Source: Planctomycetota bacterium
Lineage (GTDB): Bacteria > Planctomycetota > UBA11346
Assembly: GCA_038213805.1 (NCBI GenBank)
Contig: JBBQSO010000002.1
Span: forward strand, 74,361 to 138,360
Direction: 5' to 3'
Length of the DNA: 64,000 nucleotides
This document shows, piece after piece, positions 1-64,000 of the stretch. The position numbers and the translations under genes are program-made. Below the pieces are notes generated by a model. That model did no database searches. It was not told where the DNA came from and saw only the letters and a list, made by a program, of their open reading frames with translations. The first letter of the stretch is position 1. Each line of letters opens with the position of its first letter.

Positions 1-768
1 GGCGCCAGCGCGGCGGTGCACAGCTTCGCGTCCGCGCCACTCAAGCTGCTGGTGCCACGCCCACGCGGGCCGGCGGTGTGGGCCTACGCCGCCAGCTTCG
101 GCGGCGGCCTGCTCGCCGGCGACCGTCTCGCGGTGGAGGTCGCCGTTGGGCCAGGGGCCAGCGCCCTGCTCGGCACCCAGGCCTCAACCAAGATCTACCG
201 CGCGGATGGTCGCGGCCCGGCGCACCAGCGGCTGACCGCGCAGGTCGCGCAGGGTGGTGTCCTGGCGCTGCTGCCGGATCCGGTGGTGGCCTTCGCTGGC
301 GCATCCTATGAGCAGCATCAGGAGGTCGCGCTCGACCCCGGCGCCAGCCTGCTGCTGCTCGACTGGTACACCAGCGGTCGCAGCGCGCGCGATGAGCGCT
401 GGGCCTTCACCTCCTTCCATAGCCGCAACCGCGTGCATGTGGGTGGTGCGCTGCTGGTCGACGATGCGCTGCACCTCGCGGCCGGCGCGACCCTGGCGCG
501 GCGCATGGGCCGCTTCCACTGCTTGGCGACCGTGTTGCTGCTCGGACCGCGCTGCGCGGCGGCGGCGCAGGCGCTGCTCGCCGTGCTGGCGCTGCAACCC
601 GTGAGCAAAGACGCGGACCTGCTCGAGAGCGCCAGCCCGCTTGGCGACGGGGCGATCCTGCGCCTGGCCGGAACCACCCACCAGGCGGTCGAGATGCGCG
701 TGCGCGAACGGCTGGCCGCGCTCGCCACCGATCTGCTCGGCGACGATCCCTGGTCACGCAAGTCCTGA
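1..768 (+). CDS. ureD: Urease accessory protein UreD (5' end lies outside the window)
   Basis: [17 protein letters not shown] and [15 protein letters not shown] motifs; directly upstream of the urease structural genes; frame is open from the window edge. Confidence 0.9.
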
Positions 769-793
769 AGCCCACGCACCGAGCGGAGCACCC

Positions 794-1594
794 ATGCACC
801 TGTCCCCCCGTGAACTCGACAAGCTCGTCCTGCACCAGGTCGGCGCCCTCGCCCAGAAGCGCCTGGCGCGCGGCCTGCGCCTCAACCAGCCCGAGGCCGT
901 CGGCCTGATCGCCACGGTGGTGCTGGAACTGATCCGCGATGGCGACCGCAGCGTCGCCGCACTGATGGCGGTCGGGCAAACCCTGCTCGGCCGCCGCCAG
1001 GTATTGCCCGGCGTCCCCGAAATGGTCGCTGAGGTCCAGGTCGAAGGCACCTTCCGCGACGGCACCAAGCTGGTCACCGTCCACCACCCCATCGCCGCCG
1101 AGCACGGCGATCTCAGCTTGGCGCTGTACGGCAGCTTCCTTCCGGTTCCGACGGTCGCCAGCTTTGCTGGCGACCGTCCGGAGGTCCGGAAGTCCGGAAG
1201 TCCGGAAGTCGACGGCCTGGAACCGGGCGCGGTGATGGTCGAGGAGGGCGAGATCGTGTTGAACGCGGGGCGCGCGACGATCGCGCTGAGCGTCACCAAC
1301 CTCGCCGACCGGCCGATCCAGGTCGGCAGCCACTACCACTTCATCGAGACCAATCCTTACCTGCGCTTCGACCGCGCCAAGGCCTACGGCAAGCGCCTCG
1401 ACATCGCCGCCGGCACCGCCGTGCGCTTTGAACCCGGCGAGAGCAAGACCGTGCAGCTGGTCGACATCGCCGGCGCACGCGTCATCCGCGGCGGCAACGC
1501 CCTGGTCGACGGCCCCGCTACGCCGGCGCGTCTGGCGGAGGTGATGGCGCGGGTGCAGGAGCGGGGCTTCGCGCACCTGGCGGAACCCGGCTGA
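794..1594 (+). CDS. ureAB: Urease gamma-beta fusion subunit
   Basis: ATG 794 after GGAG; gamma motifs ([32 protein letters not shown]) followed by beta motifs ([31 protein letters not shown]). Confidence 0.95.
1176..1210 (+). repeat. GTCCGGAA octamer array (~4.4 units) inside the ureAB linker
   Basis: gtccggag gtccggaa gtccggaa gtccggaa gtc; encodes [11 protein letters not shown]. Confidence 0.95.
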
Positions 1595-1605
1595 TACCGC
1601 GCTCT

Positions 1606-1661
1606 CCCGCTTCTCGCTTCTCGCTACTCGTGACTCGTGACTCGCTACTCGTGACTCGAAA
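1606..1661. repeat. Heptamer array (CTCGNNN x8) between ureAB and ureC
   Basis: cccgctt ctcgctt ctcgcta ctcgtga ctcgtga ctcgcta ctcgtga ctcgaaa. Confidence 0.9.
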
Positions 1662-1682
1662 TTCCACCCGGACCCGACCCCC

Positions 1683-3398
<1,716 letters not shown>

Positions 3399-3401
3399 AC
3401 C

Positions 3402-3429
3402 TCCGATGTCCGACGTCCGACGTCCAAGG
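3402..3429. repeat. Heptamer array (TCCGACG-like) at the ureC-ureF junction
   Basis: tccgatg tccgacg tccgacg tccaagg; more degenerate copies at 3493-3520. Confidence 0.8.
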
Positions 3430-4185
3430 TCTCCCGGAGAGTCCACCGCAAGCACGGGCGACGTCGCGTCCCAGGACAGCGGACTGCGCGTGCCGGATGT
3501 CCGACCCACCACCTCCGACATCGAAGCCGGATTCCTTTACCTGCAGCTCGCCGACTCCGCCTTCCCGACCGGCGGCTTCGCGCATTCGGCGGGCCTGGAG
3601 GCGGCGTGGCAGCTCGGCGAGGTGCGCGGGCAGGACGCGCTCGCGGCGTGGCTGGCGGACGCGCTCGCGCAGCATGGCGAGGCGGTACTCCCCTTCGCGG
3701 CGGCGGCGCACGACGGCGTGCTGCCCTACGCAGACATCGACCGGCGCTGCGACGCCACCATCACCAACCACATCGCCAACCGCGCCAGCCGCGCGCTCGG
3801 CCATGGCCTGCTCGCCGCGGCGGTCGCGGCCTTCCCGGTCCCGGCCGTGGCGGAGCTGCGGACCACGGTGCGCGCCGCCCGCCTGCCCGGGCACCTCGCT
3901 CCGCTGGGGGGCGCGGTCGGGGCCGCGCTCGGCCTGAGCCGCGACGCCACCCTGCGCCTGCTGCTCTTCCAGCATCTGCGCGGACTGGTCTCGAGCGCGG
4001 TCCGCCTGGCCATCATCGGCCCGCTCGCCGGCCAGCGGCTGCAACACCGCATGGCCGGCAACGCCGCCGCGGTGCTGGTGGCCAGCGCTGGGCGCGGGAT
4101 CGATGACGTCGCCACCAGCGCGCCGCTCCACGATCTCTGCCACGGCCATCACGACCGCCTCTATTCCCGGTTGTTCTCGAGCTGA
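3406..4185 (+). CDS. ureF: Urease accessory protein UreF (start uncertain; GTG 3490 is an alternative)
   Basis: LQLADSAFPTGGFAHSAGLE; C-terminal HDRLYSRLFSS. Confidence 0.93.
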   Translation: MSDVRRPRSPGESTASTGDVASQDSGLRVPDVRPTTSDIEAGFLYLQLADSAFPTGGFAHSAGLEAAWQLGEVRGQDALAAWLADALAQHGEAVLPFAAAAHDGVLPYADIDRRCDATITNHIANRASRALGHGLLAAAVAAFPVPAVAELRTTVRAARLPGHLAPLGGAVGAALGLSRDATLRLLLFQHLRGLVSSAVRLAIIGPLAGQRLQHRMAGNAAAVLVASAGRGIDDVATSAPLHDLCHGHHDRLYSRLFSS

Positions 4186-4298
4186 CGTGCGCCGCGCTTC
4201 CGCCTGCCATTGCAATGAATGCTCTGCCCGGATGATCCGCGCCATCCCGCGTCCGCCGCGTCCGCTTCGCCCATCCCTGCCGCCGGAGAGCCCAGCCG

Positions 4299-5489
4299 AT
4301 GCTCCTGTACGACCGCGTCAGCCCACGCCTGTCGTCGCTGCTCGACCTGGCGCGCTGGAGTGCGGCCTGGCTGGTGCTGGTCAGCCACGTGCGCAGCCTG
4401 CTGTTCCAGGACTGGTCGGTGCTGCCGCCCGCGGGCCGCGGCCCGCTCACCGCGGCCTTCTACCTGCTCACCGGCCTTGGCCACCAGGCGGTGATGGTGT
4501 TCTTCGTGCTCAGCGGCTTCCTGGTCGGCGGCTCGGTGCTGAACGACCTGCGCCGCGAGCGCTTCTCGCTGGCGCGCTACGCCATCAACCGCGTGTCGCG
4601 GCTGTACGTGGTGCTGCTGCCGGCGCTGGCCCTTGGCTGGCTGATCGACAGCGCCGGCAGCACGTGGTTCGCGGCCGAGGGCATCTACAGCGGGCATTGG
4701 CCGCAGCCGCTCGCGGCGCTGCAGTACTCCGTGGTCGAACGTCTCCAGCCGCTGACCGCCTTGGCCAGTGCGGCCAATCTGCAGACCATCGTCGCGCCGC
4801 CGCTCGGCAGCAATGGCCCGCTGTGGAGCCTGGCCAACGAGTTCTGGTACTATGTGCTCTTCCCGCTGCTGACCCTGCCGCTGTTCCTGCGCGGCCACAT
4901 GCTCGCCAGCGGCGCCTGTCTGGTAGTGGCCGCTGCGGTGGCGTGGCTGACCCATCCCGAGATTCTCGCCTTCGGTGCCGTGTGGCTGCTGGGCGTACTG
5001 GTGCGGCTGTGTCCGTGGCGCTTGCCGGCGCCGTTGTGGCTGGGCGGTGGCGTGGTGGTGCTGGCCGCGCTGACCAGTTCACGCCTCGCGCACCTCGACC
5101 TGGGCCGCTGGGTCGGCTTCGCCAACGACGTGGTGCTGAGCCTGATCTTCACCGTGTTCCTGCTCAGCGCGATGTCCGACCGCGGCAGCGCACCGTTGCC
5201 TGGGCAGCGGCTGTCCGCGGCGCTGGCGAACTGCTCGTACAGCCTCTACCTGCTGCACTTCCCCATGCTGCTGCTGCTCTGCACCGCGGTACAGCACGCC
5301 TGGGGATGCGGCCTGTCGCAGCCGCCCGGCGTCACCACCTTCGCGCTCTTCGCCGGCCTGACTGCGCTGCTGAGCGCCTACGCCTTCGGCGTCGCCCAGC
5401 TCACCGAGCGGCACACCAACGCCATCCGCGACGCACTGCAGCGCCTGCTGCTGCGCCAGCCGCGTCCGGCCGCGCCCCCGGCTACCTGA
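4299..5489 (+). CDS. Acyltransferase family 3 (OafA/YrhL-like) membrane O-acyltransferase
   Basis: LDLAR...[21 protein letters not shown] and SYSLYLLH motifs; about 10 hydrophobic segments. Confidence 0.9.
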
Positions 5490-5517
5490 TCCCGACCGCC
5501 CGCCGCCAGGACCCGCC

Positions 5518-6267
5518 ATGATGACCACCCCCAGCTCCGACCACGACCACGGCCACGGCCACCACCACGGCCCTGGCGGCCACACCCATGAGCATCTGGA
5601 CCACGCCGGCCGCTTCCACGAACGTGAACAGCCGCTGGCGCGCGATTTCAGCGAGCGCGCCTTCACCGTCGGCATCGGCGGCCCGGTCGGCAGCGGCAAG
5701 ACCGCGCTGATGCTGCAGCTGTGCCGGCGCCTGCGCACGACCATGAACATCGCTGCGGTGACCAACGACATCTTCACCAAGGAGGACGGCGAGTTCCTGA
5801 TCCGCAACGAGGCCCTCGAAGCCGGCCGCATCCGCGCCGTCGAGACCGGCGGCTGCCCGCACGCCGCGATCCGCGAGGACATCACCGCCAACCTGATGGC
5901 GCTCGAGGAGCTGCATGGCCTTTATCAGCCGCAGCTGCTGCTCATCGAGTCGGGCGGCGACAACCTCGCCGCAAACTACAGCCGCGAGCTGGCCGACTAC
6001 ATCATCTACGTCATCGACGTCGCCGGCGGCGACAAGGTGCCGCGCAAAGGCGGGCCCGGCATCACCCAGTCCGACCTCTTCATCATCAATAAGACCGACC
6101 TCGCCACCGCCGTCGGAGCCGATCTCGCCGTCATGGAGCGCGATACCGTGAAGATGCGCGGCGGCGGACCCTACGTCTTCGCCCAGGTCAAGCAGGGCGT
6201 GGGCGTCGAGGACATCGTGGACCATATCGTGCATGCGTGGCAGCATGCGACGGGGATCGCGCATTGA
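5518..6267 (+). CDS. ureG: Urease accessory GTPase UreG with His-rich N-terminus
   Basis: [10 protein letters not shown]-loop, ETGGCPH, ESGGDNL, NKTD; N-terminal [10 protein letters not shown]...HTHEH. Confidence 0.97.
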
Positions 6268-6310
6268 GTCGCAGGGGCGCGACCGACAGGAAGCGGGAGA
6301 AGACCAGAGA

Positions 6311-6474
6311 CGCGGAGACGCGGAGATCGGATGAGGTCGAAGGGGCTGGGGCCGCCATGCGACCAGCGCTGCGGCTGCTCCGCCAGGGCGAAGGCTCGCG
6401 ACGTTGTGCGCGAGGGGTCACGCGCGCCTCCAGCCGCTCCCCGGCCGTCCTCCTCCGATCTCCGCGCCTCCGCG
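6311..6474. repeat. 26-bp inverted repeat pair built from CGCGGAGA octamers, between convergent genes
   Basis: 6311-6336 cgcggagacgcggagatcggatgagg is the reverse complement of 6449-6474 at 24/26 positions. Confidence 0.85.
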
Positions 6475-6507
6475 CCGCCTGTTCGCTCAGAGCAACCGCG
6501 GCGATCG

Positions 6508-7293
6508 TTATTTCTTCTTCGCCACCGGATGCGTCGTCGGCAGGTTCTTGACGATCTCGGTCGCCTCGGGCGTGGTCGCGGGGTGGCCCCAGCCGCTCGG
6601 GCTCTTGCCGTCGGCGAAGTCGATGACCAGGTTGTCGTCGCCGGTCGGGCTGACGCCGCCGGGGATGTGGTCGAGGCCGAGCGCGTGGCGCAGCTTCCAG
6701 GCGATGATGTGATCGGCGACCGAGCTGTCTCCGGACAGGCCCAGGCCGCCGAGCAGGACGCCGCCATCGGCGTAGAGCGCGAGGCCGCCGCCGAAGACGT
6801 TCACGCCGCCGATGCGCTCGCCGATCATCGGGTCGTCCTTGGTGCCGAAGTACTTGGCCTTGCCCTTGTAAGCGACCTCGGGGTCGACCGGGTTGGAGGC
6901 CTGCAGGCCGAACAGGCTGCCGCCGGGCTGGGTGGCGGCGTAGAGCTGGCCGGTGCCGAGCGCCAAGCCGGGCAGGCTGAAGGCGTTGGCAGTGTTGGCC
7001 TTCTGCGCCGCGATCACCCGGCTGCCCGGCCACTGGTCGCCGCGGTCGGCGCCGGTAAAGGTCACCACGCGCACCACCGCGTCGCGGTCGACCAGGGTCG
7101 CCCACATGTTCAGGCCGAAGCCGCCATTCTTCTCCTTGATCACCAGTTGCAGGGCCGAGCGCACCGTCGCGGCATCCGGCAGGTCGGCACTGGCCGCGTT
7201 CAGCGCTGGACCGCTGGCCAGGACGCCGGCACAGGCGATCAGCCAAGTGGCCAGGAACCGGGTGAATGAAGTGAACGGGGATGCGAGGGACAT
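6508..7293 (-). CDS. Exported GlcG/HbpS-family heme-binding protein
   Basis: Signal-peptide-like N-terminus; WATLVDRDA, IAAQKANTA, FGGGLALY and GGLGLSGD...DH motifs. Confidence 0.85.
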   Translation of the reverse strand: MSLASPFTSFTRFLATWLIACAGVLASGPALNAASADLPDAATVRSALQLVIKEKNGGFGLNMWATLVDRDAVVRVVTFTGADRGDQWPGSRVIAAQKANTANAFSLPGLALGTGQLYAATQPGGSLFGLQASNPVDPEVAYKGKAKYFGTKDDPMIGERIGGVNVFGGGLALYADGGVLLGGLGLSGDSSVADHIIAWKLRHALGLDHIPGGVSPTGDDNLVIDFADGKSPSGWGHPATTPEATEIVKNLPTTHPVAKKK

Positions 7294-7625
7294 GGAAGGC
7301 CTCCTTGGCCGGTGGTGTTCTGGATGACTGGCGCAACCTATGGGGGTCTAGAACGGCGGAACGCTGGTTGATACCGGCGTCGACGCGTGCCGGGCGACCC
7401 ACGACAAGCCCGACCCTGGACAAGCCGCCATCGGTTGCAAGTCCGTGTCCGCTCTGGTGTGGAGCCCTGGCGCACCTCCCGAATACTCCGGCGCGGTGGA
7501 ACAAACCGGCAGCCGCCGACCTCTGCGCCCATGCCCAGCCCCGCATTGACGCCGCAAGCCCACGTGCTGGAATGACCTACGCAGACGCACGCGAGGCCGC
7601 GCCGGTGCCTCGCAGGAGCCAGGGG

Positions 7626-9452
7626 ATGTTCCGTTCCGCCATCGTAGATCCGCCCGGTCCCCACGCCGAGCCGCAATTGGCGACGCGCCTGGCATCCATC
7701 ACCAAGGGGGGCGCGGACGGCACGCGTCGCAACCCGTTGTCCGCCTACCTCCACCTGGTCGAGGGCAAGGCTCGCCTGATCCCCGGGGTGTGGCTGCTGC
7801 AGAACCTGCGCAACGCGCCGACCTACCTCTTCCCGCTGCTCATCAAACACATCTACGACATGCTCAAGGACGCGCCGGAGCGCGTCATGGGCGAACTCGG
7901 CTGGGTGCTCGCCGCGTCGTTCCTGATGTGCGTGCTGAACGTGATGGCCACCGTGGGGCAGACGCGGCTGCGCTCGTGCCAGCGCCGCCGCCTGACCGCG
8001 AACCTGCGCACCTCGCTGGTGCGCCGGCTCAACAAGCTGACCTTCATCTTCCACGACCGCTCGCAGGCGGGCATGCTGCAGAACAAGTTCGTGCTCGACA
8101 TCAACCGCCTTGAGGAGATCGAGAGCTACCTCGCCGAGAACGTGCTGATGCAGGGCACCTCGATCCTGATCATGCTGGTGATCGTGTGGCACATCAACCC
8201 GTGGTTCCTGCTCGTGCTCGGTCTGATCGTGCCGACCAACCTGATCATGGCCAAGCTGCTGTGGCCGCCGATGCGCAAGCGCAGCGAGGAGTTCCGCGTT
8301 GCCGAGTCGGGCTTCATGGCCTCGCTGACCGAGGCCCTGCACGCGGTGCGGCTGACGCGCGCGCACGCGGTCGAGGAGTTCGCCGAGCAGCGGCTGAGCG
8401 GCGCCGCGCACACCGTCGCCGAGACCGGCATCCGCGTCGATCTCACGCACGCTTTCTTCGGCTCCACCGGCTGGGCGGTGGGCTCGATCCTCAACATGCT
8501 GGTGGTGGCGGTCGGCGCGTGGCTGTGCGTGCGCGACCAGATCGGCTTCGGCGACCTGTTCGTGTTCTTCACCTACTACCAGATGATCGCCGGCAGCATG
8601 AGCGGCATCGTCAACGGCATCCCGGCGATCGCCTCGGCGAGCGATGCGATCTCCTCCCTGGCCGAGCTCTACGACACCGAGAGCGAGGAGCGCAACAGCG
8701 GCAAGCCGGAACTGCCGGCAGTACGCGGCGAGGTCACGCTGCGCGGCGTCTCCTTCACCTACCCGGGCAGCAACCGGCACAGCGTGCGCGACGTCACCAT
8801 CGACATCCCCCAGGGCACCTCGCTGGCGCTGGTCGGTCCGTCCGGCTCGGGCAAGAGCACCATCGCCAGCCTGGTGCTCGGGCTCTATGAACCGCAGCAA
8901 GGCGCGGTGCTGATCGACGGGCACGACCTGCGCGCGGTCGACCGCCGCAGCATCCGCCGCCACGTCGGCGTGGTCAGCCAGGACGTGGTGCTGTTCCACG
9001 ACACCATCGCCGGCAACATCAGCTGGGGCGACGCCAATCCCGACGCCGCGCGCGTGCGCGAGGCCGCGCGACGCGCCAACGCCGAAGCCTTCATCACCGC
9101 CATGGCGCAGGGCTACGACACCGTGCTCGGCGACCGCGGCCTGGGCCTGTCCGGCGGCCAGCGCCAGCGCCTGGCGATCGCGCGCGCCCTCTACCGCGAC
9201 CCCAAGCTGCTCATCCTCGACGAGGCGACCAGCGCCCTCGACCCCGAGAGCGAGCGTTTGGTACAGCTCGCCCTCGACGAGCTGATGAAGGGCCGCACCA
9301 CCCTGATCATCGCCCACCGCCTGTCAACGGTGCGCGGCGCCAACCGCATCGTCGTGCTCGAAGAGGGCCAGGTGAGCGAGACCGGTACCTTCGCCGAGCT
9401 GATGGAGCAGAGGCGCGCGTTCTTCAAGCTGGCGAACGGGCAGCTGATCTAG
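7626..9452 (+). CDS. ABC transporter, fused permease/ATP-binding protein (MsbA/MdlB-like exporter)
   Basis: TM domain plus Walker A GPSGSGKST, LSGGQRQR, LILDEATSALD and IAHRL; start chosen after AGGAG (ATG 7572 is an alternative). Confidence 0.9.
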   Translation: MFRSAIVDPPGPHAEPQLATRLASITKGGADGTRRNPLSAYLHLVEGKARLIPGVWLLQNLRNAPTYLFPLLIKHIYDMLKDAPERVMGELGWVLAASFLMCVLNVMATVGQTRLRSCQRRRLTANLRTSLVRRLNKLTFIFHDRSQAGMLQNKFVLDINRLEEIESYLAENVLMQGTSILIMLVIVWHINPWFLLVLGLIVPTNLIMAKLLWPPMRKRSEEFRVAESGFMASLTEALHAVRLTRAHAVEEFAEQRLSGAAHTVAETGIRVDLTHAFFGSTGWAVGSILNMLVVAVGAWLCVRDQIGFGDLFVFFTYYQMIAGSMSGIVNGIPAIASASDAISSLAELYDTESEERNSGKPELPAVRGEVTLRGVSFTYPGSNRHSVRDVTIDIPQGTSLALVGPSGSGKSTIASLVLGLYEPQQGAVLIDGHDLRAVDRRSIRRHVGVVSQDVVLFHDTIAGNISWGDANPDAARVREAARRANAEAFITAMAQGYDTVLGDRGLGLSGGQRQRLAIARALYRDPKLLILDEATSALDPESERLVQLALDELMKGRTTLIIAHRLSTVRGANRIVVLEEGQVSETGTFAELMEQRRAFFKLANGQLI

Positions 9453-9822
9453 AGAGAGAGAGAGTCCGGAAGTCCGGAAGTCGGAGGCGACCGCAGCGAG
9501 GTGCAGAGTTCGGTTCGAGGATGGAATGCCCATATCCGATTCCGGGTCGGAATTAGGGATAGGGATATGCCAATCCGACTCCGCTGTTCGCCCCAGCGTC
9601 GCAATCCCATTCCGCGCCGAACGGGCATTCCCCCTGGAAAGCGGCGTCGGTGACCTAGCATGCCGGCGGCATCGCCACGGTACGAAAGTGCCCATGCCGA
9701 CCTCAATCGCCGCTCAGACACGCCATGCATGCGCAGTCACAAATGTGTCGAATCCGCTTCAGGGCCCTTCCCCGACCCCGGCCACCGCGACTTCCGGACT
9801 GCCGGACCCCGGACTTCCGGAC
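9451..9822. repeat. Inverted pair of GTCCGGAA arrays (9464-9486 and 9785-9822), preceded by (AG)7
   Basis: agagagagagagagtccggaagtccggaagtcggag ... ccgcgacttccggactgccggaccccggacttccggac. Confidence 0.85.
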
Positions 9823-9883
9823 TGCTCTTCAACGTTGACTACGGCCGTCTGTTCATATTAACACAGCCCACTCCGGAGCCGCC

Positions 9884-10879
9884 ATGCCCATCCGCCTTTG
9901 CGCCCTGCTGATGCTTTCATGGTTCGCCGCCGGCCTCCACGCCGCTGACGCCAAGCCGCTGACCATCGCGGTCATCCCCAAAGGCACCACCCACGAGTTC
10001 TGGAAGACCATCCACGCGGGCGCGGTCAAGGCGCAGCGCGAGCTGGCCGCCGCCGGCCAGCCGGTGAAGATCATCTGGAAGGGTCCGCTCAAAGAGGACG
10101 ACCGCACCGCGCAGATCGACGTCGTGCAGAACTTCCTCGCCCAAGGCGTCAGTGGCATCGTGCTCGCGCCGCTCGACAGCAAGGCCCTGGTCGCGCCGGT
10201 GAAGGATGCGATGGAGGCGGGCATCCCGACCGTGATCATCGATTCCGGCCTGAAGTACGACCAGGTCACCAGCTTCATCGCCACCGACAACTACGCTGGT
10301 GGCGCCAAGGCGGCGGAGCGCATGGGCGTGGTGCTCGCTGGCAAGGGCCGCGTGCTGGTCCTGCGCTACATGGTCGGCTCGGCGAGCACCGAGCAGCGCG
10401 AGGCGGGCTTCCTGGACACCATCGCCAAGAAGTTCCCGGACATCAAGATCGTCTCGAGCGACCAGTACGCCGGCGCCACCCGTGAGCAGGCCCAGACCGC
10501 AGCGCAGAATCTGCTCGCCGCGATGAAGGACAAGATCGACGCGGTGTTCACCTCGAACGAGTCGGCCTGCGCGGGCATGATCCAGGCGATCAAGTCCTTC
10601 AACCTCGACGGCAAGCTCAAGCACATCGGCTTCGACGCCAGCGAGCCGCTGATCAAGGCGCTCAAGGCCGGTGCAGTGCAGGGCCTGGTGGTGCAGGATC
10701 CGTTCAAGATGGGCTATCTGGGCGTGATGACGGTGGTCGCCAAGCTCCAGGGCAAGACGGTCGAGGCCAAGGTCGACACCCCGGTGCAGCTCGTCACCCC
10801 CGAGAACATCACCACGCCCGAGATCCAGGCGCTGATCTCGCCGCAGCTGACTGACTACATCGACGATGCCGGCAAGTGA
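9884..10879 (+). CDS. Sugar ABC transporter substrate-binding protein (RbsB-like)
   Basis: Signal peptide; IPKGTTHEFW, IATDNY, GFD and VQDPFKMGY motifs. Confidence 0.92.
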   Translation: MPIRLCALLMLSWFAAGLHAADAKPLTIAVIPKGTTHEFWKTIHAGAVKAQRELAAAGQPVKIIWKGPLKEDDRTAQIDVVQNFLAQGVSGIVLAPLDSKALVAPVKDAMEAGIPTVIIDSGLKYDQVTSFIATDNYAGGAKAAERMGVVLAGKGRVLVLRYMVGSASTEQREAGFLDTIAKKFPDIKIVSSDQYAGATREQAQTAAQNLLAAMKDKIDAVFTSNESACAGMIQAIKSFNLDGKLKHIGFDASEPLIKALKAGAVQGLVVQDPFKMGYLGVMTVVAKLQGKTVEAKVDTPVQLVTPENITTPEIQALISPQLTDYIDDAGK

Positions 10880-10912
10880 AGCGCGCGGACGGCGGACGGA
10901 GCGCATGCCACG

Positions 10913-12417
<1,505 letters not shown>

Positions 12418-12421
<4 letters not shown>

Positions 12422-13464
12422 TGTCAGTCCCGCAACCCGCCATGCTGGGCGGGAACACCAGACCGTCGCTGGCGCGCCTGCTCGCCGTGCTCGGCCCGCT
12501 GCTCGCCCTGCTGCTGCTGTGGGTCGGCTTCGGCGTCGCCGTCGCGCTCAACGCCGATGCCGACACCATCAACCGCTGGTCGTTCTTCGGCATCGCCAAC
12601 CAGAAGCTGATGCTCGAGCAGTCGGCGATCGTCATCGTCGCGGCCTGCGGCATGACCATGATCATCGTCTCGGGCGGCATCGACCTCAGCGCCGGCTCGG
12701 TGATCGCGCTGTCCAGCGTGGTCGCGGCGCTGGCGCTGCGCGCTGGCTGGGGCCCATGCGCGGCGGTGGGCGCGGCGATCGCCACCGGCGCGGTCGCCGG
12801 CGCGATCAACGGCGCGATCGTCAGCTGGGGGCGCCTGGTGCCCTTCATCGTCACCCTGGGCATGATGGGCGTGGCGCGGGGCCTGGCGAAAGGCTTCGCC
12901 GGCAACCAGTCGGTCAACTTCGAGGATGACCACCTCGCCGTCCTGATGCACACCCCGCGCAGCGGTCCGAACTCGTCACTGTTCGTGCAGGTGCTGGGCG
13001 TTGCGCCGGGCGTGTGGATCGCGCTCGGCCTGGTACTGCTCACCGCGCTGCTGATGTCGCGTACGGTGTTCGGCCGCTACATCTACGCGCTCGGCTCGAA
13101 CGAGGCGGCGGCGCGGCTGTGCGGCATCTCGGTGCAGCGCACCAAGTTCTTCATCTACGCACTTGCCGGCGCCGCCGTCGGCCTGGGCGGCGCGCTCGAG
13201 ACGGCACGACTGTCGGTCGGCGATCCGAGCACCGCGGCCGGGCGCGAGCTCGACGTGATCGCCGCGGTGGTGATCGGCGGCGCCTCGCTGGCGGGTGGCA
13301 CCGGTACGGTGTTCGGCGCGGCGATCGGCGCACTGATCACCGCCGTACTGCGCAGCGGCAGCCAGCAGATGGGCTGGCCCACCTACGTGCAGGAGATCAT
13401 CATCGGCCTGGTGATCGTGCTGGCGGTGGCGGTCGACCGCCTGCGGCAGCGCCGCCGCGATTGA
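12418..13464 (+). CDS. Sugar ABC transporter permease (RbsC-like)
   Basis: GGIDLSAGS, PFIVTLG, FGRYIYALGSNE and ELDVIAAVVIGGASL motifs. Confidence 0.93.
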
Positions 13465-13480
13465 TGGGACGGGCCGCCGC

Positions 13481-14005
13481 TCACCAACGCGCCGGCCAGC
13501 GCGTCGGCCGCACCAGATTGAGATAGACCAGCCCCACCAGCACGATCAGCAGCGCCCCGAGCGCGGCCGGCACGGCGACGAAGTCCCAGTGCGCGGCGGC
13601 GGTGACGGCGATGACCGGGTTCGAGCCGGCGGGCGGGTGGACGATGCGCAGCGCCATCATCGCCATGATCGCGGCGCCGGTGGCCAGGGCCACGCTCCAC
13701 CACGTTGGGCCGAAGAGTTGCACCGCAGCGACGCCGATAGCGGCCGCGACCACGTGACCGCCGATGACCGCGCGCGGTTGCGAGAAAGGCACATCCGGAA
13801 AGCCGAAGACCAGCACGCAACTGGCGCCGAGCGAACCGAGGATGCAGGGCAGGCCGGTACCGGCCGCCAGACCAGCGACCACAGCGAGAGCGAGCGCGCC
13901 GCCGAGGCCGGCGAGCAGGATCTGACGCGCTGGAAGGGCCGCAGGGCCCGCTGCTCCCGCGCCGCGCCATTTAGCCAGGTAGGAGCCGAGACGGGAATCT
14001 GCCAT
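13481..14005 (-). CDS. HPP family membrane protein
   Basis: GASCVLVFG..PFSQPR, IVHPPAG; GAGGT RBS before the ATG. Confidence 0.88.
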   Translation of the reverse strand: MADSRLGSYLAKWRGAGAAGPAALPARQILLAGLGGALALAVVAGLAAGTGLPCILGSLGASCVLVFGFPDVPFSQPRAVIGGHVVAAAIGVAAVQLFGPTWWSVALATGAAIMAMMALRIVHPPAGSNPVIAVTAAAHWDFVAVPAALGALLIVLVGLVYLNLVRPTRWPARW

Positions 14006-14114
14006 GGCGACCTCGCAGGAGCCGGGGATGGGAAGGAGGAATGCGACTGCGTCCGGCAACGACGCCGCGCCACGCCACCAGCGCGGTGGCGTGACGTGGT
14101 GACGTGCCCAGCGT

Positions 14115-14663
14115 TCAGGCCTGGCGCGCCGCCAGGGCCGGCGCCGCCGGGAAGTCGATGGGGGTCTGGGCGAGATTGTTGACCGAATTGGTCAACACGT
14201 TCAGGGCGACGTTCAGCACCACTTCGACGATCGCGCCATCGTCCAGGCCGGCACTGCGCGCCGCGGCGACTTCGGCATCGCTCACGTGGCCGCGCTGGGC
14301 GTTGATCGCTCTGGCCAGGGTCACCGCCGCTGCGGCGTAGACATCGCTGGCGGTACCCAGGCGGGCGCGCTGGATCTCGTCCGGGGCCAGACCGGCGCCC
14401 TTGCCGAGCAGGGTGTGCGCCGCCAGGCAGTAGTCGCAGCGGTTGTCCTGGGCGACGACCAGGGCGATGCGCTCGCGCACCGCCGCCGGCAGCGCACCCT
14501 TGCCGAGCGCGGCGTTCAGGCCGAGGTAGCCCTCGAGGGCTGCGGGGCTGTTGCCCACGACCTGCATGAGGTTGGGGACCATGCCGAGGGCGCCCTTCAC
14601 GGCCGCGTAGAGCGGCGTGACGGCGGGGTTGGTGGTGGTGGTGGGGATGGTGGTCAGGCGCAT
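14115..14663 (-). CDS. Carboxymuconolactone decarboxylase/AhpD-like peroxidase
   Basis: RERIALVVA..NRCDYCLAAH motif; GGAGG RBS. Confidence 0.9.
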   Translation of the reverse strand: MRLTTIPTTTTNPAVTPLYAAVKGALGMVPNLMQVVGNSPAALEGYLGLNAALGKGALPAAVRERIALVVAQDNRCDYCLAAHTLLGKGAGLAPDEIQRARLGTASDVYAAAAVTLARAINAQRGHVSDAEVAAARSAGLDDGAIVEVVLNVALNVLTNSVNNLAQTPIDFPAAPALAARQA

Positions 14664-14701
14664 GGGGTCCTCCTGGGACGCGTGGTTATGCTTATCCCAT
14701 G

Positions 14702-14716
14702 GCGCACCGCGTGCCG
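14702..14716 (-). promoter_or_regulatory. Putative sigma-54 -24/-12 promoter for the AhpD-HPP genes
   Basis: Minus strand CGGCACGCGGTGCGC gives GG-N10-GC with GGCACG; the usual TT before GC is absent; divergent bEBP gene is adjacent. Confidence 0.55.
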
Positions 14717-14785
14717 AATCAGATAAAATCCCATATGTTCAGTTACTTCAATACATTACATAAACAGTCGCAGGCATGCGCGGTA

Positions 14786-14835
14786 TACGATATATCGTAA
14801 TTTGCATTTCTTCGTAGATACTCCTACGATATCTC
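14786..14835. promoter_or_regulatory. Putative enhancer (UAS) sites for the sigma-54 activator
   Basis: Perfect palindrome TACGATATATCGTA at 14786-14799 plus TTCGTA and TACGATAT half-sites, in an AT-rich spacer. Confidence 0.55.
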
Positions 14836-16440
<1,605 letters not shown>

Positions 16441-16447
16441 ACCGGGA

Positions 16448-16816
16448 TCAGGGCCTGCGGGCCTTGGGTTTTAAGATGTCCTTCGACTTGCCCTTCTCCT
16501 TGCCTTTCTCCTTGCCACTGGCCTTCGGCTTGTCCCTGCCTGCACCCTTCTTCTTCTCAACCGTGGCGCTGCCGGGCACCCCGCTAACGCCGACCATCGC
16601 GCCGAAGATCAGCAGCGACGGACCGGCGATCATCAGGGTCAGCGCGAGCAGACGCCAGAACACCACTGCCGCGCGCTGCGTCGGCGAGATGGTCAGCACC
16701 AGCGCGGTGACCGCACCGTGCAGACGCGCTTCTAGCTGACGGTTGAGGTCGATGCCGAAGACCAGGGCGAAGGCACCGCCGGCGACCAGCAGCAGGACCA
16801 GCAGGGCGCGCACCAT
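16448..16816 (-). CDS. Small membrane protein with Lys-rich C-terminal tail
   Basis: Hydrophobic segments followed by a KKKG..KEKGKEKGK tail; co-oriented with the upstream methyltransferase. Confidence 0.55.
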   Translation of the reverse strand: MVRALLVLLLVAGGAFALVFGIDLNRQLEARLHGAVTALVLTISPTQRAAVVFWRLLALTLMIAGPSLLIFGAMVGVSGVPGSATVEKKKGAGRDKPKASGKEKGKEKGKSKDILKPKARRP

Positions 16817-16832
16817 CTGCGGGGCCAGGGCC

Positions 16833-17771
16833 TCAAACGGTGGCGAGGCGCTGGGCGGTCAGCACGAGGAACACCGGGAACTCCTTGGCGGCGCGGTCCT
16901 CGGCACCGAAGCGCGGGCCCTTGGTGCCGCGGCGGTGGCTGCATAGCTCTTCGCAGGCGATGACCCCGAGCCCGGCCTGGCCGCAGGCATTGAGGTAGGC
17001 CTGCAGCGGGCGGTGGAAGCTGGTCGTGCGACTGGCGTCCTGGGGCTTCCCGGGATGGGTGCGGATGGGCAGCGCCGTCGGTGACAGGTAGCCGTCGAGG
17101 CGGCGGTACTGGATGCCGTTGGCCTCGTCGAAGCCCCACGAGGTGCGGCGCGGGATGCGGAACGCGGGATGGGTCATGACCATGACCGCGCGTCCGCCCG
17201 GCTTGAGCAGCGCCGCGACGCCGCCCAGCACCGGCTGGATGGGATCGAGGTCCTGCAGCGCCATGACCAGCGCGGCATGATCAAAGCGCGGGCCCTTGAC
17301 GGTCGCGGCGAGATCGCGCGCGTCGCCCAGCAGGTAGGTCTCCTGCGCCTGGGCGCGACTGGTCGCGGCCGCGACCAGCGTCGGACTGGCGTCTACGCCG
17401 ACGGTCAGGACGCCGCGCCCGGCGAGCACGCGCCCGAGCACGCCCTGGCCGCTGCACACATCGAGCACGCGCTGCCCCGGTGTGGCGGCGAGCTGGCGCA
17501 GCACCGCGGGCAGGATCAGCTCGGTGTAGAAGTCGTCGCCACCGGCGCCAAGCAGCTGGTCGTACCAGCCGGCCTGAGCCTCCCAGGCGGTCTCGGCGGC
17601 GGGCGGGGTCGGGGCGCGGGCGGGTGCCTGCGGGATCTGGTCGCGGCGCGCATCGCGGCCGCGGTCATCTGCGCGCGCGGGCCGGGCGTCGGCGGGCCCC
17701 GTCGCGCCGGCCGCATCGCGCCGCCGTGGCCGGGGGGCATAGTCGCGCTTGGGGAAACGATCGCCGGTCAT
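16833..17771 (-). CDS. Class I SAM-dependent methyltransferase
   Basis: VLDVCSGQG, GVDASP and LLKPGGR motifs; Arg-rich N-terminal extension. Confidence 0.88.
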   Translation of the reverse strand: MTGDRFPKRDYAPRPRRRDAAGATGPADARPARADDRGRDARRDQIPQAPARAPTPPAAETAWEAQAGWYDQLLGAGGDDFYTELILPAVLRQLAATPGQRVLDVCSGQGVLGRVLAGRGVLTVGVDASPTLVAAATSRAQAQETYLLGDARDLAATVKGPRFDHAALVMALQDLDPIQPVLGGVAALLKPGGRAVMVMTHPAFRIPRRTSWGFDEANGIQYRRLDGYLSPTALPIRTHPGKPQDASRTTSFHRPLQAYLNACGQAGLGVIACEELCSHRRGTKGPRFGAEDRAAKEFPVFLVLTAQRLATV

Positions 17772-17860
17772 GCCTGCAGCATGCCCCCCGCCAGGGCTCG
17801 CACAATCGCCCGGCACGGCACCGGACGCAGCCGCACCCGCCGTGCGCTGTGCGCTGTGCG

Positions 17861-19351
17861 TCAGGAAATGCGCTCCGCCCGCGACGACTGCAGCAACGCG
17901 TCCGCCGCGTGCGCCTGCAGCCACGCGCGCCGCAGCAGCAGCGCGCCCCCGGCGATCAACGCACCCATGATCGCGGCTTCACGCAGCCCCAGCGGCACCT
18001 GCGGGTAGTAGGCGGTCTCGTCCAGGCCGGCGACGGAGAAGGTGTAGTTGTCCTGGAAGCGGTAGGCGCCGGGCGCCGCGTACCAGGCGGCGGTGGTCAC
18101 CTGGCCCGGATAGAGCGGATCTTCCGGATCATTCTGAAGCGGCCGGCAGAAGTCCTTGGTGGTGATCAGGCAGAGCAGGCCGCTGACGACCACCGCGAGC
18201 GTCGCGTAGGTCAGCCCACGCTGCGGCCAGCGGCGCGCGATCGTCACCGCCAGCGGCGGCAGGCCGACACCGGCGAGCATGATGAAGGCGACATGGTAGC
18301 GCAGCGGCGACCACCAGGTGCACTTGAATGCCAGCCACAGGCACTCCTGCGCGGCCAGGGCCGCAAGCACCGCCAGGGCGACGCGCCGCCACGCGCAGGT
18401 CGGGGTGCGGCCGCAGGCGACCAGGGCGGCGATGGCGCAGGGCAGCCACGGCACGCCCAGCACGACGATCGCGAGACCGCGCAGATTGTGCGGCAGCGAG
18501 GCGAGGGTCAGGGCGTTGCAGCCGTCGTCGTAATAGGTGTAGCCGGAGACCAGCGGGCCGCCGAAGCGGTGCCAATTCATCGCCAGAACCCCCGCCATGG
18601 GCAGCGCGGCCGCGCCAAGCAGCAATCCGGCCGCGCGCCAGCCGGCGCGGCTCCCGCGCCACAGCACCCAGGCCGCGCCGGCGCTCAACACACCCATCCC
18701 CGGGGCATTCGCGTTGTGGCACATCGCTGCCATGCCGAAGGCGAACCCCGCCAACAAGGCCAGACGCAGCGGCGTGCGCCCGTCGGCCAGGGCCAGTGCA
18801 ACCGCCCACAGGCCGAGCAGCGCGAGCAGGCCCACCACCGGCTCGACGTAGAACAGGCGGCTATAATAGAGGCCCGAGCCGCTGAGCACGAGCACTAGGC
18901 CGCCCCACGTCCCGGCGCTGCGCGGCAGGCGCAGCGCACGGGCGATGCCGGCCAGCGCCACCGCCGCGCCCGCGGTCGCCAGGGGCGACATCAGCGCCAT
19001 CAGCCAGCGATGGTGAAAGGCGCCGCCGCTCAGCCATTCCAGACCGGCTCCGAGCAGCACGAAAGGACCACTGAGGATGGGCAGGCCGATCGAAAAGCGG
19101 CTGTAGACCTCGCCGCGCGGGCCGAGGTGCTCCAGGCGCATGTCCCAGCGCCCGTCCAGCCACAGCGACTCCGCGTCCTGCGCGTACTCGTAGAGATCGT
19201 AGACGCCGAATGGGCCGACGAACCACGCCAGCAGCACCAGCAGCGTGCCGGCGAAAAGCAGCACGTCGCTGCGCCACGGCGCTGGCGCCCCCGGCAGCGC
19301 CAAGACCACGGGCCCAGGCGCCAGGGACGCGGAAGGTGGCCCGGCGCTCAT
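17861..19351 (-). CDS. Polytopic membrane protein, possible GT-C glycosyltransferase
   Basis: About 11 TM segments with an acidic loop (YDLYEY..D) after TM1; ATGA overlap with the GT2 gene. Confidence 0.6.
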   Translation of the reverse strand: MSAGPPSASLAPGPVVLALPGAPAPWRSDVLLFAGTLLVLLAWFVGPFGVYDLYEYAQDAESLWLDGRWDMRLEHLGPRGEVYSRFSIGLPILSGPFVLLGAGLEWLSGGAFHHRWLMALMSPLATAGAAVALAGIARALRLPRSAGTWGGLVLVLSGSGLYYSRLFYVEPVVGLLALLGLWAVALALADGRTPLRLALLAGFAFGMAAMCHNANAPGMGVLSAGAAWVLWRGSRAGWRAAGLLLGAAALPMAGVLAMNWHRFGGPLVSGYTYYDDGCNALTLASLPHNLRGLAIVVLGVPWLPCAIAALVACGRTPTCAWRRVALAVLAALAAQECLWLAFKCTWWSPLRYHVAFIMLAGVGLPPLAVTIARRWPQRGLTYATLAVVVSGLLCLITTKDFCRPLQNDPEDPLYPGQVTTAAWYAAPGAYRFQDNYTFSVAGLDETAYYPQVPLGLREAAIMGALIAGGALLLRRAWLQAHAADALLQSSRAERIS

Positions 19352-20790
19352 CGCATCGCCAACCGGCGCGCCGCGAACCACGCCATGCGCAGCAGGATCA
19401 GGCCGTGGCGCCAGCGCTGGATGTTGGTCTCGCCATAGACCCGCGCGTGGTAGCGCACCGGCACGTCGACCATGCGCAGGTTGAGCTTGGCGGCGCCCAG
19501 GATCAGGTCGAAGTCGCCGAAGGGGTCGAAGTCGCCGAAGAAGGCGCGGCCGGCCTCCAGGCGCAGGTAGTCGGCGCGCGCCAGGGCCTTGGTGCCGCAC
19601 AGCGTGTCGCCCAGGCGCTGGCCAAGGATCATCGACAGCACCGCCGCGAAGAACTTGTTGCCGAGCAAGTTGAAGAAGCGCATCGCGCTGGGCGCGAGCG
19701 GGTAGACCAGGCGCACGCCGTTGACGTACTCGCCGCGGCCGGAGCGCAGCGCCTCGTGGAAGGAGGCAAGGTCCTCGGGCGCCACCGCCATGTCGGCGTC
19801 GAGGATCATCAGCAGGTCGCCGGTCGCGGCGGCGAAGCCGCAACGCACCGCGTCGGCCTTGCCGCGGCCGCTATGGCGCAGCAGCTTCATGCTGCGCTCC
19901 GGGTGCTCGGCGATGCAGCGCGCGATCTCCTCGGCGGTGCCGTCGCTGCTGCCGCCCTCGACGAAGATCAGTTCGGTGCCGGCGCCCATCTCGGGCACGC
20001 GCGCGACGATGTCGCGGATGGTGCCGGCCTCATTGCGCGCCGGCACGATGACGCTGACGCGCTGCGGCGGACGCGGCGTGGCCTGCGGGCGGGCGACGAA
20101 GACCTGGGCGATGCCCAGGCCGCGCAGCGGCCACCAGCGGCCAAGCACGCGGTTGACCAGCGGGGCGAGCAGCGGGATGCCCAGCGGCAGCGGCATTTCG
20201 CGCCAGTCGCGCACCACCTCGAAGCCCGACAGGTAGAGCAGGTTGCGGACATCGCCCGCGGACAGCCAGTTCTGCGCCAGCATCGGCCGCGCCAGGCCGA
20301 GGCGGCGCGCGCAGGCCAGCGGCACCTGCCACAGGCGGTTGAAGCAGGTGATGATCAGGCGCGTGCCGGGATGGCAGTGCGGCTGCAGCCGGCGCAGCAC
20401 GGTCTCGACGTTCCACAGGTCATCGACCAGGTCGGAAAGCACGATGTAGTCGAAGGTGCCGGTCAGCGGCGGATCGTGGGCATCTGCCTGGATGAATTCG
20501 AGCTGCGGGTGACGGATACGAGCCTGATCGAGGGCCACCGCGCTCACATCCAGGCCGACGCCGCGCCGCGGCTTGAGCGCGGCCAGCAGGTCGCCGGTGC
20601 CGCAGCCGACCTCCAGCACGGCCATGTCCGGCGGCACCAGGAACCCATGCAAGGCCTGGAGCTGCCGGTGATAATAACCGCCGAGCGTCCACCGCGGCTT
20701 GGCCGCGACGTGGTCCCAATGTTGGACCCGCGTCCGCCGATGGTCGGCGCGCAGGCGCTGCGTACCGGTTTCCGTGTCGGACAGCAGCAT
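19348..20790 (-). CDS. Methyltransferase-GT2 (polyprenol-phosphate glycosyltransferase-like) fusion
   Basis: VLEVGCGTG; VSVIVPARNEA, ILDAD and DTLCGTK motifs. Confidence 0.9.
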   Translation of the reverse strand: MLLSDTETGTQRLRADHRRTRVQHWDHVAAKPRWTLGGYYHRQLQALHGFLVPPDMAVLEVGCGTGDLLAALKPRRGVGLDVSAVALDQARIRHPQLEFIQADAHDPPLTGTFDYIVLSDLVDDLWNVETVLRRLQPHCHPGTRLIITCFNRLWQVPLACARRLGLARPMLAQNWLSAGDVRNLLYLSGFEVVRDWREMPLPLGIPLLAPLVNRVLGRWWPLRGLGIAQVFVARPQATPRPPQRVSVIVPARNEAGTIRDIVARVPEMGAGTELIFVEGGSSDGTAEEIARCIAEHPERSMKLLRHSGRGKADAVRCGFAAATGDLLMILDADMAVAPEDLASFHEALRSGRGEYVNGVRLVYPLAPSAMRFFNLLGNKFFAAVLSMILGQRLGDTLCGTKALARADYLRLEAGRAFFGDFDPFGDFDLILGAAKLNLRMVDVPVRYHARVYGETNIQRWRHGLILLRMAWFAARRLAMR

Positions 20791-20945
20791 CCCGTCAGCA
20801 TACCCCGGCATCCGGCATCCCGCACGACCCGGGCGGGTCGGTAGTGGCACCTGGCGATCCTTGCGGATTGCGGAACTCCCCGTCTCAGGCCATGGATTGC
20901 AAGCCGCCACCCCCTTCCCACCATGACCAGCACTAGGCAGAGCCC

Positions 20946-21956
20946 ATGGACGGTCCCACATTCCTGCTCTTTTACGCCGCGATCGCCGCGGTCCTCCTTG
21001 GCCTGTGCCGCTGGCGCAACCGCGCCGCGCCGCCGCGCCTGACGCCGCTGCGCGAGTTGCCGGCCGACCCGGAACCCTACGAGGTGGCCTGGCTGCGCGG
21101 TGGCGGGGCAGAGATCGTGCGCCTGGCGGTTTTCGACCTGATGCGCTGCAGCTACCTGGCGATCGAGAAGGCCGGCTCCGCGAGCGGCGGGACGCGCCGC
21201 ATCGCGCGCATCGCCGAACCCTCGCCCGAGGCCGCGATCTCGCCCTTCGCGCGCATGACCTGGGCGGCCTGCGCCGTGCCCATGCCGGCCTGGAAGCTGC
21301 TGCAAGGCACTCTGCCCAAGCGCATCGATGAACGCTGCCGGGCTTTGCGCACGCGCTTCGAGGAGCAGGGCCTGGTGATCCGGCCGGCGCTGCGCTTCCA
21401 AGGCATTCTCATGACCCTTGCTGCCGTGGCGGCCCTGCTCGTCCTCGGCTTCTGGCGCATCGAGCGTTCGCTCGCTTCCGGGCACCACAACCTTGGCTTC
21501 CTGGCGGCGCTGATGGCGATCAGCATCGTGGTGGCGCTGCGGGCCACCCTGCCGCCCGCGCGGCTGACCAGCCATGGGCGCGCCTACCTGGCTGGACTGG
21601 TGGCGGGCAGGCCGGATGCGCGGACGGCGTCGCCCGCACGCGCGCCCGCAGCGGCCGCTACGCGCTCAGCGCATGCCGCGGACGCGGAGCCGCTCGCCGC
21701 CGGGATGCCGATGGCGCCCGCCCTGCTCGGCGTCGCGCTGCTCGGCTTCCCGGCACTGGCCGGAACAAATTACGCGGTGATGGGCGAGCTCTTCCCACGC
21801 GCCCAGGCGCCAGGCAACGGCTCGTCGTGCAGCAGCGGTTCGTCCTGTGGCAGCAGTTCCTCCTGCGGCAGCAGCAACTCTGGCGGGGATAGCGGCGGTG
21901 GCAGCGACGGCGGCAGCAGCGGCTGCGGCGGAGGCTGCGGTGGCGGTGGCGACTGA
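20946..21956 (+). CDS. TIGR04222-type membrane protein with a Cys/Ser/Gly low-complexity C-terminal tail
   Basis: MDGPTFLLFY, PYEVAWLRGG, RLTSHGRAYL; tail SSCSSGSSCGSSSSCG...GCGGGCGGGGD. Confidence 0.88.
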   Translation: MDGPTFLLFYAAIAAVLLGLCRWRNRAAPPRLTPLRELPADPEPYEVAWLRGGGAEIVRLAVFDLMRCSYLAIEKAGSASGGTRRIARIAEPSPEAAISPFARMTWAACAVPMPAWKLLQGTLPKRIDERCRALRTRFEEQGLVIRPALRFQGILMTLAAVAALLVLGFWRIERSLASGHHNLGFLAALMAISIVVALRATLPPARLTSHGRAYLAGLVAGRPDARTASPARAPAAAATRSAHAADAEPLAAGMPMAPALLGVALLGFPALAGTNYAVMGELFPRAQAPGNGSSCSSGSSCGSSSSCGSSNSGGDSGGGSDGGSSGCGGGCGGGGD

Positions 21957-22782
21957 GTCGACGGCGCTGCTCGGCGCCGGCCTCGGCTGGCGCACACCTC
22001 TCGCGTCCGGCATCCTGCAGCAGCGCGCGCGCATCGACGTCATCGAGATCGTCGCCGACCACTTCCTTGACGCCGCGGGCGAGACGCTGGCGGAGCTCGA
22101 CCTGCTGCGCGCGCACTTCACCGTCATCCCGCATGCACTCGATCTGTCATTGGGCAGCGCCGACGGCGTCGACGGCGCGTATCTCGACAAACTCGCCGCG
22201 CTGATCGAGCGCCTGGATCCGCCGTGGTGGAGCGAGCACCTTGCCTTCACACGCGCCGGCGGAATGCGCATCGGCCATCTCATGCCCCTGCCGCGGACGC
22301 GCGCCGCGGTCGCGGTGGTGGGGCGCAACGTCGCGCAGGTGGCCCGTACCATCCGCACGCCGCTGCTGCTCGAGAACAGCGCCGCGCAGTTCACCCTGCC
22401 AGGTGGACTTGATGAGGCGGAGTTCCTTGGCGCGGTGGTCGACGCGACCGGCTGTGGCCTGCTGCTCGACCTCGCCAACCTGCACGCCGATGCGGTCAAC
22501 CACGGCGGCGATGCGCGCACGCTGCTCGCGCGCCTGCCGCTGGAGCGCGTCGTGCAGCTCCACCTCGCCGGTGGCGACCTCGATCGCGGCATGCTGGTCG
22601 ACAGCCACGCCAGCGCGGTCGCGCCCGCGGTCTGGGCGCTGGCCGCGGACGTGCTGGCGCACGCCCCGGTGCGCGCGGCGATCCTCGAACGCGATGCGCG
22701 CTTCGCCGGCATCGGCCCGCTGCTCGATGAGCTTGACCTGCTGCGCGCGCGCTGGCCGGCCCTGCAGGCCGCGCGCGCATGA
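21946..22782 (+). CDS. Multinuclear non-heme iron-dependent oxidase (MNIO, DUF692 family)
   Basis: GLGWR, PHALDLSLG, SEHLAF, LLEN, LLDLANL, LHLAGG, VDSH and ILERD motifs; GTG start (21946 or 21940) after GGAGG, overlapping the upstream stop. Confidence 0.92.
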   Translation: MATESTALLGAGLGWRTPLASGILQQRARIDVIEIVADHFLDAAGETLAELDLLRAHFTVIPHALDLSLGSADGVDGAYLDKLAALIERLDPPWWSEHLAFTRAGGMRIGHLMPLPRTRAAVAVVGRNVAQVARTIRTPLLLENSAAQFTLPGGLDEAEFLGAVVDATGCGLLLDLANLHADAVNHGGDARTLLARLPLERVVQLHLAGGDLDRGMLVDSHASAVAPAVWALAADVLAHAPVRAAILERDARFAGIGPLLDELDLLRARWPALQAARA

Positions 22783-23378
22783 GCGCTGCCGAGCCCGACC
22801 TGGCCGCACTGCAGGCGCAGCTGGCGCGCGCGCTGGTCGATCCGGCCGCGCTTGCCGCGCTCACCGCGCGCCCGCCGGCGTGGCTGGCCGGCGATCCCGC
22901 GCGAGTGCGTGGGATCGCATTCGCCGCGCGCTCGCTGGTCGCCAAACGCCGCGCCGAAGCGTTGCCGTTGCTCGGCGCGGTCGCTGCGGCGCTGGGGCCG
23001 CCGCTGCGCGCGCGCTTCGAGGCCTTCGCTGCGACCCATGCGCCCGCCGCCGGCCAGCCGCGCAGCGATGCCCTGCGCTTGCTCGCCACGCTCGTCACCG
23101 ATCCGACCTTGCCCGCGTGGCTGCGCGCGCTGGCGCGCTGGCAGGCCGGTCTGGTGGCGGCCGCACGGCCCGGCCCGTTCCTGCGCCTGGAGCACTTCGC
23201 CTGGCGCGTCGACCGCCAGCGCGGCGCGGACCCGCCCGACCCAGGCGTGTTGATCGCGGCGTGGTGGCGCTGGTCGCGGCGCGGCCGGCTCCATCATGTC
23301 CGCCTCATGCCCCCCCGCCGCCGCCTGCCGCCGTCCGATCTGGATCCCCTCAACCTGCCGCGCGGAACCCGCCCATGA
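22779..23378 (+). CDS. Putative MNIO partner protein
   Basis: ATGA overlap with the MNIO gene; helical N-terminus LAALQAQLARAL...SLVAKR resembling DUF692-associated partner domains. Confidence 0.65.
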   Translation: MSAAEPDLAALQAQLARALVDPAALAALTARPPAWLAGDPARVRGIAFAARSLVAKRRAEALPLLGAVAAALGPPLRARFEAFAATHAPAAGQPRSDALRLLATLVTDPTLPAWLRALARWQAGLVAAARPGPFLRLEHFAWRVDRQRGADPPDPGVLIAAWWRWSRRGRLHHVRLMPPRRRLPPSDLDPLNLPRGTRP

Positions 23379-23713
23379 GCTGGCCGCTGCTCATCATCAT
23401 CGGCAGCCAGCTGCTGTTCACCCTCAGTGATCTCATTGCCCGCATCCACATGAAGTCAGGCGGCTTCACTGTCGCCAACTTCATGACGATGTGGTTCGCC
23501 GGATACATGCTGATCCGCCTGGTCGCCACCGTCGGCCAGCTCTACATCTTCGCGAGCATCGACCTTGGCAAGAGCATGGCGCTGTTCGGGGCCGCCTCGA
23601 TCGTGCTCGCCAACCTGCTCGGCTTCCTGGTGCTCAAGGAGGTGCTGTCGCCGACCGTGTACGTGGCGGTCTCGATGGTGGTCGTCGCGTTCATGATCCT
23701 CGCCTGGCGCTAG
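23375..23713 (+). CDS. Small 4-TM SMR/EamA-like (ArnE/F-like) transporter
   Basis: 112 aa, four hydrophobic helices, LGFLVLKEVLS motif; ATGA overlap with the previous gene. Confidence 0.75.
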   Translation: MSWPLLIIIGSQLLFTLSDLIARIHMKSGGFTVANFMTMWFAGYMLIRLVATVGQLYIFASIDLGKSMALFGAASIVLANLLGFLVLKEVLSPTVYVAVSMVVVAFMILAWR

Positions 23714-23776
23714 TTCGCCGAAGCGTGGCCTCAGCAGCATGCGGCCGTGTGCGCAGACGTTCCCCCGACTCGCGGC

Positions 23777-24946
23777 TCAATACGCGGTGATCGACGGATC
23801 GATCTGCTCGCCCCACGCCAGGATGCCGCCCTCCAGGTTCAGCACCTTGGTGAAGCCGTGCTTCTGCAGGGTCTCGAGGGCCTTCATGCTGCGCCGCCCC
23901 GACTTGCACTGGGCGACGATGAGCTTGTCCTTCCACGCGGCGAGCTCGCCGAGGCGCGCCGGCAGCTGGCCGAGCGGAATGTTGAGGTTGCCGTCGATCT
24001 GGCAGACGCCCAGCTCGGACGGCTCGCGCACGTCGAGCAGCAGGTGCTCGGTGCCGGCCTCGCGCAGTTCGGAATAATCGCCGACCGAGATCTCGAGTCC
24101 ACTCATGCCGCTGTCGCTTTCTCCGCGTTTCAGGCCGCAGAATTCCTGGTAATCGATGAGCTGGGTGATGGTCGGATTCCGCCCGCACACCGGGCACGTC
24201 GGATCGGGCCGCAGCTTGAGCTCGCGGAAGGTCATGTTCAATGCGTCGTAGCGCAGGAAGCGCCCGGCCAGGGTGCGGCCCATGCCGGTCAGCACCTTGA
24301 TCGCCTCGGTGGCCTGGATCATGGCGATGCTGCCGGGCAGCACGCCCAGCACGCCGCCCTCGCTGCACGACGGCACCTCGCCGGGCGGCGGCGGTTCGGG
24401 GTACAGGAAGCGGTAGCACGGCCCGTTGCGGGTGCCGTCCGGCTGCTTGCGCACGTCGAAGACCGTGGCCTGGCCTTCGAAGCGGTAGATCGACCCGTAG
24501 ATGTTCACCTTGTCGAGGAACACGCAGGCGTCGTTGACCAGGTAGCGGGTCGGAAAGTTGTCGGTGCCGTCGATGACGATGTCGTACTTGGCGATGATCT
24601 CGAGCGCGTTGCCGGAGTTGATCCCCTCCTCATAGACCTCGACGACGACGTCGGGATTGAGGTCGTTGATGCCGCGCTTGGCACTCTGCGCCTTACTGGT
24701 GCCGACGTCCTGGGTGCGGTGGATGATCTGGCGCTGCAGGTTCGAGACGTCGACCGCGTCGAAGTCCATGATGCCGATGCGCCCGACCCCGGCCGCGGCC
24801 AGGTAGAGGGCAAGGGGCGAACCCAGGCCGCCGGCGCCAATCAACAGCACCGCCGACTTCAGCAGCTTCTCCTGGCCCATCTCGCCGAACTCGGGCAGGG
24901 TCAGGTGGCGGGCATAGCGCAGGTACTGGTCGCGTTTCAGCGGCAT
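23777..24946 (-). CDS. moeB: Molybdopterin-synthase adenylyltransferase MoeB/MoeZ with rhodanese domain
   Basis: RYARH, GAGGLGSP, SNLQRQ, PCYR, CPVCG; C-terminal rhodanese motifs (DVRE, CKSGRRS, LEGGILAW). Confidence 0.93.
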   Translation of the reverse strand: MPLKRDQYLRYARHLTLPEFGEMGQEKLLKSAVLLIGAGGLGSPLALYLAAAGVGRIGIMDFDAVDVSNLQRQIIHRTQDVGTSKAQSAKRGINDLNPDVVVEVYEEGINSGNALEIIAKYDIVIDGTDNFPTRYLVNDACVFLDKVNIYGSIYRFEGQATVFDVRKQPDGTRNGPCYRFLYPEPPPPGEVPSCSEGGVLGVLPGSIAMIQATEAIKVLTGMGRTLAGRFLRYDALNMTFRELKLRPDPTCPVCGRNPTITQLIDYQEFCGLKRGESDSGMSGLEISVGDYSELREAGTEHLLLDVREPSELGVCQIDGNLNIPLGQLPARLGELAAWKDKLIVAQCKSGRRSMKALETLQKHGFTKVLNLEGGILAWGEQIDPSITAY

Positions 24947-25026
24947 GGGCTCTCCGGAGCGGCGGGCGCGGGATCATGCAGGCGCGGCGGACGTGAAAAG
25001 GGGAAAGCCTGTGCGCCTGCGGCGCG

Positions 25027-25201
25027 GTCCGGGAGTCCGGGAGTCAGGGAGTCAGGAAGTCGCGGAGGACAATGAACAACCCAAATGACCCGGTCGCGCG
25101 TGGACGCAGGTAGAGGATTTCAGAGCGGTGCGTCACGACCGGGCATGGATTCGCCCATGCCTACGAGACTTCCGGACCTCCGGACTTCCGGACTTCCGGA
25201 C
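25027..25201. repeat. Inverted pair of GTCCGGAA arrays (25027-25065 and 25163-25201)
   Basis: Four units per arm; the right arm overlaps the MEKHLA 3' end. Confidence 0.9.
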
Positions 25202-25673
25202 CCTCACCCAGCACCGTCCAATTCGCGAACGTCGCCGCCTGACCCGCCGGCGCCCCATCTTCGTCCACCAGGTTCCACAGCAGCGCGTCTTCGATGCGGA
25301 AGCGCCGGCCGGTCGCGGTGATGCGGATGCCGCGGTAACCGGCGAAGAAGCCGTCGCGCTGCGCCTGGGCGAGCATCGCGGCGCGCTCCGGGCCGAACTC
25401 GGGTTCGGCTGAACGGCGCGAGGGCAGGGCCAGGAAGCTGGGCCAGTCGAGTTCCCACAGGTGTTGGGCGGTGTGGTTGGCATAGATGAACAGCGGGTCG
25501 GGGCCCGGCGCATGCGCCAGGACCACCGCCGGCAGCTCGTACAAGTCGCGGGCGAGCTCCGCCGCCGGCGCCTCCGGCACCAGCTCGCGACCGGTCCAGC
25601 GGCGGTGGCTGGCCACGATGATGCGGCTCAGGCGCTGGATCGCCGGGGTCTGCCAGGGCGGGGGTGCGCTCAT
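25161..25673 (-). CDS. MEKHLA domain protein
   Basis: DPLFIYANHTAQHLWE, LPSRRSAE, YRGIRITATGRRFRIE and GQAATF motifs; tail is repeat-derived. Confidence 0.88.
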   Translation of the reverse strand: MSAPPPWQTPAIQRLSRIIVASHRRWTGRELVPEAPAAELARDLYELPAVVLAHAPGPDPLFIYANHTAQHLWELDWPSFLALPSRRSAEPEFGPERAAMLAQAQRDGFFAGYRGIRITATGRRFRIEDALLWNLVDEDGAPAGQAATFANWTVLGEGPEVRKSGGPEVS

Positions 25674-25811
25674 GGGTGTAGGCTATGACAGCCCCGCCGA
25701 GGCCAAGAGGCCCCTCCCCGTGACCACCCGGGCGCGGAGTTGTAAACCTTGGTCGGAAACAACACTCGCCCTCGGGCGTTTATCTGACCAGCCACCCTCC
25801 GGAACCCGTCC

Positions 25812-26756
25812 ATGCCTGTCGTGACCAGCCGCTCCGCCTCCATCCTGCGCCGGGCCCTGCCCTGCGCCCTGCTGCTGCTTGCGGTGGTGCCCCTGGCCTC
25901 GGCCGGCGAGGACGGCGGTTTCTCGCTGTGGCGGCTGTTCGGGCGCCTGCACGTGCTGGTGGTGCACTTCCCCGTCGCCCTGCTGCTGGTCGCCGCCCTG
26001 GTCGAGGTGGTGCAGTGGAAGCGCCGCGAGGTGTCGGAGACCACCCTATGGTTCGTGATCGTGGGCGCGATCAGCGCGGTCGGCGCCGCGGCGATGGGCT
26101 GGGCCAACGGTGATGAGCACCATGACGGCGGCCTCGACCTGCTGCTGCACCGCTGGCTGGGCGTCGCCACCGCGGTGCTGTCCTGCGTGACCGCCGGTAT
26201 CGCCCTGCGCCTGCGCACCGCCGATTTCGGGGTGATGCCGCGCCGCGTGTTCCGCGTCCTGCTCTTCACCACGTCGATGGTGGTGGGCGCGACCGGCCAC
26301 TTCGGCGGCAACCTGGTGCACGGCTCCGACTACGTGACGTCGGCCCTGCCGGCCTGGGCGAAGGCGCTGATGCCGACCGTGGCGGAACGCCACAGCGATC
26401 CGGCGACCGCACCGGGAACCCTAGCGGTCGACCCCGCCGCCCTGAACGGCCCCGTCGATTTCACCCGCGACATCGAGCCGATCTTCAAGAAGTCCTGCTA
26501 TGAGTGCCACAACGACAAGGAGCAGAAGGGGAAGCTGCGCATGGACAGCCGCGAGGCCCTGCTCAAGGGCGGCGAGAACGGCCCCGGCTTCGAACTCGGC
26601 AACGGCGACAAGAGCGCGATCATCCAGCGCATCCGCGGCGAGGGCGACGACCCGCGCATGCCGAAGAAGAAGCCGCCGCTGAATGCCGATCAGACCGAGG
26701 TGATCAAGCGCTGGATCGATCAGGGAGCGGTGTGGGCGAAGGCCAAGGACGGCTGA
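25812..26756 (+). CDS. Membrane protein (DUF2231-like) fused to a planctomycete-type cytochrome c domain
   Basis: RLHVLVVHFPVALL, H-R-W-L-G, GHFGGNLVHG; VDFTRDIEPIF..CYECH..MP..WIDQGA. Confidence 0.88.
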   Translation: MPVVTSRSASILRRALPCALLLLAVVPLASAGEDGGFSLWRLFGRLHVLVVHFPVALLLVAALVEVVQWKRREVSETTLWFVIVGAISAVGAAAMGWANGDEHHDGGLDLLLHRWLGVATAVLSCVTAGIALRLRTADFGVMPRRVFRVLLFTTSMVVGATGHFGGNLVHGSDYVTSALPAWAKALMPTVAERHSDPATAPGTLAVDPAALNGPVDFTRDIEPIFKKSCYECHNDKEQKGKLRMDSREALLKGGENGPGFELGNGDKSAIIQRIRGEGDDPRMPKKKPPLNADQTEVIKRWIDQGAVWAKAKDG

Positions 26757-26950
26757 TGGCTGATGGCTGATGGCTGATGGCTGATGGCTGATGGCTGATG
26801 GCTGATGGCTGATGGCTGATGGCTGATGGCTGACGACCGGCGCGGGGCGCCGGTCGTCTATTCGTACCTGGCTGGTCGCAGCGCTGATGCTGCAGTACGT
26901 CGATGGGCAGAACGCGGCCGCTGTCAGCTGCCAGCTGACAGCCGTCAGCC
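26751..26950. repeat. (GGCTGAT)11 heptamer array with a degenerate inverted partner at 26923-26950 and a 12-bp hairpin at 26832-26858
   Basis: 11 perfect units at 26751-26827 plus ggctgac; partner gtcagct gccagct gacagcc gtcagcc. Confidence 0.95.
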
Positions 26951-27013
26951 AGAAGGATCCCTGCCACCCGGCCACGCACATTGCGCTCCTGGATCCGCTC
27001 CGACCATCCAGCA

Positions 27014-28150
27014 ATGCTGATCCCCTGGGCCACCGATGCTCCGGTCTATCACCGTCCGTGGGGCACCATCGGGCTGATCATCGCCAACATCCTGATCTTC
27101 GCCTGGGAGCTCCACGCCGATCCTGAGACCATCGCGGATCTGGTCCTGCGCTTCGGCGATGGCTATCATCCGGTGCAGTGGCTGACCAACCACTTCCTGC
27201 ACGCCGACATCATGCACCTGCTCGGCAATATGGTGTTCCTGTGGGTCTTCGGCCTGATCGTCGAGGGCAAGCTCGGCTGGCGGCGCTTCCTGCCGCTCTA
27301 TCTCGGCATCTGCCTGCTCGACTCGGTGATCGTGCAGAGCGCGATGCTCGGCGCCGACGAGGGCGGCGCGCTCGGCGCGTCGGGCGCGATCTTCGCGCTG
27401 ATGCTCATCAGCCTGGTGTGGGCGCCGGCGAACGAGATCAGCTGCCTGCTGTTCATCTGGATCGTGCCCAAGACCTTCGACGCACCGGTGTGGGTGATCT
27501 GCACGCTCTTCCTGCTGTGGAACGTGCTGATGGCCGCGCTCGACTCCTTCACCATGGGCACCGCCATGCTGCACCTCAGCGGTGCGCTGGTCGGGGCCGG
27601 CGCGGGCGTGCTGGCGGTGCGCAGGACATGGGTGGACTGCGAGGGCTGGGACGTGTTCTCGCGCGTGGCGAACTGGCGCGGCAAGGCGCCGCCGCGGGCA
27701 GCCGTGCGCAGCGTCGACGAGTCGACCGTGAAGCACGACCTGGCCGAACGCCGCGCCCAGGCCCAGGCGCTGATCCGCGAGTACGTCGTCAGCGGCGAAG
27801 GCGCCCTGGCCTTGCGCGTGCTGCGTGAGGCGACCCTCGCGACCGGCCGCTGGGGGCTCGAGCGTTCTGATCTGCTCGGCCTGATCGACGCGCTGATCGC
27901 CGAGCGCGCCTTCACCGAGGTGCGGCCGCTGCTCGCCGAGGCGCTGCAGCGCTTCCCTGACGCCGCGCCCGGCCTGCGCCTGCACGAGGCGCGCATGCTG
28001 CTCGACCTGCGCCGCCCGGCCAAGGCCCTTGAGCTGCTCGACGCGCTGGAACCCGACGCCCTCGACGCGCACCAACAGGGCGAACGCGAGCGCCTGCGCG
28101 GCGCCGCACGCACGCTGATCGCCGCGGGCGTCCTCGAGATCGACGATTGA
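27014..28150 (+). CDS. Rhomboid intramembrane serine protease with C-terminal helical (TPR-like) domain
   Basis: FLHADIMHLLGNM, GASG catalytic Ser, LHLSG catalytic His. Confidence 0.92.
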   Translation: MLIPWATDAPVYHRPWGTIGLIIANILIFAWELHADPETIADLVLRFGDGYHPVQWLTNHFLHADIMHLLGNMVFLWVFGLIVEGKLGWRRFLPLYLGICLLDSVIVQSAMLGADEGGALGASGAIFALMLISLVWAPANEISCLLFIWIVPKTFDAPVWVICTLFLLWNVLMAALDSFTMGTAMLHLSGALVGAGAGVLAVRRTWVDCEGWDVFSRVANWRGKAPPRAAVRSVDESTVKHDLAERRAQAQALIREYVVSGEGALALRVLREATLATGRWGLERSDLLGLIDALIAERAFTEVRPLLAEALQRFPDAAPGLRLHEARMLLDLRRPAKALELLDALEPDALDAHQQGERERLRGAARTLIAAGVLEIDD

Positions 28151-28203
28151 CGGCCGCTGCGGATGACGCTTCCCGGCCTGCGCGGCGCAACGACGCTGGT
28201 GCC

Positions 28204-29238
28204 ATGGGCACGAACCGTCAGGTGCAGGTCATGGCGCTCGTCGCACTCATGGCCGTGGCCGGCTGCGGGCCGCGTCCCGGCGAACGCGCAGGGGTCGCGC
28301 CGGGCTTCCCGCCGGAAGCCTGGCGCGAGATGGCGGATCTGATCGCGGCGAACTGGGTGCGCGACCTCGCCGACGACTTCACCCTGGCGATCGCCGTCGC
28401 CGGACCCGAGGCGCGCGCGCAGCTCGTAGCCGCCTATGCCACGGTCGGCACCTGGTGGGCGCAGGACCATGTGCCGGGCGACTTCACCGCGCGCACCTGG
28501 CTCGAGAGGCAGCCACGCGCTGAGCTCGAGGCCCTGGCGCGCCACCTGCGCGCCGCCGCCACGCCGCTGCGCGCCGCCGGGCTGCTGCCACAATTGCCCC
28601 GCCCGGAGCATCCACCGGGCCTGAGCGGCGCGCCCTTCGGCGATGCCATCACCGTCGCGCACGGCGCCGCGCCCGACGTTCTGGTCGCCTACGAGCTGCA
28701 GCTTGAATTCAGCAGCGCGGCGCTCGCCATCGACGCCGCTGACGACGTTGGTCGCCCGCCGACCGCCGCGGAGATCACCGAGTACCGCCGCGCCCACGAG
28801 GTCATGCGCCCGTCCGACTACGCCCCCCTCGCCGCCCACCAGGTGCGCGGTCTGGAACACTTCTGGGGGCATGCGGGGTTCGACGCGGCGCGCTTCGCCG
28901 ACGGCCTGTGGGGCATGACCAGCGCCGGTGAATGGACCTCATCGCTGCATTCCCTGGCACGCTGGCTGAAGTGGCTCGACGCCTGGGATGGCATCCTGGC
29001 CACCGGCGAGGTCCCCGACCTGACCAGCGCTGCGCAGGCGACGGTCGCGCCCGGAGCCGCCGCGAATGCCGATTTCGTGCGCGACAAACGGCATCCTCCG
29101 GCTAGCATGCCCGGTACTCCCGGCCACCTTTCCGGAGCCAAACCATGCGTCACGCCGCCCTCGCCAGCCTCGCCCTCGCCAGCCTCGCCGGGTGCGCCAG
29201 CCTTCGCGCCGAGACCGCCGGCCCCGTCACGGAAGTGA
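28204..29238 (+). CDS. Hypothetical lipoprotein (3' end uncertain)
   Basis: VAGC lipobox; GC-rich third positions through most of the ORF; overlaps the next gene by 94 bp. Confidence 0.5.
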   Translation: MGTNRQVQVMALVALMAVAGCGPRPGERAGVAPGFPPEAWREMADLIAANWVRDLADDFTLAIAVAGPEARAQLVAAYATVGTWWAQDHVPGDFTARTWLERQPRAELEALARHLRAAATPLRAAGLLPQLPRPEHPPGLSGAPFGDAITVAHGAAPDVLVAYELQLEFSSAALAIDAADDVGRPPTAAEITEYRRAHEVMRPSDYAPLAAHQVRGLEHFWGHAGFDAARFADGLWGMTSAGEWTSSLHSLARWLKWLDAWDGILATGEVPDLTSAAQATVAPGAAANADFVRDKRHPPASMPGTPGHLSGAKPCVTPPSPASPSPASPGAPAFAPRPPAPSRK

Positions 29239-29675
29239 CCGCCCTCGAGACCATCACCCTGGTCGACCAGCGGGTGCTGACTGGCACCTACGATCCCGAA
29301 TCAGGACGCGTCCAGGTGCCGGGACCGATCGCCTTCGCACTGACCCTGACCGCCGAGCAAATCGCGAGCCGCCGTGCGGCCACCGCCGCCGAGATCGCGG
29401 CGGTGCAGCCCAAGCCGGTGGTGGTGCTGACCCCCGAGGAGCGCGCCGCGCGCGCCGCAGCGGCCATGGAGCGCGCCGCCGAGCAGGCCAAGCTCGATGA
29501 GGCAACGCGCAAGGACGACGACAAGCGCGCCGCGGAGCGCAAGGTCGAGGACGACAAGCGCCACCAGGAGCGCGAGGCGCGCCTCGCGCGCGAGCGCACC
29601 GATGCCCTGTTGCGCGCTCAGGCCGCCGCGGCCGCCAATGGCGGTGGTGGCGGCGGGGTCAAGAAGGCCTATTGA
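29145..29675 (+). CDS. Hypothetical lipoprotein with charged coiled-coil C-terminus
   Basis: GGAG RBS; LAGC lipobox; E/R/K/D-rich helix. Confidence 0.7.
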   Translation: MRHAALASLALASLAGCASLRAETAGPVTEVTALETITLVDQRVLTGTYDPESGRVQVPGPIAFALTLTAEQIASRRAATAAEIAAVQPKPVVVLTPEERAARAAAAMERAAEQAKLDEATRKDDDKRAAERKVEDDKRHQEREARLARERTDALLRAQAAAAANGGGGGGVKKAY

Positions 29676-29691
29676 TCAGGCCGCGGCCGCC

Positions 29692-29991
29692 TCAGCCGAG
29701 CGAATCGTAGATCGTCACACGGCTCCAAAAGCCGGCGCAGGCATCGCGGAAGCGATCGTGGATCGGGTGCACCTGGTAGACCTCCTGGGCAGCCTCGTCG
29801 TCGAAGCTGACGACCAGCGAGGTGGTGTAGCTGCGCTCAATCACCGGGCGGTTGGTCGGCGCGGGTTTGCCGACGTGGGCGAGACGCACCCCGGGGATGG
29901 TGAGCAGGCTGCGCACGCCCGCATCGAAGGTCTTCAGCTGATCCGCGGTGAGACCGGGTTTGAGCCAAAAATAGACGGCATGGACAAACAT
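29692..29991 (-). CDS. Dabb (stress-responsive A/B barrel) family protein
   Basis: FVHAVYFWLK, YQVHPIH, VTIYD. Confidence 0.88.
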   Translation of the reverse strand: MFVHAVYFWLKPGLTADQLKTFDAGVRSLLTIPGVRLAHVGKPAPTNRPVIERSYTTSLVVSFDDEAAQEVYQVHPIHDRFRDACAGFWSRVTIYDSLG

Positions 29992-30012
29992 GGGACCTCG
30001 GGAGGGGAATGG

Positions 30013-30332
30013 GTCCGGAAGTCCGGCAGTCCGGAAGTCCGGAAGTCTCGTGATGCGGTCGGCGCCGGGGATCCGCGGGCCGGACGGCCCGGCTACGGTT
30101 CCAGCGCACTCGTGCGCCGGATGCTGGGTCATGGCGCGGGGCTGTCTAGGGAGAGAAGTCCGGGAGTCCGGAAGTCCGGAAGTCTCGTGATGCATGGCGG
30201 CGCGCATTTCCGGCCGCGCCGCCATGCCCACTGAAACCCGAGTTCATAATCCGCCGCCAAGTCCCAGGAGACTTCCGGACCTCCGGACTCCCGGACTCCC
30301 GGACTTCCGGACCTCCGGCAGTCGGACTTCTC
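30013..30332. repeat. Three GTCCGGAA arrays: two direct copies (30013-30056, 30152-30193) and one inverted (30268-30332)
   Basis: Both left arms end in GTCTCGTGATGC; the right arm starts GAGACTTCCGGAC. Confidence 0.92.
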
Positions 30333-30339
30333 CCCCGCC

Positions 30340-33300
30340 TCACTCCTCGAAGCGCAGCCAGTTCAGATTGAACAACCCACCACCCTGACCCTTGAAGACC
30401 AGGTAGAGGTCGTGCACGCCGCCCGGATCCTTGACCGCGCCCTGGACCTCGGCCCACTTCTGCCAGTCGCCGGTGGGCTTGACCTCGGCGCTGCCGATGA
30501 GATCGCCCTCGGGCTTGTCGAGGTGCACCTCGATGGTGCCGCCGCTGCCCGCGGAGGCGACGCGGAACGTCATCTTGGTGGTGCCATCCAGGCCGATGTC
30601 CGCGAACTTCATCCAGTCGCCGTTGTCGATGAAGCCGATACTCTTGCCACCGCCGGAGTCCTTGGTGTCCTCGGTCTGCACGCCGTGCTGGTCGCTGAAC
30701 GACGAGGCGCGCACCATGCGGTTGCGCAGCACCACGGTGGTGCGCACGGTGTTGCTCGGGATCTCCTTGCCGTCAGCGGTCTTGACCTTGCGATCGGTGT
30801 AGGTCGCGGTCAGCAGGTAGATGCCGGTGTCGTCCTTGGGCTTCGGCACCACGGTAAAGGCGCCGCTGGCGCCCGCCAGCTCGGGCGGGGTCTCGGCCAG
30901 GGAGAGGATCCAACCGACCATTTCCGAGACCACCTCCTTGCTGTGCTGCGGGTGCGCGGCCATGGCGATCGGTCCCCACACCCCGCCGCCGCCGGTGATG
31001 ATCTTCTGGGCGAGCTTCTCGACGATGCCCTTCTCGTCGTGGTATTTCGCGGCGATCATGGTGAAGGCCGGCCCGACCGACTGCACCGCCGGCTGGTGGC
31101 AGGCCATGCAGTCGCTGGCCAGGATGAGCTGCCGCCCCTTGACCGAGCCACCCATCATCGACTGCTCGAAGCCGACCAGGTCCTTGGGTTCGGCGCCGAT
31201 GATGTACTGGGCGCTGAACTTGACGCGCGTGCTGATCTTGCCATCGGCGGTGCTGCCGTCCTCGGCGTCGGTCACGTCGATCTGGTAGCTCAGATTCTTG
31301 CCCCACGAGAAGAAGCCGCCGCCCTTCGGCGCGGTGATGGCGATGGTCGGCACGGCGTTGCCGACGGTGATCGGCACTACCGCGATCGCCGACTTGCCGC
31401 CCTGGTCGGTGACCGTGAGCTTGGCCTGGTAGAGGCCGGGCTTGGCGAAGGTGAAGGTCGGGTTGGGCTCGCTCGACTCGACCGCGTCGCCGGTGAAGCG
31501 CCACTCGTACTTCAGCACGTCGCCGTCATCCTTGTCGTAGGTGCCGGTACTGGTGAATTTCACCGCCAGCGGCTCCTTGCCGGCGGTCACATCGCTGCCC
31601 GCCTTGGCGACCGGCGCGCGATTTCCCGCGATGTAGTCGATGCGGATGACCTGCGAGTCCTTGGTGTCCCACCACTGGGTGCCCCACAGGATCACGTACA
31701 GCGAGCCGTCAGGACCGAAGCGCATGTCCATCGGCTTCATCCAGGTGAAGGTGGGCATGAAAGGCACCATGGTCTGCCGGGGATCGGCAGCGGTGGTGTC
31801 GAGGGTCTTGACCCAGTTGCGCATCCACTCGTAGAGGAACAGCTTGCCGTCGTACCAGGCCGGGAATTGGGTGCCGTTCTTGAGCTTGGGATCGAAGTGG
31901 TAGACCGGGCCGGACATCGCGCAGCGGCCGCCCTCGCCGAGGTCCGGGAACTCCTCCGACTTCGAGTATGGGTACCACATCCACGCGGGCTGCGCGGGCG
32001 GCAGCTCATGGATGCCGGTGTTGACCGGCGAATCATTGATCGGGTGGGCCGGGTCAAACTTGTCGCCGAGCTTCTTGGTAGCGAAGTCGTAGGCCGCGTA
32101 CGGCTTGTTGTCGCCGACGAACAGCGGCCAGCCGAAGTACCCGGCCTTGGTCGCGCGGTTGAATTCATCATGCCCCTTGGGGCCGCGCTCGCCGTCCTTG
32201 CCCGAGTCGGGACCGACCTCGCCCCAATAGAGGTAACCGGTGACGCTGTCGACCGCGTGGCGGAACGGGTTGCGGCAGCCCATCACGTAGATCTCAGGCC
32301 GGGTCTTGTCGGTGCCAGGCGGGAAGAGGTTGCCCTTCGGGATGGTGTAGGTGCCGTCCGCCTCGGGGTGGATGCGCAGGATCTTGCCGCGCAGGTCCAT
32401 GGTGTTCGAGGCGCTGGCGCGCGCGTCCTTGCCGGGCTCGCGGTAGTCCATCGGCGAGAAGCCGTCGGACTCGAAGGGCGTGGTGTTGTCGCCGCACGAC
32501 ATGTACAGGTTGCCGCCGGGCCCGAAGCTCAGGCAGCCGCCGCAGTGGCCGACGATGGTGCGGACGTCCTTGACCACCAGCAGGGTCTTCTCGGTCGCGA
32601 GGTCGATGGTGTCGCCGCTGACGGTGAAGCGCGCGAGGTGCTCCTCCGCCGCCTCGCCGGGCATGGCGCGCAGGATGTACACCCAGTGGTTGGTCATGAA
32701 GTCGGGATCCAGGACGATGCCGATGCAGCCGTCCTCGGTGTTGCCCTTCTCGCCGCTGCGCAGCGAGTAGGTCGGCAGCTTGGCGACCTCGACCACCGCT
32801 TTGGTGTCCGGCTTGTAGCACGAGATCACGCCGAACTTGCCGCACCAGAAGACCCGGCCGTCGGCGGCGACGGACAGCTCCATCGGGAAGTCGGAGCCGC
32901 TCCCCAGCGAGGTGATCTCGAAGCGCGAATCGGACGGGCGCGCCTTGCCGAAATCGAGCGCCGGCCCTGCCGCCGCCCACTGCACGCCGCCGAGCAGGTG
33001 CTTGAGGTAGAGCGGTTCGGCGTAGCTCTCATCGGTGTGGCCCATCTCGGTGTAGAAGGCGCGGCCGCCCTCGTACTCGTGGTACCAGGCGAGCGGGTGC
33101 TCGGCGCCCATCTTGGTCGGGCCCGCGTCGTAGCTGGTCTCGTCGATCTTGAGCAGGATGTGGACGTCCTTGGGCAGCTGGCGGAAGTTGTACCACTCGT
33201 CGAAGCGCTCGAAGCTCGCGGGCATGCCGGCGGTCGACGGGTGGTTACCGTCGACGAGCACGACCTTGGCCTTCTGCTGCGCGGGGTGGCCAGCGAAGTA

Positions 33301-33750
33301 GGCGCCGGAGAGCTTGCCGTACCACGGCCAGTCGTACTCGGTGTCGGTCGCCGAGTGCACGCCGACATAGCCGCCGCCGGCCTGGATGTAGCGCGTGAAG
33401 GCCTCCTTCTGCCCGGCGTCGAGCACCGTGCCGGTGGTGCACAGCCACATCACCACTTTGTAGTTCTTGAGGTTGGCCTCGGTGAACAGCGCGGCGTCCT
33501 CGGTGGCGTCGACGCCGAAGCCGTTCTCGGCGCCGAGCTTCTTCACCGCCTCGACGCCCTTGGCGATCGCCCCACCGTGGCGGAACCCGGCGGTCTTGGA
33601 GAAGACCAGCACCTTGTAGGCGTCCGCGGCGCCGGCGAGTCCAGCGAGCGCGAGCAGCAGCGCGAGCGCCAGGACGCGCGTCAGCACAGCAGGGACGGCA
33701 GGGACGGAAAGTCGGACGCGGTCGGTGCAGGACTTGGTGAAAATGCGCAT
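30340..33750 (-). CDS. Multidomain exported protein: ThuA + PQQ/sorbosone-type dehydrogenase + PKD + cytochrome c + CBM6
   Basis: VFSKTAGFRH; GKILRIHP and YVMGCRNPFR; PKD repeat; CMACH..VGP heme motif; CBM6 IGFIDNGDW...FNLNW. Confidence 0.9.
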   Translation of the reverse strand: MRIFTKSCTDRVRLSVPAVPAVLTRVLALALLLALAGLAGAADAYKVLVFSKTAGFRHGGAIAKGVEAVKKLGAENGFGVDATEDAALFTEANLKNYKVVMWLCTTGTVLDAGQKEAFTRYIQAGGGYVGVHSATDTEYDWPWYGKLSGAYFAGHPAQQKAKVVLVDGNHPSTAGMPASFERFDEWYNFRQLPKDVHILLKIDETSYDAGPTKMGAEHPLAWYHEYEGGRAFYTEMGHTDESYAEPLYLKHLLGGVQWAAAGPALDFGKARPSDSRFEITSLGSGSDFPMELSVAADGRVFWCGKFGVISCYKPDTKAVVEVAKLPTYSLRSGEKGNTEDGCIGIVLDPDFMTNHWVYILRAMPGEAAEEHLARFTVSGDTIDLATEKTLLVVKDVRTIVGHCGGCLSFGPGGNLYMSCGDNTTPFESDGFSPMDYREPGKDARASASNTMDLRGKILRIHPEADGTYTIPKGNLFPPGTDKTRPEIYVMGCRNPFRHAVDSVTGYLYWGEVGPDSGKDGERGPKGHDEFNRATKAGYFGWPLFVGDNKPYAAYDFATKKLGDKFDPAHPINDSPVNTGIHELPPAQPAWMWYPYSKSEEFPDLGEGGRCAMSGPVYHFDPKLKNGTQFPAWYDGKLFLYEWMRNWVKTLDTTAADPRQTMVPFMPTFTWMKPMDMRFGPDGSLYVILWGTQWWDTKDSQVIRIDYIAGNRAPVAKAGSDVTAGKEPLAVKFTSTGTYDKDDGDVLKYEWRFTGDAVESSEPNPTFTFAKPGLYQAKLTVTDQGGKSAIAVVPITVGNAVPTIAITAPKGGGFFSWGKNLSYQIDVTDAEDGSTADGKISTRVKFSAQYIIGAEPKDLVGFEQSMMGGSVKGRQLILASDCMACHQPAVQSVGPAFTMIAAKYHDEKGIVEKLAQKIITGGGGVWGPIAMAAHPQHSKEVVSEMVGWILSLAETPPELAGASGAFTVVPKPKDDTGIYLLTATYTDRKVKTADGKEIPSNTVRTTVVLRNRMVRASSFSDQHGVQTEDTKDSGGGKSIGFIDNGDWMKFADIGLDGTTKMTFRVASAGSGGTIEVHLDKPEGDLIGSAEVKPTGDWQKWAEVQGAVKDPGGVHDLYLVFKGQGGGLFNLNWLRFEE

Positions 33751-33814
33751 GTGCTGAGGAACCTCGGGAAGGCGGAAAGGTGTGGGAGTGGTGGAATGGC
33801 GCGCGCGGGCAGCG

Positions 33815-34591
33815 TCACTTCTTGGTGGGCAGCTTGCGGCCGGCGGCGTACTCGATGCCGCCGAGGAGCTGCTGCAGATACAGGGGCTCGGCATAGCTCT
33901 CGTCGGTGTGGCCCATCTCGATGTAGAATGCGCGGCCGCCGTCGTAGTCGTGGTACCACTCGATGGGATGCTCGCCACCCATCGCCCCGCCCTGGTAGGT
34001 GCTCTCGTCGAGCTTGGCGAGAATGTGCAGGTCGGTGCCGAGCGACTTGAAGTTGTACCACTCGTCCTTGCGCTCGATGGCGTCCGGGATTCCTGCGGTG
34101 GCGGGGTGGTTGTGATCGACCACGCGCACGGTGGCCTTCTGCGGCGCGGGGTGGCCGGCGAAGTAGGCGCCCACCAGCTTGCCGTACCACGCCCACTCAT
34201 ACTCGGTGTCAGTCGCCGAGTGGACGCCGACGAAGCCGTTGCCGGCCTGGATGAAGGCGGTGAAGGCCTTGCGCTGGTCGTCGTCCAGGATGTGGCCGGT
34301 GGTGTTGAGGAACATCACCGCCTGGTACTTCTTCAAGGTCTCGGCCGTGAACAGCGCGGCGTCCTCGCTGGCGTCAACGGCGAAGCCGTGCTCCCCGCCG
34401 AGCTTCGTGACCGCGGCGGTGCCGGCCGCGATCGAGCCATGGCGGAAACCGGCGGTTTTCGAGAACACCAGCAGGTTGAAGGGCTTGTCCGCAGTGTCGG
34501 CCGCATTGGCGACGCCGCCGCAGGCGAGCAGCAGGACGGTGGCCACGGGCGCCAGGCGGCGCAGGGTGGACGGGAGGCGGGTGCTGGTCAT
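33815..34591 (-). CDS. ThuA domain protein
   Basis: LVFSKTAGFRH, GVHSATDTEY, DEWYNF and MGHTDESY motifs. Confidence 0.9.
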   Translation of the reverse strand: MTSTRLPSTLRRLAPVATVLLLACGGVANAADTADKPFNLLVFSKTAGFRHGSIAAGTAAVTKLGGEHGFAVDASEDAALFTAETLKKYQAVMFLNTTGHILDDDQRKAFTAFIQAGNGFVGVHSATDTEYEWAWYGKLVGAYFAGHPAPQKATVRVVDHNHPATAGIPDAIERKDEWYNFKSLGTDLHILAKLDESTYQGGAMGGEHPIEWYHDYDGGRAFYIEMGHTDESYAEPLYLQQLLGGIEYAAGRKLPTKK

Positions 34592-35023
34592 GTGGACCTC
34601 GTCTAAGGGAAGGGTGGCGGGACGGGAGCGGGCGGGCCGGAAGCGCCCCGCGCAGGTACCTGGGAATCACGCACGAGCTGAGTCATTACCGAATGCAGGA
34701 CAAGGCGTTGAGGCATGCATCAGAAGCCGCATGCACGGTGGCGATGCTGGAGGAGCGCCTGGACACCTGCATGAGTGTCGGGACACGAGCGTCAAATCGT
34801 TCCACATAATCCCCCGCAATTCCAACTGTGACATGCGGATGCGTCAAAGGCAGATGCAAATCGTCCAAGCGGAATGGACAAACCTGACCGGCATGCGCAG
34901 CCCGGCCGGTCAGCCGGGTATCCCTGAGGCGGAGCAGGTGAGGTCCCGGGACCCCCCGTTCGATCCACGCATGGAACGTCATGCCTCGCTGCGGGTAGGG
35001 ACAAGGCCATGGAGATCATCGCG

Positions 35024-37411
35024 ATGTCGCACCGGACCCGTCTCGCCGTGGCCCTCGTCCTGGGTGCACTCGTCACCGGCACGGTCATGGCGGCCGAGCC
35101 CCAGGTCGCACCGGGCACCCCCCTGCCCGGTGCCGTGCTGCCAGACGGCCTGGGCGTGAACATCCACTTCACCGACCCCCGCCCGGGCGAGCTCGAACAA
35201 CTCGCTGCCGGCGGCTTCACCTGGGTGCGCATGGACTTCACCTGGCAAGGCACCGAGCGCGCCGCCGGGGCCTATGACTTCGCCGCCTATGACCGCCTGC
35301 TCGCGGCGCTCGACGGCAAACACCTCCGCCCGGTCTTCATCCTTGACTACGGCAACCCACTCTACGACGGCGGGCTGTCGCCCTGCACCGACGCCGGCCG
35401 TGCCGCGTTCTGCCGCTGGACTGCCGCCGCCGTGACGCACTTCCGCGGCCGCGGCGTGATCTGGGAGATGTGGAACGAGCCCAACGGCGACTTCTGGAAG
35501 CCGCGCGTCAAGGTCGAGGACTACGTCGCTCTGGCGCGCGCCGTCGGGCCCGCCATCCGCGCCGCCGCGCCCGGTGAGCTGTACGTCGGCCCGGCCACCT
35601 CCACCATCGACCTGCGCTTCCTCGAGGCCTGTTTCCAGGGCGGCATGCTGCAATGGTGGGACGCGGTCAGCGTGCATCCCTACCGCCAGACCGCGCCCGA
35701 GACCGCCGGAGTCGAGTACGCGCGGCTGCGCGCGCTGATCCAGCGCTACGCGCCCGCGGGCCGGCGGGTGCCGATCCTGTCTGGTGAGTGGGGATACTCC
35801 TCGGCGTGGGAGGGTATCGACGAGGCGCTGCAAGGCCGCTACCTGGCGCGCCAGTGGCTGACCGACATCGCCGCCGAGGTGCCGCTGTCGATCTGGTACG
35901 ACTGGCACGAGGACGGCACCGACCCCAAGGAGGGCGAGCACCATTTCGGCACCGTGCGCCACGCTTACACCGCGCTGGCCGTCGGCGCCCCGGCGGAATC
36001 CGGCCCCTACGCGCCCAAGCCCGCCTATCAGGCGGCGCGCGCCCTCACCGGCGCCCTGCGCGGTTTCACCTACTGCCGGCGCCTGGCGCTTGGACGCAGC
36101 GACGACTACGCGCTGCTCTTCGCCCAGGGCGAGCGCGTGGTGGTGGTGGCGTGGACCAGCGCGCGCACGGCCCACGAGGTGCTGATCCCGGCCAGCGCCG
36201 GCGCCATCGCGGTGACCGACCACCTGGGCGCGCCGCGCACCTCGCTGGTTGCCGGCCCGCACGGCGTGACGGTGACCCTCGACGGCGGTCCGCAATATTT
36301 GGCCCCGGTCCAGCCCAACGATTTGCTGCGCGTCGCCGCCGCCTGCCCGCGCCTGCCGCCCGAGCTGCGCGTGCACGCGCCGGCCACCCTCACCGTGCCA
36401 CTGCCCATCACCAACCCGCTGCCGCGCTCGCTGACTCTGGCGGTGGATGCCGGCGCGGGCGGTCCGTCCGCGCGCCTCGCCCTGCCACCCGGCGGCACCA
36501 CGCAGGAGCAGCTGAGCTGGCCAGTCGCGCTGCGCGAGGACGCGCCGCTGCGCCTGGTGTGGACGGTGGCGGACCTCGGCACCTTCGCGGAGGACGGGCG
36601 CATCGTGCCGACCAACCCCCTCGACCTCGAAGTGCTGCCGGTGCGCAGCCTCGACGCGGCCAGCCGGCTGCCGGTCCGCATCGCGAACACCGGCGGGGAC
36701 GCCTGCGCTGGCACCATCTCGCTGCTTGAAGCCGACGGGCTGAACGCGCTGTGCGCCGTACCATACGCCTTCACGGCCGGGCAGACCGAGCAGATCGTGT
36801 CCCTGCCCCTGTCCAAGCCGCCCGCCGGGGGCTGGCGTGCGGGCGTGGTCGCGCACGACGGCCAGAGGCTGGTGCGCACCGTCGCCGCGCAGCGCTTCAC
36901 CGCGCTGCCATGGGGCGGAGCGGACGCCGGCGCGCTCGCGACGGGCTGGGAGGTGCAGCCCGATGGCGACCCCAAGGTCGGCTCCACCCAGGTCCTGGCG
37001 CCCGCTGAAGACGCTCTGACCGGATCGGCGCTCACCCTCGATTACCAGTGCGGGGCGGGCTGGAAGTTCCTGCGCATCGTGCCGCGCAACGACGCGCTGC
37101 GCGCGCTGCCCGGCAGCCCGCGCGCGCTCGGCCTGTGGCTGCGCGGCGACGGCAGCGGCAACCACGCGCGCCTGCGCCTCACCGACAGCACCGGCCAGAC
37201 CCACCAGCCCGGCGGCGAGCGCATCCAGTGGACGGGCTGGCGCTTCGTGCGCTTCGCCCTCGACGAGCCCGGCGCGCACTGGGGCGGCGCCAACGACGGC
37301 GTCCTCCACTACCCGCTGCGCCTCGACACGCTGCTGTTGATCGATCAGGCGGATCCGGCGCACCCCTCGCAGGGTGTGATCGGCATTGCGGCGCCGACGC
37401 TGATGGAGTGA
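35024..37411 (+). CDS. Exported clan GH-A glycoside hydrolase (GH5/GH39-like) with C-terminal carbohydrate-binding-like domain
   Basis: Signal peptide; WEMWNEPN acid/base, VSVHPY, SGEWGY nucleophile; ATG 35009 is an alternative start. Confidence 0.85.
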   Translation: MSHRTRLAVALVLGALVTGTVMAAEPQVAPGTPLPGAVLPDGLGVNIHFTDPRPGELEQLAAGGFTWVRMDFTWQGTERAAGAYDFAAYDRLLAALDGKHLRPVFILDYGNPLYDGGLSPCTDAGRAAFCRWTAAAVTHFRGRGVIWEMWNEPNGDFWKPRVKVEDYVALARAVGPAIRAAAPGELYVGPATSTIDLRFLEACFQGGMLQWWDAVSVHPYRQTAPETAGVEYARLRALIQRYAPAGRRVPILSGEWGYSSAWEGIDEALQGRYLARQWLTDIAAEVPLSIWYDWHEDGTDPKEGEHHFGTVRHAYTALAVGAPAESGPYAPKPAYQAARALTGALRGFTYCRRLALGRSDDYALLFAQGERVVVVAWTSARTAHEVLIPASAGAIAVTDHLGAPRTSLVAGPHGVTVTLDGGPQYLAPVQPNDLLRVAAACPRLPPELRVHAPATLTVPLPITNPLPRSLTLAVDAGAGGPSARLALPPGGTTQEQLSWPVALREDAPLRLVWTVADLGTFAEDGRIVPTNPLDLEVLPVRSLDAASRLPVRIANTGGDACAGTISLLEADGLNALCAVPYAFTAGQTEQIVSLPLSKPPAGGWRAGVVAHDGQRLVRTVAAQRFTALPWGGADAGALATGWEVQPDGDPKVGSTQVLAPAEDALTGSALTLDYQCGAGWKFLRIVPRNDALRALPGSPRALGLWLRGDGSGNHARLRLTDSTGQTHQPGGERIQWTGWRFVRFALDEPGAHWGGANDGVLHYPLRLDTLLLIDQADPAHPSQGVIGIAAPTLME

Positions 37412-37416
37412 GAGAG

Positions 37417-37525
37417 GGCTGATGGCTGATGGCTGACTACCAACAACCGACAACCAACAACCGACCTCTGACAACCGGTGGCTGTCTTCCATCAGCCATC
37501 AGCCATCAGCCATCAGCGATCAGCG
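37417..37525. repeat. Inverted GGCTGAT/ATCAGCC heptamer arrays with an internal CAACAAC/CGACAAC array, between convergent genes
   Basis: 3 units at 37417-37437 and 5 units at 37491-37525; the last unit contains the glyA stop. Confidence 0.92.
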
Positions 37526-38809
37526 ATAGATCGGAAACCGCTCGCACAGCGCGCGCGCCTCGGCCTTGATCCCGGCCAGCGCGGCCGCGTCATCGCGACC
37601 CTTCAGGGCGCGGTCGATCAGGCCCGCGATCTCGACCGCCTCGGCGGGTCCGAAGCCGCGGCTGCACACTGCGGGCGTGCCGATGCGGATGCCCGAGCCC
37701 TGCTGGGCGGGTTGGTCGTCGAAGGGGATGAGGTTCTTGTTCACCGTGATGCCGACCTCGTGGAGCTTGTCCTCGGCCTGTTTGCCGGTGACGCCCTGGC
37801 TCATCACGTTGAGCGAGAACAGATGGTTGTCCGTACCGCCCGAGACCACCTGCCAGCCCTTGGCGATGAAGGCCTCGGCCATGGCCTTGGCGCTGGCCTG
37901 CACGGCGCGCATGTAGGCGGTGAATTCCGGGCGCGCGGCCTCGGCGAAGGCCGTCGCCTTGGCGGCGATGACGTGCATCAGCGGGCCGCCCTGGATGCCG
38001 GGGAAGACCCGGCTGTTGACCTTCTTGGCATGCTCGGGGCTGCGCGCGAAGACCATGCCGCCGCGCGGGCCGCGCAGCGTCTTGTGGGTCGTGGTGGTGA
38101 CGAAATCGGCGTGGCCGAAGGGCGAGGGGTGGCAGCCCGCCGCGACCAGGCCGGCGATGTGCGCCATATCGACGAACATCACCGCGCCGACCTTCTTGGC
38201 GATCGCCGCGAAGCGTGGGAAATCGAGGGTGCGCGAATAGTTCGAGGCGCCGGCGATGATCATCTTGGGCTGGAACTCGGTAGCGATGCGCTCGACCTCG
38301 TCGTAATCGATCGCCTGGCGGTCGCGGGTCACACCGTAGCTGGCGATGGTGTAGTCGAGGCCGCTGAAGTTGAGCTTGTAGCCGTGCGTCAGGTGGCCGC
38401 CGTGGTCGAGGCTCATGCCCAGGACCTTGTCGCCCTTCTGCAGGCCGGCGGCCATGTACACCGCCATGTTGGCCTGTGAGCCGGAGTGCGGTTGGACATT
38501 GACGCTGTAGTCGGTCTTGAACAACGCCTGCGCACGCGTGATCGCCAGCACTTCGGCCTGGTCGACGAACTCGCAGCCGCCGTAGTAACGCTTACCGGGG
38601 TAGCCCTCGGCGTACTTGTTGGTCAGTACCGAGCCCTGCGCCTCGAGCACGGCCGTCGAGACGATGTTCTCGGACGCGATCAGCTCGATGGTGTACTGCT
38701 GGCGGTCCCACTCGCGCTGGATGATCGCGGCGAGTTCGGGATCGGTCTCGGCGAGGGCGCGCGGGGTGGTGTGGCGGATGGACGAGGCGTTCGCGGACGT
38801 GGTGGCCAT
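37520..38809 (-). CDS. glyA: Serine hydroxymethyltransferase
   Basis: [43 protein letters not shown]. Confidence 0.98.
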
Positions 38810-38855
38810 GGGCAGGCTCCTGACAGGTCCACCGGCTGGTGGAGGTTCGGGGGTA

Positions 38856-38956
38856 TGCCCAGGCGCGCGGCGGAAAGCTCGTAGAGCCAGGGACTTCCTC
38901 GCGGTTCTCCGCGTCGGCCCCGCCCATGGGGCAGAACCCAGCACCAGTCGTCCCTG
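38856..38956 (-). ncRNA. ZMP/ZTP (pfl) riboswitch
   Basis: Minus strand: P1 CAGGGAC/GUCCCUG, GACUGG, P2 GCGG-AGAA-CCGC then GAGGAA, 3' GCCGCGCGCCUGGGCA; directly upstream of glyA, a typical target. Confidence 0.85.
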
Positions 38957-39022
38957 CGCGGCATGATGGCGTCGTGCGATGGTGCTCAAGCGGCAACCCG
39001 GACCGGCCGCTGGGCGGCCGGG

Positions 39023-39143
39023 GTCCGGAAGTCCGGAAGTCCGGAAGTCCGGAGATCGACAGCCATGCGAAGCCCAGCGTGCATGCGGTGGGGATTCGAT
39101 GCCCACGAGACTTCCGGACTTCCGGACCTCTGGACCTCCTGAC
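39023..39143. repeat. Inverted pair of GTCCGGAA arrays (39023-39054 and 39105-39143)
   Basis: Four units per arm; the right arm starts ACGAGACTTCCGGAC. Confidence 0.9.
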
Positions 39144-39219
39144 CCTGGCCGGGCGCCGCCCGGTCAGCCGTGGACTCCACCCGGCGCGGGCTACGCTGCG
39201 CAGACCCAAGGAGTTCCCC

Positions 39220-39537
39220 ATGCCCGCCCGTCTGCTCTCCGTGCTCGGCGCCGCCACCCTGATCGTGATCTGCGGCCTCGCCGCGCTCACCGGCACCGGC
39301 TGCCGCCAGCGCAACGCGCCGCAGGTCTCGTACACCTACCACAAGGCGGCCGCCACCGACCAGCAGCTCACCTATGACGAGCAGACCCTGCGCGACACCA
39401 GCGGCGTGGCCAACGTCATCTCGCACAACAGCGACAAGAGCGGCGCGACCATCGAGCTCTACCTCGATGCGGGCAACCAGTCGCCCGGGCGCGACAAGGC
39501 CGCCCAACTCGGCTACACCGTCATCAAGACCAACTGA
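39220..39537 (+). CDS. Small lipoprotein-like protein, possible HMA/ferredoxin-like fold
   Basis: AAGGAG RBS; hydrophobic leader ending GTGC; ends AAQLGYTV. Confidence 0.65.
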   Translation: MPARLLSVLGAATLIVICGLAALTGTGCRQRNAPQVSYTYHKAAATDQQLTYDEQTLRDTSGVANVISHNSDKSGATIELYLDAGNQSPGRDKAAQLGYTVIKTN

Positions 39538-39630
39538 ATTTCCAACCACACGCGTCACCGCAAGCCCGCCGGATCGTCTCCGCGGGACCTGCCGGCCGAC
39601 ACTCCACATCAGCCTCCCAAGGATCACCTC

Positions 39631-41064
39631 ATGAGCGCTTTCCCCGACGAACTCGCTGACGCCGGCGTCATCGGCATGGCCGTGATGGGCCGCAATCTCG
39701 CCAAGAACATCGAATCGCGCGGCCACACCGTGGCGATCTACAACCGTTCCTACGAGAAGACCGAGGAGGTCATGCAGTGGGAGCACGGCAAGGAGGCGCG
39801 CTTCGTGCCCTGCCGCGAGCTCAAGGACTTCGTCGCCGCCATCAAGCGCCCGCGCCGCATCATCATCATGGTGCAGGCCGGCAAGGGCACCGACGCGGTG
39901 ATCGAGCAGATCGCTCCGCTGCTGGAGCAGGGCGACATCCTGGTCGACGGCGGCAACGCCTACTGGGGCGACACCGACCGCCGCAACGCCTTCGCCAAGG
40001 GCAAGAACTTCTTCTTCGTCGGCATGGGCGTGTCGGGCGGCGAAGAAGGCGCGCGCATCGGGCCGTCGATCATGCCCGGTGGCGACAAGGAGGCCGTGGC
40101 CAAGCTCATGCCGATCCTCAAGGAGATCAGCGCCAAGGTCGGCAAGAAGGGCGCTGAGGCTTGCGTCACCTACTGTGGCGAGGGCTCGGCCGGGCACTTC
40201 GTCAAGATGGTGCACAACGGCATCGAGTACGGCGACATGCAGATGATCGCCGAGGTCTACGACCTCATCCACCGCGGCCTGGGCAAGGGCCACAAGGACG
40301 CCGCCAAGATCTTCACCAAGTGGAACCAGGGCGAGCTCGCCAGCTTCCTCATCGAACTGACCGGCAACATCGCCGACAAGGCCGATCCCAAGAAGAAGGG
40401 CAAGTTCCTGCTCGATGCGATCCGCGACGCCGCCGGCCAGAAGGGCACCGGCAAGTGGACCACGGTCGCCGCGCTCGAGGCGGGCGTGCCGATCCCGACC
40501 ATCACCGCCGCGGTCGACGCGCGCCTGATCTCGTCGCTCAAGGTCGAGCGCGAGGCGGCCGCGAAGATCCTCAAGCTCAAGGTCAAGAAGCTCAAGGGCA
40601 TCACCATCAACGACCTCGCCAAGGCGCTCTACGCGGCCAAGATCGCGGCCTACGCCCAGGGCATGCGCCTGATCATCGAGGCGTCGAAGCAGCGCGGCTA
40701 CAAGACCGACATCGGCAGCATCCCCGCAATCTGGCGCGGCGGCTGCATCATCCGCGCGGTGTTCCTTGACCGCATCACCACCGCCTTCAAGAAGCAGCCC
40801 AACCTGCCCAGCCTGCTCATCGCCGGCGAGTTCAAGAAGGACATCGGCCGCACCCTGCCCGCGCTGCGCAAGGTGGTCGGCGCCGCCGTCACCGCCGGCC
40901 TGCCGGTGCCCGCGCTGTCGGCCTCGCTGGCCTACATCGAGGGCTACTGCACCGCGCGCCTGCCCGCCTACCTGACCCAGGCCCAGCGCGACGCGTTCGG
41001 CTCGCACACCTACGAGCGCAACGAGAAGCCCGGAGAGTTCGTGCACACCGAGTGGCTGGCCTGA
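39631..41064 (+). CDS. gndA: NADP-dependent 6-phosphogluconate dehydrogenase
   Basis: GMAVMG, VSGGEEGA, FVKMVHNGIEYGDMQ, QKGTGKWT, QAQRDAFGSHTY. Confidence 0.97.
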   Translation: MSAFPDELADAGVIGMAVMGRNLAKNIESRGHTVAIYNRSYEKTEEVMQWEHGKEARFVPCRELKDFVAAIKRPRRIIIMVQAGKGTDAVIEQIAPLLEQGDILVDGGNAYWGDTDRRNAFAKGKNFFFVGMGVSGGEEGARIGPSIMPGGDKEAVAKLMPILKEISAKVGKKGAEACVTYCGEGSAGHFVKMVHNGIEYGDMQMIAEVYDLIHRGLGKGHKDAAKIFTKWNQGELASFLIELTGNIADKADPKKKGKFLLDAIRDAAGQKGTGKWTTVAALEAGVPIPTITAAVDARLISSLKVEREAAAKILKLKVKKLKGITINDLAKALYAAKIAAYAQGMRLIIEASKQRGYKTDIGSIPAIWRGGCIIRAVFLDRITTAFKKQPNLPSLLIAGEFKKDIGRTLPALRKVVGAAVTAGLPVPALSASLAYIEGYCTARLPAYLTQAQRDAFGSHTYERNEKPGEFVHTEWLA

Positions 41065-41093
41065 GCGAGTCCACGGAAATCATCCGGGGGATG

Positions 41094-41131
41094 CGCCGAA
41101 CCGGCGGGCTGTGCCCGCCGGTTCGGCGTTT
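41094..41131 (+). terminator. Intrinsic terminator-like hairpin after gndA
   Basis: Perfect 16-bp stem cgccgaaccggcgggc/gcccgccggttcggcg, 3-nt loop, short TTT tail. Confidence 0.75.
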
Positions 41132-41321
41132 CCTGGGGAATGCAAGAACACCGGCAGATCTCGCACACTGGGTGACGATTGAATCGCGCCTGCAGCGTTC
41201 CGAACGGCCCAGTTTCCCATGGCTCGAAAGCGGTCCGACACCGCTCTGGACATCGCATGACGGCCCGCTGTCCTATCCACGCCGCTATGCCCACTTCCGA
41301 CGCTCCCGCCGCGACTCCGCG

Positions 41322-42320
41322 ATGACCCTCCCCAACTCTCAACCGACCTCCGTGCCCTCCCGCCGCGGCCTCGCGACGCTGATGCTGCTCGGGTCGTGCG
41401 CGTCGTGGGGGCTAAGCTTCCCGCTGATGCGCGCCTACAATCTCGCCATCGCTGGTCGGATCCCGGATGCCTCCAGTTGGTTCGCGGCCTCGTGGAGTTT
41501 GGCGGTGCGCTTCGCGGGCGCGGCCCTGCTGCTGCTCGCTTGGTTGGCGCTGCGCGGCCAGCTGCGCCGGCTGACCGCGCCCGAACGCGGCCAGGGGCTG
41601 GCGCTCGGCCTGTTCACCGCCCTGGGCATGCTGCTGCAGTGCGATGGCCTGAGCTACACCCAGGCTTCGACCTCGGCTTTTCTCACCCAATGCTACTGCA
41701 TCTTTGTCCCGGCGTGGCTGGCGCTGCGCAGTCGGCGCCTGCCCGATCTGCGCGTGATGGTCGCGGCGTTGATGATGATGACCGGCATCGCCATCCTCGC
41801 CGGCCTCGACTGGCGGACGCTGCACCTAGGCCGCGGGGAGTGGGAGACTATCGGCGCATCGGCGGTGTTCACCGCGCAGATCCTGTGCGTCGACCGGCCG
41901 GCCTACGCCGGCAACCACCCGCTGCACGTGAGCTACCTGGCCTTTGCGGTGAGCGCCGCGCTGTTCCTGCCGGTGGCGCTGGTCACAGCCCCTGCACCCG
42001 CGGCGCTGTGGCAGGCCCTGGCAGATCCGGCAATGGGCGCCTGCCTGCTCGCCCTGACCCTGATCTCGACCCTGCTCGGCATGGTGCTGATGTTCACCTG
42101 GCAGCGCCACCTGGAGGCGACCGCCGCCGCGCTGATCTACGGCTGCGAACCGCTCTTCGCCAGCGCCTTCGCTTTCGTGCTGCCCGGCCTGCTTGCAACC
42201 GCCCTGGGCATCGCCTACGCGAATGAGCGCTTCACCACCAGCCTGGTGATCGGCGGCGCGCTCATCATCGGCGCGAACGTGCTCGTCCAGCTCCGCCCGA
42301 AGGCACGCGCCGCTCCTTGA
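41322..42320 (+). CDS. DMT/EamA family transporter
   Basis: SWGLSFP, AVRF, GLSYTQAS and EPLFA motifs; about 10 TM segments. Confidence 0.88.
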   Translation: MTLPNSQPTSVPSRRGLATLMLLGSCASWGLSFPLMRAYNLAIAGRIPDASSWFAASWSLAVRFAGAALLLLAWLALRGQLRRLTAPERGQGLALGLFTALGMLLQCDGLSYTQASTSAFLTQCYCIFVPAWLALRSRRLPDLRVMVAALMMMTGIAILAGLDWRTLHLGRGEWETIGASAVFTAQILCVDRPAYAGNHPLHVSYLAFAVSAALFLPVALVTAPAPAALWQALADPAMGACLLALTLISTLLGMVLMFTWQRHLEATAAALIYGCEPLFASAFAFVLPGLLATALGIAYANERFTTSLVIGGALIIGANVLVQLRPKARAAP

Positions 42321-42477
42321 GCGGCTTCATTCCCACAGCGCTGGTGGGCCGCAGTCACCCTACTCGCGTCTCGCGACTCGCGTCTGCGACTCATTCCTTG
42401 CTGATTCCCCATTAACTTCCCCCTGCCATCCCCATGGCGCATGCCCGCCAAGCCCATCTAATTCCGCGGAGGTCGCC

Positions 42478-43017
42478 ATGCACATCGTCATCGTCCCCGG
42501 CACCAACCGCGCCGGCGCGGTCTCCCTCACCCTCGCGGGCCTGCTCGCCGCGGATTACGCCGCGCTCGGCTGCAGCGTCGACCTGCTCGCCCTCGAGCTC
42601 GGGCCGGAGTTTCTCGCGCCCACCGCCTACAAGCAGCCGACGCCGGGCATCACCACCATGGTCGGGCGCTTCCTCGCGGCCGATGGCGTGGTCTTCGTCA
42701 TTCCCGAATACAACGGCAGCTATCCGGGCGTGCTGAAGCTGTTCACCGACATGCTGCCCTATCCCCAGGGCTTCGATCGCCGCCCCTGCGCCTTCGTCGG
42801 CATCGGCGCGGGGCAGTTCCAGGGGCTGCGCGCGGTCGAGCACTTCCAGGGCGTGGCAGGTTACCGCAACGCTCACATGTACCCCAACCGCGTCTTTCTC
42901 GGTGCCGGCAAGGAGCTCTTCACCGAGGGCCGGCTGACCGACACCAAGCTCGCGGAGCGCCTCAAGGCGCAGGCGACCGGCTTCGTGAAGTTCGCTGGGG
43001 CGATCAAGGGCGCGTGA
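42478..43017 (+). CDS. NADPH-dependent FMN reductase
   Basis: GTNR, PEYNGSYPGVLK; GGAGG RBS. Confidence 0.92.
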   Translation: MHIVIVPGTNRAGAVSLTLAGLLAADYAALGCSVDLLALELGPEFLAPTAYKQPTPGITTMVGRFLAADGVVFVIPEYNGSYPGVLKLFTDMLPYPQGFDRRPCAFVGIGAGQFQGLRAVEHFQGVAGYRNAHMYPNRVFLGAGKELFTEGRLTDTKLAERLKAQATGFVKFAGAIKGA

Positions 43018-43484
43018 GCGGACCGCGCCCACTGATCGTCGCTGGCTGCCTGGTCACGGCCTTCGTGCCGGCTCTCGGCGGGTTCTGGGCGCAGCCCGAT
43101 GCGTGGTTCGCTGGGCTCGCTCGACCGCCGCTGACGCCGCCCGATTGGGTGTTCGGTCCAGTGTGGACGCTGCTCTACGCAAGCATCGGCGTCGCCCTGG
43201 CGCTGGTCGTCGCCCTGCCGCCGGCGCAGCGGGCGCGCGACTGGGCGGTGGCCTTCGCCGCCCAGTGGCTGCTCAACCTGCTCTGGACCCCGGTGTTCTT
43301 CGGCCTGCACCGGCCCGGTCTCGCGCTGGTGGTGATCGTGCTGCTGCTCGCCGCCATCGCCGCGACGATCTGGCGCTTCGCGCGCAGTCGGCCCATGGCC
43401 GGGGCGCTGCTCGCGCCGTACGCGGCGTGGGTCGCGTTCGCGACCTACCTCAATGCGGGTTATGCAGCGCTCAACCCAGGGTGA
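43014..43484 (+). CDS. tspO: TspO/MBR family protein
   Basis: PPDWVFGPVWTLLY, LNLLWTPVFF, PYAAWVAFATYLN. Confidence 0.93.
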   Translation: MSGPRPLIVAGCLVTAFVPALGGFWAQPDAWFAGLARPPLTPPDWVFGPVWTLLYASIGVALALVVALPPAQRARDWAVAFAAQWLLNLLWTPVFFGLHRPGLALVVIVLLLAAIAATIWRFARSRPMAGALLAPYAAWVAFATYLNAGYAALNPG

Positions 43485-43535
43485 CGCCACGAGCGTGCGC
43501 GACGCTCACGCGTTGCGCGCCGGTGATGTGCGCGC

Positions 43536-44426
43536 TCAGTAGGTGAACGACGCCGAGATCCCCTGCTTGATCACGATGGTCATGGTCATGGGCTTGCCCT
43601 GCATGTCGCCGGCGCAATCGAAGTTGGCGTCCATGGACATGCTCTGGCTGAGGCTGCGCTTGCTGACGTCGACCGGGAAAAGCCCGGTGAAGTGCCCGGT
43701 GAAGCTGCCCTTGGTGACGCTCATCCCGGGCGGCAACGGCATCGCGACCTTGCCGAGTTCCATGACGGCGCTGATGCGCAGGGCCGGCGCGCTGCCGCCC
43801 GGGACCAGCTCGACCACGCTGGTCTTGCCCGTGAAATCGGCGGGGTCGACCTGCAACTTCCCCTCCTTGACCAGGTCCGCCACGGCGGCGGCGCCGTCGA
43901 CGGGCCAGCTGTCGCCCACCGCGCGCCGGGTGGTGCTGCCGAAGATCTGATCGTCGTTCCGGTTCTTCGGATTGCTCATGTGGATCACCACTTCAAGGGC
44001 CTGGGCGAGCTCCGGCGCGGCTGCGGCGCCATTGATGCTGTAGACGGCCTTGCCAGCGCTGCTGTCGGCCTTGATCACCGTGCCCTTGGGCAGCAGCTCG
44101 CCGGGCACTCCCGCGCGGGTCACCGCAGAGGTGGTAACGGTGAAAGCGGTGGTGATCTCGCGCCCATCCGCCGAGATCGCCAGGACCTCCGCCTGCGCGG
44201 ACAGCTCAGCCGCGATCACCTGATCGCGCGCCGGCTGCGGCGCCCCGGCCAGGGTCATGGTCATGTGTTGTTCCATGGCGCCTTTGCTGACCACGGCATA
44301 GTGGTCGCCGACCTTGGCGGTGCGGGCCAGCTTGATCTCGTAATCCGCCGCCTGGGCGGGCACGACCGCAACAGCGAGCAGGAGCAGGGCGAGTGCAGGG
44401 CAGCGCAGGATGGCGGTGGGAGACAT
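43536..44426 (-). CDS. Hypothetical exported protein
   Basis: Signal peptide ending AQA; beta-rich body with a GDSWPV motif; GAGG RBS. Confidence 0.7.
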   Translation of the reverse strand: MSPTAILRCPALALLLLAVAVVPAQAADYEIKLARTAKVGDHYAVVSKGAMEQHMTMTLAGAPQPARDQVIAAELSAQAEVLAISADGREITTAFTVTTSAVTRAGVPGELLPKGTVIKADSSAGKAVYSINGAAAAPELAQALEVVIHMSNPKNRNDDQIFGSTTRRAVGDSWPVDGAAAVADLVKEGKLQVDPADFTGKTSVVELVPGGSAPALRISAVMELGKVAMPLPPGMSVTKGSFTGHFTGLFPVDVSKRSLSQSMSMDANFDCAGDMQGKPMTMTIVIKQGISASFTY

Positions 44427-44575
44427 GGTGAATCCTCGGGCGGTTGGGATGGACGGCAGCACGCGTGGCAGGTTCACAAGCGCAGCCGCAGGTCATAGCG
44501 GCCGCCCCTGGCTGGCAATGCGCAAGCCGGCCGACGCCGCTGGAGCGGCGCCACGCCGCACCATACTCCCCGCCC

Positions 44576-46391
<1,816 letters not shown>

Positions 46392-46411
<20 letters not shown>

Positions 46412-46540
46412 TGGCTGGCGGCTGGCGGCGGACGTGGCGCCTGTCAGTCCCTCACACGTTAATGGGCAGCCGCTCTGATCTCCATGCTCACCATGACGAC
46501 GATCCGCCAGCTGTCAGCCGCCAGCCGCCAGCCGCCACCA
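46392..46540. repeat. Inverted GGCTGAT/GGCTGGC heptamer arrays (46392-46433 and 46506-46540)
   Basis: The left array encodes LMADG and the mnmG TGA stop. Confidence 0.88.
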
Positions 46541-46653
46541 GGGGTGACCCCGCCGCCCTCGCGCCCCCCCTCCTGATCCCAGATCCCGATGTATACTGGT
46601 GCATCGCCAGCGCGGCATGACGCCACGCCCGGACGAGCAAGGACCGACCCCCC

Positions 46654-47319
46654 ATGGACAATGTGAAGTCTGAACCCAACTCCTGGCGCATGTTCCGCAT
46701 CATGGGCGAGTTCGCGGCCGGGTTCCAGACGCTCAGCGAGATCCCTTCGGGCATTACCATCTTCGGTTCGGCGCGCACCAAGCCCGGCCACCCCTATTAC
46801 GAGGCCGCCGCCGCCATCGGCGAGGCCGCGGTCGGGCGCGGCTTCCCGGTCATCACCGGCGGCGGCCCGGGCATCATGGAGGCCGGCAACCGCGGCGCAA
46901 AGCGCGCCTACGGCACCAGCGTCGGTCTGGCCATCAACCTGCCCATGGAGCAGAGCTCCAACCCCTACATCACCGTCGAGGTCAAGTTCCACTACTTCTT
47001 CGTGCGCAAGGTGATGTTCCTCAAGCATTGCTGCGCGGTGGTGGTGATGCCCGGCGGTTTCGGCACCCTCGACGAGATGTTCGAGGTCCTGACGCTGGTG
47101 CAGACCCACAAGATCGCGCCCATGCCGATCGTGCTCTACGGCCGCGCCTTCTGGAGCGGGCTGATCGACTGGATCAAGGCCACCATGGAGGACCGCGAAG
47201 GCTACATCAGCCACGGCGATCTCGACCTGGTGACCATCGTCGACAGCGTCGAGGAGGCCATGGCGGCGCTCGCCCACGTGCACCCCGAGAAGCCGAAGCC
47301 GCTCATCGCCGGCCAGTAG
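46654..47319 (+). CDS. LOG family (TIGR00730) Rossmann-fold protein
   Basis: FGSART, TGGGPGIMEA, FFVRKVMF, PGGFGTLDE. Confidence 0.93.
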   Translation: MDNVKSEPNSWRMFRIMGEFAAGFQTLSEIPSGITIFGSARTKPGHPYYEAAAAIGEAAVGRGFPVITGGGPGIMEAGNRGAKRAYGTSVGLAINLPMEQSSNPYITVEVKFHYFFVRKVMFLKHCCAVVVMPGGFGTLDEMFEVLTLVQTHKIAPMPIVLYGRAFWSGLIDWIKATMEDREGYISHGDLDLVTIVDSVEEAMAALAHVHPEKPKPLIAGQ

Positions 47320-47500
47320 GCGGCGGCGCGCGCCGACCCAGCATCCTCATTCGGGCCCGGGGAGGATGTACCGCAGAGCCTGCAGGTGACCCACAACGGT
47401 GTTCCCATACGCCGAGCGCATGCCTGGATGTGCCTCGGGACTGGCGGTTGTGCTTCCCGGCTGCGGCCGATCATCGGCGCCCCCCGACGGAAGCTCTCCC

Positions 47501-48709
47501 ATGGCCCAGCCCGGCGCCCCCAAGACCACCGAGATCGCGCATTCCGACCCGGCCGTCGAGAACGCCCAGTTGATCTTCCGCGACGCGTGGGCGGCCCTCG
47601 AGTCCAGCGTGGGGCGGCAGAACCTGCGCTTCCCGAAGGAGATCATCTGGCTGAACGGCGCGCCCGGTTCGGGCAAGGGCACCAACACCCCGTTCATCCT
47701 GCGCGAGCGCGGCATCACCGCCAAGCCGGTGGTCACCAGCGAGCTGCTCAACACCGACGAGGCCCAGGCGATCAAGGCCGCCGGCAACCTGGTCAGCGAC
47801 CAGGTGGTGGTCGCCCTGCTGTTCCGCAAGCTGCTCGACCCGACCTACCTCAACGGTGTGATCGTCGACGGCTTCCCGCGCACGCGCGTGCAGTGCGAGT
47901 GCCTCAAGCTGCTCTACCAGAAGATGCTTGAGCTGCGCAAGGAGTTCTACGGCAGTGCGCTCGGCCAGCACTTCCCGCAGCCGGTGTTCCGCATCACCGT
48001 GCTCTACGTCGAGGAACACGAATCGGTGGAGCGCCAGCTCAAGCGCGGCCGCCAGATCATCGCGCACAACCAGCGCATCCGTGACACCGGCGTCGGCGAA
48101 CTGCTCGAAGAGCGCGCCACCGACACCAACGAAGAGGCCTGCCGCAAGCGCTACCGCATCTTCAAGGAGCAGGCGCTGGAGGCGCTGCAGTCGCTCAAGA
48201 AGACCTTCCACTACCACCTGGTCAACGCCCAGGCCGACGTCGCGACGGTCGAGCGCAACATCATCCACGAGTTCCAGTACCAGAGCACGCTCGAGCTCGA
48301 CGACGAGACCCTCGACTCGATCAACCACATCCCGCTCGCCAGCGACATCGTGCTCAACGCGCGTCAGCTGCTGGTGCGCCGCCTCGACTCCTACCAGCGC
48401 GAGCACACCGCGCTGTTCAAGCAGGTGAACTATGTGATCGAGCACGAGTTCATGCCGGTGATCAGCATCCATTCGATCAGCGGCCGCGCCGAGATCGCCA
48501 GCGAGAACCCGCTCTTCGCCCAGCCGATGGCCCTGCTCATGCTGCTCGACGTGTTCAACGAGCGCGGCTATTACGCGGTCGGCTTCACCGAGACCAAGGA
48601 CATCCCCGCGCGCATCGACCTGGCCACCGGCGAGATCACCTGCCGCAGGAAGCCGGTGTACCGCTTCTCGATCCGCTTCCAGGGGTCGGTGATCCGGCGC
48701 GGCAACTGA
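47501..48709 (+). CDS. Extended adenylate kinase-like nucleoside monophosphate kinase
   Basis: GAPGSGKGT P-loop, GNLVSD, VDGFPRT; long C-terminal extension. Confidence 0.82.
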   Translation: MAQPGAPKTTEIAHSDPAVENAQLIFRDAWAALESSVGRQNLRFPKEIIWLNGAPGSGKGTNTPFILRERGITAKPVVTSELLNTDEAQAIKAAGNLVSDQVVVALLFRKLLDPTYLNGVIVDGFPRTRVQCECLKLLYQKMLELRKEFYGSALGQHFPQPVFRITVLYVEEHESVERQLKRGRQIIAHNQRIRDTGVGELLEERATDTNEEACRKRYRIFKEQALEALQSLKKTFHYHLVNAQADVATVERNIIHEFQYQSTLELDDETLDSINHIPLASDIVLNARQLLVRRLDSYQREHTALFKQVNYVIEHEFMPVISIHSISGRAEIASENPLFAQPMALLMLLDVFNERGYYAVGFTETKDIPARIDLATGEITCRRKPVYRFSIRFQGSVIRRGN

Positions 48710-48710
48710 C

Positions 48711-49475
48711 ATGCGCTGCTATACCTGGAACGTCAACGGCATCCGCGCGGTGGCCAAGAAGAACCTGCTGCCTTGGTCTGTGCTCGGCGACGGCGACGTC
48801 ATCTGCCTGCAGGAGACCAAAGCCAAGGTCGAGCAGCTTGACCCCACGCTGGCCGCGCCGGAGGGCTGGCACAGCTTCTGGCACTCGGCGGCCAAGCCCG
48901 GCTACAGCAGCGTGGCGATCATCAGCCGCATCAAGCCGGATGAGGTGGTGGGTGGTATCGGCGACGAGCAGTTCGATTGCGAAGGCCGCGTACTGGCGGC
49001 ACGCTTCGGCACCCTGGTGGTGATCTCTGCCTACTTCCCGAACAGCCGCGAAGCGGGCTTGCGGCTGCCGTACAAGCTCGCCTTCTGCGCGCGGCTCGAG
49101 GCCTACCTGGCGGAGTGGCGCGCCAAGGGCTGCGAGGTGCTGCTGATGGGCGACTACAACATCGCGCACCAGCCCATCGATCTGGCGCGGCCCAAGGACA
49201 ACGCCAAGAACGCCGGCTACCTGCCGGACGAGCGCGCCTGGATGACGCGCTACCTGGGCCTGGGCTACCACGACGTCTTCCGCGAGGCCAATCCCGACCT
49301 GGTCGGCGCCTACACCTGGTGGACCGCGTGGGGCGGCGCGCGTGACCGCAACGTCGGGTGGCGCATCGATCTCGGCACGGTCAGCCCCGGCCTGCGAGGG
49401 CGCGTGCAGGGCAGCCAGATCCATCCCGAGATTCTCGGCAGCGACCACTGCCCGGTCAGCGTCGAGCTGACCTGA
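48711..49475 (+). CDS. xth: Exodeoxyribonuclease III
   Basis: TWNVNGIRA, CLQETK, GDYNIAH, YTWW, GWRID, GSDHCP. Confidence 0.95.
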   Translation: MRCYTWNVNGIRAVAKKNLLPWSVLGDGDVICLQETKAKVEQLDPTLAAPEGWHSFWHSAAKPGYSSVAIISRIKPDEVVGGIGDEQFDCEGRVLAARFGTLVVISAYFPNSREAGLRLPYKLAFCARLEAYLAEWRAKGCEVLLMGDYNIAHQPIDLARPKDNAKNAGYLPDERAWMTRYLGLGYHDVFREANPDLVGAYTWWTAWGGARDRNVGWRIDLGTVSPGLRGRVQGSQIHPEILGSDHCPVSVELT

Positions 49476-49488
49476 GCGGCGGCGCGCG

Positions 49489-49986
49489 ATGACCGCGGCC
49501 CCGACCCTGCGCACCGCCACGGCCGCCGATCTGCCGGCGATCAGCGCAATCTACAACCACTATGTGCGCACCTCGACCGCCACGTACCAGCTTGCCGAAG
49601 AAACGCCCGCGGAGCGCGCCGCGTGGTTCGCCGCGCACGGGCCCGGTCACGCGGTGACGGTCTGCGTCGCCGACGGCGCGGTCGTCGCCTGGGCCTCGCT
49701 GTCCCCCTTCCACCCGCGCGCCGCCTTCGCACGCACGGTCGAGGATTCGCTCTACGTCCATCCCACGCACCTGCGCCGCGGCCTTGGCCGGCTGCTGCTG
49801 ACTGATCTCATCGGGCGCGCCCGCGCCACCGGCGCGCACAGCATCATCGCCGCGATCTCCGCCGATCAGGTTGCGAGCCTGGAGCTGCACCGCGCCCACG
49901 GTTTCAGCCCCTGCGGCACCTTGCGCGAAGCCGGCCGGAAATTCGACCGCTGGCTCGATCTGGCGTATTGGCAACTGCGGCTCTGA
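49489..49986 (+). CDS. GNAT acetyltransferase (phosphinothricin N-acetyltransferase/YncA-like)
   Basis: AIYNHYV..STAT, TVEDSLYV, RRGLG, GRKFDRWLD. Confidence 0.9.
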   Translation: MTAAPTLRTATAADLPAISAIYNHYVRTSTATYQLAEETPAERAAWFAAHGPGHAVTVCVADGAVVAWASLSPFHPRAAFARTVEDSLYVHPTHLRRGLGRLLLTDLIGRARATGAHSIIAAISADQVASLELHRAHGFSPCGTLREAGRKFDRWLDLAYWQLRL

Positions 49987-50103
49987 GGGCAGGGCAGCGC
50001 CCCGCGCCTGCGGTCCGCTTCGTGATCGTCTCGCATCTGCCGACCTCGCATCACCAGGACGCCCGCGGTCCAGCGGAAGATCACCATGCAGTGCGACGTC
50101 TGC

Positions 50104-50388
50104 CCAGAGCGCCAACGGCGCGACCAGCGGACAGCCCAGGGCCAAGCCCTGGGCTCGCTGTGATAAAAAGATTTCAGAGCCCTGAATGGGCGGCCAACGG
50201 CGCTGCACCTTGCGAGCCCGGTGCTGCACCTGCGAGCGCTCCATGCCACGAGAATGCGCTCGCGAGTGGCTGTTCTTCGTCGACGTCGAACGATATGAAT
50301 CGCCCCTTCAGGGCTCAGAATCGTTATTATTGTTCTACCCAGGGCTTCGCCCTGGGCTGGCTTTCTGACCGCGCCGTTGGCGCTCTGG
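50104..50388. repeat. REP/REPIN-like long inverted repeat (two ~88-bp arms)
   Basis: 50104-50192 matches the reverse complement of 50301-50388 in three blocks; each arm holds a CCCAGGGC-NAA-GCCCTGGG hairpin. Confidence 0.85.
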
Positions 50389-50491
50389 ACAAGCGACCGG
50401 TGCGATCCGCAGTCTGCGAAGCGTTCCCCGACTCGCGGATCATGGACCTGGTTCAATGTTCCAGGGCCCGGGGACCGGAAACCACTTTCTC

Positions 50492-50533
50492 GGGTCTAGG
50501 GTCTAGGGTCTAGCACCTAGCGCCTAGCTCCCA
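50492..50533. repeat. Heptamer array (GGGTCTA)3 grading into GCACCTA/GCGCCTA
   Basis: Read directly; lies next to the cupin stop codon. Confidence 0.8.
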
Positions 50534-50538
50534 GCACT

Positions 50539-51045
50539 TCAGCGCCCGCCTTCCTTCACCGCCCGCCAATCCCTGCCGTCGTAGGCCGGCGCGAAGATCT
50601 CGTAGAACTGGCTGCCCGCATCCGCGGTGTTCTCCAACGAGTGCGCCGAACCGCGCGGAATGGTGATCACGTCACCAGGTCCGTAGCGGAAATTCCGCGC
50701 GCCCAGGCGCGCCCACCCGCTACCAGCGGCGACGATCAGGGTACGATCGTGATGATCGTGCACATGCGCGGCCTCCTCCTTGCGCAGCAGCAGGGCGTGG
50801 GTGCTTGACCCGGCCTCGCTGTGCACCAGGCGCCGCGCGAAGGGATCCGCGCGCTCCTGGTCGGTCCACTCGGCCTCGGGCTGGATGTGCTCCGGGGTGA
50901 TCAGGCGCAGGTGCACATCGCCACAGCCTGCGACCAGGGCGAGCGCAGCGCCCACACCCACAGGACGGGCCCAGCCCGCCAGGTTTCGGACGATACGCGC
51001 GGCAGAGCGGACGATGGATTCCATGGTCGCCTTATCGCCATCCAC
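50539..51045 (-). CDS. Cupin-domain protein, probable lipoprotein (start uncertain)
   Basis: HVHDHHD..GSG and PGDVITIPRGSAH cupin motifs; VAGC lipobox. Confidence 0.8.
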   Translation of the reverse strand: MDGDKATMESIVRSAARIVRNLAGWARPVGVGAALALVAGCGDVHLRLITPEHIQPEAEWTDQERADPFARRLVHSEAGSSTHALLLRKEEAAHVHDHHDRTLIVAAGSGWARLGARNFRYGPGDVITIPRGSAHSLENTADAGSQFYEIFAPAYDGRDWRAVKEGGR

Positions 51046-51273
51046 CCCACCTCGGCAACGTGCATGTTCGCGGCCGGCGCCCTTGTCCCGTCCCCGCGTA
51101 CCTCATTCCCATCACCGTGGCCCTCCCCGAGGGCCCCTCCCCCGCAGCTCCCAGCAGCGCACCGAGCGTCTCGCTTCGCGACTCGACGCTCGCAGCAGGA
51201 GGTTTATTCCATGCGCTTAGGGTCTGAATTCACCCCCATTCGCCATTTCCCTCATCCCCGTTATCCTTCCATC

Positions 51274-51876
51274 ATGCGCGTCGCGATCCTCGATTACCAG
51301 GCCGGCAACCTGACCTCGGTGCAGCGCGCCCTGGCCCACCTCGGCCAGGACGCCCAGGTCACCGCGCGACCCGATGAGGTCGCTCAGGCCGATCGCGTGA
51401 TCTTCCCTGGCGTCGGTGCCGCCGGCAGCTGCATGGCCAACCTGCGCGCTGCCGGCCTGGACCAGGCGCTGCGCGAGGTCATCGCCGCCGGCCGCCCCCT
51501 GCTGTGCATCTGCGTTGGCATGCAGCTGCTGTTCGATTCCAGCGAAGAGGACGGCGGCGTCGCCTGCCTCGGCCTGCTGCCCGGCGCGGTGCGCCGCTTC
51601 CGCCCGGCGGATCCGACCATCAAGGTGCCGCACATGGGCTGGAACCCGGTCACCCTGCGCGATCCGCTCGGCGCCGGCATCGCGCTGGACAGCCCGTTCT
51701 ATTTCGTGCACAGCTACTACTGCGACCCCGGCCCGGGTGTCGAGGTCATCGCGACCAGCGTGCACGGCCAGGAGTTCTGCGCCGGCGTGCGGCGCGGCAA
51801 TCTCGCCGCCTTCCAGTTCCATCCCGAGAAGAGCGGGGCGGTCGGGCTGAAGCTGCTGGCGAACTTCCTGGCCTGA
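51274..51876 (+). CDS. hisH: Imidazole glycerol phosphate synthase subunit HisH
   Basis: DYQAGNL, FPGVG, CICVGMQLL, PHMGWN, YFVHSY, QFHPEKS; an in-frame ATG at 51211 follows AGGAGGT. Confidence 0.96.
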   Translation: MRVAILDYQAGNLTSVQRALAHLGQDAQVTARPDEVAQADRVIFPGVGAAGSCMANLRAAGLDQALREVIAAGRPLLCICVGMQLLFDSSEEDGGVACLGLLPGAVRRFRPADPTIKVPHMGWNPVTLRDPLGAGIALDSPFYFVHSYYCDPGPGVEVIATSVHGQEFCAGVRRGNLAAFQFHPEKSGAVGLKLLANFLA

Positions 51877-51886
51877 GCGGCGGTCC

Positions 51887-52330
51887 TCAGTCGCTGCTGC
51901 TCGACGACGAGCCGCCGCTGTCACTCGAAGAGCCGCCGCTGTCGCTCGAGAAGCTGCCGCCATCGCTCGCTGGGCTGCTGTCGCATGATGACGAGCCGCC
52001 GCTGTCGCTGGCACCGCCTGCGGCATCACCACCGTAATGGCCGTGGCCGTGATCGTGGCCGTGGCCGTGATGATGACCGTGACCGTGGTGCTGTCCCTGG
52101 TCGTGACCCGTACCGGACTGATGGCCCGGCTCCGCGGAGACGCCATCCGTCCGCTGGCTCGGCCATCCCCCATTGCCCTCGCCGGACATCACCTGAAAGG
52201 CGGGCGCGACCCCATCGTCGTCGATACCGCGGCGCCGCCGTCGCTCCGGACGCGACGCGGGTCTGCGGAAGAACATGATGATCGCCGTCAGGAAAACGAC
52301 CCCGACGGCGAGAATGAAAACGAGGTCCAT
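51887..52330 (-). CDS. Small single-TM protein with a His-rich segment and a Ser/Gly/Asp tail
   Basis: N-terminal [25 protein letters not shown], then SGGSSSCDSS... Confidence 0.7.
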   Translation of the reverse strand: MDLVFILAVGVVFLTAIIMFFRRPASRPERRRRRGIDDDGVAPAFQVMSGEGNGGWPSQRTDGVSAEPGHQSGTGHDQGQHHGHGHHHGHGHDHGHGHYGGDAAGGASDSGGSSSCDSSPASDGGSFSSDSGGSSSDSGGSSSSSSD

Positions 52331-52388
52331 GTGCGGATCCGGCGTGAGGCGGACGCGCCGATGCTACCAGCCACGGCGGCGCTGTCGA

Positions 52389-53291
52389 TCACTCCCGCGG
52401 CAGCCCGAGCTGCAACAGCACGGCGTCGCCCAGGCGCTCGAGCAGGTCCGCGGGCGACCTGCCCCCATGCCCGTGCGCCGACCAGCACAGCGCGTCGACG
52501 GACGCGCGCAGGTCCGCCTTGCCCTGAATCACCAGATCGCCGGGCTGCGGGCTGTCGGCCCCCGGCACGTGCGGCTGCAGTGAGACGTCGGGCGGCTGCA
52601 GATAGAGCACCAGGTCGGCCCAGCGCCGCGCGGCCACGACCAGCTCCTGGCCGGCCTGCTCGAGCGGATCGGCGGTCGGTCGCAGCCCGGCCGAATCGAC
52701 CAGCCGCAGGCGCCAGCCGCCGACCAGGGCGTGGGCGGCGACCAGGTCGCGGGTGGTGCCAGGGATGGCGCTGACCAGCGCGCGCTGCCGTCCGCACCAG
52801 GCATTGAGCAAGGTGCTCTTCCCGGCATTGGCAGGCCCGGTGATCAGCACCACCGGCGCGCGCATCAGCAGGCCGGTGGGAAACGGTGGCGGGACGCCGG
52901 GATGGGCGAGCAGCCAGCGCACCGCGGCCGGACTGGCGGCGCGCGCCAGGTCGGGCCAGGAGGCTAGACGGGCGCCAGCTACGTCGCCGGCCAACCCCAG
53001 GCCGCTCACCGCCCAGGGCGCCTCGACCAGTCCATGCCCCGCCAAACAGGCGGTGACCGCCGCACGCACGCCCGGCCCACCATGGGTGGTGAGCTCGATC
53101 ACGTCGGCAGTGAGACGCACGAGCACCACCTCGTCGATCGCCGCGCCGGCGCGATCGCGCAAGCGGGTGACGCAGGCGCCGCCAGGCTCGGGCAGGACGC
53201 GCGCGATCAGGCCGGGCAGGGCCGGGCAGCGCAGCACCGCCAGCGCCGCGGGTTCGGGTGGGGTCAGCCAGGTGTAGGTGCCGACGCTCAC
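52389..53291 (-). CDS. Shortened MnmE/TrmE-like GTPase
   Basis: [39 protein letters not shown]; only 300 aa. Confidence 0.82.
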
Positions 53292-54238
53292 GCGGATTCC
53301 CCAGCGCTAAGCCGCGCGCCATCCCAGCGCACCACCAGATCGGCAGTGCGCACGCGCGCCCACGCGAAATCCGCGACCAGATCGCGCGGACGGCAAGGCG
53401 CGGCCGTCGCCTGCAGCCCCGCGCACCACGCCAGAAAGCCGCACAGCGCCAGCGCATCATAGTGCGCACGCAGCGCTGGCACGCCGACCGCGCCGTGGAA
53501 TTTCGCGTGCTTGCGGCCGCGCTCCTCGAGCAGCAGCAGGTGGTGCCGGTAGGTCGGCGTGGGCAGGCCCAGGATGCGCTGCAAGGCGACCTGGGTGGCG
53601 GTCGCGCTGGCGAGGTCGCGCCCGCGCACCACGCGCGTCACGCCCGCAGCCGCATCATCGACCACCACCGCGAGGTGGTAGGCGACCGCCCCGTCCCGCC
53701 GCCGCACTACCGGATCGCCGAACGCCTGCGCAGGATCCTGAATGAGGTCGGCACCCGACCCGTCGCGCACAGCGATGGGCCCATCGTCGAGGCGCGCACG
53801 TACCGGTTCCACGCAGGCGCGCCAGCCGCCGGGCGGCAGCGGCCGCTCACGCTCGTGATTGTCGTAAGCCCAGCCACCGTCGGGCGCGCGCCGGCCGCCG
53901 GCCTGCAGCCCGGCCCGGCCTACGCCACTCGGGTAAAGCCGGCCCAGCTCCGCGAGGCGGTCGAGCGCGCGTGCGTGCTGCTCCGCGAGCTCGCTCTGGG
54001 TGGTCGTGCAATCCCAGTCGAGGCCGAACCACGCGAGGTCGGCGAGCATGCCAGTGGCCAGACCGGGCGTGCAGCGCTCCGGATCGAGATCCTCGAGGCG
54101 CAGCAGGATGCGCCCGCCGCCACTGCGCTGGTCGAGCCAGCCAAGCAGGGCCGCAAGCAGCGTCCCCGGGTGGGCGGGCCCAGTAGTCGATGGGGCGAAA
54201 CGGCCGACGTCCGGCACGGGCAGCGGACCGCGCGTCAA
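53288..54238 (-). CDS. Glutamyl-Q tRNA(Asp) synthetase-like protein (GluRS catalytic-domain paralogue)
   Basis: [40 protein letters not shown]; no anticodon-binding domain. Confidence 0.85.
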
Positions 54239-54717
54239 CGCAGGTAGAAGACCGCATCCTCGTCGCGCAGACGCTGGATGAAGTCCGCGAAGCCGGTGGC
54301 GACTTCACTGATCTTGTGGCGTGAATGCACCGCGTTGGGCGTGCCGCTGAAGGGATCGACGATCAGGTACTGGCCGGGCAGCCCCTCGAAGACCGGCAGT
54401 TCGTTGCGGCGCAGGGGCGGTTCGGGGCTGTCGGCCGCCTCGTTGAGGTAGAGGGCGGCCACGGTCTGCGGGTGCAGGATGCGGTTGAGCACCGTGCTCC
54501 AGCGCGCGTCGCGCGGTGGGCGGCGCGCGACGCACAACGTGCCACTGCCGATGGTTTCGTAGAAGGCGCGCACCTGGCGCGGGAATGGAAAGCCCAGACG
54601 CGCCTCCGCTTCCTGGATGCGCGCCAGCTCGACCTTGCGGAAGGCGGTGCGCTGGGGCCCGGGCGCGGTCTCGCCGACGAATGGCAGCAGATCCTGGTAG
54701 TCGTAGGGGACGGGCAT
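54235..54717 (-). CDS. SMI1/KNR4 family protein
   Basis: [33 protein letters not shown]. Confidence 0.78.
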
Positions 54718-54995
54718 CGCGCGCACATTGAAGCACGATACTGGGCGTGGCAACCTGCGGATCGCCAGCAGGGCCGGCGGTCCGCGGTATACGGCGGGGG
54801 CCAGAGGAGTGGCCGACGCACCACGGCATGTGCACAAAGCACATGCTGGAAATAGGCCGTGAGTAGCGACCGTTGCGAGTCATAGGGAAAGCCCATCGCG
54901 TGCCGCGCCGTCCGGGCCGGCGGCACGGAACCCTGGCCCGGCCTGGCGGCACCGGATGCGCGCCGCTCACACTCCCGCAGCGCTGCCGACCCGAC

Positions 54996-55027
54996 CTCCG
55001 GACTACCGGACTGCCGGACCTCCGGAC
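54996..55027. repeat. Degenerate TTCCGGAC octamer array overlapping the GH27 stop
   Basis: ctccggac taccggac tgccggac ctccggac. Confidence 0.85.
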
Positions 55028-56163
55028 TGCTGCATCGTGAACAGCCGCAGATCACGCGGCCCGACCGCCACCGGCACGCGCACCAGGGCGTCCTCGCGGG
55101 TGCGCCGCGTCCACACGTCGCGCATGTGGACCGGCTGCAGCGGCGCGAAGCCGAGCTGGGCGAGGTCGACCACCACCTCGGCCGGCTGATCGCCGCTGTT
55201 CAGGACCCCGACCGCGACCAGATCCCCGACCAGCGGTCGGCTCCAAATCGACAGCGCGCCGCTGCGCGCCAAGCAGGTGGCCGGCCGGCCGAGCGGATCC
55301 TGGTCGATGGCGATGGCCTCGGCGTTGCCGGCCAGGTCGAGCAGCTCGCCGACCAGGTGCCGCGGGTCGCAGGCGAGCATCAGCGGTGCGGCGAGCAGGC
55401 ACCACATGCCGAACTGCGCGCGGCACTCGTTCACGGACAGGCGCGCGCCGCCCTGCTCGACACCCAGCAGCAGCACATGCGGATCGTTCCAGCCGCCCGG
55501 GCCGGCGTGGCGCTCCAGCCCGGCGGTGCGCTCCAGGGCCATCAGCACGCCCACCCCGGCGCGCGCGTTGCGCGGCGAATCCCAGACGGGCCGCAGATCG
55601 TGCGCGGTACGCCACATCTGCGCGCCAGCGCGGCGCGCCCACAACCAGGGCGCACGCAGCCCCCAGTCGCAGATCGCGTAGGTGATCGGCCGGCCGCAGG
55701 TGCGCAAAGCCGCGCCCATGGCCGTGTAACGGGCCATCGCCTCGCCCAGGTCGTCGGGACCGTGGCAGTAGTCATAGGACAGCAGGTCGACGCCCCAGGC
55801 CGCGAAAGTTGCCGCATCCGCCATCTCGTGGCCGAGCGAACCGGGCCGCCCGCCACACGTGCGCTCGCCGGCAGAGGCGGAGATCCCCAGGCCGAAGCCG
55901 TGCTCGTGCAGATGCGCCGCGAGCTGACCCAGACCATGCGGGAAGAGGCGCGGGTCGGCCTGCAACCGGCCGTCCGCGGCACGCTGCTGCGCCTGCCAGT
56001 CGCCCTCGATCACCAGCTGGCGATACCCGACGTCACGCAGTCCGCTCGCTGCGAAATGCGCCGCCACCGCGCGCACCCGCCCCTCGCTGGGCTCGGCGCC
56101 GAGGCACGGCCAGCTCATCCAGCCCATCGGCGGCGTCGGGGCGGGTGGTGGGGTCGGGTCCAT
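55003..56163 (-). CDS. Glycoside hydrolase family 27 (alpha-galactosidase-like)
   Basis: PTPPMGWMSW, WGVDLLSYDYC, MWRTAHD, PGGWNDP, AIDQDPLG. Confidence 0.9.
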   Translation of the reverse strand: MDPTPPPAPTPPMGWMSWPCLGAEPSEGRVRAVAAHFAASGLRDVGYRQLVIEGDWQAQQRAADGRLQADPRLFPHGLGQLAAHLHEHGFGLGISASAGERTCGGRPGSLGHEMADAATFAAWGVDLLSYDYCHGPDDLGEAMARYTAMGAALRTCGRPITYAICDWGLRAPWLWARRAGAQMWRTAHDLRPVWDSPRNARAGVGVLMALERTAGLERHAGPGGWNDPHVLLLGVEQGGARLSVNECRAQFGMWCLLAAPLMLACDPRHLVGELLDLAGNAEAIAIDQDPLGRPATCLARSGALSIWSRPLVGDLVAVGVLNSGDQPAEVVVDLAQLGFAPLQPVHMRDVWTRRTREDALVRVPVAVGPRDLRLFTMQQSGGPAVR

Positions 56164-56338
56164 GCGGGGATTATACCCTATGGAGGGGACGGCCGGATGG
56201 AGCAGCCGAAGCACGATGGGAAACGCGAGATGAAAGCAGGATGGCGTGAGGCGAGGGTGACGGCGCGACGGGTCGCCTCACCATCGTTTGGCCTACTCCT
56301 TCGTGCCTTACTCCCTCCACTTCCCCTGCCCCCCTCCC

Positions 56339-57196
56339 TCAGCGCGGAACCGGCGTCATGCTGAACGGAATTTCCATTTCGTACGGCGCCCCCGCCCCGA
56401 ACCAGGTCTCGGCGATGGTGTGCCAGCGGCGGTTCTCCCACAGTTCCATCAGCGCCACGTCGATGGCGTTGCGCCAGCGCGACTGGTTCTGCGGCACTGC
56501 GACACCGTAGGGTTCCGTGGTGAAGCGCGCGCCGGCAATGCGCAGGTCGGCGGGATGGCCGGAGTTCTTGCGCAGGCCGAGCAGGATGACCTGGTCGCTG
56601 GAGATGGCGTCGACGTCCCCGGCCTCGAGCCCGGCGAGCAGCGCCTTGAAGTCGGCGAACAGCACGACCTTGGCATCGGGCGAAATCTGGCGCATGTAGA
56701 ATTGCGTAGTGCTGCCCTTGACCGCGCCGACGCTGCGCCCGCCGAGATCCTGGTAGGTCTGGATCGGCGAGGCGGTCTTGACCAGCAGCGACTGCCCGTC
56801 CTGGAAATAGGGGATCGAGAAGTCGACGCGGCGCATGCGGTAGCGGGTGATGGTCATCGAGGCGATGACCATGTCGACCTCGCCAGCGACCAGCTGGTCA
56901 CTGCGCGTGGCGCTGGTCACCGGCACGAACTCGACGTCGTCGATGCCCATCTGATGGGCGAGCGCCTGGGCGATGTCGATGTCGAAGCCGGAATAATACT
57001 CGCCCTTCTTCACCCCGAACGGCGGGGTGTCGGCCTTGACGCCGATGCGCACCTTCTTGGTCTGCATGACGCGCGCGAAGATGTCGCCGACCGGCGCTGG
57101 ACCCGCGGCGTCGCGCCCATCGCCGCCGCAACCGGCGAGCAGCATCACAGCGGTGGCGCAGGCGAGCAGCAGGAAGCGGCCGAACGTGGTGGTCAT
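56339..57196 (-). CDS. Polar amino acid ABC substrate-binding lipoprotein (family 3)
   Basis: LAGC lipobox; GVKADTPPFG, GFDIDIA, VDFSIPYF, EPYGVAV. Confidence 0.92.
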   Translation of the reverse strand: MTTTFGRFLLLACATAVMLLAGCGGDGRDAAGPAPVGDIFARVMQTKKVRIGVKADTPPFGVKKGEYYSGFDIDIAQALAHQMGIDDVEFVPVTSATRSDQLVAGEVDMVIASMTITRYRMRRVDFSIPYFQDGQSLLVKTASPIQTYQDLGGRSVGAVKGSTTQFYMRQISPDAKVVLFADFKALLAGLEAGDVDAISSDQVILLGLRKNSGHPADLRIAGARFTTEPYGVAVPQNQSRWRNAIDVALMELWENRRWHTIAETWFGAGAPYEMEIPFSMTPVPR

Positions 57197-57225
57197 GGCG
57201 GGGGTCCGGGTGAGATGGGCGGGAC

Positions 57226-58170
57226 TCATTCGAACCGCCGCTGCTTGATGCTGCCGTAGCGCAGCTGGGCGCACTCGTGCAGCTTGGTGCCCAGCGCTTC
57301 GTCGTCGGGGCGCTGATCGGCGAGGGCGCTATAGCCCTGCATGGCCTTGCTCAGCACCACGAAGGCCTGCTCGTACAGCTGGTCGCGCTCCGGGGTGTTG
57401 CCCTTGGCGATGGCCTGGGAGTAGATGTCCTTGCCCTGGGCGAAAATCGCGTCGAGACTTTTCTCGTCGCTGGGTGCGGCCACGGCGGCGGCGGGCGGCG
57501 CCGGCGCCTGCGGACGCGGCTTCTTGCCGGCGCGCTGGGCGGTGGCCTCGTCCGGATAGTAGATGAGGCGCTGCACGTGGACGTTGGCGACCTCTTTCGC
57601 GCCGGTCGCATAGTAGTACGGCGTGTCGAGTTCCGAACAGAACGGCCCTGACGCGCGCACCATGGTGGTGGTGGCGATGGCCGCCGGGGTGGCCGCTGCG
57701 GGCGCAGCGCTGGCGACCGGCGCGGCGGCCTTGCCCCACAGCCCGAGCTTGCCCTTCTGGGCCTTCTCCTGGGCGTTCTTCAGCGGCTCCTCAAAGGAGC
57801 TCTCGTACTTGGGGCCGGGCTGGTAGCGGGCCAGGCCCTTTGCCACCAGGTCGAGGTTGAGGTTGGTCGAACCGACCACCATCTGCACGCGCGCGGCGCC
57901 GTTCGCGTCGGCGCCGAACGAGGGCACATAGAAGATCTCCACACCCTTGCCCTTGGTCAGGGCGGCCAGGCGCTCCAGGCAGGCGCTGCGCGTCGCCTCG
58001 GGCACCTCGATGTGGGCGAGCGGCAGCGCGATCGGCAGGCCGCGGTACTGGATGACGATGCGGTCGGCAGCTGCCACCGCGATCACCGGATAGGCATCGC
58101 TGGCCGAGGCCGCGCCGGCGATCAGGCAGATCAGCGCCAGCCAGGGGGCGTGACGAAGCGGGCTCAGCAT
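57226..58170 (-). CDS. Exported thermonuclease (SNase)-like multidomain protein
   Basis: Signal peptide; LNLDLVAKGLA and AQEKAQKGKLGLW SNase C-terminal motifs. Confidence 0.75.
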   Translation of the reverse strand: MLSPLRHAPWLALICLIAGAASASDAYPVIAVAAADRIVIQYRGLPIALPLAHIEVPEATRSACLERLAALTKGKGVEIFYVPSFGADANGAARVQMVVGSTNLNLDLVAKGLARYQPGPKYESSFEEPLKNAQEKAQKGKLGLWGKAAAPVASAAPAAATPAAIATTTMVRASGPFCSELDTPYYYATGAKEVANVHVQRLIYYPDEATAQRAGKKPRPQAPAPPAAAVAAPSDEKSLDAIFAQGKDIYSQAIAKGNTPERDQLYEQAFVVLSKAMQGYSALADQRPDDEALGTKLHECAQLRYGSIKQRRFE

Positions 58171-58280
58171 GCGGGGCTCCTTGCGCCCGGAATGGCGCGG
58201 CATGAGCTTGCCAACGCCCTCGGGCATGTCGAGCGGAGGAGGGCGGCGTGCGTGGAACGGTGCGGCACCAGGCACGAGTC

Positions 58281-59249
58281 CTACGGCTTCCCCAACTCCT
58301 CCGCGATCGCCGCGAGCAGCGAATCCTGGCCCGGCGCATCGCCATCCAAGGACCAGATCATGATCCCACCCAGCCCCTGCGCCTTCACCAACGCGGTCTT
58401 GGCGGTGATGGTCGGTATGCCGTTGTACCAGATGGTCGAACCGATCTGGTCGACGACGGAGGCGCCCGGGTGGGCGGCGACGATCTCCCGGTAGGAATAG
58501 TTCTCGGTGCGGAAGGCGGCGCCGAAACCGTAGCCGTAGAAGGGCACGCCCAGGACCAGCTTGGTCTTGGACAGTCCGCGCTGCAGCCACCAGGCGACGG
58601 TGGCACGTGCGAACGCCAGCGAGGCATGCTGGCCGGGGCTGTCCGGCGCCCAGCTGCCGACCGCATCATAGGCCATCACCTGCACGGTGTCGAAGTGCTC
58701 CAGAACCGCAGGTGGCACGTGGTCGCCGCCATACCCCTGCGACAGGGCCGCGGTCAGCAGCTTGCCGCGCGCATGCAACGCAGGCGCCAGCGCGGCGATG
58801 AAGGGACCATAGTCGGGGCCGATCGACGACCCTTCGAGATCGACGTCCAGACCATCGCACCCGTGATCCACCACCCACTCCACCAGCTTGGCGACGAATG
58901 CCGCACGCTGCGCCACCGCCAGCAGGGAAGCATAGCGCGTAAGCAGTACCGGGTCGCCCGATGCGGCACCGCCGCCGATGGACAGCAGCACCTGCAGATG
59001 CTGCGCGCGCGCCATCGCGATCAGCGCGGTGTCGGTGGGTGTGCACGGCAGATTCCCCACGTCATCGCGCGGATTCTCGAAGGCGATGTTGATCCGCGTC
59101 AGCGGCCCATGCGCGACCTGGCCAGCGATCAACCCGGGCTCGACCCAGTTCGGCGCATAGCCGACGACCAGCGTCTCGGCACCCGGCAGGACTGCGACCG
59201 CGCAGCCGAACAGCGCAGGCACGGCACCACGCAGCGCACGCACGATCAT
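58281..59249 (-). CDS. Glycoside hydrolase family 18 (chitinase-like)
   Basis: LLSIGG, DGLDVDLE catalytic motif, VMAYD, LGVPFYG, GGIMIW; start uncertain. Confidence 0.9.
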   Translation of the reverse strand: MIVRALRGAVPALFGCAVAVLPGAETLVVGYAPNWVEPGLIAGQVAHGPLTRINIAFENPRDDVGNLPCTPTDTALIAMARAQHLQVLLSIGGGAASGDPVLLTRYASLLAVAQRAAFVAKLVEWVVDHGCDGLDVDLEGSSIGPDYGPFIAALAPALHARGKLLTAALSQGYGGDHVPPAVLEHFDTVQVMAYDAVGSWAPDSPGQHASLAFARATVAWWLQRGLSKTKLVLGVPFYGYGFGAAFRTENYSYREIVAAHPGASVVDQIGSTIWYNGIPTITAKTALVKAQGLGGIMIWSLDGDAPGQDSLLAAIAEELGKP

Positions 59250-59694
59250 GGCGAGCGGGCCAAGTCTCCAGGGCACCAGGCAGCAGACGCGTACGCGCAT
59301 CATCCAGCTGGGCATCGCCCCTCCACGTCGGACGGGGTCGCCGTCGCGCCGCAGCGTAGCGAATGGCCTGCGCCGGGCGACGACCGCGTCCCGCTGGTTC
59401 CTGCACTCCGTCTCACGGATGCACGGTGGTCGCCGACCGCACTCCGCATGAGTCGCACCGCCAGATGCAGACCGTGCTGCGGGCGTGCGGGATCAGATCG
59501 ACCACGGTGTGCCGGCGTGCCGGCGCCGGGCCGCCATGGGACACCGTCCGGCCGTACCCATCGGCTTCCTCCTGGACATGCGTCGCGTCGGACCATCCTG
59601 GCGACTTAAGCCTCTGCCCTGCGGGGACGCACATCCTACCGCCAGCTGCAGAATCCGTTCGTTTCCGCCGCACCCCCAGCCCGAAGGCGATCTT

Positions 59695-61356
59695 ATGCCG
59701 CTCCTCCCGCGCCTGCGCAGTGCCCTCCTCCTCAGCCTGATCGGCCTCGGCGCCCTTCCGGCCCAGGAGCCCCTGCCCAAGCCGGATGCGCAGCCCGACG
59801 CCTCCGCGCTCGCCACCATCATCATCCCCGATCTCAAGACCGCCCTGACCCACATGGAGCAGATCGCCCAGCGCTTCTCGCCCGACACGGTCAAACCGGG
59901 CATGCTCGCGGCGATGCTCGGCGGCACGCTCGGCGATCCCGGCCTCTCGACCCTCGAGAACAAGCCGGTGATCGTGGTCATCGCACCGGGCGTGCCGATG
60001 CCGACCATGGCCTTTATCGTGCCCAGCACCAAGGCGCAAGGCTACCTCGACGCCGGCGCCGCGCTCGGCATGGTCATGGGCAAGACCGTCGGCAACCTCG
60101 CCATCCTGGCGCGCGATCCCGACGGGCAGGCCCTCGGCGAGCGCGTCGCGGCCTCGTACGCCAGCCTGATCGCCACGCCGGTGAAGGGCGACCTGCGCAT
60201 CCTGACTGCGCCCGACAAGCTGTTCGCCACCTACGGCCCGTTCATGACCATGGGCCTGCAGCGTGCCGCCATGCAGATGGCCAAGCAGCCCGGCCAGGAG
60301 ATGGCCGCGAAGATCCTGCCGCTCGAAGCCGCCGCCTTCCTGGCCATCGCCAGCGAGATCACCGCCAGCCAGATGGACGTGGCGATCGATGCGCAGACCG
60401 TCTCCTTTGACACGGTCATCGCCGCCAAGGTCGGCAGTGCGCTGGCCAAGGCGCTGGTGGCGCCCCCGGCCGCGCTGACCGCCGGTGCGACGGCCGCCGC
60501 GGCCCGCCTGACGCCGCAGCCGGGCATGATCGATGCCACCATGGCCTACGACATCTCCGCCGCCGGGACCTACTTCGCCGATCTGCTCGGGCGGCTGCAG
60601 GCGCAGCCGGGCGGCAAGGAGCTGATCACGCCCGAGATGATCACGGCGTTCAGTTCCTCGCTCGGCGCCTGGAGCGGTGCCGGTGCGTTCCACTTCGGCA
60701 TGAGCGACACCGCCAAGCTGCAACTCGAGGGCGCCTACGGCACTCCCGATGCGGCCAAGGCGCGGGCGGTCATGCAGAAGCTGCTGGCCAGCATGTACGG
60801 CGAGACGGGCGCGCTGGCGGCGATGAACAAGGCGAGCGGCTTGACGCTGAAGGTGACCACGGATGTGCGCACGAGCGGCGCCACCTCCATCGACAAGGTC
60901 GAGATGATCATCGACGAGGCCAAGGTGCCGCCCGCCCAGCTCGCGCAGATCAAGGCCATGGCGATGGGTTACGAGCTTGCCTATGCGCAGCCGATGTCCT
61001 TCATGGCCAGCGATCCCAAGGTGCTCGACGCGCTCCTCGCCGGCAAGCAGGGCGGCATGACCGTGGCTGCCACGCGCACCATCGGACCCGGGCGCAACGT
61101 TTACATGGACCTCAATCTCAGCGCCTTTGCGCACCTGGTCGGCGCCATGGGCGGGCCCATGCCCCAGCCGGTCAAGGATGCGCTCGCGAAGCTCAAGCCG
61201 GGTGCGCCGATCGCGGCGGCCGCGAGCGTGGGTGATGGTCGCACGCGCCAGGAATGGCGCATCCCGGTGACGCCCATCCTCGACATCGTCACCGCTGTGA
61301 AGTCCGCCAACGGCAAGGGCCCAGCACCGGCACCGGCCAACGATCCTGGCTTCTGA
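59695..61356 (+). CDS. Hypothetical exported protein
   Basis: Signal peptide ending LPA-Q; strong GC3 codon bias; no motif recognised. Confidence 0.75.
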   Translation: MPLLPRLRSALLLSLIGLGALPAQEPLPKPDAQPDASALATIIIPDLKTALTHMEQIAQRFSPDTVKPGMLAAMLGGTLGDPGLSTLENKPVIVVIAPGVPMPTMAFIVPSTKAQGYLDAGAALGMVMGKTVGNLAILARDPDGQALGERVAASYASLIATPVKGDLRILTAPDKLFATYGPFMTMGLQRAAMQMAKQPGQEMAAKILPLEAAAFLAIASEITASQMDVAIDAQTVSFDTVIAAKVGSALAKALVAPPAALTAGATAAAARLTPQPGMIDATMAYDISAAGTYFADLLGRLQAQPGGKELITPEMITAFSSSLGAWSGAGAFHFGMSDTAKLQLEGAYGTPDAAKARAVMQKLLASMYGETGALAAMNKASGLTLKVTTDVRTSGATSIDKVEMIIDEAKVPPAQLAQIKAMAMGYELAYAQPMSFMASDPKVLDALLAGKQGGMTVAATRTIGPGRNVYMDLNLSAFAHLVGAMGGPMPQPVKDALAKLKPGAPIAAAASVGDGRTRQEWRIPVTPILDIVTAVKSANGKGPAPAPANDPGF

Positions 61357-61359
61357 GCG

Positions 61360-62835
61360 CTACTTCCCGACGCCCCACGGCCTGGAGAGCGGATCGCCTA
61401 CCACCAGATATTGGTAAGGCCCCGACATCGCGCGGTGCACCGCCTCGACCAGGCTGAGTCCCTGCGCACGGTAGACGTGCACGAAGGCGCTGGGGAACTT
61501 GAACGGGTGGTTGAGCGGTTCCGCCACCGTGCCGCCCGCACCTGCCGCGCCCGCGCGTAGGAATGCGGTGAGCGGCGTCTGCCCGGCGTCGGACTGCAGC
61601 GCGCCGCCGAATGAGGTCAGATGGTCGCACCAAGCGCCCCCCTGGATGGTCGCGCCGCTCGCTGCCCAGTCGAAATCCGCAACGCCGAGCGTGGCGCCCG
61701 TGACCTGCGCACCGGATGGCGGCAGCGCGCCGTCGAGCACCTCGGCCGCGACTCCCAACAGACGGAGCCGCGCCGCCGCCGCGGCGAAGGCCCAGCGCCG
61801 CGGACCGGTGCGCGCCTCGTCGGTCGAGGCCATGAAGTACACGCTGCCCACCGGGCGCGTGCCGTCGGCGGCGGCGCTGCGCGTGAGATTGGCGATGGCC
61901 TCGTCCACGGTCAGACCGCGGCCAGTAGTGGCGGCGAGCAGAATCGCGAGGCGCCCGGGCGGCGAGCCGGCCTGCGCCGGCGACAGCTGGAACGGCAGAG
62001 CGGGACCCGGCGCGATGCGCGCTGACTGGTCCTGCATGCGCTGCAGCAGGCCCGACCACGCCGGAGCACCCCGCAGACTGGTGAGGTCGCTGTCGCGGCG
62101 CGCGTGCTGGTCGTCGAACCAGCCGGCGTCGACCGCGCGACCCAGCGTCGCCAGCGCGTCGGGCGCACGGCCCGCGAGCGCCTGGACGCAGGCGAGGTTG
62201 TAGAGCACATCCGCCGCGGGGATGTCGCGCGCAAGCTCAGTGAGCAGCGCCTCGGCCGCGGGAAAGTCATGGTCGATCACCAGCTGATCCGCGCGCTGCG
62301 CGCGCGGATCAGCCAGGGCGCGCAGGTTCTCGCGCCGCCCCGGCATTCCCGGCTGGTCGGCATACGCATTGGCGTTTCCCGCGGTGAAGGCACGCGGGCC
62401 CGCCTCCAGCAACGGCGCGAGCAGGGTCAACCCGGTCAACGACCCCGGACTCCGCGCGCCCATGGGCAGCCCGGCGTCGTCGAAGTCGATGGCGGTCGGG
62501 AAATCCGGACCGTAGGCGACCAGCAGCGTGGTGGCGGCGTGGCCGCGGCGCACCAATTCCGCTTCCAACGGTTCCAGCACCAGACGGCGGAAATCCGCCA
62601 CCGCGATGCGCTGCGTCGTGGGCACCCCGTCAAGCTCGACCGCCTGGTCCATTGGGATGCCACGCAGCGCCATCCAGGCATGCGCCACCTGCGCGCTGGC
62701 GAGGCTGGCGTGATTGATGACGACGATGGTGGACGCGGGTGTGACGGTTGGCGGCGCGGGTTCGGCGGATCGCGCTTCAGCGACGAAGCAGAGCACCGTG
62801 AAGATGGCACAAGGCAGCAGGTGCATGGCGAACAA
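61360..62835 (-). CDS. TIGR03790-like exported protein with an inserted TPR
   Basis: IVVIN..S..VA, DHLTSFGG, GAAGAGGTVAEP, SLVEA, VVGDPL; TPR VLYNLACVQA. Confidence 0.75.
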   Translation of the reverse strand: MFAMHLLPCAIFTVLCFVAEARSAEPAPPTVTPASTIVVINHASLASAQVAHAWMALRGIPMDQAVELDGVPTTQRIAVADFRRLVLEPLEAELVRRGHAATTLLVAYGPDFPTAIDFDDAGLPMGARSPGSLTGLTLLAPLLEAGPRAFTAGNANAYADQPGMPGRRENLRALADPRAQRADQLVIDHDFPAAEALLTELARDIPAADVLYNLACVQALAGRAPDALATLGRAVDAGWFDDQHARRDSDLTSLRGAPAWSGLLQRMQDQSARIAPGPALPFQLSPAQAGSPPGRLAILLAATTGRGLTVDEAIANLTRSAAADGTRPVGSVYFMASTDEARTGPRRWAFAAAAARLRLLGVAAEVLDGALPPSGAQVTGATLGVADFDWAASGATIQGGAWCDHLTSFGGALQSDAGQTPLTAFLRAGAAGAGGTVAEPLNHPFKFPSAFVHVYRAQGLSLVEAVHRAMSGPYQYLVVGDPLSRPWGVGK

Positions 62836-63110
62836 GAATGGACGAATCTTAGCTGAGGTCCACGCCGAAAGACGGGACCGAGCCTGGCCATGCGTCGCAA
62901 CTTCATCGGCTGCAGCGCATCAGGTCATCCGCGTGCATCATCGATAACTACAGCGCGAGGGCGTCCGCGTCATGACGCCTCGCTCAGCGCGCAGATCCGG
63001 GTGTCCGGGCTTTGCGGCAGACCCGCCCATGTCATACACACCAGCACTGCCCGCCAGCCTCCGACCAACTCACAGTCAGGCGCCATGGTCGAGCCGCGAT
63101 AGTCTCTTGA

Positions 63111-63746
63111 ATGGACCCTATACTTTCCGATCACGATCTCCTCATCGCCATTGCAGCTGGCAACCGCCCCGCATTCGAAATCCTCGCCTCCCGTCACCAT
63201 GGACTGGTGCGTGTAGCCTGCCAGCGGCAGGGTGTGCACGCGGACCAGGGTGACTGCGTCCAGGCGGTGTTCCTGGAGCTGCTGCGAAAGGCCGACCAGG
63301 CACAGCGCGCCCCTGCCCTGCCGGCATGGCTGCTGACCGTCGCCCGCCATGTCTGCGCCACCGCGCGCCGCGCCCACGACACGCGCAAGCGTGCCGAGCA
63401 CGCGGCCGGCTTGACCACCCTCGCCGGTGCGTCCGCTCCCATAGCCGCAACGCATGACGCTGCCGAGCACCTCGACGACTGCCTCGCACGACTGCCCGAG
63501 CGTCAACGTACGGTCATCACCCAGCACTACCTCGCCGGTATCAGCCGCGATCAGGTCGCCGACGACCTCGGCATCGACATCGCCACCGTCCACCAGCATT
63601 GCCATCGCGGCCTTGCCCGCCTGCGCGAGTTGTTGGGCCGACGCGGCGTTGCGGTGCCAGCCACCGGTCTGATCGCCCTGCTCGCCGCGCAGGCCCAGGC
63701 GGCGACCACCCCAATGCCGTTCACTTATGAACAGTCCATAATATAA
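63111..63746 (+). CDS. ECF (sigma-70 family) RNA polymerase sigma factor, possibly truncated in its C-terminal extension
   Basis: AFEILASRH, DCVQAVFL, WLLTVAR, LARLPERQR, RGLARLRELLGRRGV. Confidence 0.85.
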   Translation: MDPILSDHDLLIAIAAGNRPAFEILASRHHGLVRVACQRQGVHADQGDCVQAVFLELLRKADQAQRAPALPAWLLTVARHVCATARRAHDTRKRAEHAAGLTTLAGASAPIAATHDAAEHLDDCLARLPERQRTVITQHYLAGISRDQVADDLGIDIATVHQHCHRGLARLRELLGRRGVAVPATGLIALLAAQAQAATTPMPFTYEQSII

Positions 63747-63766
63747 GTATTGACAGCGCTTTACAA
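63738..63766 (-). promoter_or_regulatory. Near-consensus sigma-70 promoter with an overlapping LacI-type operator-like site
   Basis: Minus strand TTGTAA-N17-TATTAT; TGTAAAGCGCTGTCA spans the -35 box and spacer. Confidence 0.5.
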
Positions 63767-64000
63767 AAATTTCTTCGGGCCTAATGAGCCCCCATACTTC
63801 TGCGCATGATCTCCTCCATCACCTCTCCGTTGCGCTGCGCGGCGTGGCGACGTCATTCTCCCGCGTGCGACGATGGTCACCGCGGTCAGTGGTGGTTGCG
63901 GTGATGCTCCTGACTCGTCCGGATCTGCGCTCAAGTTATGCGACGGTGCTGACCGATTTAGCGCAGGAGTCGTGTCGCGCGCTGGGCGTGGTGGTGGCAA

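Follow-up and report, generated by a model that had tools for sequence, protein, structure and literature searches.

The known chemistries of MNIO (DUF692) enzymes include the formation of oxazolone-thioamide pairs in methanobactin, whose precursor is a small leader-core peptide and whose product is a secreted chalkophore, the removal by TglH of the Cys beta-carbon from a peptide-Cys adduct, and the modification of a C-terminal Asp by ApyH. In a preprint by Gadgil et al. (PMC12668002), the large group of MNIOs that have DUF2063-type partners is reassigned as 5-thiooxazole-forming, and FonBC, itself a 5-thiooxazole former, is described as preferring the Cys-Gly dyad, with a mass change of -4 Da per Cys. 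Subsets of TIGR04222 proteins have been proposed in silico as MNIO substrates that are served by 'PME-type 2' partners (Antoine et al. 2025, Microb Genom, PMC12452194), a planctomycete example from Pirellula staleyi being among those shown. The same paper reports TIGR04222 genes in 1372 complete genomes, 490 of which lack any MNIO gene, and many Cys-bearing TIGR04222 genes without an MNIO neighbour; the tail therefore has a role elsewhere that is independent of MNIOs. A literature search, which included MNIO work of 2025-2026 and the captophorins, returned no biochemical evidence for any TIGR04222 protein.

The locus described here, found in a stretch of 64 kb that was analysed as a whole (the window), is a further member of this TIGR04222-MNIO cluster class, with a Cys-tailed TIGR04222 gene directly before an MNIO gene, and its relatives are arranged alike. 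Four overlapping genes, A to D, occupy positions 20946-23713 of the + strand in the ORF list of the window (Table 1), where the initial annotation had placed them. A and B share 17 nt, and B and C as well as C and D overlap by 4 nt (ATGA). Third-position GC of 0.86-0.94 across the four genes, with 0.86 for A itself, provides a coding signal, and the start of gene A is fixed because its ATG sits four codons 3' of an in-frame stop. A promoter and terminator scan of 20500-24100 gave 0 sites of either kind, an Rfam scan of 19000-25500 gave no match at E values up to 1, and the inverted-repeat scan of the spacer upstream of the locus returned one 10-nt palindrome, which is located within gene A.

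Table 1. Features of the A-D locus, in positions of the 64-kb window
Feature	Position	Strand	Details
Gene A, TIGR04222 membrane protein, candidate substrate	20946..21956	+	336 aa; TIGR04222 75.9 bits
Soluble domain of A, residues 27-146, helix-helix-hairpin core	21024..21383	+	pLDDT >90 over most of the domain
Fourth hydrophobic helix and AL-x-GT...F motif of A, residues 250-287, directly before the tail	21693..21806	+	hydropathy 1.81
Disordered Gly/Ser/Cys tail of A, residues 288-336, candidate modification site	21807..21953	+	pLDDT <50
18-nt tandem repeat, 3.3 copies, coding for the Ser-Ser-Cys hexapeptide units of the tail	21813..21872	+	Tandem Repeats Finder
GGAGG, Shine-Dalgarno-like site for gene B	21930..21934	+	5 nt before GTG 21940, within tail Gly codons
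Gene B, MNIO (DUF692) enzyme	21940..22782	+	280 aa from GTG 21940; PF05114 253.8 bits
Gene C, DUF2063-like MNIO partner ('PME-type 2')	22779..23378	+	199 aa; fold and profile match
Gene D, small 4-TM protein, DMT/SMR-like	23375..23713	+	112 aa; EamA E 0.28

Profile searches agree with both family assignments made from the sequence at the outset. Protein A passes the NCBIfam TIGR04222 model (near_uncomplex; cut-off 43 bits), its residues 9-241 aligning with profile positions 2-224 of 229, and protein B passes Pfam PF05114 (MbnB_TglH_ChrH) at E 2.1e-75 (threshold 25), covering profile positions 1-259 of 263. A has the architecture of the TIGR04222 family, namely four hydrophobic segments followed by a low-complexity Gly/Ser/Cys C-terminus, and the four hydrophobic segments appear as helices in an AF2 model with a pLDDT of 78.8. 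In an alignment of 35 homologues the conserved motif PDPYEIAYLRGG is located in the soluble domain (residues 27-146), and K/R-rich flanks follow TM1, precede TM2 and follow TM3; from this charge analysis the soluble domain is probably cytoplasmic. Foldseek comparison of the A model with the PDB produced no match at E <=0.001, the best being GOLPH3/Vps74 at E 1.2, and the ESM Atlas returned for residues 27-146 TIGR04222-like or unnamed clusters only, all below 0.9. Residues 250-287 form helices at 256-271 and 278-282 in the model and include columns conserved in the 35 homologues, and a role of this stretch as a recognition segment is possible.

The tail carries five of the nine Cys of A, at residues 295, 301, 307, 327 and 331, which corresponds exactly to the sequence and Cys count first reported, and Gly directly follows four of the five. 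The tandem repeat beneath its first part has 78% matches and a score of 71. Across 51 distinct tails from related loci, the residue after Cys is Gly in 233 of 258 cases and Ser in 22, and these dyads count in favour of modification since they match the dyad preference of thiooxazole-forming MNIOs. The claim that the ribosome-binding site and start of the MNIO gene are embedded in tail-coding DNA holds as a reading of the sequence, because both the GGAGG and the GTG fall inside tail codons. An SD-like core occurs in the final 22 nt of the upstream gene at 25/59 junctions, a frequency that Gly-rich DNA could yield by chance, and GGA shows no enrichment at the tail ends, making up 0.16 of the Gly codons among the last six codons vs 0.17 elsewhere; the idea of a Shine-Dalgarno site selected within the tail finds no statistical support.

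The conserved portion of enzyme B begins about 10 residues past its GTG start. All positions aligned with the MbnB/TglH metal-ligand motifs are kept, and H65, H100, E145, D177, N180, H208, D221, H223 and E250 are invariant in 44 subfamily sequences, so that the His/Asp/Glu motifs expected of a DUF692 enzyme are present as the initial annotation had it; which of these invariant residues hold the iron is presumed here by reference to MbnB structures. Among solved structures, the relatives of B are 3bww, TglH (8hci_D; second-best, 76 bits) and MbnB (7dz9; 27-32 bits). The nearest NCBIfam model is that of the bufferin maturase BufB (equivalog NF050167), whose cut-off B does not reach (215.1 bits, cut-off 310), followed by further models such as HvfB (176.6 bits, cut-off 360), ApyH (103 bits) and MbnB (40.8 bits, cut-off 325). 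By sequence B thus counts as a relative and no equivalog, and as it stays below the cut-offs of both BufB and HvfB, their chemistry is not simply transferable.

Protein C matches no Pfam or NCBIfam model, DUF2063 (PF09836) being absent at E 0.01, and a PDB sequence search with its profile gave as best matches designed helical repeats and weak similarities to LigA, SonA and nitrile hydratase at E of about 0.1-0.7. Its AF2 model (pLDDT 90.3), however, has TglI as its top Foldseek matches (8hci_A, E 3.3e-4, prob 1.00; 8hi7_A, prob 1.00) and also matches NGO1945 (3dee, prob 0.97, TM 0.47), and for this reason C is taken as a DUF2063-like 'PME-type 2' partner. Profile comparison with DUF2063 partners points the same way (hhalign prob 87.8%, E 3.3e-6, with further support from jackhmmer), and what had been described only as a partner-like protein is confirmed as such. 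C thereby combines the features of the 'PME-type 2' group, lying directly after the MNIO gene without a DUF2063 signature and with a fold related to NGO1945 and TglI. The family comprises 3419 cluster representatives at E <=1e-3, and a homologue of C follows the MNIO gene in 63/65 of the nearer loci described below. In a complex prediction of B, C and residues 262-336 of A, the tail scored 0.00 against a mark of 0.32 and the fold of the partner came out uncertain, a result that speaks neither way on binding.

Gene D, the small transporter of the initial annotation, is present but does not belong to the conserved system. Its alignment with Pfam EamA is weak but runs end to end (11.9 bits, cut-off 28.2), and the language-model look-alikes in the ESM Atlas are EamA/SMR clusters at 0.97. 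By tblastn it occurs in 1/70 loci, L001 only, and no fourth family is common across taxa; D, although translationally coupled to C, is lineage-specific and was rejected as a probable non-member of the core. Further along the window, 3.3 kb downstream, lies a rhomboid-family gene outside the conserved block.

The conservation of the cassette was assessed in 70 genomic loci that were fetched with B alone, 65 of them nearer (46-86% identity) and five distant (36-42%, bufferin-type). Two of the 65 nearer loci lack upstream DNA, leaving 63 that are assessable, and in 63/63 of these a Cys-tailed TIGR04222-type gene stands beside the MNIO gene, with reading frames that usually overlap or abut. No such gene was found in the five distant loci (0/5), all of which have DUF2063 partners; the DUF2063 cut-off is reached by 0/61 partners at TIGR04222-type loci vs 5/5 at bufferin-type loci. 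The TIGR04222 cut-off itself is reached by 56/68 upstream ORFs, the misses among nearer loci being explained by frameshifts, by an ORF wrongly picked, by the end of a contig or by divergence of the gene, and a mechanical tail detector was positive in 61/70 loci, once spuriously. At one locus (L061) the TIGR04222 copy adjoining the MNIO gene has no Cys tail, and the Cys-tailed copy is one gene further off. In the MNIO tree a branch with SH-aLRT 100 sets the 65 nearer enzymes apart, B and its counterpart from L001 forming the deepest branch of the TIGR04222-linked clade, which spans more than nine phyla (among them Planctomycetota, Verrucomicrobiota, Acidobacteriota, Chloroflexota, Pseudomonadota, Cyanobacteriota, Nitrospirota, Myxococcota and Actinomycetota). 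Linkage of the two families, which had been set beforehand as a test that could refute the proposal, is therefore near-absolute in this MNIO clade, and the pairing of A and B is beyond chance. Of the 65 MNIO rows, 31 belong to Methylocystaceae, Beijerinckiaceae or unclassified Alphaproteobacteria that group with them, a clade made up largely of methanotrophs. Methanotrophs depend on copper, and the association is only a weak hint.

It is probable that B, held by C, oxidises the Cys residues of the tail. The most plausible product is 5-thiooxazole, each Cys losing 4 Da, and the tail would thereby become a metal binder tethered to the membrane. A would be translated first; re-initiation inside the tail codons would then start B and re-initiation at the ATGA overlap would start C, so that enzyme and helper would be made beside the nascent tail. 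C would probably bind the conserved residues that precede the tail, with the Cys-Gly dyads as the targets of B. Should the fourth hydrophobic helix cross the membrane, the tail once finished would lie on the periplasmic side, where its metal-binding heterocycles would form a tethered row, comparable to bufferins and captophorins, which buffer copper, but anchored in the membrane. Counting against this scheme, a tail in the periplasm would require the cytoplasmic enzyme to act ahead of the insertion of the last helix. That the tail is the substrate of the MNIO, as the initial annotation suggested, gains support from the conserved linkage and from the precursor search described next, and is not a new idea, having been put forward independently in silico (PMC12452194).

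Another reading leaves the tail unmodified, its Cys and Gly binding metal or forming disulfides by themselves and A serving as scaffold, sensor or export partner, with the real substrate of B encoded elsewhere. The Cys-tailed genes without MNIO neighbours and the genomes without MNIO genes noted above are in keeping with it, and the precursor search covered the 64 kb of the window out of the whole genome. Within the window, however, no separate small precursor ORF was found, as had been stated from the outset: 0/118 small Cys-containing ORFs match RiPP-precursor models, the DUF2282, BufA2 and EGKCG signatures occur neither in these ORFs nor in A, which matches TIGR04222 only, and a six-frame scan for Gly/Ser-rich C-x-C-x-C stretches returns the tail of A alone. 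Across taxa, the 12-kb flanks share the families A, B and C only, with no other Cys-rich gene and no protease in common. Together with the Cys-tailed copy beside the enzyme at every assessable locus and the Cys-Gly dyads, which fit the known substrate preference of MNIOs, this makes an unmodified tail unlikely.

The tail could instead be the substrate of a chemistry other than thiooxazole formation, be it oxazolone-thioamide formation, beta-carbon excision or C-terminal Asp modification, which is judged quite unlikely. The scores of B below the BufB and HvfB cut-offs and its match to ApyH agree with this reading, as does the fact that the best fold match of C is TglI and not a bufferin partner; Asp, moreover, is the last residue of 30/51 distinct tails. 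The terminal Asp may nonetheless be no more than a by-product of the overlap with the start region of B, and it is not universal, Gly being the last residue of 16/51 distinct tails. Among the models BufB scores best for B, and the reassignment of DUF2063-partnered MNIOs to 5-thiooxazole in the preprint by Gadgil et al. introduced above likewise speaks for the thiooxazole.

It is very improbable that A is a giant precursor from which the modified tail is cut off as a soluble peptide, the membrane body acting as leader and export device. The short hydrophobic helix before the tail could be cleaved by an intramembrane protease, and a rhomboid-family gene is present downstream, but that gene falls outside the conserved block, the closest relative L001 has a different gene on this side, and no protease family is common to the flanks of the 65 loci. 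The chance that the adjacency is accidental or an annotation artefact with an untranslated tail frame is negligible and this reading is already refuted by the comparative data, for although high-GC DNA yields many long spurious ORFs and a simple repeat encodes the tail, the gene with which the tail shares its frame scores above a curated HMM cut-off, the tail frame has a third-position GC of 0.79 compared with 0.88 in the body of gene A, and the architecture recurs in low- and high-GC genomes across the phyla listed above.

Returning to a tail that B modifies with the help of C, a bolder form of this proposal, which is doubtful as it stands, would make A the first integral membrane protein known to be rewritten by an MNIO, with recognition in cis and a tail that displays copper-capturing or copper-sensing thiooxazoles. 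The helix-helix-hairpin domain and the AL-x-GT...F segment would then dock the B-C complex, standing in for a leader peptide and for that portion of the recognition domain which is missing from the shortened partner. Modification of the tail would precede insertion of the last helix, and the tail would subsequently be displayed on the periplasmic face, where its tethered thiooxazoles would serve to capture or sense copper at the membrane rather than buffer it in solution. Should the tail indeed be modified, the reach of MNIO chemistry would widen beyond small secreted peptides to include polytopic membrane proteins, and bacteria of many phyla would own a metal-binding device tethered at the surface. 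With three genes and a substrate region of about 50 residues, the cassette is compact, and it is widely conserved; moreover, the 'hypothetical protein' annotated after such MNIO genes can now be named as a DUF2063-like partner.

Several known systems resemble the locus in part. That of methanobactin, MbnA-MbnB-MbnC, likewise pairs an MNIO with a partner in modifying Cys, and the metal-ligand motifs align with those of B, but B is only 27-32 bits from MbnB and the partner belongs to another family. The TglH-TglI pair of the 3-thiaglutamate pathway (PDB 8hci/8hi7) supplies the closest structure to C and the second for B, whereas its substrate and chemistry are different and no membrane protein is involved. 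Bufferins and captophorins (BufA-BufB-BufC-DoxX, FonABC and oxazolin/HvfA) resemble the locus in that the best model for B is BufB, C has a DUF2063 fold and the substrates are Cys-rich with Cys-Gly dyads; 5-thiooxazole as product and copper handling as role are likely for both. In contrast to the 336-residue polytopic membrane protein found here, however, their substrate is a small peptide that is secreted by means of a Sec signal peptide; their DUF2282, BufA2 and EGKCG signatures and a DoxX gene are missing from the locus, C is about 60 residues shorter and fails Pfam DUF2063, and B remains under the BufB cut-off. The clusters of Antoine et al. (PMC12452194) contain the same three families in the same order, with a likewise Cys-rich and Ser/Gly-rich disordered C-proximal tail, an MNIO close to the bufferin enzymes, and a partner that also lacks the Pfam DUF2063 signature and has the NGO1945/TglI fold. 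Charge analysis places the soluble domain of A probably in the cytoplasm, whereas that study describes periplasmic domains; nothing fundamental differs between them, and the locus described here adds to the arrangement a coupled 4-TM gene, D.

The MNIO (DUF692) gene lies in a block of same-strand genes with overlapping ends, the overlap amounting to 17 nt between the gene for the TIGR04222 membrane protein (A) and the MNIO gene (B), and to a 4-nt ATGA both between B and the gene for its DUF2063-like partner (C) and between C and the gene for a small DMT/SMR-like 4-TM protein (D). G+C content is about 70% across the window; at third codon positions it is 0.86-0.94 in each of the four genes, an excess typical of real genes. 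An in-frame stop four codons upstream fixes the start of A. The four overlapping genes described in the initial annotation are present, and the observation is correct and far beyond chance. As the 5' neighbour of A, a methyltransferase fused to a family-2 glycosyltransferase, is divergent and the 3' neighbour, encoding ThiF and rhodanese and abutting D, is convergent, the block forms a self-contained unit. Further upstream, at a distance of 4.5 kb, the same strand encodes a sigma-54-dependent activator. Two tandem repeats occur downstream: an 8-nt repeat at the 3' end of a MEKHLA-domain gene, and the repeat GGCTGAT, which covers the stop of a PSCyt1/DUF2231 gene and the spacer before a rhomboid+TPR gene and whose 7-nt unit, not a multiple of three, would cause a frameshift if copies were gained or lost.

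Features of the window in and around the MNIO gene block
Feature	Position	Strand	Length or copies
Sigma-54-dependent activator (GAF, AAA+, HTH_8)	14836-16440	+	
Methyltransferase-glycosyltransferase fusion and 482-aa membrane protein	17861-20961	-	
Gene block A-D	20946-23713	+	
A, TIGR04222 membrane protein	20946-21956	+	336 aa
GGAGG before the GTG of B	21930-21934		
B, MNIO	21940-22782 (if GTG 21940 is the start)	+	280 aa
C, partner	22779-23378	+	199 aa
Weakly leader-like first ~50 residues of C	22779-22930		
D, small DMT/SMR-like protein	23375-23713	+	112 aa
MEKHLA-domain gene	25161-25673	-	
8-nt tandem repeat GACTTCCG	25167-25201		4.4 copies
PSCyt1/DUF2231 gene	25812-26756		
7-nt tandem repeat GGCTGAT	26751-26833		11.9 copies, 100% matches
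Rhomboid protease fused to TPR repeats	26981-28150		

A reaches 75.9 bits against NCBIfam TIGR04222 (curated cut-off 43), and B, an MNIO, 253.8 bits against Pfam PF05114. The top NCBIfam model for B is the bufferin maturase BufB, followed by HvfB, with scores under both equivalog cut-offs (215 vs 310 and 177 vs 360, respectively); the nearest solved structures are 3bww and then TglH and MbnB. The motifs of B that align with the metal-binding motifs of MbnB are invariant among 44 aligned subfamily members, and their residues are taken to be iron-binding from the MbnB literature.

The linkage of A and B was tested in 70 genomic loci retrieved with B as the sole query, a sample that cannot be biased towards TIGR04222 for that reason. 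MNIO identity to B is 46-86% in 65 loci and 36-42% in the other five. An upstream ORF exceeds the TIGR04222 cut-off in 56 of the 68 loci having upstream DNA. The 12 misses comprise five distant loci with DUF2063 partners, two of them with weak BufA2-like precursors, four genes broken by frameshifts in metagenome assemblies, one wrongly picked ORF, one gene cut at a contig end, and one locus (L057) where the TIGR04222 gene is divergent from the MNIO gene rather than co-directional. When a profile of the TIGR04222 family is used instead, a member is found in all 63 nearer-relative loci having upstream DNA, and every one of them has a copy whose Gly/Ser tail is rich in Cys. In a tree of 70 MNIO rows, from which the truncated L066 was excluded, the 65 MNIOs, spanning more than nine phyla, all fall on one side of a branch with SH-aLRT 100. 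Clustering of all ORFs of at least 80 aa in the 12-kb flanks leaves only A, B and C common to different taxa, all other clusters being limited to at most 30 loci, essentially Methylocystis synteny. Tandem TIGR04222 genes precede the MNIO gene in three loci (L049 3855-5990, L051 483-2540, L061 3768-5923); in L061 the MNIO-adjacent copy has lost the Cys tail and the outer copy retains it. Cassette genes are broken over reading frames in metagenome-assembled L001 (3008-8009) and upstream of the MNIO gene in L011, L019, L060 and L063, most likely not as true pseudogenes but because of indels that assembly introduced into G-rich repeats.

The small transporter had been counted as part of the operon, but D is a lineage-specific passenger, found among the 70 loci only in L001, a planctomycete locus with an 86%-identical MNIO, and the core consists of A, B and C. 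Divergent from A lie the fusion gene and the gene for a 482-aa membrane protein without a Pfam match. Both the fusion gene (region 3008-4885 of that locus) and D are syntenic in L001, so D may, speculatively, be tied in function not to the MNIO but to these glycosylation genes, perhaps as a lipid-sugar flippase.

AlphaFold models A (pLDDT 78.8) as a well-folded protein apart from a disordered tail, residues 288-336. Across 51 distinct tails the last 45 residues hold 3-10 Cys, mostly spaced 3-4 residues apart. Of the 258 residues following a Cys, 233 are Gly and 22 are Ser; the last residue is Asp in 30 tails and Gly in 16. The tail of A itself has Gly after four of its five Cys, and the DNA for its Ser-Ser-Cys part is a tandem repeat with an 18-nt unit, which suggests a route by which such tails grow. 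The tail is directly preceded by a conserved segment in which a short hydrophobic helix, with AL-x-GT at its end, is followed by an aromatic/Met-Phe patch; this segment could serve as the handle recognised by the partner. Of the small ORFs in the 64 kb, 118 contain Cys and have a coding-like composition, and none of these matches a RiPP-precursor model; a six-frame scan finds no Gly/Ser-rich C-x-C-x-C stretch other than the tail. The spacer preceding A measures about 150 nt. The initial annotation had noted no small precursor ORF nearby, which holds for the full window, and had proposed the tail as an oxidatively modified MNIO substrate. Given the linkage in 63 of 63 loci and the lack of any other precursor match in the 64 kb, the latter is the best explanation and a fairly probable one, though not a new one. 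A rhomboid-family protease fused to TPR repeats, encoded 3.3 kb downstream and not conserved near the cassette in the other loci examined, could in principle release the tail from the last helix.

Hydropathy and the AlphaFold model give A four hydrophobic helices. K/R-rich stretches follow helix 1, precede helix 2 and follow helix 3 (medians of 3, 3 and 4 per 15 residues in 35 homologues). No such enrichment is seen at the N-terminus, in the short loop 2 or in the tail, which carries a net negative charge in 30 of the 35. The positive-inside rule predicts a cytoplasmic location for the folded domain (residues 27-146). For the tail it predicts the periplasm if helix 4, which is rather short, crosses the membrane, and the cytoplasm if it does not. 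Antoine et al. (PMC12452194) place both the tail and the large domains in the periplasm, which four helices do not allow together.

Neither C nor D matches Pfam or NCBIfam. The AlphaFold model of C (45 sequences; pLDDT 90.3, pTM 0.79) comprises six helices and then three strands, and its strong PDB matches are to two proteins only, TglI (8hci_A, E 3.3e-4; 8hi7_A; prob 1.00), the partner of the MNIO TglH, and NGO1945 (3dee, prob 0.97, TM 0.47). A profile of the C family matches the DUF2063 partners of the bufferin-type loci with 87.8% probability (E 3.3e-6, 124 columns), and jackhmmer links the two, whereas the Pfam DUF2063 cut-off is reached by 0 of 61 C-like proteins as against 5 of 5 bufferin-type partners. 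Judged by its predicted fold, C is an MNIO partner, which gives substance to its earlier description as partner-like. A cut-off of E 1e-3 yields 3419 cluster representatives of this large family, and the stricter 1e-30 yields 400. C contains no Cys; its N-terminus faintly resembles the helical LigA/nitrile-hydratase-type leader motif of some RiPP precursors (PDB SonA/LigA, E about 0.6; sub-threshold Pfam LigA and Frankia_peptide in three homologues), probably merely a shared helical hairpin.

Nearly half of the carrier species are Methylocystis, Methylocapsa and related Alphaproteobacteria (31 loci within L002-L045), and 31 of the 65 MNIO rows come from Methylocystaceae, from Beijerinckiaceae or from unclassified Alphaproteobacteria of the same clade, one made up largely of methanotrophs. 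Methanotrophs depend on copper and have a high demand for it; such carriers would fit a copper-related role, a weak hint.

The TIGR04222-MNIO pairing had already been proposed in silico (Antoine et al., Microb Genom 2025; PMC12452194). According to that study, over 1000 proteins that contain Cys and lack a signal peptide are encoded ahead of MNIO genes, 40% of them TIGR04222, MNIO genes are absent from a third of TIGR04222-bearing genomes, and the kind of modification "remains to be investigated". In the full-text literature searched, TIGR04222 occurs only there, in its preprint and in one unrelated paper, and among the matches listed for MNIO (40 of 156 papers, 2025-2026) and captophorin (3 of 6) none is, by its title and the opening of its abstract, an experimental study of a TIGR04222-type protein. 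Added here are the near-absolute A-B linkage inside one MNIO clade, a core of three genes, the partner fold at this locus, the Cys-Gly rule of the tails and the topology argument for A.

B and C would assemble as the usual MNIO-partner complex, with C gripping the stretch that precedes the tail, whose Cys-Gly dyads B would oxidise. The overlapping reading frames could cause enzyme and helper to be synthesised beside the nascent tail; a GGAGG made of tail Gly codons precedes the GTG of B and comparable sites occur in other loci, selection for such Shine-Dalgarno-like sites not being demonstrable among the loci compared. The product would most likely be 5-thiooxazole, which a recent preprint ascribes to the large bufferin-centred group of MNIOs; the preprint reports a shift of -4 Da for each Cys, with Cys-Gly preferred (Gadgil et al.; PMC12668002). 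According to Antoine et al. (PMC12452194), the partners in TIGR04222 clusters are of PME-type 2, to which C corresponds, and by analogy with the bufferins discussed there the cassette may have a copper-related role.
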